64,000 bases of DNA from NCBI GenBank assembly GCA_033442325.1, contig JAWQFM010000002.1:2507144-2571143 (forward strand). Reading direction: 5' to 3'. The notes under the pieces are model-generated. The model saw nothing but the letters and a program-made list of their open reading frames with translations, searched no databases and was not told the origin of the DNA. The position numbers were made by a program, and so were the translations under genes. Shown in pieces: positions 1-64,000 of the stretch (its first letter is position 1; the number at the start of each line of letters is the position of its first letter). This stretch comes from Salpingoeca rosetta. Lineage: Eukaryota; Protista; Choanoflagellata.

Positions 1-27
1 CGTGTGTGTGTGTGTGTGTGTGCGTGT

Positions 28-64
<37 letters not shown>

Positions 65-197
65 TGTGTATGTGTGTGTGTGTGTGTGTGTACGCGTGTG
101 TGCGTGTGCGTGTGTGTGTGTGTCTTGTGTTGATGACCGTGCATGGCTGCGTTGCGGGAGCGGGCGTGCATTGACGGAAGCAAACATTGTCACATAC

Positions 198-246
198 CAG
201 TGAGTGCCGCAAAGACTGCCACCTTGGCGGTGAAGATTCTGGCCAT
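198..246 (-). CDS. Possible first exon of a gene running off the left edge (signal-peptide-like start MARIFTAKVAVFAALT)
   Basis: ATG at 246 on the minus strand, a hydrophobic N-terminal stretch, then a good donor G|GTATGT at 197 followed by a microsatellite intron. No recognisable homology. Confidence 0.3.
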
Positions 247-1390
247 GGTGAAAGGTGTCCGCTGTTGGCTGCCAAATTGGCGGCTTTCTGCAAGTACCAG
301 GACACGTCCTGGTCACAGCGGTGGTAGTTGATTTGAGCGCACCACAACTGGCACACCCACTGCAACAGCGCTTGTCCGCACACACACGCACACACACACA
401 AACGTGTGCACACAAGGAGCGGTAGATGGTCCAAAATCCACCACAGCTTCGTCGTGCAAGCTTGGGCTGATCGCCTGCTTGCAAGCTGCTTTCGCTCGAT
501 CGAGGACAAACACCCCCTTGGGTTAGATGGAAGCAAAATCGAGTGTGCCACACACAACCGTTCCACTCAACACGGAAGAGAATGTACACTACTTCGTGGG
601 GAGACGGGGGGTTGGCAAGGTGGGGAGCAGATGTTGTTCGCAAGGAAGAAGAGGAGAGAAGGCGAGGGGTTGGCCTTCTTGGTAAGGTGGTGGGTGGGGT
701 GTGTGACGACGCACACGGCACAGCATGGACCGCAACGTCGAAAGCAAAAGCGTTTTGTGCTGCTTTTGCTGGCCGTTCCGCGTGAGGGTGTGGCGGGCTT
801 TTGAAGGGTGGGGTGGTGGTGCTGTTGTTGTGCTTTTGTTCCCACACACACACGCTCCTCTTCTTTCTCTGGCTTGTTGTGCGCGCACCAGTGCAGCTGG
901 AGTTTTTTTTTTTTTTTTCTGCTTGAGACCCAACCGGATGGTGTTGTGCACCACGCCCCAAGATTTTCTTAGAATATCTTTTACAGAAATCGACAGTTGG
1001 TGCCCGCTAAATCCACATCAAATCACAACAAAGAAAAACGAAATCAGTGAGGCAAGCGCACAAACACAACACGCAAAACTCAGGACAGTGCTGCTCTGGG
1101 GCGCCGCCACCAGCTGCTGGAGTCGAGTCGAAGAAAAGAAGGAGTCGAAGAGTAGAAGAGTCGCAGAATCTTAGAGTGGAGTGTATGAGTGCTCTGTGAA
1201 TCTGTTACACTGTTCAACTGTGAGGTTCTCTGTTGCCGACTGGGCACGGATGGCCCCACATTCCCCAAAGAAGACCAGAAGAACGGAACAGAAGAACGGA
1301 AGAACTGAAGAAGAAGAAGAAGAAGAAGAAGCAGAACCTCATGACTTCCTGACTTCATGACCTCGAGGTCCTAGTGAGCGCGTACAGTAC

Positions 1391-2562
1391 TTAAGAACTC
1401 CTTTCTTCTTCAGGATCAGCTTCAGGCTGAAAAGGCTGACGGGAAAGGATCGGGGAGGAAGAGTGGGTGGGAGAGGAAGGTGTTGGTGTGGTGGACAGAA
1501 CAAAGGGCCTTAGCGCAGCTGTGGTGGGAGAAAGTGGAGTACTTGAATTTGTGCCTGTGGTTGTGGGGAAGTTCACGGAAGGACTTGAGGCAACAATCAG
1601 TGTGGGTGGTGGTTGCGTTGTCGCCAATGCTGATGGGGCATCAGGAGGTGAGGTCTCGTGCTCGTCTGCGATGGAAAGATCCGAGATGCTGTGCAGCATT
1701 TGGCGGTCGTGGCAATCCTCCATGACCGGTGCTGAGTGCAGAGGACCAGCGGGTAGCCGGAGGCAATGTGGTGTGGGCAAGTGTTTCGTGGTGAGAAGGC
1801 GCACGTACTCTGCTGCCTGCGGAAACTGCAAGGCTGCAGCGCAGTCAGGGGCAACAATTGAAGACAAGACCACAAGCAATGAAAAAGACAGCACACATAC
1901 GGACATGTGTAAGCACACAGGCACATACACGCTTTGCCCTGTCCCTGTGCCCACTGCAAATGAGAACCTGTGTAGGGTGTGAGGTGAACGTTCAGCCGCC
2001 TTGCAGAAGCCCGCTCCTGAGCGAGGACGTGAAGTCGTTGCCATCGGTCCTGGCGACGCTGCTGTGCCTCTTTCACCTAAACAGCATACGTGGTGTGAGC
2101 GTAGTGCCGATGTCGACACACAAAGGTGAGCATGCATGATTGCGCGGTGGTGCAACCCCTGCCGCTGTGCACTGACAAGCATCTCAATCTCACGAACCCA
2201 GACACACACTCGCACACACACACACACACATGGAAGCTCCTCTCAGAAGAGCCAAGTATACATTCTCACAGGGACTTAGACGGAGCAGCACGAACAACTG
2301 CACATGCGGTTGGCTACGCCCTCGATGGGTGCTGATCTGCCTTTCAGAGAGAAGACGCCGACTTGCCTGTTCTTGCTTCACTTCAATCTCATGTGCACAC
2401 TTCTGTACAGCCATGGCATCCACAGACTGCAGCACGCGTGTCACTTGGATGGCGATAAACTTGACCTTCTCGCACCAGTGCTGCTGCAACACCTGCATTG
2501 CGGAATGCATAATGCACAATGCACGCGCATACGCGCAACACTGTGAGCAGCAGCGTGCACAC

Positions 2563-2637
<75 letters not shown>

Positions 2638-5600
2638 CGCACACACTCACACACGCAAACACAAACACACCCACTCACACGCGCACACTCACATATCTCT
2701 CCACCTCGTTATTGAGTCACATTCACTTGTCGCCGGGCTCTTGGGCGCACCTTGAGGAGGACGGGAAGCAAGATGGACGCGCAGCGCCGGGAGCAGTCGG
2801 ACACGAACGTCAACACGCGTGGGTCGTCAAAGAAGAACATGGCGCGCTCAGCCACCTGAAGGGTAGCACAAAGCGGAATGGAGGGAGGTGGCCCAAGGTG
2901 AGGTTGGAATGGATAAGCAAATCGGGTGTGATGATGGCGGGGCCTTGGGGCCAAGGAAAAGGGGACAGCGTCCGAGCTGCGAGCTTATGGGTGTTCATCA
3001 AACGCAAGGATGAGCCAGGTACCTGAAAATGGTAGCTTTCCATGCAAGTTGCCAGGCGCTTCATGATGGCGGTCACGTTCTACTCAGTTCAGTGGCAGCC
3101 AAGTCAAACAGCCGGAAAGCCAAACAGCGGAGAGCGGGGTTGGGCTATGAGAAGGGCGCGAGAGGGCTGCAAGGGGTGGTAATCGAATAGCTACTCTCCA
3201 GGTCAAGAGCAGAGGATACCCCTCGACAACAGCGAGCTTGCAAGATGCACGCACGACCTACGTTCTTGAATGTGCCGTGGTTCATTTTCAGCACAAGCAC
3301 GTGTGCCAGCTCCAGGAAGAGCAGCTGCTTCAAGCTGGGCGTGTGCGGCCAGTGCTTGAGCACATACTTGATCGCCACGTCCGCAAGCTCGGGTTTCTTG
3401 TCCACAAAGCTGATGATGCATATCGTCAACTGTCCTCCGCCAAGCATCGGCGTGCAACACACGGAACAATCACAGAGAAAGCAACGGGAACACGGGTGAG
3501 GGTGTGGCGAACCGGAAACAGGAAGCAGAGCCAACGTGCAAGTGATCACACAGTGTGCATGGACGAACGTGCAGACGTGCGTGTGCCGTTTGTCGTGTGT
3601 CGCGTCATGTCACCTCTTGGAAAACGGTGTTGAGGCGGCGAACTTTGAGCAACGGCAGGAGAATGTGCTGGAACGTGTGGATGTGCTCTTCACGAACGGG
3701 GCGGGTGAACCCGTTGATGACCTTCTGCATGAACAGCAGCAGCGTACTCATGCCATTGAAGCGCTCTGTTTCGTACATGTACCTGCGCCGGTGTGGTGTG
3801 GCATTGGGTTGGAAGGGCCGTGGCAAGAACAGCCATGGGAACAGCGTACCAGGGTGAAGCGGTGCAAGGGTGAGGGTAAAGACAAACACCAATGCCATGG
3901 GGTGAGCCACTTGGAGAAGTGGGCATAGGGGTATGCACCAGCGCAACCTGGTTTCAAGGCCGTACGGCTGGATGCTCCTCACACACAATATAGACACGGA
4001 TAGCATTCGGTCGTATGGCCGTGCAGCAACAGACACGCACACACACACGTACAACAGTACGAACACACACACACACACTCACGCGCACGCGCACACTCCA
4101 CATCTCTCGCGGGCCGCACACGACGTGTACACACGCACCTGTAGAATATGTTGTAGATGGAAGTGCGCAGGAACGCTCGGCAGTCGATGGCTTTTGCGTA
4201 GATGACGTGCAGCACAACGCCAAGGCGTGCCCGTTCCCGCGGGTCCTCACAGTCAAGCATGTCCAGCAACTACAGCGCAACGCAAGTCGGTGCAGGGAGG
4301 GAAGGAGGGCGATGACGTGGCGGTAAGGTGGCCATGATGGGTGTGGTTGATGTATTGGGTTTGGGGTGCATGATGTGGTGTAGTAGTGTGGTAATGTCGT
4401 GTGTGGTGAGGCTATGAGTGGACTATTGTGTTGCGCTTTGTTCCTGATGCCTGATGCGACGGAATGTGCAAAACACATGAATCCAGGACCACCATGCACA
4501 TGAGAGGGCGCTGTACCCGCAGGAGTAGCTGCCGCGACAAGAACGTCCTTGCATGCGTCGTTGTCAGCACGGGGGACTTCATCAGCTTGATGAACATGGT
4601 GTAGACCAGCTATAGGGGCATGAACCATTGGTGAGCAAAGGTGTACTTCAGGCCATGCTTGTGAGTGGAGTCACAAGACAGCAGCGGGCAAGACGTGGAA
4701 TGGAGCCATGAGCGGGACAGAGACACACAAACACACACACACACACAAATAGAGACAGAGATAGCCAGAGACAAAGACAGACAGAGAGAGGGGGAGAGTG
4801 ATGCGCACACGCACACGCGCATCCAGACAGGCAGGGACATGCACATATGCAGACATGTGTTGCACCTCGAGGTGAGCCCATGCAGGCTCCAAGGCGTGCG
4901 TGTCTTCGTCAAGGTCTGGATCAGCGCCGCTGGCGTTGGTGGAAGGCGGCGGCAGTCGGCGAATACAGTTGGACTCAAACACTTCAATAAACCTCGGTAT
5001 GACTCCCTAGCATCGATACATACGATGCGTTTGCAAGAGGGCGGGGCAGGGCACGTGCAAAAAGCACACACCATTCGCGATATCCGTGTGAGCGCAACGA
5101 GTTCACAACACCAACAATGCAGCGAAGCAAGTGCGATTTGTGTTGTGCGCGCTTCTCGCCCTGTGCCTCGCTCACACGCACACCCAAACACAGCTACACG
5201 CAGTGATCTGTGTCCATCCTCGGGATAACGCCAGCAGGGGATTGTCAAAATATGTACGTGCTCACCTCCTCTCTGACATTGTCCTCGATCTTGTCAAACG
5301 ATGCACAGATGTCCGTCAGTGCTCGGGTCTTCAGCTTGCGGTTCTGGATCATGAGCGCGGTCAACAGTGCCAGTGTGTGAGAGTAAGTGTGAGTGAGTGT
5401 GAGAGTAAGTGAGTGAGTGTGTGAGTAAGTGAGTGAGAGTGTGAGCGAGTGCGTGTGTGTCGAAATGCTTGGTAACATTACAGCCACAAGTCACACGTTG
5501 CGCACCGTCGCTGTGCTGGGCTTCGTAAAGTCAAAGACAAGCGTGCATTGTTGGAGCTTCGCCAGCAACAGTGGCTTTTTCTGGAACAGCGACACATCTG

Positions 5601-6458
5601 CGGGTGGTGACGAGATCGAGCAACACGATAAAAGGCGGAATTTGAGCTGAGAGTCGTGTGCGTGGGTGCATGTGAACAGCTTCTTTCATCAGAGCTTCAC
5701 TGGCCACAACAACCACAGACAGGAAACACAGAAGTTCTCAGACCATCTGCTACATAGCAGACACACTGATACATGTCCGTGCGCATATGCGCATATGTTA
5801 GCACTCATCCGCGAGTGCGCTGGCACGCGCACACATATACACATGAATGCGCGTCTGTGCGCTTCTACACATATGCACACGCGTCAGTGCGCGTGGTTTT
5901 GTACCTTTGAACTTTGGGAGGGGCTCAAGGTAAAGGCGGGGCTCGTCTGTGAGCGGGTCTGGGCGAATCACCCAGGGTTCATAATGCATCTTCATGTGTT
6001 TGGCCAGCTCCTTCTCCTGTTCCTTGTCGCCAGCCCTCACGCAGAACACCTCGCGAACCAATCCCCGTGGAAGGGGCCGCCGACCGGTAGCTGGGCGACC
6101 CTCCTGTCTCGCACCCAAGCACATGCAGTTGCGTGGCAACAGATCAACATTCCATGAGAGCAGGATCAGCTGCGAATGTTGCGCTTCAGGAATGCATGTG
6201 TGTGTGTGTGTGTGTGTACTTGTGTGTACTTGTGTGTGCTTGTGTGTACTTGTGTGTGCTTGTGGGTGCCTGTGTGTGCTTGCGTGTGCTTGCGTGTGCT
6301 TGTGTGCATGGGGTTGTGGTAGAAGCAAGGCATGTGTGATATGTAGGTGTTGTGGGGGTGACCTGGGTCGCAGAGGTCTGCTCCTTTTTTGCGCCAGGTT
6401 TCACCGGGGAAGTCTGAGCCTTCTGGGCAAATACGGCAAGGCCTCGCTCAGGCCGCAT
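1391..6458 (-). CDS. Protein phosphatase 2A regulatory subunit B' (B56/PPP2R5 family), divergent, multi-exon
   Basis: Exons in B56 order: LEPLPKFK (~5905-5930); LLLAKLQQCTLVFDF (~5525-5575); DPDLDEDTHALEPAWAHLE (~4867-4925); LLDMLDCEDPRERARLGVVLHVIYAK...NIFYR (~4139-4271); YETERFNG...INGFTRPVREEH...LLPLLK (~3610-3782); YVLKHWPHTPSLKQLLFLE (~3260-3430); CMESYHFQ|VAERAM; HWCEKV. A Ser/Thr/Pro-rich last exon ends at the stop at 1391. The start codon (6458, MRPERG) is uncertain. Confidence 0.9.
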
Positions 6459-6575
6459 GTTGCCTGTGGTGGCTGCGCAGGTCCCGAGTATTAACAAGCC
6501 CAACAGGCGATGGCGGTTGGTTGAGGAGTGAGGATCGAGAGTTGACAATTGAGAGCAGGCAACACACAAGCCGTG

Positions 6576-6683
<108 letters not shown>

Positions 6684-6796
6684 GCAAGTACCCTGCTGCT
6701 CTCTTCCCGACGAGAACCCGAGCACTCACACATCGTTGGGCGGTGGGCGGCAGACGGCTGGAAGGAGAGCAGCACCAAACGGAGAGGTTGACGAGC

Positions 6797-6857
<61 letters not shown>

Positions 6858-7390
6858 GCACACACACACACACACACGAGCTTGGGAGGTGAGCAGCAGA
6901 TCTGGGGGAAGACTGCGTGCTCGGTTCGTGAAGAAACACAATCGTGTGGGGTGCTTAATTACAAGAAGTGCCAATCAACACAAACACACCTCAAAAAGCT
7001 GTGACGCTTTGTTACGTTGGAATCAGAGGCAAGACACGTGATGCGCTGATATGCTGTTCAGTCTGCTGCTGCTCTGCTGGTTGGTGTTCGAGCAGGGGCT
7101 TGCTGGCCTCCTCTTGTCACGCGCTTCGTTCCTTGTCTGATTGTTGTTATGTGTACGTACGTACGTATACGGCTGCGTCTTCCCGCGGGAGCCAAGCAAG
7201 CAAGCGGGCGGGGAGCGGGTGAAGGTGTGAGGGTGTGTGCGTTCCGATTCTTATGAAGATGTGGCAAACAATCCACAGCACCTTGCGATGTTTAATTGGG
7301 CATCGAATTCTGCTTCAGAACAAGTAAATAATTTCTCGCAACTGGCCAACAAACAAAGGACACAGTAAGTAATCAAAACAAGCTCCAACG

Positions 7391-8419
7391 ATGGTGCTGG
7401 TGCGTCACGCATGGGGGGAAGGGGAGGAAGGAACCGCAGCGGCGATGCAGCAGACGCCCGCACGACAGCCAAGCCAGGACGTGGCGCTGCCTCGACGGCA
7501 AAGGCCAAGATCCATTTCTCCAAGGAAAATTCTGAGCAGCAGCACCACCACCAGCAACACCACCAGCAACAACAACCACAATAACAACCACAATAACAAC
7601 AACAACAGTGACCACAGCATCAACAGTGTCAGCATCAGGGATGTCAACTGGCGATGGCTGATGGGTGGAATCGTAGTTGCCCTGATTGCCACACGGTGCA
7701 TTCTGAGTGCGTGCCCTCGTCGAGGACAGGATGTGGGATCGAGCTCAGGTTTGCAGCAAGTCGGGCCGTCTCCACTTGAGACATTTTCCGCCAAGTAAGT
7801 CCTTTCCTTGAAGAAACAATGTACAGCACGCAATATGCGACGGCCAGCTTATTTGGAACTGCACAGCTGCTTGCGTGAGGTGACAGTTCACCCTTTCACC
7901 ACTGACAAGTGCTGGGTCTTGACTTTTCCCTCATTGTACTGCATTGTAGGTACCCACATTACTCCCACCACCGGCAGCTTGCCAGCTTGCTCAAGCTCAT
8001 CAGTGGAGAGGTGTGTGCATGAAACGTGCGTGTGTATGAATCGTACGTGCGTGCGCATGCTTCTGTGTGTGTGTGTGTATGTGTATGCTTGCGCTGCGTG
8101 TGTGACCAAGGGCCGGGTTCACGCTGGCATCGTCATGAGGTCGTTGGGGCTGCTGCTCATGCAAACCTCCCTTGTTACTGCACAGAACACCAGCGGCAAG
8201 GCAACGACAGTGGCCATTGTTGGCCCAGATGATGAGCTTGGCCGGGAACTGCTCCGCGTATTGACAGCCGGACAAACCACGCAAACAGTTGATGGTGCGC
8301 ATCAGGCATGTTTGCTGGATGTGCGCATCAGGCATGTTTGCTGGATGTGCGTGTGCGTGCGTGTGTGTGTTTGTGTGCGTGCGTGTGTGTGTGTGTGTGC
8401 GCGCGCGTGTCGGTGTGTC

Positions 8420-8462
<43 letters not shown>

Positions 8463-8611
8463 AGAGGAAAAATGAAAGATAAAGAAAATAAGAGAAAAGG
8501 GAAAAACGGGACGCGAATGCATAACCCTACCGGAAGACAGTATCCGGGCATCTTCACGTCAATGATAAAATTAGCGATACTTGGTTGAGGCGGCATAATC
8601 AGTCGGTGGTG

Positions 8612-8664
<53 letters not shown>

Positions 8665-9942
8665 CACTTGCAGGAGCGACAACTCATCCAAACGTGGCGT
8701 ACGCTGTGATTTTCGTGCAGGCAACGTGTGGCGTGAGCGAAGCGCAAACGATGGCCCATCCTGGCGACAGTGGTACGCACACAGCACCCAAGTGTGCGCA
8801 CTCATACACGCACACACACATACACAAACACACACGCACACACAAACACACACACACACAAACACACAAACACACACATGCAAGAACATAGTAACGCCGC
8901 CTTGCGTCCTTGTCATTTGCGCGGATTTTTGCACTGCATGGCACTGCTTGCATCGCATATGTCATGGTTGCGATTGGTTTCCAAGGGTAATCGGTCAGAT
9001 CAAGCCCGTGCTTGAGCAGAGCCCGACAGCTGTGATTGTCATGGAGAACCTACCAGAAGAGCAAGGTGCAGACACCCCTTCCACCCACACCTCGGTCTTT
9101 CCTGCACGCAGTGTGAATGTATGGCTTGGTGTCTGCGTGCGTGCGAAGCAAGGGGGGGCATGAATGAGTGTATTCTGCTGTGCTGATTGCACGTGGTGTC
9201 GTCATCCCCGCATCAGCGCACGAATCAGAAACAGGCATGCTTCTTTCCGTGCTTACCTTTGGTCGCACGTGCATGTGCACGAGCAACTCATCGCTTGCTG
9301 TATCGCTGCTGTCGTTACTGTGTCTTCAGGGGCACTTGATCCACTGCACCACTGCTTCAACGACAAGATGCCGCTGCTGGTTGCTGGGAGTCACGTGTCC
9401 TGCCAGCACGCAACCTTCATCTTCGTTATTAAGGTCAGTGCTTGCGAGTGTGTGCGTGTTTTGTGAGTGCCTGCGAGTGTTGCAAGTGTACGCGTGTTTC
9501 GTGAGTGGTTGCGAGTGGATGTTTGTTTTGTAAGTGGTTGCGAGTGTGTGCATGTGCATATGTGTGAACGTGTACATATGTGTTGCCGACAAATGATTCC
9601 TTGTGCGCCCATCTCGTGCCCTTCACGCCACGTCGCTTTTTTTTTTGTGTGTGTGTGTGTGTGTGGCTGTGTGTGTGTGTGGCTGTGTGTGTACAGGATT
9701 GGCCCACAGCGACAAGCGCGGGCGTCGCAGAGTTAGCGGCAGCGTGCAGTGACACATCGCCAAGCCGGTGCTCCCAGTTGCTATCGGGAGAGCCAATGCA
9801 TGCGCTCATGACCTCGCCAGCGGCGAGAGAAAAGAACCATCTGATTGACACGCGCGCAACACAGCGACGGGTGCGATGGATCCTCCCAGCCATGCACAGC
9901 AGTCGTGGTGATGGTGATCAAGGGGTGACGATGAAGAGGTGA
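7391..9942 (+). CDS. Type II membrane protein with a degenerate Torsin-type AAA+ domain (LAP1/LULL1/TOR1AIP-like candidate)
   Basis: Seven phase-compatible GT-AG exons: 7391-7794, 7950-8010, 8186-8294, 8721-8772, 8986-9065, 9330-9433, 9697-9942. The product has a basic/N-rich N-terminus, one TM segment ([22 protein letters not shown]), then ...[53 protein letters not shown]...VDG...[43 protein letters not shown]...[13 protein letters not shown]...[15 protein letters not shown]. The gene model is solid; the family call is by eye. Confidence 0.6.
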
Positions 9943-10575
9943 TGATGACGACGACGACGATGATGATGATGACGACGACGATGATGATGATGATGATGCT
10001 GGGAGATTAGAGAGGTGGATCAACCAGTGAAGGTGCGTGTGTTTGTTGTTGCTGTGTGTGTGTGTGTGTTTGAGAAGGGGACGACAGGCTGGACTGCACG
10101 GTGAACGTCGTGTTCAGAGAGACAAGCGTTTCACTACCGGAGCACACGGTGACGCTGGCAATAGCAACACCAGCACCGACACCACCACCCAATACGGCCC
10201 CTTCCTGTGCTGAATGGAAGACTGCAGATGGATTGGATCAGCTCATCGCCATTCCTGTACCTTTGTCAGTTACATTTCTGATGTGTGCACGCGCGCTGTG
10301 GCGTTTGAGGCGGCTGATGTGCTGGTTGCGACTGCGTCAGGTCGCACGTTGATTGGTGTGCGTGCGGGCATGACTTTCAAAACGCCATCTTGTTGTTACA
10401 TTACACGACACACTCCAACATCATTCCAGACGCGATGGTGTGGCAGGTAGTTTATTTGCAATTAAACACAAGGTCACGCCAGCGAGCAGTTGTTGTGCCG
10501 TCCAAGGTCGGCGTTGAAACCTTCTCAAATCATCATCGTCAGCAGCAGCACCATCATCAGCAGCAGCAGCCGTGA

Positions 10576-13968
<3,393 letters not shown>

Positions 13969-14391
13969 ATCCGACTCTTGCTTCTTGTTGTTGTTGTTGT
14001 TCTGTGTTGTGCTTTCTTGCGATTTGTGAAAGATTCGCATGAAATTTCTCAACCACCTTCATTGTACAAGGCGTTGGCCATCGTACCATACACGCAGCAC
14101 TCGCTCTTGCTTCTTCGCTCTCTTCTCATCTGCATCTCTCTTCTCCATCGCCTTGTCGTCGCCGCAGACCTGCCTGTCTCTTGCACGCGCGTACACAGCT
14201 TGAGCGGTGCAAACGCACACACACACACATACACGCAGTCAGACAAGACGGACTGCGGGGTTCGCACTTGTGTCAAACGCACTTTCGTTGTGTGGAAGCT
14301 TCGTTCGCTCGTGGCGGCCTTTCTCCTCTTTGTGAGACTGTTTGTTGCCGTGGTTCGGGGAGAAGCCGAGAGACTAGGATTGTTTGCAAGT
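13969..14391. promoter_or_regulatory. Probable bidirectional promoter between SH3YL1 (-) and the Salvador-like gene (+)
   Basis: Start codons face away from each other, about 420 bp apart. Confidence 0.5.
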
Positions 14392-16872
<2,481 letters not shown>

Positions 16873-17249
16873 TATGTGAGATGACATGGTGTGCTGTGGT
16901 GTGCTGGTGTCACGGCACGACGCCATTCCAGGCAATATCGACAGAGAACGCGGCAACGTGGTGTGTGTGTGCGTGTGTGCGCGTGTGTTTGTGTGCACTA
17001 TTCGGTGGCAGCAGCAACAGCAACGGTGTACTGAATATGGAGGAGGAGGAAGGAACAGGGGTGCAGACAAAGAGCAAGCAGACAACAAAGACAGAGACAA
17101 GGCCGCAACAGGCAGTGCAAGAGGGACAAACATCAGGCGACATGCGTATGCAGTGGGTGTGTGGGTGTGTGGGTGGGTGGTGGTTGTGGTGCTTTCTTGT
17201 CCTCCCAGCGAGTAAAAGCACAGCACGTTTGGTATGGCTGAAACCTGGC

Positions 17250-18314
17250 TCAGACAACCTGCACGGCAGCACAATGGCGAGGCAGCAGACAATGTGGGCG
17301 GGGTGCGTGAGCAGACAAGCGAAGAGCAATGGGTGGTTGGCCGAGCGAGTGGGTGTGGTGTTTCGGCGGCGGCAGTGGCAGTTGGCAGGTAGGATGTGGA
17401 CGCATGCAGGTGTCGGTCAGATGTCGTGAAAGTTTAAGACAAGTTGAGACGGCAGCCCGCATTGGTTGGTGTCATGGCAAACAAGCCAACAACGCAAGTC
17501 ACGAAAAGCAAGACAGGTAGGTTGACAACCAACCCAAGAGAGAAAGCGACATGCAATAAAAAGTTACAAAAGGTATGCCATGTGGACAGTACAGAATGTT
17601 CCACAGCAGTCGCAAGGCAAGCATTGCATACATTTCAAACACCACCATTAGCAGCAGCAGCAGCAGCAGCAGCAGCCACCACCACCACCACCACCACCAC
17701 GGCGCATGAGACGACAAGCGAAAAGGCTGCGGGACTGCATGCAAGCAAGGCATGATCTAGCGTCTGGTGTCTGGGTGCACACGTGCTACCTTGTTGCTCT
17801 TGTCCATCCGGTTGGACAAGCAGCAGCACAGGGAGATGAGGATGATCAGCACGCCCTGCACGTGGTCGCAAGTATGCGTATGTGTGTGTATGTGTATGTG
17901 TGTGTGTGTGTGTGTGTGGAAGTTAGTGAGAGTGTGAGTAAGAAAGCTGTGTGTGGGTCGAACGAGTGTGTAGGTGATGTGTACGAAGCCAAGAACAGGT
18001 AAAAACACGCACCCCCCCCCCACACACACAAAGGCCCGTGGAGGACATGAGAGCAAGCACGTGAGAGCACTCACCAGGCCGACGAGGAGCCAGCCCCAGT
18101 TGGGGATGTACGCGTCCGTGCGCAGGGCCCACTCCTTGAGGTCGTTGAACGAGGCGTTCCTGGTGGCATGTGCGGCAGGGTTGGCGTGGGGGGGGGGTGA
18201 GCATGCGGCCATGGCAGGACACAAAGCAAGGCAATAAGGAGCAAGGCAATAAATAGCAAGACAATAGCATAGCAGTGACAAGGCACGAGCAGGGCGACAA
18301 CAAGGCAAGGCCCC

Positions 18315-18403
<89 letters not shown>

Positions 18404-20331
18404 CCACGCGCGCGCGCTGGACTCACTTGAGGAAGTCCTCAAAGTCGTCAAAATAGGTTGTGCCGCGGTTGGATTCGCACTCGTGGGTGTCGGAGCACTG
18501 GCCCGTGAACGTGCCGTTATCTGTGCGGCAGAGGGAACCCACGGCGCGGGCAATGGCGCTGCTGGGGACGGTGTAGTCAGTGCCGTCCTGGTTCTTCGCC
18601 TGCACGGTGGGGGAGCCGAGCTGGTCCGTGGTCTTGGCAGAGGCGGTGCCGAGCGTGGTGTTGTAGCAGTACACGAGGCAGGGGTTGTCGCTGTTTGTGG
18701 TCTCCTGCAGACCCCACAGGTAGCAGATGGAGCGCGCGCACACGCCATCGTTGCACAACATGTCCGAGGCGCACACGGTGTTGTTGACGCGGGCAACGGA
18801 GGCCGGGCACTCGCCGTTGGCGGTGCAGGTGGACTGCATGGTGCACACCGTCTCCTCACGGCACACCTGGCTGGTGTCGGTGATCTTGGTGCAGTCGTCG
18901 TTGCAGCAAGCGCCGTTCTCGCGGTGCTGTGGAGAGCACTCCTTGCCAGCGGCGAGCATGCAGTCTGTGGTGCAGCACGCGTCAAAGGAGCTGCACAAGT
19001 CCTCGTTGGCTGCGCAGCGGGATAACGCCGTGTTTTGTGTGCGTGTGCGTGTGTGTGTGTATGTGTGTGTGTGTGTGTGTGTGTAGAGTGAACAATTGGG
19101 GAGGAGAGGGGGTTGGTTTGCGTTTGCTCACAATAAGGGGAGACAGACAGGACAGACAGACAGACACACACGTCAACAGAACACGGGATGACTCACATCC
19201 GCAGTCGCACTGCTCTGTTCCCTCCTGGACGGTGTTGCCGCAGGTTGGCTCGTCCGACGCCACGAAGCATCCGCCCTTGGCCGTGATCACGGCAGCAATC
19301 GTGTCCAGGCTCTGCGGGCTGAACAGGTAGTTATTGTCCTCCGTGCCGTCGACAGAGACGGGCCACATCAGGTACTGTCCGCCAGCTGCACGTGGTATAT
19401 GTGGGCGTGTGTGTGTGTGTGTTGTGTGAGGTGCAGCGAAAAGCGATAATGAGAGCTCACGCCACGCAGGTTGAGTGCGAACGACAACCAACCAATCAAC
19501 CAACCAGCCAAACAAACACAAACAAGCACGGGCGGCATACAACACGAACAAAGCGACCATAAGCACGTACAGGTCTGCTCGTCCTCGTCGTGACCAGAGC
19601 CAAAGTTGTGTCCCATCTCATGGGCCATGACAAGGTACGCTGTGAGATCAGGCACCTGCACAGTGCAGTGTATGTGTGTGATTTGAAAGGGGAACGTAGC
19701 GGGTGAGGTGATGTTGGTTTGGTTGTGTTGTTGGGTGATGGAAGGAAGAAAGGAACAGAAATGCAGCCAAAGAGAATGCCAGAAAGAAGCTACACAGAGG
19801 ACACAAAAAGAGCACCGCGAGCAGCAAGGACCGTGAACTCAACAAACGCATTCAATACGGTTGATCAAGCTTGCTTGCTTGCAAGCAAGGCAAACGTACG
19901 CGAGCGCCGAAGTTTGTCTGTGTGGAGAAACCCGTGTTGGTGTAGAGGAATTCACCGGAGAGCTTTGCGCCCTGCTGGCAGATGCCACCTAATGTCGTGG
20001 AAAGAAGGGGAGGAACGTGGATGAAATGACGGGGATGGTTCATGGGTGGCGGTGTGGAGGCAGAATGATGAGGTGACGCAGTGGTACCGTGCAGCAGCAA
20101 GATTATCACGCACACACAAGCACACACATACACACCCACACCCCCACACCAACAGAGGCGCGTACCGGGGGTGTTGTCAGCGGAGCCAACCCAGGCGAGA
20201 CCAAGAAGGCCGTCGTTGAACTCTACAGGTGGACAAGGAAGCAATGAGCAGCACGCGTTAACACGGTGGAGGTAGAGAAGGGCATACACGCACACGCACA
20301 CGCACACACACGCACACGCACACACACGCAC

Positions 20332-20376
<45 letters not shown>

Positions 20377-21693
20377 AATGGCGCAGACACTAGTGCAAAC
20401 ACACATCCCCACACGCAAGTAGGGCAGCGTGCGACTGACCCTGGTCGGTGAGGCAGTGCACAATGCAGTAGTCATCCCAGGCAACCATGTTGTTGGCGGC
20501 GTTGGGGTTCTTGGAGAAGTAGCGCAGGAACTCCGAGCCATCGTTGTTGAAGTTCTGGCCCGTGTTGTACGGGTCGTTGCTTGGCGTGGAAATGACCTGT
20601 GTTGTTGTTGTCGTCGTGGTTGTTGTTGTCGTCGTTGTTGTTGTGTGAGTGGCAGCAGCGGTGGTGCAGTCAATACAGTGAGCGAGCGAACCATGAGTAG
20701 CAGCAAGAACAAAGCGGTGTTTTTGCCCACGGGACTCATCCATACACTCCACAACGCCACACATACAAAAGCACAAAAACAGACACCTGCACAGACCTCG
20801 AGGTAGCCGATGCTGATGCCGATGGTGGCGGCACCGGAGTCGTCGCGCACGGTGTTGTACTCCTCATACACCTCCTCAACGTTCTGGGTGAAGAGACAAG
20901 GGATGGAATCTCACGTGAGTGGCGACAGGCAGAGGCACGATGCAGCACGTGGTGGGCTGGGATACGCCTTGTACACACACAAGCACACACAAACAAGCAC
21001 ATACCAGCACAGAAACTCACAAATACACACACACACACACACGCACACGCAACGAGACAAACACAAATACCCAGACACACGCACTCGCGCACACAAAGCA
21101 CAGCAGCAGAGGCAATGAGACGTACGGCGAAGCGCTGGGTCATCTTGTCGATGGTGCGACCGACGTTGCTGCCGCCGAGGTTGGTGTAGAAGAGCGAGTC
21201 AGCGACAATGCCCTGCACACGGTGCACGCGAAAGTGGAGGCGGGGGGGGTGTGAGGGAAACGGTTGTGTTGCAGTTACAACAGAGGCAAACAAATGCAAA
21301 CAAATGCAAACGAAGGCACACACACACACGCACAGAACCACGGCTAAATACACGGTCATCTCTTTCACAGACACGCACGTACCCACACACAGACACAAGG
21401 TGTGTGTGTGTGTGTGTGCGACGTACAATGTTGCAGACGGTCTTTGAGGAATCAAAGGCGGCGCGGCGGGCACGCTCAAAGTACGCCTCGTCCTGCTCAT
21501 CTGTGGAGAGCTGGTCGGCCATGGCCTTGGTCACGCCGCAGTGGGCCGGAAGCTGGGGCTGGTTGACGTAGTCGTGGTCGCTGAGGCGGTACACGACGTG
21601 GTTGAACTCCTGCGGCTCGTCAAAGTGGTACTCGGCCGGATCAACGGCGTACCTTGCGAGATAACACAACACAACACAAACAAACAAACAAAC

Positions 21694-21726
<33 letters not shown>

Positions 21727-21864
21727 GCAAGCAGGCAATTGTAGAACGTTGCGGGGGTAGGGGGGGGGACGGATCAGAAGCTTGCTTGAAGCAGCAGCGA
21801 CGGCACCCACGCATCCGTACAAGTGCTGTGCGCAATAACCACGCACGTGCCGTGCCATGCGTGG

Positions 21865-21898
<34 letters not shown>

Positions 21899-21904
21899 CA
21901 ACAG

Positions 21905-21952
<48 letters not shown>

Positions 21953-22650
21953 CAACAGGCACACACACACACACACATGCGCGTACTTGTCGCCATCGTA
22001 GTTGAAGAAGCCGTGGACGGTGCCATCATCAGCAACACGGAAGTGGCAAAACTCGGACGTGTTAAAGTTGACGTGGCCACGGTAGTACTTGCGATCGTCG
22101 AGCGACACCTCTGTGCGCTCCTCGCCGGCAAACACGTACGCCTTCAGGTCTGGCGAGTGCAGGGACGTGTGTGGCTCAAGATCAAAGCGGAATGTCCTTG
22201 AGGGTGATGAGCGCGGGCATGTATGTGAGTGCATGCGTGAGTGCATGGCAATGTGTGTCGGACACAGGACAGGCAATACAGACAAACACAACGCCACAGA
22301 ATCAGATCCACACTCCCCTCACCACACACACACACACAAGCACAAACACACACATACATACACAAACAAACCCACACATACATATACAAACAAACCCACA
22401 CATACACACGTACACACACATGCCACCAGACGCACGAGTCAAAGGCGGCAATGTTGAGGGTAAACAGTTGGTCGTGGAGGTAGGTTTCGCGGGTGTAGCG
22501 ACCCTGGTACAAGGTCTGCTGCGGGTGGATGTTGATGCCGGCGTAGTTGGAGACATGCTGGTTCAGCCGCTCGCCTGCAACGCAAAGGCAGGCGCCCAAC
22601 AACAGGGTCGCGGCCACAGTAACTGCCGTGGCGCTTGTGCCGCGCATCAT
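17250..22650 (-). CDS. ADAM10/ADAM17-like (Kuzbanian-type) disintegrin and metalloprotease, multi-exon
   Basis: Signal peptide ([26 protein letters not shown]); prodomain with Cys-switch AHCG and furin site RARR; GLLGLAWVG; zinc motif [12 protein letters not shown] (~19585-19625); Met-turn YLMWP; disintegrin [15 protein letters not shown]; Cys-rich exon 18427-19010; TM WGWLLV|[13 protein letters not shown]. The last exon is uncertain (candidate VV* at 17250-17258). Confidence 0.92.
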
Positions 22651-23538
22651 GGCGCTCCTGTGTGTGTGTGGATGGAGATAGGGGTGTGGGGGTGTTGGTT
22701 GCTGGTCTGCGCTGTGCTGTGCTGTGCTGTGCGGAAATGCTTTTACTTGCCTTGCTTCTTGCTTGCTTCAGCCGTATCAGTTGGCCGATCGCGGTCGCCA
22801 GACCCACCCACTTCTTTGCCGTCGTCACCGCTGAAGCGGAAAAATTGTTAATGATTTCACATATTCGTCTAGAGGACTTTGACCGGAATTTTTAAACATA
22901 TCTTTCGGTAATTACTGATAAAGGGGGCGTGCCAAGTGCCCGTTTTGGAGACTGAGCTAAGTCGATTCACTGGACACTGAAATAAGTTGGTGGGGCGTAC
23001 GAAGTGCCCGCGCATGAATCACCTGATCGACTCGACACAAAACAGCCGAAAGAAGCCAGCCAAGCAAGAAGCAAGCCGTGTTGCAGGCTGCTGTGAGAGT
23101 GTTGTGTGTGGTGTTTTCGAGTGTGTGTTGGGCTACGCGAGCCACGCTCCTCGCCTCGATCGAACAAGCAAGCAAGCAAGCGAGCAAGAAAAAAAAGAGA
23201 ACGGTTCGTTCGTGTGGTTGGTGGGTTGCATTGCCCTCCAGTCTCCAGGACTAATGATGAAGAACTTGTGTGTGTGGGTGTGTGTGTGCGTGCGCCATGT
23301 GTGTGTGTGTGGTACTTACTGGTGATGGTTGTGTGATGTGATGTGATTTGTTTCTCGTTTGATGTAAACGACGTTGCTCGCTTGCTTGTGTGCTTGCGTG
23401 CTGGCTCTCTCGTTGCCGAGCATCACCGCCGCCGCCACGCCAGCTCACACTCATTTCCGCTTTTTTTGTTAACTTGTGTGTGTTATCTCTCGCCCGTGCA
23501 TGTGCATGTGCATGTGCTGCACCACCAGCATTGCAGCC
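22651..23538. promoter_or_regulatory. Probable bidirectional promoter between the ADAM (-) and TULIP-PqiA (+) genes
   Basis: Divergent starts, with an AT-rich, microsatellite-free core at ~22840-22990. Confidence 0.45.
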
Positions 23539-23657
23539 ATGGCGCCAACAGCCGGCCAGAGCAGAGGAGATGGAGGAGGACGAGGAGGAGCAACACCAAG
23601 ACCAAGAACAAGAAGCGCAAGAACAACAAGAATACCACCACCATCACCAGCAGCAGC

Positions 23658-23691
<34 letters not shown>

Positions 23692-24508
23692 CCGACAACA
23701 ACCGCGACAGCACGTCGTCGCCACTCGAGAAGGGTGCCAATACTCTCCATCTTCGCGCTCGTCGTCGTGCTCGTTGCGTGCCCGTTGTTTCTGCTGTGTG
23801 CAACGCATGCCCACGGCGCACAGACGACGACAACGACGACGACGACGACGGCAGCGACGACGACGGCAGCGCAGCTTGGCAAAACCACGACGGCAGCAAC
23901 AACAGCGCCGCCTGCGCCGTCAGATCCGCTGCGCCGGTGGCTCTATGATCTCGTCATCCCCGTGCCTGACATCTCCCTCCCTGTGCCGTTGATCGGCAAG
24001 TTCAACCTCACCCAGCTGTCGTGCACAGACCTGCTTCTCGGTACCATCTCCTCCAGCGCAGACAACGGAACGCTGCGCGCCGGGTTCAATGGCCTCAGCA
24101 TCCAGTGCGATGGCGTGTACGCAGTCACTTTGCTCAAGCAGAAGGTCTCTGGCCCGCTCAAGCTCATGCTCACCCCGGCATCCCGCATCGGCGTCGCCAT
24201 CGACATTGTGTGGGACGACGACAGCTTGCCCTACGCCGTCGTGCCCACCACGCTCGACGTGAACCTGGCCACGCGCCTGAAACTCAAGGACGCGCCCGAT
24301 GCCATCAACAAACTCCTCAACGAAATTGACAAGGCCCTCACGCCAACCGTCAACAAGGAGGTGGAAAAGACCCTTCGGTCCCTCATCGCCAACAACCTCA
24401 CCGCCGTCGTGCAGCAGGTCGCAGCAGGCATCAGGCCCATGCTCAACCCGCCAACCCACTACCCGGCCCCTCCGGCACCCCCAGGTACACACATGCAACG
24501 ATGCGGGC

Positions 24509-24607
<99 letters not shown>

Positions 24608-24678
24608 TTTGGTGGTGGTTTTGGTGGTGGTGATGCACGATAATTATGCCCACTTGCACACACACACACACACAACAG

Positions 24679-24725
<47 letters not shown>

Positions 24726-27383
24726 CACGCAAACATAAACGCACACACACACATATAATACTTTCCCCTGCGCTCACCACGCAACACGTCGCACACCCAA
24801 CACGATGCAGGCGCGGACGACCTGACACACAGCCCGCTGATTGAGGTGCTCTCGTCGTTCATTGACATGGGCTTCTACGACAACACCATCAACACGCTGG
24901 TCGACGACCTCACCAATGGCACGGGCACCATCACCGCGCCCCTGACCAATGCATCTGTGCACGTGCCGCTGGGAAACCTCGGCAGCATCACCCTCGCCGC
25001 CAGCGAGTTTGCTGTGGGCGGTCTGGACTCGTGGTCCAACCAGACAATTGTGCTGCACCCGCACGACAACACGAGCCTGCTCTCCAACATTGACCTGCGC
25101 ACGCTCGACCTCAACGTCTCCGTCTCTGTTGTCGTCAACACATCCACGTCCACGCAGCCGCTGAACGAGAGCGCCACCATCGTCTTTGACCTCAACAACG
25201 TCGACCTCATTGCAGACATGTTCCTCGCCCTGGACGAGGTAACACTCGACGGCCTACCATCCTCCCGCGTCCTCAACATCGACTGTCTTCTCGCCGCAAC
25301 ATCGGACGTCAACGTCACCCAGTTGCTGCTTGACTTCACGGTCGACCAGCTCGCCATCCTGGCCGGCGCTGGCTCCACGGAGCAAGACATCGACCTCCTC
25401 CTCACCAACACCATCGATGTGGTTGTTGCTGCGTACGATAAGGCCATTGGTGACGTCGTAAACTACGTGCTTATGGAGGTGGTGCGCCCCGATGTGAACG
25501 TCGCTGCCTCTGCCGCCATCAACAACGCCACCTGCCCACCTGTGGCCAAGCCCTCGTCTCTCGACGCATCGGCGCTCGCAGGGTACCTTGCCTCTGCTGG
25601 CACCAGCTTCATCTTCATCCTCATTGGCATTGCCCTGTTTGCCGTCGGCCGCAAGTACGCCAAGAGGCGCCGTCACCAGAAGCGCAAGCAGCAGCAGCAG
25701 CAGAAACAGCAGCAACAGGCGATGAACGGCAACGGTGTGGGCGCTGGCAATGGCAATGGCGCCGGTGTTGCTGGCAGTCGCGCCGCTCGCCTCAGCAGCC
25801 GGGATTCGTTTGCCACCTTCGCCGACGAGCAGGACGAAGGCGAGGCAACGGCACTGCTGGCCAGTCGCATCGACCGCACGTCCTCTGCCGCCCCCTGTCT
25901 GGCCCTGGAGCCGACCGTGTCCACCTTTGCCCGCTACTCGGTGCCGCTCGTGCTGCTGGCCACCGTTGCCATCTTCATCTGGTCCAACAACAGCGTGGGC
26001 GCCTCTGTCATCCCCGCCATCACCCTCGGCGATGATGTGATCAAGTTTGGCCCGCTCTTCTCCTTCGACCTCACCAACAGCGTGCGCGACATGTGGAACG
26101 CCAAGGTGTACGCGCTCTCCCTCCTCATTGGCGCCTTCTCCGGGAGCTGGCCTTACCTCAAGCTGATGCTCATGCTTGCGTCGTGGCTGCTGCCCACGGC
26201 ATGGCTCTCTGTTTCTCGCCGCGAGTTTCTCCTGCGCATGCTCGATGCGCTTGGCAAGTGGTCTCTCATCGACAGCTTTGTGCTGGTCATGATGATCGTG
26301 GCCTTCCGCTTCCACCTCGACATCAGCAAGCTTGTGGACGAGCCCGGCCTCGCCTCCTTTGACATCTTCGTCCAGCCCGGTCGCGGCATCCACACCTTCC
26401 TCATTGCCACCATCGTCTCCCTCACCATGTCGCACATCATCCTCCACATCCACCGCACCGCCGTCGACTACCACCGCCACGGCGGCCGGCACTATGACGA
26501 GCGCGACGATGACGACGGCGAGAACCAGTCCCTCTCCCGCCACACGTTCACCGCGCAGACGGGCGAAATGTACCGCTTCACCGTCCTGGGCGCCGTCCTC
26601 GTCGTCTTTGCGTTGCTTGCAAGCATCGTCCTCCTCTCTGTCGGCACGTCCATCGACGCGTTTACGTTTGAGTTCAAAGGCCTTGCGGCGCTGGCGATGA
26701 GCCTTGACGGCGACGATCCAAACCGCACCTTCTCCCTCATCACCATCGGCACCACCATCCCATCGTCCGTGGAGAAGCCGGACAGCTTTGGCATTCGCTA
26801 CATCCAGGCCCTCTTCTTCCTGCTCGCGCTGGCGGTGCCGCTCGTCCATCTCGTCGCCCTCATCTGCATCTGGTTCCTCCCGCTCTCAACACACGCGCAG
26901 CGCCACCTCTTCCACGCTGCGGAGGTCCTCAATGCGTGGTCGTGCCTCGACGTGTTTGTTGTCTCCCTCCTGGCGGCTGTGCTTGAGATTGGCCAGTTTG
27001 CCCAGTTTATCATTGGTGACAAGTGCGACCCCATCGATGCCATCATCAAGCCTCACGTCAAGAAGTGGCCGCGCTTGCGTGATGACGCAAAGTGCTTTGA
27101 TGTGAAGACGGACCTTGAGTCCGGCAGTTGGGCGCTGTTTTCCGCAGCCGTCGTCAGCGCTCTCACCATCTGGGTGGTGATGCCACTGTGTCACCGCGCT
27201 GTTCGGGAGCGGTTGTACGGGCCCGCTGCTGCCCACACGCGCGACCAGCGCTTGCACACCGTCAACAGCATGGCGGCGCTGTCGGAGGAGCCCAAGAAGT
27301 GTGCAGCGTGTACATCGTGTGCTCCGTGCATGCATGCATTTGAGAAGATGCACGTCATCAAGTACGATGGCGTGCAGGCGTAG
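23539..27383 (+). CDS. Multi-pass membrane protein: extracellular BPI/TULIP-like repeats fused to two PqiA (paraquat-inducible A / LetA-YebS)-like TM domains
   Basis: Two exons, 23539-24484 and 24811-27383 (phase 1). Signal/TM segment RVPILSIFALVVVLVACPLFLLC, then a beta-rich region with many N-x-S/T sequons (LVIPVPDISLP...LSIQCDGVY...SGPLKL). PqiA-like motifs occur twice: FSGSWPYLKL...LGKWSLIDSFVLVMMIVAF and LNAWSCLDVFVVSLLAAV. Confidence 0.8.
24508..24593. repeat. (GAT)n microsatellite in the single intron of the TULIP-PqiA gene
   Basis: Direct observation. Confidence 0.95.
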
Positions 27384-28356
27384 AGAGAGAGAGAGTGTGT
27401 GTGTGTGTGTGCGCGAACATGTGAGTGTGTGAGAGAGAGAGAGTGTGTGTGTGTGAACATGTGTCAATGTGAGAGAAGGTAACCTGGTCTGCGCAGTGCT
27501 GTGATTGTCGCTTGGTGTTTGTGTTTTCTCGATTCTGTTGTGTATCAATCACCCTTTCCTTTTTCTTTCTACTGTCGTGTTATCCCCCCCCCCCCGGGGC
27601 CGTCGTCATGATATTCTTTGTCTCGTGGACGAGACAACGGCGCTTTCTCTCTCGCATTGCTTGTGGTGTCGGTGTTGTTGCTTTGCTTTGTATGGATTGG
27701 CGCGTGTGTATTTTTGAGAGTGCTGTGGTGCTGATTCTTGTGTGGTTGCGTGTCTAGTGTGCTTCCTACCCACGCTACTGAGACCATTGTTTACTGGCTC
27801 GTCTTGTGTGCGTGCGTGCGCACTCATGTCGACGTGCGCGAACGAGCGCCGAGACATGGCACGCGCAAGTGTGGCTTGTGAGCAATGTGTGCATGTGTCG
27901 TGTCGTGTCAGCATTAGTCTCGCTTGCTTGCGTGCTTGGATTCCTTTGTTATCTGACCTCGATTGTATGAGTAGGATGGATAAAGGCGTGAATGCATTGT
28001 GTGTGCGTGTGTGCGTGTGTCAATGTGCGTGTGTGTGTGTGAGTGATTGTGTGTGCGTGTTTGTGATGAGAAGTGAGTGAGTGAGTAAGTGCAGGCGTGA
28101 TACGTGTGCCTCTTCGCGCGCGTACATGTGAGGCGTTTGTTGACTCGAACTTTTTCTTTGCATGGTGTACTTTTGGCCAAAACAGTGGTGTGAACACACC
28201 GGCACATGCGTGTGAACAAAAACAGGCGCGTTTTCGCGCTGAAGGGCAAGCAACAAGGCAACACAAAGACATCACAAGATGAGACAGAGGAGCAGATGAA
28301 GGGGAACAGGGGGTAAAGCAGCGACAGCAGTCGCAAATGTCGTGACTTGGTGCATG

Positions 28357-45460
<17,104 letters not shown>

Positions 45461-45804
45461 GCTGGTGGTGCTCGTGTTTCAAGGAGCCCTCCCCGTGCAC
45501 GGCCAACGGAGTGTGGTCGATCTGAGATCAGTGACAGGCAAGCAAGCGAGACAAGCAGGAGACGAAGGTCGTGGTGGTGTTGTTTGTTCGAGCGCCAGCG
45601 CAACTGGTGGCCGTTTCAAGGAAATTTACTGAAAATCATCCAACACAATTCAGCACGCTTGTCCTTCCACACCACAAACAACAAGGACAATATCTCTCCT
45701 TCTCCACCTCTCGGCACAGTGCGCCAGCGGTGCTGCCAACACCACCAACCCACACAACACCACTGTGTCGTGTAACCCATGTAATGGCATTGTAATGTAA
45801 CCAC

Positions 45805-45941
45805 AGCAAAGCAAAGCAAAGCAGAAGCAAAGCAAAGCAAAGCAAAGCAGAAGCAAAGCAAAGCAAAGCAAAGCAGAAGCAAAGCAAAGCAAAGCAAAGC
45901 AGAAGCAGAAGCAAAGCAAAGCAAAGCAGAAGCAAAGCAAA
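45805..45941. repeat. (GCAAA/GCAGAA)n pentanucleotide repeat between the PLP-enzyme stop and the EML start
   Basis: About 26 units of agcaa with periodic agcaga variants. Confidence 0.92.
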
Positions 45942-45999
45942 GGGAAACAACACCAACTTCACAGCGCGGTCCCCTGCTTTTCTCCCTCACTCTTCTCTC

Positions 46000-48002
46000 T
46001 CACAGCTGCTGCGCAAGGTAAGCGTCAACAAGATCCGCCAAGCGCACAAAGTCGGCCTGCTCAATGTACACCTGTGCAGACAGGCGCACCCACCACGTGT
46101 CCTGGTCAGGGTCAGCCGAACACCCGTCTTGGTTGCCGGCGTTGCCGTCCTCCTGCGCACTGCTGCTGCTACCGCCACCATAGCCCGTCAGGAACGACAC
46201 CGTGGAACCGAGGTGATCTGGGTTGATCCAGCGGTCACACGCTATCACTGCCGCATCGCCATCACTACCAGCACCACCACGAACATCACCACGACTACCA
46301 CGACCAGCGCCAGCGGTGCCAGCGGTGGCAGTGCCGCACGTGCAGTCTGGGTTGCGTGTCATGCGGAACACGACAATCTGCACGTCGTGGTTCTCGATGA
46401 GCCAAGGCGTCAGGCCCTGTGCGAGGGCGGCATCTGTGGTGGGCAAGCGGACGGTGGCCATGGCACTGACCATGCTGTGCGGCGCCGCAGCTTCCGTGCC
46501 CCAGCGGCCGACAAGGTAGTCTGTCGCCCAGCGCGCGAGGTTGGTCATGTACTCACGCACGGCAGCGTCGCCGCCAATGTTCTTGCGAAACGCAAAGCCG
46601 GCCGTCACGCTGGCAAAGGGCGTGTAGTCGCGCGTGCCCGTGTAGAGGAAGTCACGCATGTAATCGTGGAAGCCAAAGTCTGAGGAGACGACGGTGGGGA
46701 TGGTGTTGCGTTGCAGGCTGGGCCGCGTCCACAGGAAGGCAGATCCCTTGGGCGTGTACAGCCACTTGTGGCCGTTGCTAACGTAGAAGTCCACGCCGAC
46801 GGCGGCAAGCTGCGTGATGTTGATGGGGATGTTGCCGAGGGCGTGTGCCCCGTCGATAAGCACGTGCTTGACGCCGTGCGCCTTGGCCACCTTGGTCATC
46901 TCCACGATGGGCAGGATGACCGCAGGCGTGCTGACAATGTGGGAGATGGAGAGGATGGTGGGAATGCTGTTGGGCTGCTGGCGCAGGGCGTTGTCCAGCA
47001 GCTGCACCACCTCCTCTGCGGACTTGACGGGGAACTGCACTGGGATCTTGCGCACGCGTGCGCGTCCGGCTCTGCCAAGCACCTCGGCCGTGTTGGTGAC
47101 CATCGGGTAGGCGCAGGAGAGGAAGGCGACGGTATCATTAGCGGTGAGCGGGAAGGAGCGCAGTACGGCATTGACGCCCGAGCTGGCGTTCTCCACGAAC
47201 ACGACGTCGTCTGCGTTTGCACTGACGTACGCCGCCAGCTGTGCGCGTGTTGCATCCAGCAACCGCTGGTATCCGCCTATCGCAGTGTATGTGTGAGTGA
47301 GTGGGTGAGCAAGTGAGTGAGGGAGTGTGTGTGTGTGAGCGAGCGAGTGAGTGAGCGAGTGAGTGAGTGAGTGAGTGAGTGAGTGAGTGAGTGAGTGAGT
47401 GAGTGAGTGAGTGAGTGTGAGTGAGTGAACAAAACGGAAGGTCCACTGTGTGTGAAGGCACTCCTTGGGCTTGCTGTTCTGGTGAGAGCATCACCGCACC
47501 TCTGAACCAATCGTCGGGGCGTGCTTCCATTTGGGTGGTCAGCTGTTCCTGGTAGGCACGCACGGACTTGGGCGTCGCACCGAAGCTACCATGGTTCAAG
47601 TCTGCGCATGCATGTTCAGTGTGTGTTGTGTATGTGAGTCAGAAGCAGGTGCTGTATCCTTGCAGTGGAGTCACCGCACAGCGCAACGTGCGCCACATTG
47701 CATCGCACCGCACACCACAGCACGCAACAAGCAGCAGCAGCAGCAGCACCATGCACTGGCCATCCGCGCTCACTGACAACCACCTCCTAGCCTTGCAACA
47801 ACCCAACACCTCACGTCACATCGCACAGCCACGGGTCCGTGTGTCACGTACTCAGAAAGCCTTCTTGCAGTTGAAAGTGTTCCAGCATGCCGTGGCCAAA
47901 CGCAGGCGCAGCGGTGGCGTGGCTTGATGTGCTGGTGCCCACGCACCCGCAGCAGCCAAGCACCACCACTGTCACTGTCATCAGCGTGAACACACGCACC
48001 AT
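46000..48002 (-). CDS. Class V PLP-dependent enzyme (isopenicillin-N epimerase / L-cysteine desulfhydrase / Egt2 C-S lyase-like) with predicted signal peptide
   Basis: Exons 47852-48002, 47500-47601 and 46000-47276. Motifs FLNLNHGSFGATP, VFVENASSGVNAVLRS, ISHIVS, LIDGAHALG, SNGHKW (PLP lysine), GTRDY and VRLSAQVY. The N-terminus MVRVFTLMTVTVVVLGCCGCVG is hydrophobic. Confidence 0.9.
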
Positions 48003-48160
48003 AGTTGCTGTCGTGAATGAGCGTTCGTTGGAGGAGAATGGGAAATGACCTTTATTTGGGAGGCAACCACAAACATGACTGCTCATCATCACACGTCAGT
48101 GTCACGTCTCACAAAACATCATCACGCCACAACAGCAACATCATCATCACATCAGCGCTG

Positions 48161-48377
48161 CTACACCTCTGTGGCGCGCACGTTGGCAGAGCGCCGTCTC
48201 GGTGCAACGCGGGCGCCCGACGCCTGCCTGCTCGCCTGACTCATTCTTCGCGGAACACCGCTGTACCGTTGCTGCTGCTGCTGCTGCTGCTGTTGTTGGG
48301 GTGGGTGGCTGTGGTGTTTGCGGAGTTGCACTTGCTCATACCCCTGCTGGTGTGGACGCGTGGGCACAGCTTGTTGT

Positions 48378-48418
<41 letters not shown>

Positions 48419-48560
48419 CTGCTGCTGTGCCCTGCGTACGCCACGCTCCGGCGATGGAGACGACTTCTTCACCTCGTCAATGTCAATCAGGTCGTCGTAG
48501 CTGCGCTGCTGCCCTTTGCGGAACAAATCACGCGACGGTGATGGCCTCCGCCTCGCTTCA

Positions 48561-48596
<36 letters not shown>

Positions 48597-48918
48597 GTTT
48601 GATGCATCTGCTGTGCTTGCTGTTGATGTGCTTGCAGCTGCTGTGTGGGATGCGTTCGTGTTTGGTGGTATTGCTGTGGCTGTTGTGGTGGTTGTGATGC
48701 TGCGCTGGGTTTGTCGCGCGACTGCGGCCGGCTGCTCAACACGGCGCGCTTCTCCGTTGTCCTGACGGCGCTGCTTGCAGGCAATTGTGTTGGAGACGTA
48801 AACGCGTCATCGACTGTGCCGGCGAGGGACCGTTCAGGGGTGGTCAGCATGGCCTTGTCCATCAGCTGCATAAACTCCCGTTCCCACGAATCACCCCCGT
48901 CATCATCATCACTTGCGT

Positions 48919-48991
<73 letters not shown>

Positions 48992-50676
48992 GACGTTGGC
49001 AGCAGCATGCTGGGCGCGTGGCTGACGCTGGTGCTGGTGCTGGTGTAGGTGGTGTGAGTCGTGCACCTCCTCGTCGAGAACAGGGTCGGCCGCATCCCCA
49101 ACATCAACGTCACCGCCATCGTCGTCCTCGTCATCGTCCAAACCGCTCAGCACGTCGAGCGTGACAGTGTCGCTTGGCGTGCCCGCGCGCCGCAACTGCG
49201 CTGTTCTCCCCTCTCTTCGCATCGTCGTCTCCTTGTTCATTTGTGACAGCAGCTGTCAACACATGCCCAGCAATGGTTGCGCGTGTGCATAGGGCACGCA
49301 GACATGCAAGAACGTGAGGTCTGTGCGCAGAACAACATTTCAACAACACAAAACGAAACGCACGGAAGCAAACCAAACAAACCAAGCGAAACAAACAAAG
49401 CGAAACAGAGCAAGTCCACACATACACATATTTACGCAGACACATACAAAAATACGTACACATACGCATGCAAAAGCACGAGACATGTCCTTGCTCTCAC
49501 CTGCTCAAGACCTTCGTCGACGCGACCGGGCTGTCGGAGCGTGCCGAGTGCGTCTGAGGACGCGGGAGTCGACGTTTCTGAGGACGTGCTTGGCTGTGAA
49601 GGCTGGTAGGCCGAGCGACAAAAGCACTTTGGGTGAGACAGGATAGTTGGAGAGCAACATGCAACTTGATGGGCTCCTACACGACACACAGCAACAACAA
49701 ACACACGAACAAACACGCACGGACAGACAACAAACAAACCGTCACACACACACAGACAACAAACAAACAGGCACACACACAGACATACTCACACAGACAT
49801 ACGCACACACGCACACACACACACACACACAAGCAAAACGGCGAGCGATACAAACACCCCTCTTCCCCCCCCCCCCAACCACGAACCTCACTGTCGTCGG
49901 TGTTGTGAACGACTTCAATTGTGAGTGCCTTTGACGTTTTCCTCTTAGCACGCGTACGAGGGGAGCGGAACAGGTGCAGGTGGGTGCCTCGTCGTTTCTT
50001 GAGGTCCTCAATCTGCCGTTGCCACTCCTCGTGCCGCTTTCGTCCAGCAGCAAGCTCCCGCAGATCCGCCTGAATACCAAAAGCAACACAAACCAAACAC
50101 AAACCAAACCATTGTGCAAGTGTCAATGCATGCACTAGGGCACGTGATGATGGTGTCATCGCACGTATCCTTGGATCTTTGATTGACATGTTAACTTCAT
50201 GACGTCGCACACACACGCACGCACGCACGCAGGCACAAGCACGAAAACACATGTACACGCACGCAAGCACGCACAAGCACGAAACACACACACGCACGCA
50301 AGCACGCACAAGCACGAAACACATTCACGCACACACGTACACACACACACACACACAAGCACGAAAATACATGCACGCACACACGTACACACACACGTAC
50401 ACACACACACACACACACACAAGCACGAAAATACATGCACACACACGCGCGCACCACGAGATTTCCCCAGTGCTCGTCTGAGTAGTCGATGGCCAAGAGG
50501 CGAGGTTCCAGAAATGGTTCAGAGAGCAGCCTGTCCTGTGTCTCGTCGCCAAGGTCGTCAAAGTTGGGGATCGACGCCAGCGTCTGGTTCATGGTCTTGA
50601 CAATTTCCTTGTGCATGGCGCCTTGGTCAGTGAAATACGCATCCAGGCGCCTCTGCGTCACCCGCTTCCCAGGCAT
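48161..50676 (-). CDS. Hypothetical protein: short helical/coiled-coil N-terminus and long Q-rich disordered C-terminus
   Basis: Exons at about 50455-50676 (MPGKRVTQRRLDAYFTDQ...), 49891-50069, ~49502-49640 and 48161-~49253 (acidic patch, poly-Q, SWEREFMQLMDKAML, SYDDLIDIDEV). GT-AG boundaries and coding-like codon usage. No family recognised and the start is uncertain. Confidence 0.6.
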
Positions 50677-50942
50677 CCTTTCTCTCCCTGTGCAAGACCT
50701 CTCGATGACCGCCGGCACAAACAAGGACGCTCCCTCCCGCGTATCAGGCAAGCAGGGCGGGCGGTTCTTCTTGGTCGGCGTCGTTGACAAGCACGCAACG
50801 AGGAGCTGTGCTGCTAACTGATCTTGGCTGTTTGAGGCTGCGGAAAAATGTTGAAATACACCACAAATCGCCAACAACGGCCATCAAAATTTTCGCCACA
50901 ACAACACCACCACACGACAAGCACGACAAAAGCACAGTGACC

Positions 50943-50976
<34 letters not shown>

Positions 50977-51078
50977 GTTTGTGGTTCCCGCTTCCACCAA
51001 CTTTTATTCGTCTCCCCCGCCCCCCATCTACGCCCCCCCCTTCTCCAAACTGTCCCCCCCTCTCCCCACCACCCCATA
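50677..51078. promoter_or_regulatory. Probable bidirectional promoter between the hypothetical Q-rich gene (-) and CCDC61 (+)
   Basis: Divergent starts about 400 bp apart. Confidence 0.4.
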
Positions 51079-51751
51079 ATGAGTGTACCGAGTGACCGCG
51101 GTCGGATTGTGGTGGGTGGCGAGGACGGCGAGGAGGATAACGTGTATGATGTGGAGTATGGACTGGGCACAACAGAGTTCTTCGTGCGCATCGAGCACAC
51201 GGTGACCACGGAGGTGTGGGCAAACACATTCTCGCGCGAATACATTGAGCAGCTGACGCACAAGGCTGGCAGCTTCAAGGAGCTCAGCGTCTTCTACCGC
51301 ATGTTGGCCAAGGGCATCGACCGCCAAAGCCCAGAGGTCGTCAGCGTCGCCCTGTACGACCAGCACGACTTGCAACAGCTACAGAAGACGAGGAGGCTGG
51401 GCGAATCTGTGGCAGCAAACGGCACCGAGGCACACAACAAGTACCTCGTGCTCACATACCGCACCGAGTACGACCGCGTGCAATACCCCCTCCCTCTCCT
51501 GTATGCAGGAGAGCCCGATCCCAAGGTCCTCATCAAGAAGATCCGGCACCTGCAAGACCTGCATGGCAAAGGGCGCCGCCCTCCTGCACCAGCCACAGCG
51601 ATACCATCGTCTTCTTCGCCATTGACGACGCACAGGGACAGGAAACGCCACGAGATGTCATCACCCTCCCCCGACGACACCAGGCCCACTTTGTCTCCCG
51701 CTCACCGACCGCCGCCTCAGCCAACACAACGACCGCGTCAACCGCAGCAAG

Positions 51752-51815
<64 letters not shown>

Positions 51816-53845
51816 CAGTGGCAAGGGTATGCCTGCGCCAGCGTCTTCGCCGCGCCGAAACTTGCGGCGAGAAGCAGCAACCGGCTCCCCCTTGCGACAG
51901 CATCGGCTGCGAGGCGCACGTGCTCGGACCACCCACGACAACGGCGACGCTGACGGCACGCCGCTGGACGTGTCTGTGGCAGACGTGACCATGCTCACGC
52001 AGACGATTGTGGACCTGCGGGAAGAGAACGAGCGGCTGCAGCGGCGCATGCGAGCGCTGGAGGACACCAACAAGCAGCAACGGCAGCAGCTACACCGCAA
52101 GCAGCACACAGCACAGGGCCAGGCGGAGTCGGACGCCAGTGCTGCCGGTGGCAAAGGTGGAGACCAGACCGCCGAGCTGAACCTGCTGCGGCACATTGTG
52201 ACCAACCTGGAGCAAGACGTGGTGGAGCAGAAGAACAGGTTCCACCGCAGCCTGCAGAAGAAGGCGGCGAAAATCGCAGCGCTGGAGACGGAGCTTGCGG
52301 CGGTGCAAGTGGCTGAGCGAAACCTGCGTGTCAAGTGCAGACACCTGACCAACGAATTGGCCGCCAGGCGTGGTGGCGGCGGCAGCGGCAGCGGTGGAAA
52401 CGGCACACCAGGCACGTCAACGCCACGCACACGGTCCCGTGTCGCACGTGCCAATGCAGGGCGGCCAGCTGCGTCGACAGCGGCAACGGGTCGGAGTGGC
52501 AGCCTCACACGCGTCCAGAGGCGTGGTAGCCCGTCAGCTGTCGGTGCGAGGCGACACAGACCCGGCTCGCGCTCACCTGCAGCAGCTGCTGGCGCTGGCC
52601 GCATCGGAGGGGCCCAGCGGCGGCCGTCCCCTGGGGGCAGAAGGAGTGGTGGAGGACTACGGAGCAGAAGTGCATCGCCCACGCCCCGCTTTGATCCAAC
52701 TGCATACGTGCGCGCGAGGGAGGAGAAGCTTCGGGTACGTGGTGAAGAAGGGATAGGGCAAGCAAGTGTGAAGTGTGAAGGATATACAAAATTGAGCTTT
52801 CATTCTTCCATCCACACGTACACGCGTTGTCACTTGCGCACTTGCATACTCACCGTTCCTCATGTGTGCGTGTGTTTGTGTGTGTCGTGTGTCGTCTGGT
52901 GTATGTATGTGTGTCGTCTGGTGTTTGTGTGTGTGCTTGTGTGTGTGTGTGTGTCGTGTGTGTGTGTGTCGTGTGTCGTGTGTGTCGTGTGTTGTGTGGT
53001 ATCTTATTGCGCCTTTGTCCTGTGTGCGTGTGTCTGCCAGGCTGCACGTGCAAAACGTGAGGGGAAGCGATCTGTGTCGCGCGGGCGGAGCGCATCGCCC
53101 GGTGCACGGCCACGGCGACCCACTCTCAGCCCAGGTGGGCCGCGTGTGCGAAGGGAGGGCAGCCTTGGCCGAAATGGCAGCGGCAGCGGCTTTGGCGGCA
53201 CTGCTGGCTCCCGCTCACGCACGGGAAGTCGGAGTAGAAGCAGGGGGCGAGACGTGACGAGTGTGGCAAAGCCGGCACCACAGCAGCAGGAGCAGCACGG
53301 TCGCCTACGTGGTCGAAGCAAATCTGCGGAACGCATCATGCAGCGTCCATCCCGGTATGTGTGTATGAATGTGTGTGTGAATGTGTGTATGTGTGTGTAT
53401 GTGCGTGTATGTGCGTGTGTGTGTGTGTGCATGTGCGTGTAAATGTGTGTGAATGTGTGTCAATGTTTGTGTTTGCGTGTACATGTGTGTGAATGTGTGT
53501 GTATGTGTGTGGCTTACTTGTTTGCGGTGGGCTTGTTATCCAATCATCCCTGGCAATTGCAGGTGTATGTGCTTCGTGGACATCAAGCGAGCAATGTATG
53601 TATAGCACACGCAATGTCCACTTTTCGTGCTCATATGCAATGCTGTGCGCATTTCCTTGTCTTCTAGGCGCCATGTGTCTCGCTCGCCACAGAATGCAAC
53701 GCCACGACGACGACAACAGCAGCTACAGCAGCCACAGCCGCCGCCAGAGGCGGATCGGTCGTATTTCAAGACTGCAGCCGAGATTGAAGACATTGATGCT
53801 CGACTGGCTGCCCTGAGCAAGTACCTGCAGCGAAGCCACAACTAG
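51079..53845 (+). CDS. CCDC61: CCDC61 / VFL3 centrosomal-basal body protein (SAS6/XRCC4-like head + coiled coil)
   Basis: Exons 51079-52734, 53041-53354 and 53668-53845. Head domain W...YIEQLTHKAGSFK...F...KYLVLTYRTEYDRVQYPLPLLYAGEPDP; conserved RFDPTAYVRAREEK; C-terminal EIEDIDARLAALSKYL. Confidence 0.93.
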
Positions 53846-54383
53846 CCTTGACCCCGCACTCGCGCGCACACTCGATATTGATCCCCATCTTCGATCCCTC
53901 CACTTGGTGGCACACCGCTTTCTTCCTTCTTCCTGACGCCTTGCCTTGCTCGATCCACCCTCCTCCTCTCCCATCAGTGCTGTGTGTCGACAGGTGTCCT
54001 CATCTGTTGTGGATAGCACAGACACTTTTCTCCGAACCTCTGGCAGCCGTAGCTGTTCTTGGCTGTACATACTCTTCTTGCCAGTGTCCCGGATTCGATT
54101 TCCGTTGATTTCCGTTTACCCTCGCTTCCACCTTCCCCTTTTGCTTCTTTCCATTTCATTGGGACCCTTGTTTATTTTACACAGCAGCGGTTTGTGCTGC
54201 CACCGAAAGCGTCGCGTACGCCCTCTGCGCGGTTGGAGCCTTGTGTTCTCCAATATTTCTTCCTGTACACAAAGCAAGCACAGCGTCTTCGCAGACACAC
54301 AAGCACAAAGCGCAACAACTCCTGTCGACAAACACCCAGAATCAAGCAGAAGAGAACAAGGGGCATTCATCACACCAACTGAC

Positions 54384-55465
54384 ATGCATGAAGAACTGGT
54401 GCGTTGTTGTCGTCATGTCGCCTCAAGCTCAAGAAGACAGCGGTCTGCTGGCTGGTGTTCTGTTGTTGTTGTTTTGGTTTTGCGTTTGTGCAGTGCACAG
54501 TTGAGAAATTTGTTTGGCATTTTCACGACTATTCCGCGGCTAAGTTTGGCTTGCGACGATGAACGACCACGAACAAGCAAGGTGACAAGCTGGGTTTCGC
54601 GGGAAGAGTGCGGGTGGTGGTGGTGATGGTGTGTGCGTGAGCGGATGGGAGGTGGAGGGGTGGGAAGGAGAGGAGAGGGATGACAGCGGATGAGGAGAGG
54701 GAAAGGTGCAGCTGAATGCAAGTGGCAAGGTGCCTGGCTTTGGTGCTGCTCGACAGTGGACTGTGTGCAGTCAGTGGGGATTTGACCAGATTTGAGTGGG
54801 TGGGGGTGGGGGTGGTCAGTGACACACACATCTGCCGCCGTTTGTGTCGACATGCAATGGATGTGTGTGGATGTAGGCATGTAGGCACAGGTGTGCAGAC
54901 AGCCACAAGCAACAGCACCTCAGCCACCACTCCCATCAACTTGTTTGTCTTGTTGTGCTGCTGCTTCATCTCCGTCTGTTTGTAGCGTTGGTGTCTTCTC
55001 ACATTGATTGTTTGTCGATTGGCTTGGTCATTGCCCGGCCCGACCTCCACCCCCCCCCATGTCTCCGTGGCGTGCGTCAATGCACCAGCCGGTTCTTCTT
55101 GGCAGTGGCATCAGCTGCTGTTGCTGAACTGTACCAGCTGCCAGAAACCTCACGAGGCGGGCGTGGGTCCAGCAATGGCACTGTCGACAGACCAAGCGCT
55201 GCCAGTTCCGGCAAGGCAAAGCACGCCAGTTCTGCCTTGGCCTCTGATCGACTCGAAGAGACCATCGACGACGCACGAGCGCACGCCAGCGGCTGCTTTC
55301 GACATCACACGCAGCATTTCCTGCAGGCCTCGAAACAGGTTGGTATGCCCGCCTCTGTCGACTCCTCGACAGTTGGCTGTCTGCCCGCTGCCACCGCTAT
55401 CAACAACTTAACCCATTGTTCTCGACTCTGTTAATATCTGCATGTGTGTGTGCGTGCGTGCGTGC

Positions 55466-55555
<90 letters not shown>

Positions 55556-56190
55556 GTGTTGCGTGTTTGCGTGTTTGTCCGTGGTTTGTCTGCGCGCATG
55601 CGCGTGTGTCTGCATGCGCGTGGGTTCATCCTTTCGTATTCCAGACAATGCCTGACCGTGTGCACGTGTGTGCGTGCGTGCGTGTGTGCAGGAAGAGGAC
55701 GTGGAACTCACTGTCGTCATCCCAATGGCCGTTGTCGAGGAGAAGGTTGCTGCCCTCCTGAACATCGACAAAGACCAGGTGTGCTTGCTGCACTCACATA
55801 TCACTATTGAAGCGCTACCAATATCACAGCGCAATGTCTTTGTGTCGACACATGCTTTCAGCAGACGTCAACAGACGTGCACTGTGACCAGGATTTACAT
55901 CCCGCCACCTTGAAAGCTTCTTCAGGTTGCCGGCTTGAAGCCAGCGACCCACAACGGTCGACAAACACCGCAACCGTGTCTCATATTCAAGTGCATGTGT
56001 GCACATGTTTTGCCCTTGCAGGATGTTGATGAAGCCGTCGTTGTGCCGACAGATACGGACTCTCTTGGTTTTGCAGAGCAAGGCATGAGCAACATCTACG
56101 AGCAGCTCTCACCCAAGTGCGTGACATCGCTGGTGCTGCTGCTGGCGGTGGCGGCGGTGGTGTGTGAATGTGCATTTGTGCGCATGCGTA

Positions 56191-56237
<47 letters not shown>

Positions 56238-56717
56238 ATGTGTGTGTGTGTGTGCTTATGCGTGTGATAACTGTGATAACCATGTGTGCTTGGTGCCCAC
56301 TCATTGTTGCTCAACTGCTCCCACTCACGTCGTTCTGTGCGCATCCCTGCAACACATCTGGCGCGCACCAGGCTGAGGGCGGCTGCCAAGCATGCGTTTG
56401 AGGTGCGCTTTCAAGAGCCAAAGACAGCCAATTCAACCACCGTCCCATTCTCCACCTTCAAGCAGGTGCTTGAGCAGCACACCGGCAGCGCCGGTGATGG
56501 GCATCTCAGCCACCATGGCGACAATGCCTTTCACTCGCATTTCAAAGATGCCGTCGAGTTGGTGCTTGACTCCCTCTCCAAGTTGAGCATGGCCACAGTT
56601 GACGTGTCGGAGCTCAGCGATTTTGTCTCTTGCTTGCGCACATGGTCCTGCGATAGCAACGGAGGTGCGTGCCACGAGCCAATAGCACGACACCTTGTCT
56701 GCACAAGTGTGATTGTA

Positions 56718-56782
<65 letters not shown>

Positions 56783-58464
56783 CAATAGCACGACACCTTG
56801 TCTGCACAAGTGTGATCGTGTGTGTGTGTGTGTGTGCGTGCGTGCACCTGAGCATGTGCGTGTGTGGTTACCAGCTTGCCTCCCTTCTCTCTTTCTCTCT
56901 CCTTTTCCTCTCCTCATCTCATGGCATACCAACATCGCGGCTGTGGTTTCGTCTGACATGAAATACTGCCTGTCGCTGCAGACGTGCGCGTGACATTTGC
57001 GAAGGTGTGCCCCGTGAGCACTGCACAGGCCGTAGCCAAGCAGGGCCGATCGGCCGGCGCCGCGCAAGAGGAACTGCAGAACAAGCTGCATGCTGCACTG
57101 GAGGACCTTGCCGGCTGGTCCGAGGCTCCTGTGGCAGCGCATGAGCGTACGGCACTGCTTGCAGAGCCAGCCAGTCGCGACCAGCCCCGCCGGCCTTTAC
57201 TGCTCGAGGAAGACAACGCTTTTCTCGTCAACAAGTACCGTGACATCCGCACGCACGTTCTCGCTTTGGAGGGGCATGTGCAGCGCCTCTCAAGGGTCAG
57301 CAAGACGCTAACCTGCGTGATGGACGAGTCACAGCCCATGGACGCTGCCTTGCCGCTGTCCCCGGCGGTGCTCTACGAGTGCCTCAGGCGCAACCTGCAA
57401 GCCGTTGACGTTGCCTTGGAGCTCACGCGGCGTCAGAACCAGCAGGCCCTCAACGACATCAGCGTCATGTCGCATGAGCTGGACGCCCTGCAGCACGAGC
57501 TGATGGCTGTGCAGAAGGACAAGTTCCAGGCTGAGCAGATCTTCACGTCCGGTACCGTGGCGCGCCAGAAAATCCCCCAGCTGCGCGATCACGTGACGTT
57601 TCTGCAAAGCCGGGAGTCCAAGCTGGCCACGGAGATCAGCCAGAAGAGCCCCCATCTGCAACGGCGCAAGCAGCACCAGACCGCGCTCACTCAATACGCA
57701 AAGAGCCTCGAGGCCCTCCAAAAAGAATGCATTGATGTGCGAAGACAGATCCTCTGGTGCCGTGACGATCCTAACGAGGACTCCAGCGTTGCGGCCATCA
57801 CAGCCTCCAGCCCACTGGTGCGGTCATTCGAGCTTGCTTGTTTTGCAACAGTGCGCGTGCTCTTCTCTTTCTGATTGCGTTGGTGTACTACACACGTGCA
57901 TTTGTGAGCACGGCGTTGTTGTCATTGTTGTGTGCTCGTTGGTCCACTTGGTGTGCGCACGTGTGCGCGCGCGTGTCACATGTGCATTGAGCATCACGCT
58001 GGCCTTTTGCATGTGGAGCTACCTGCTTTCTTTTGCTCACACTCTTGTGCTGTGGGCATGACAAATGTGCACAGGGCCAACGCGTGCTGTCGTGCGCAAA
58101 ACAAACCAAGGGAGCATTTAGCAGCTTGTGCCAGCAAGCGTTTTCCCGCATTGGTGAAGCGCGCTGTGTGCTCATGATCATCTTTCAAGCCACCAAGCAC
58201 AAGCTACGGCGCGAGGACCTGCTTCTGACGGCGTGCAGCAGAGCGCTCATGCAGCACCTCGGCAGCGCTCGCTCTCGCATCGTCCGGGACACAATTTCAG
58301 AGCGCAAGCAGCTTGAGGAGGAGCTGAAGAAGCGCAGCGACGACGCTTTCAACGAGATCATGGCGTCGCTGGGCGAAACACACAAGGTCAAAGCCAAGAA
58401 GGGCAGTGACAAAGGCGGCAAAGCCAAGAACAAGAAAAAGAAGGACAAGTCGCGTCGCAAGAAC

Positions 58465-58520
<56 letters not shown>

Positions 58521-61500
58521 GAAGCGGAAGCAGACGCAGCAGAAGCAGCAACAACAACAACAGAAGCGGAAGCAGACACAGACGCAGACGCAGCAAAAGC
58601 AGCAGCAGAAGCAGCAACAGCAACCTAGCGAACGTGGCGGAAGGCCTTCGGGTGATAGCGAGTCAGCAGTGGGCAACCACAACGAAGCCATACCCTCGCC
58701 CACAGAAGACACGCCGACGGGCACCAATCACCGACAGTCCAAGTCATCGGCAGCATCTCCTGCCACCATTGCCGCGTCAGTCAGCAAGCAGGCTGTGCCA
58801 TCCATGGATGACGAGGTGTCCCTGCTTGCTGACTCTGGCATGCATGCCAGCGTGATGGTACCCGAAGACGCTCTCCATAGCAGTGCCCCCTGGGAGGAGA
58901 ACGAGTGGCAGGTTCCGCGTGGTCACGCTTCTCAGCGCAAGCAGCGACTGCAAGCACGTGGGCGCAACGCCAAGCCGAGCAACAGTGATACAGCAGCAGC
59001 GGCAGCAGCGGCCGAGAGTCACGAGGCAAAGCAACACACAAGGCGCGCCCGTTCCAAGGGGGGCAAGGGACGTGGTACCAACCAACGTCCCAACAGAACG
59101 CACGAAGACGCACCAGAGGCGAAGCAGAGGCCTGCCACACTTGACACGAAAGGCATAGCCAAGAACAAAGCCTCCGAGCGCAAACAGGCATGGCCAGGCC
59201 AGCAGAAGCAGCAGAAACAGGCGGATTTGAAGAAGCCGCCAATGAAGCAGCAGCCAGTCAAGCAGCAGCCAGTCAAGCAGCAGCAAGTCAAGCAGCAGCA
59301 AGTCAAGCAGCAGCAAGTCAAGCAGCAGCAAGTCAAGCAGCCAGTCAAGCAGCAGCAAGTCAAGCAGCAGCCAGTCAAGCAGCAGCAAGTCAAGCAGCAG
59401 CAAGTCAAGCAGCAGCAAGTCAAGCAGCCAGTCAACCAGCAGCCAGTCAAGCAGCAGCCAGTCAAGCAGCAGCAAGTCAAGCAGCAGCCAGTCAACCAGC
59501 AGCATGTGAAGCAGCAGCCAGTCAAGCAGCAGCAGGGGCAGCCAGTGAAGGACAAGAAGCAGCAGCAACAATTGAGGCCATGGAAGCAAGAGCGGACTGT
59601 TATGATGACCAAGGACACGCAACAGACGTCCAGCGTACCCCGGGCTGCAGCTTCCGCGTCCAAAACAGCGGCAGCCATCGCGCCTGCTCGGGGTGCTGTG
59701 AATTTTGCTGATGGTGGCTCCCAGCAAGGGCTGTCCGACGTTGCTTTTGGGTTTGATGAGGCTACAGAGGAAACAGGGAAGGAGAGCGCGCGTGAGCAGA
59801 CACAAGCAAAAGAGAACTCCCCCGCATCTACGTCCAGGCAGCAGCCGAAACAGCCGAAGCAGAAAGAGCTGCCGAAGCAGCAGGAGCAGGCGCAGCAGCC
59901 GAAGCAGCAACAGCAGCAGAAGGTGGAAGAGCGGAAACAGTCGAAGCAGCAAGAGAAGGAAGAGCGGAAGCAGCAGAAGCAGCAAGAGCAGCAACCGCTG
60001 AGACAATCGAAACAGCCGAAGTCGCAAGAGAAGGAAGAGCGGAAGCAGCAGAAGCAGCAGAAGCAGCAAGAGCAGCAACCGCTGAGACAATCGAAACAGC
60101 CGAAGTCGCAAGAGAAGGAAGAGCAGAAACAGCAGAAGCAGCAAGAGCAGCAACCGCTGAGACAATCGAAACAGCCGAAGCCGCAAGAGAAGGAAGAGCA
60201 GAAACAGCCGAAGCAGCAGGCACAGCAGCAACAGAAGCAGAATCAGGATGAGCAGCAACAACAGCAGAGACAGGAAGAGAAGCCAAAGCAGGAAAGGCAG
60301 GAAGAGCAGCCAGGCCACGGTGCTCTCAATGGTGGCGGTGCGGGCATGATGGTACCAGGGACAAACAACGCACCCCCTGCGCCTCCTTATGCTGGACAGT
60401 CCTCTCAACCACCTTTGATGCCGGCCCCGGTGCCCATGCATCCGCAAGGTGGCGGGGTTGTGCCTGGAAACCAACACCAGATGCCGCAATACGCGCCCGA
60501 CCAACACGGCATGATGCCCCCACACCCATGGCAGGAGCAGCAGGCGCACATGGGCCACACAAACGGGGTCATGAACCCTCACACACACTCGTACTACCCG
60601 CACCATCCTCAGCAGTATGTACCTAACACCCAGGTCCCTGGTTATGGCCACCAGCACATGCAGCCCCACACCGCGCAAGTGCAAGTGCAGCCATTTCAAC
60701 CATCGCCCTACCAGCCATCCCAGTCATACCAGCCATACCCGCCATACCCGCCATACCCGCCATACCAGCAACCGCAGCCAGCACAGCCAGCACAGCAACC
60801 GCAGCCAGATCAATCATCCCAGCCAGATCAATCATCCCAGCCATCCCCGACGCCCTCCGACGATGCGCCTGCGCGTCCAACTCGTGTGCTGTTCAAGTTG
60901 ACAGGGGCCTCACCAGAGGCCAACACGGCAAGCACCACTAGCGGTGAACCAACGTCACCTATCACAGCACCACCAGCGCAGGCACCGGCGAATTTGACGG
61001 CGGAAGGGAAGGGCGCGGCGGACACCACCGCTCCTGACAGCAGCGGCTCGGACTGCGAGGAGAAAGAGAAAGAGAAGCCGAACAGCGGGACGGGCAAGAG
61101 CAAACGAGAGGAGGAATGCAAGGGAGCAGAGGTTAACGAGATGGCGGGGCAGAACGGCTCGGTTAAGGAAAGCAAAGCGAACAAGGCTACGAAAGAGCAG
61201 GGCGTGGTCAACGTGGTGCAAGAGTCAAAGGAGAAAACAGAGAAAGTCAAGGGGTCAACGATGACGGAAGCGCAGAGTGTGCAGGAGGACAAGAGTGAGG
61301 AGCAGGAGAAGACGAACCACGTCGTGAAAGAGCAGCAGGCTGAGGGTGAAGCAAAGAGTGAACAGCGCCCAAAGGAAGCTGGGCAAGAGACGGCAACCAC
61401 AGCCCAGAGCGAGGAAGAGAAGACAAGGGAGGAGGAAGGCGGAAATAGAGACGGTGGTGTCGAAAGCGGTATCCAAGCTGAGCAGGAGCCGGAAGAATCA

Positions 61501-62325
61501 GGGGCCAAATCGCGGGAGCAGGGCGACACAGAAGAGCAACAACCGGTGAATGATGATAACAGCCACACGGAGGTGAAGACAACAGGCCACCAGCGTCATG
61601 CCCTGCGCGGTCATCCCCGCAACGAGCGCGATCAGCGCGGCCGCCACCACCCACATCATCCGAGCCCGCAGGACCCTCGCCGCAAGCAGCACCACAATCG
61701 CCAAAGCCACCGTACACCTCGCAAGCAACAGCATCCGCGGCCGCCGTTTCATGCCCAGCACCAGCACCAGCACCAGCACCAGCAGTTGCCACACCCAGGG
61801 CTCGATGCTTCTATGGCACCATTTCACCCAACCGGGGGCCCCATCGCCGGCGGCCCGCAGGCACCACAGATGCAACAAGTGCCGTACATGCATCAACAGC
61901 ACATGCAGCACACGCCACAAGTGCCGTACATGCAGCAAGTGCCCCAAGTGCAGCACATGCCTCAACAGCAGCAGCAGTTCATGCCTCAGCAGCACACCAT
62001 GCAGTTTATGCCTCAACAACAACAGCAGCATATACCGATAGCCCCAGCTGGTGGCCAGCACCCAGGAATGGTAGCAGGTGCTGGCGAGGGTACGATGCCA
62101 CCTGTGATGCCGTATCCTGCTCCTCAACCGCCCGTGCCAAACGGCGGTGTGCACCACGGCGCACCAATGGCACAACACATGTACATGGGCCCATACATGG
62201 GCCAACTGCAGCAATTTACGCACGGTGCGATGCATGTGTTTGTGTATATCGTGCACTGCATTTGTATTTCTCATGCTTTCCACCCGGGTGTATGCCAATG
62301 CCTCATCATCTCACACTGGGGTGCG

Positions 62326-62384
<59 letters not shown>

Positions 62385-62448
62385 TGGTTGAGCAGGGCCT
62401 CATTTCACAGGCGGACGAAAGCGTAACTCTCGCAACAAGTTCAAATGA
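54384..62448 (+). CDS. Large hypothetical protein: possible MATH-like N-terminus, coiled coil, Lys-rich patch, very long Q/P/H-rich low-complexity region
   Basis: Candidate exons: 54384-54398, 54494-54543, ~54757-54795, ~54885-55338, 55692-55778, 56022-~56116, ~56371-56664, ~56982-57818, ~58072-62224 and 62411-62448 (GGRKRNSRNKFK*). The long open frames 56984-57874 and 58033-62391 support coding. The 5' exons are tentative. Confidence 0.65.
59245..59533 (+). repeat. Coding minisatellite, ~15-nt unit GTCAAGCAGCAG(C/A)CA encoding VKQQQ/VKQQP
   Basis: About 19 tandem units are directly visible, with occasional 12-nt variants. Confidence 0.95.
59935..60215 (+). repeat. Coding tandem repeat, ~3 copies of QEKEE(R)KQQKQQEQQPLRQSKQPK
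   Basis: Near-identical copies of gcaagagaaggaagagc...caaccgctgagacaatcgaaacagccgaag. Confidence 0.9.
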
Positions 62449-63035
62449 CGCCACTTGCTTGTTGCTTAGTGCAGGCTTGTTGAGGCTGTGTGGATATGTA
62501 TGAGCATGTTCGTGTGTGAATATGTATGAGAGAGAGAGTATGTGTGTTTAGTTGTTTGTTTGTTTGTTTGTTTGTTTGTTTGTTTGTTTGTTTGTTTGTT
62601 TGTTTGTTTGTTTGTTTGTTTGTTTGGTTGGTTGGTTGTTTGTTGTGTGTTTGTTTGGTTGGTTGTTTGCTTGTGCTTGGGCGAGAGATGCGATGACTGC
62701 CCCCATTATATGTGTGCGCACAGTGCCCTGTGCTTGAAGCGTTTGTGATCGTGTTGTGAGTATGATTGCTTGTGTGGAGTCGTGTATTTGACGTGCTGGG
62801 TTTAATTGCCGATGAACAAAGAAGAGATTGTGGTGTTGGACAAACCAGCCGGCCAGCCAGCTCTGAATGACAGTAAACATTTGACCGATGCGCTCACCAG
62901 TAATTTAACAATCCACAGTGCGTGTGAATGAGCGTGTGTATGCTTGAAAGCGTGTGTGTATGAGCGTGTTTGTGTGCATGCGTACATGTGCATGCGTGTG
63001 TGTATGCGCATGTATATGTGTATGAGCGTGTGTTC

Positions 63036-64000
63036 TTAGGCGGTTGGAGGGCGTTCATCCAGCCAGCGTTGAAACTCTTGTTGGAAAGCAACCTGGGGAT
63101 GAAGAACACGCATGCGGTCATGGTAAGTTGAGGCGCAATGCGGCCGTTGGCACTGTTGGGAAGGAGGGCAAAGGGATTACTACATCACAACAACCCACCT
63201 TTTGCTTCTCAAACAGGTGTTTCAGGTGTTCTGTTTCCTGTTTCAGCGATCGCAGCTTCGACAGCTTCGATTTGTACCTGTGTATGTGTTAGTATAAGTA
63301 TTTGAGCGTCAGTGTGTGTGTGTGTGTGCGTGTGAGTGTGAGCGTGAGTGTAAATTGGAGCGTGTGCGTGTGCGTGTGAGTGCATAGGTGATCAGGGGAG
63401 AGACCAAGCAGAAAGCGCGAAAAGTTACAAAAGCGTACGCTGTCTGGCAAACTTGAAGCTCTGACTGCATCGCATCCAGTTCTGGGTCCACAATGTCCTC
63501 TTCTTCCAGCCCACTTCGGATCTGTCGATGCATGGCAAGTGTGGTGGTGGAGATGGTAGGGGAATTAAGATCGCGGGTGCACGTGGAGAACAAGAGCACG
63601 CACAGGCACGGGGGGGGGGGTGGGATAATGTGCGTGCGCGAGTGAGTGAAGATGCGTGTAAGGGATGTGCATGTGCATGTAGGTCGTGCATCATCATGAC
63701 ACGCGGCAAGCACTCACGTGTTCTGTGAGATGCTCTTGCTGGTGTCGCGTCATGTGCCGCTTAATCTCCGCAATAATATCCCTGGAGGATAACGAGGGGA
63801 AGTATGGATGAGAAGACAAGGCGGGGGGGAGAAGAGGAAGGGAGGGGGGAGGGGTACGCGATTGCGACACCAATGACACATCCAAGGTGCCCAGAGCCAC
63901 GCGGAACCAGTGCAAAGCATGTTGAACGCGCGTGGAGGGGGAGTTGATGCAGAAACGTACTTGGCTTCCTGCACCTCTTGTCCAAGACGTTGAGCTTGCG
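63036..64000 (-). CDS. 3' end of a kinesin-9 / KIF6-like gene (C-terminal coiled coil); motor domain outside the window
   Basis: Spliced exons read QAQRLGQEVQEAK|DIIAEIKRHMTRHQQEHLTEH|IRSGLEEEDIVDPELDAMQSELQVCQTA|YKSKLSKLRSLKQETEHLKHLFEKQK|VAFQQEFQRWLDERPPTA*. This resembles the KIF6/KIF9 tail pattern YK...L+.LK.E.EHL..L..K.K..LQ.EF..W. Confidence 0.65.

Follow-up and report, generated by a model that had tools for sequence, protein, structure and literature searches.

Does a locus of the choanoflagellate Salpingoeca rosetta encode a single-chain lipid transporter, with BPI-like lipid-binding domains fused to a bacterial-type membrane domain, and if so, in which membrane would it act? We addressed this question for positions 23539-27383 of a 64,000-nt window (the whole stretch analysed: assembly GCA_033442325.1, contig JAWQFM010000002.1, positions 2,507,144 to 2,571,143); all coordinates below are those of the window, on its + strand. 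A first-pass annotation had proposed such a fusion, and the open reading frames, translations and motifs that it described are all present. The novelty that it implied does not stand, however, as the architecture is already published. PqiA-anchored CETP/BPI proteins were noted by Wong & Levine in 2017 and assumed to be anchored in the plasma membrane (PMC5507252), LetA-like proteins of protists were discussed in the 2026 Nature paper on LetA (PMC13017536), and Guillen-Samander et al. (2026, bioRxiv 10.64898/2026.09.11.750981) named the class TUPAL (TULIP + PqiA), listing a '2xBPI N-terminal' subclass and, among the clades, Opisthokonta. The same mechanistic idea appears in these three papers. 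The S. rosetta protein adds a member to the TUPAL class.

Gene structure and expression

The locus is a single, expressed two-exon gene with its ATG at 23539, its stop codon at 27381-27383 and a product of 1172 aa. Reading 23539-27383 as coding was right in the main, but missed that the frame is broken by a 326-nt GT-AG intron (24485..24810, phase 1, with (GAT)n and (CA)n microsatellites inside). Coding exon 1 (23539..24484) comprises 315 codons and the first base of a Gly codon split as g|gc; coding exon 2 (24811..27383) supplies the other two bases, 856 codons and the stop. The intron is placed by spliced RNA reads that skip exactly 24485-24810: the joint 24484->24811 is spanned by six reads in X21, 20 reads in X22 and one RNA contig (X5), and depth within the intron is ~0 in stranded coverage. 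A further GT..AG intron lies in the 5′UTR (23204..23528), behind an upstream non-coding exon that ends at 23203. It is called from loose read ends before 23528 (three reads in X21 and five in X22), whose consensus has a unique match at 23174-23202.

The two open reading frames lie in different frames with microsatellites between them, as would be expected of separate genes or an assembly frameshift. This reading, to which we attach next to no probability, is refuted by the RNA reads and contig joining 24484 to 24811 in frame, and full-length homologues are colinear across the exon junction. Searches and structure models were run on exon 1 and exon 2 separately rather than on the joined protein, and residue numbers below follow the exons.

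From the N-terminus, a signal or anchor segment and a Thr-rich stalk lead to two TULIP domains. One transmembrane (TM) helix and a basic and poly-Q cytosolic loop then connect these with a pair of LetA/PqiA modules, behind which the chain ends in a Cys-rich tail. The putative signal peptide or signal-anchor (23734..23814, exon-1 residues 66-92) has a hydrophobic core at residues 68-86 (hydropathy 3.05 over 19 aa) and is preceded by a 65-aa Arg/Gln-rich extension; homologues have short signal-like N-termini immediately ahead of the TULIP domain. It is followed by a Thr/Ala-rich, mucin-like stalk (23815..23910, residues 93-124), recognized from the translation and from weak mucin-type Pfam matches.

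The ectodomain

The ectodomain spans ~480 aa with 12 N-x-S/T sequons, in agreement with the earlier description of about 500 beta-rich, glycosylatable residues. Its proposed TULIP nature is also supported, as both halves are predicted to adopt TULIP folds. For TULIP domain 1 (23911..24484, exon-1 residues 125-315), homology to the N-terminal domain of BPI, LBP and CETP is indicated by sequence profiles: a profile built from the S. rosetta segment and 17 homologues (A1) matches PDB sequences of BPI (1bp1, E 1.8e-17), LBP (E 7.5e-11) and CETP (E 0.014). The AF2 model of this domain (pLDDT 88.8) has one helix at the start, then nine strands and finally a helix of 43 residues, in keeping with the TULIP fold, in which a short helix and a long twisted antiparallel sheet precede a long helix at the C-terminal end. 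Its top Foldseek matches are LBP, BPI, CETP, Der p 7, JHBP and Takeout, and all 43 matches at E<=0.001 belong to the TULIP superfamily.

Neither ectodomain half of the S. rosetta protein matches the Pfam LBP_BPI_CETP family, and the TULIP-1 segment gives no match at E up to 10. Three homologues (P0013, P0033 and P0036) do carry PF01273, and P0013 scores above the family threshold (33.5 vs 28.8 bits). A genome scan with the LBP_BPI_CETP family gave no match either, though it was run without a positive control and is uninformative.

TULIP domain 2 (24819..25547, exon-2 residues 3-245) is strongly acidic and carries nine of the N-glycosylation sequons. Its profile matches no PDB sequence, and it is the modelled fold that suggests its assignment. 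Foldseek returns TULIP matches with a probability of 1.0, and VIA-align relates the model to Takeout (Z 9.0, model residues 8-240), beta-carotene-binding protein (BBP, Z 8.7), CETP (Z 7.0) and LBP (Z 6.4), values of 6-9 being in the range that the tool calls middling. The matches to Takeout, BBP and CETP span ~190 residues. The domains with which TULIP-2 aligns are of the N type, not the C type.

The ectodomain thus resembles human BPI, LBP and CETP (PF01273/PF02886; 1bp1, 4m4d, 2obd) in the profile homology of TULIP-1, in the predicted fold of both halves and in having two tandem barrels. Unlike these soluble, secreted proteins, the S. rosetta protein is membrane-tethered. The positions of the BPI disulfide Cys135-Cys175 also differ: in the aligned columns, roughly every second homologue has Cys, but the S. 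rosetta protein has Leu; it carries a family-specific Cys pair, C162 and C190, instead. Complex prediction of TULIP-1 with TULIP-2 scored 0.00 and gave no answer, which is evidence neither way.

The membrane domain and its polar network

Behind the ectodomain, a single TM helix (25584..25661, exon-2 residues 258-283) is indicated by hydropathy and covered by a long helix (residues 252-305) in the AF2 model. It is followed directly by the basic run KRRRHQKRK and then a poly-Q stretch, the order given in the first-pass annotation. These open a disordered cytosolic loop (25662..25910) that continues with a Gly/Asn-rich stretch, with pLDDT <50 at residues 308-357. The predicted topology places the TULIP domains outside, because of the signal segment, and the loop in the cytosol, because the TM helix is followed by the basic cluster; TM1 of the PqiA part would then run outwards, as in LetA. 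Sequons at residues 392 and 637 fall in predicted outer loops.

The two hydrophobic modules that follow are LetA/PqiA modules. Two Pfam PqiA matches had been anticipated, and module N (25911..26486, exon-2 residues 367-558; four TM helices and extracytoplasmic beta-strands) and module C (26577..27230, residues 589-806) score 28.6 and 42.2 bits, respectively, when searched alone. Each thus exceeds the gathering cut-off of PF04403 (23.8 bits), which puts the assignment far beyond chance. The whole of exon 2 reaches 58.6 bits (E 8.7e-16) over two stretches, and a Pfam PqiA scan of the genome gives two matches in this gene, with 43.9 and 29.7 bits; the stretch matched in module N is 26070-26360 and that in module C is 26739-27017. 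In both modules, the W-S-x-x-D-x-F-V motif is where it had been reported, at exon-2 residues 483-490 (26259-26282) and 709-716 (26937-26960). The module N version, GKWSLIDSF (26253..26279), is the counterpart of LetA 361-GRWSMLDLF-369, and none of its residues G, K, W, S, L and D varies among 33 homologues; module C has NAWSCLDVF (26931..26957).

Structure prediction agrees with this assignment. The AF2 model, in which pLDDT is 85-97 over most of the two modules, has LetA (9n8w) as its best match (Foldseek E 5e-9 over 451 columns; VIA-align Z 13.8 over 316 residues, model 367-800 vs LetA 59-418). TARP and claudin come next, a likeness reported for LetA as well (PMC13017536). The membrane part is therefore modelled as an eight-TM LetA/PqiA pseudo-dimer, with two four-helix, tetraspanin-like TM domains and beta-sheets on the TULIP side. 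Among PDB sequences, phmmer with exon 2 finds LetA alone and at a non-significant E of 0.2, and a profile of the whole exon finds no match. With these sequence searches null, the link to LetA, like that of TULIP-2 to other TULIP domains, rests on Pfam and folds.

The similarity to Escherichia coli LetA (YebS) and PqiA extends to the tandem four-TM modules, the extracytoplasmic beta-sheets, the WS-x-psi-D-psi-F motif and a polar network. In LetA, mutation-sensitive residues are S321, K328, S364, D367 and T402 (PMC13017536), whose equivalents in module N are S443, K450, S484, D487 and S536. S443, K450, G481, S484 and D487 are invariant in 33/33 eukaryotic homologues, 30 of which also have Ser at the position of S536. 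The corresponding positions of module C are degenerate (A672, H679, N707, S710, D713). The network is invariant in the C-terminal module of bacteria and in the N-terminal module of eukaryotes, with the fully conserved copy in the C-terminal module of LetA and in the N-terminal module of the S. rosetta protein. We did not find this reversal between the modules in the three TULIP-PqiA/LetA papers cited above. Because network and motif are invariant, these sequence data argue for a membrane domain that is a working transporter rather than a passive anchor.

We also examined the history of the modules in a quick tree search (80 modules, 173 columns). Without constraints, both eukaryotic modules group together against both bacterial ones (SH-aLRT 99). 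Constrained trees are not rejected and fit marginally better, whether 'swapped' (lnL +2.4, AU 0.53) or 'colinear' (lnL +0.4, AU 0.50).

LetA and PqiA have MCE partners (LetB and PqiB), and LetA has zinc ribbons; in S. rosetta we found neither, and the TULIP domains are fused. The MCE domain (PF02470, MlaD/MCE) has no match in the 55.4-Mb genome in a six-frame, exon-by-exon search that could miss a very fragmented gene but found matches in four control genomes. This fits the earlier proposal that fused TULIP domains stand in for the MCE tunnel. CxxC pairs of the cytoplasmic zinc ribbon (CXXC-Xn-CXXC) do not occur before either PqiA module, and protist LetA relatives without such domains have been described (PMC13017536). 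With the LetA zinc ribbons missing, regulation and stability must differ. The cytosolic C-terminal tail does contain a Cys cluster, C-x2-C-x2-C-x2-C (27300..27329, C830-C839, pLDDT <50). That this is a displaced zinc ribbon is unlikely, as roughly every second homologue has a CC or CCxC cluster in its tail, beside a hydrophobic stretch; judging from the sequence pattern, palmitoylation would fit better.

Mechanism, location and relatives

We think it reasonably likely that the protein is a TUPAL-type lipid transfer protein of an endolysosomal or food-vacuole membrane, in which lipids pass from the TULIP domains to the LetA-like domain. Two BPI-like domains on the extracytoplasmic or luminal side, tethered through the TM helix and cytosolic loop to the LetA/PqiA pseudo-dimer, would collect lipids in the lumen or outside the cell and pass them to the LetA-like domain, which would insert them into, or extract them from, the limiting membrane. 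This would be the task of a water-accessible polar network in one half, and the fused TULIP pair would replace the MCE tunnel that LetB/PqiB form in bacteria. If PfTUPA in the digestive vacuole is a guide, the role might be to recycle lipids from the membranes of internal vesicles and of bacteria that the cell has ingested. The data show how the gene is built and expressed, which domains it encodes, the logic of their topology and which residues are conserved; lipid transport as such, its direction, its substrate and its site are inferred.

The location is suggested by an acidic dileucine motif, EATALL ([DE]xxxL[LI], 25842..25859), in the cytosolic loop ~20 residues before TM1 of module N. At the equivalent place, 19/29 homologues have [DE]xxxL[LI], vs 1.5 expected from shuffles; we did not find this conservation in the three cited papers. 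Because it is conserved in the loop, the motif points to an endolysosomal or food-vacuole site, and the acidic, heavily glycosylatable luminal domain is also counted in favour. Motifs of this kind serve AP-2 endocytosis at the plasma membrane as well, and the motif is therefore no proof of lysosomal residence. The same molecule could instead reside in the plasma membrane of the cell body or collar and exchange lipids of the outer leaflet with the medium or with attached bacteria, so as to take up exogenous lipids or maintain the outer leaflet. A Thr-rich stalk and heavy glycosylation would suit a surface protein, and Wong & Levine describe PqiA-anchored CETP/BPI proteins as anchored there (PMC5507252). 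On the other hand, the conserved signals, of the [DE]xxPL[LI] type after acidic residues, resemble lysosome-directed ones, and the sole experimentally localized member sits in the digestive vacuole (bioRxiv 10.64898/2026.09.11.750981). We consider a surface location unlikely, but worth keeping in view.

It is very unlikely that the protein works in the phagosome as a BPI-like effector that kills bacteria or binds LPS, tethered to the membrane by a PqiA part that is a mere anchor. S. rosetta feeds on Gram-negative bacteria and TULIP-1 has profile-level homology to the BPI/LBP N-terminal domain, yet BPI needs a strong positive charge on its N-terminal domain to be active. The S. rosetta ectodomain is acidic (net charge 0 for TULIP-1 and -27 for TULIP-2) where BPI-type proteins are cationic, and the invariant network and motif of the membrane domain favour a working transporter.

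A sensor or uptake route for the bacterial lipid cues that control rosette development (sulfonolipid RIFs, lysophosphatidylethanolamines) is highly improbable: an ectodomain predicted to be of a lipid-binding type would face bacteria-derived lipids, and the gene is expressed in culture, but this is circumstantial, and the protein has no signalling domain, no link to rosette genetics and relatives common in protists that form no rosettes. We give as little credence to a broader version, in which the protein and its paralogue would serve the uptake or perception of bacterial lipids, including sulfonolipid and lysophospholipid rosette cues, with BPI-like domains that capture the lipids at the collar or inside food vacuoles and insertion into the host membrane by a LetA-like domain of inverted module order (catalytic half first).

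For the favoured lipid transfer reading, the closest precedent is PfTUPA of Plasmodium falciparum, an essential malaria protein needed for clearing membranes from the digestive vacuole (bioRxiv 10.64898/2026.09.11.750981). Both proteins combine TULIP and PqiA parts and have no MCE partner, and for both the proposed role is lipid transfer between a lumen and the membrane that encloses it. PfTUPA, however, has a single divergent ApiTULIP at its C-terminus; the two BPI-like domains of the S. rosetta protein are N-terminal, and it therefore needs an extra TM helix and cytosolic loop. PfTUPA is functionally characterized, and the TUPAL preprint names no choanoflagellate. A parallel with NPC1, also drawn in the preprint, is one of function alone: in a lysosome-like organelle, a lipid-binding domain in the lumen delivers its lipid to a membrane domain with many TM helices. 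NPC1 belongs to an unrelated family with an unrelated fold, and its substrate is sterol.

The present work places a TUPAL-type protein, as a pair of paralogues, among the organisms most closely related to animals. Genome editing is available for S. rosetta (PMC7314544), so the mechanism proposed for PfTUPA could be tested in a genetically tractable, free-living phagotroph that feeds on bacteria. Two features may be of use in experiments on other members of the class too: eukaryotic proteins have in their N-terminal half the network that is essential in the C-terminal half of LetA, and the conserved acidic dileucine predicts endolysosomal sorting. A literature search found no paper with both 'choanoflagellate' and 'PqiA', and we found no PqiA entry in the supplements of the S. 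rosetta HGT paper. The Pfam PqiA genome scan found this gene alone, which is misleading, since a family profile revealed a divergent multi-exon paralogue on contig C19. Two other choanoflagellates, Barroeca monosierra and Choanoeca flexa, have orthologues, and the family is widespread in protists.

Gene structure and transcription

The gene runs from a start codon at 23539 to a stop codon at 27381-27383 on the plus strand, exactly as placed in the first-pass annotation, with a reading frame interrupted between two ORFs in different frames (23476-24513 and 24846-27383). A coding intron of 326 nt lies at 24485-24810 (plus strand); it opens with GT (24485-24486), continues through extended (GAT)n and (CA)n repeats into a pyrimidine-rich tract, and closes with AG (24809-24810). 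Splicing it out joins g to gc as a glycine codon, keeps the frame and gives a product of 315 + 1 + 856 = 1172 residues. We looked for this joint in raw reads from two 2026 RNA-seq runs and in X5, a set of RNA contigs. Reads that skip 326 nt between GT and AG number 6 in run X21 and 20 in run X22, and one X5 contig crosses the joint. Across the exons, RNA depth is 5-45 reads per position, falling to approximately zero in the intron, and the first mate falls on the minus strand in nearly all reads, the usual sign of plus-strand RNA. Loose read ends at 23528 continue in 23174-23203, part of a non-coding first exon; because their sequence matches a unique place in the window (23174-23202), we assign a 5′UTR intron to 23204-23528 (plus strand), upstream of the start codon. 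All searches were run exon by exon (exon 1, 23539-24483; exon 2, 24813-27380), and residues are numbered within the translation of each.

Several minor features accompany this structure. Positions 24510-24760 of the coding intron are almost all microsatellite (about 30 GAT repeats, GGT/GTT units and a long (CA)n), and the intergenic DNA flanking the gene on either side is likewise full of similar CA/GT runs. An ATG at 23014 would, if transcribed, open an out-of-frame upstream ORF. The poly-Q tract (CAG/CAA, 25687-25718) shows a spike in depth, numerous loose ends and an apparent A>C at 25704, which look like cross-mapped reads of other poly-Q transcripts rather than a real variant. In the 3′UTR, a minority of RNA reads (11/72 and 5/27) carry A>T at 27582, and a 1-nt deletion appears at 27584; these may represent an allele or an error. 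Same-strand RNA depth is still climbing past 27700.

TULIP domains and LetA-like modules

The BPI/TULIP repeats proposed at first pass resolve into two TULIP domains, the first a demonstrable BPI homologue on profile evidence and the second recognized by fold only. The S. rosetta ectodomain alone falls below the Pfam LBP_BPI_CETP model, although three homologues do reach it. A profile built from exon-1 residues 125-315 and 17 homologous segments matches the N-terminal domain of human BPI (E 1.8e-17), as well as those of LBP (E 7.5e-11) and CETP (E 0.014). AlphaFold2 models these residues (pLDDT 88.8) with the architecture of a TULIP domain: one short helix, nine long antiparallel strands and one helix of 43 residues. 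Every one of the 43 proteins that Foldseek matches to this model at E ≤ 0.001 is a TULIP protein, among them LBP, BPI, CETP, Der p 7, JHBP, Takeout and SPLUNC1. For the second half (exon-2 residues 3-245), a sequence-level search gave no match. Its fold in the exon-2 model resembles that of the first half and aligns over most of the domain with Takeout (Z 9.0), beta-carotene-binding protein (Z 8.7), CETP (Z 7.0) and LBP (Z 6.4), supporting its assignment as a TULIP domain.

The claimed tandem PqiA region is also evident. Exon 2 matches Pfam PqiA (PF04403) at E 8.7e-16 in two stretches; scored singly, these reach 28.6 and 42.2 bits, both above the curated cut-off of 23.8 bits. The exon-2 AlphaFold2 model (33-sequence alignment, mean pLDDT 80.7) contains two modules of four helices each (residues 367-558 and 589-806), whose outer loops hold beta-strands. 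Of the solved structures, E. coli LetA (9n8w) matches it best (Foldseek E 5e-9, 451 columns), and VIA-align superposes 316 residues of the two at Z 13.8 (model 367-800, LetA 59-418). Next come TARPs and claudins, reported as distant LetA relatives in the LetA paper (PMC13017536). Both expected motifs, GKWSLIDSF (exon-2 residues 481-489) and NAWSCLDVF (707-715), are present and are counterparts of 361-GRWSMLDLF-369 in E. coli LetA. The cytoplasmic zinc ribbons of LetA are absent from the translated S. rosetta protein, in agreement with the zinc-ribbon-less LetA-like proteins of parasites and marine protists described in that paper (Nature 2026, PMC13017536).

In the predicted topology, the TULIP pair lies outside, sent there by a hydrophobic segment at exon-1 residues 66-92, and the loop after the TM helix (exon-2 residues 258-283) is cytosolic, since a basic cluster follows that helix. 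The first PqiA helix would then run outwards in a LetA-like manner, with the PqiA beta-sheets and TULIP domains on the same side. The signal-like hydrophobic segment may be either cleaved or a second membrane anchor; ahead of it lies a 65-residue Arg/Pro/Gln-rich N-terminal extension (23539-23733), and homologues begin only about 20 residues ahead of the TULIP domain. The cytosolic tail carries a cysteine cluster, C-x2-C-x2-C-x2-C (27300-27329), which may serve for palmitoylation and not for zinc binding. CC or CCxC clusters beside a short hydrophobic stretch occur in the tails of about half of the homologues.

Position of the LetA polar network

The mutation-sensitive polar network of LetA (S321, K328, S364, D367 and T402) belongs to its C-terminal module. 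Our bacterial comparison set comprised E. coli letA and pqiA (K-12 record) and 31 other two-module loci from sampled Pseudomonadota. In these sampled bacterial genes, the network residues and G361 are each invariant in the C-terminal module (31/31) and variable in the N-terminal one. In the eukaryotic proteins, the N-terminal module has the equivalents of S321, K328, G361, S364 and D367 as S443, K450, G481, S484 and D487 (33/33 each), and that of T402 as S536 (30/33). The eukaryotic C-terminal module instead has mostly A, H and N at the first three positions, S or A at S364, D or E at D367 and variable residues at T402. All 33 eukaryotic N modules prefer the bacterial C-module profile over the N-module profile (median 31.2 vs 23.5 bits), and 21 of 33 eukaryotic C modules prefer the bacterial N profile. 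From these sequence comparisons, we read the N-terminal module, which comes straight after the TULIP pair, as the probable working half. This arrangement may reflect either a reversed fusion or a differential loss; in the module tree, free topology, swapped constraint and colinear constraint are statistically equal.

Against Pfam PqiA, the C-terminal module outscores the N-terminal module in every sampled two-module bacterial gene (about 165-197 vs 98-153 bits across loci L085-L117). In several of the bacterial genomes, each module has a gene of its own, the two lying side by side.

Sorting signal, published class and relatives

The disordered cytosolic loop contains EATALL (exon-2 residues 344-349), and [DE]xxxL[LI], often [DE]xxPL[LI], occurs at the equivalent place in 19 of 29 homologues, with 1.5 predicted from shuffles. 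By binding AP adaptor complexes, dileucine motifs of this kind route proteins to endosomes and lysosomes or promote their endocytosis. The luminal part, with 12 sequons, is acidic (net charge 0 for TULIP-1 and -27 for TULIP-2). A recent preprint places PfTUPA, a Plasmodium falciparum protein of the same class, in the digestive-vacuole membrane, where it is needed for clearing internalised membranes (10.64898/2026.09.11.750981). Together, the motif, the acidic glycosylatable luminal part and the PfTUPA precedent favour a predicted food-vacuole or lysosome location, and argue against a cationic BPI-like bactericidal role.

Wong & Levine (2017, PMC5507252) stated that a C-terminal PqiA domain anchors a small number of CETP/BPI proteins in protists and amoebae, and suggested that the two parts handle the same lipids. 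The preprint names the class TUPAL and includes Opisthokonta and a subclass whose N-terminal part carries two BPI-like domains; it names no choanoflagellate, and our literature search found no paper combining 'choanoflagellate' and 'PqiA'. We found no MCE/MlaD domain in the S. rosetta genome (55.4 Mb), while four bacterial controls matched. The first-pass observation is confirmed and its interpretation supported, and the idea of TULIP domains in place of an MCE tunnel is an already published view. What is new is not a kind of protein but a choanoflagellate member of the TUPAL class and two testable details: the network that marks the N module as the probable active half, and the conserved sorting signal in the cytosolic loop.

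The best homologues belong to two other choanoflagellates, Barroeca monosierra (56% identity) and Choanoeca flexa (37%). A TUPAL paralogue with at least six exons, matched by family profile, lies on another S. rosetta contig (G000:C19:310791-314343, minus strand; locus L126). It is divergent (29-39% identity across the PqiA exons) and was missed by the Pfam genome scan, being detected by the family profile only. A Pfam search of the upstream minus-strand ORFs gave no match, and the flanking ORFs examined form no operon-like context. Downstream, on the minus strand at 28649-34540, is a multi-exon echinoderm-microtubule-associated-protein-like (EML-like) gene with tandem beta-propellers, matching first and second beta-propeller models (PF23409 at E 7e-37, and PF23414).
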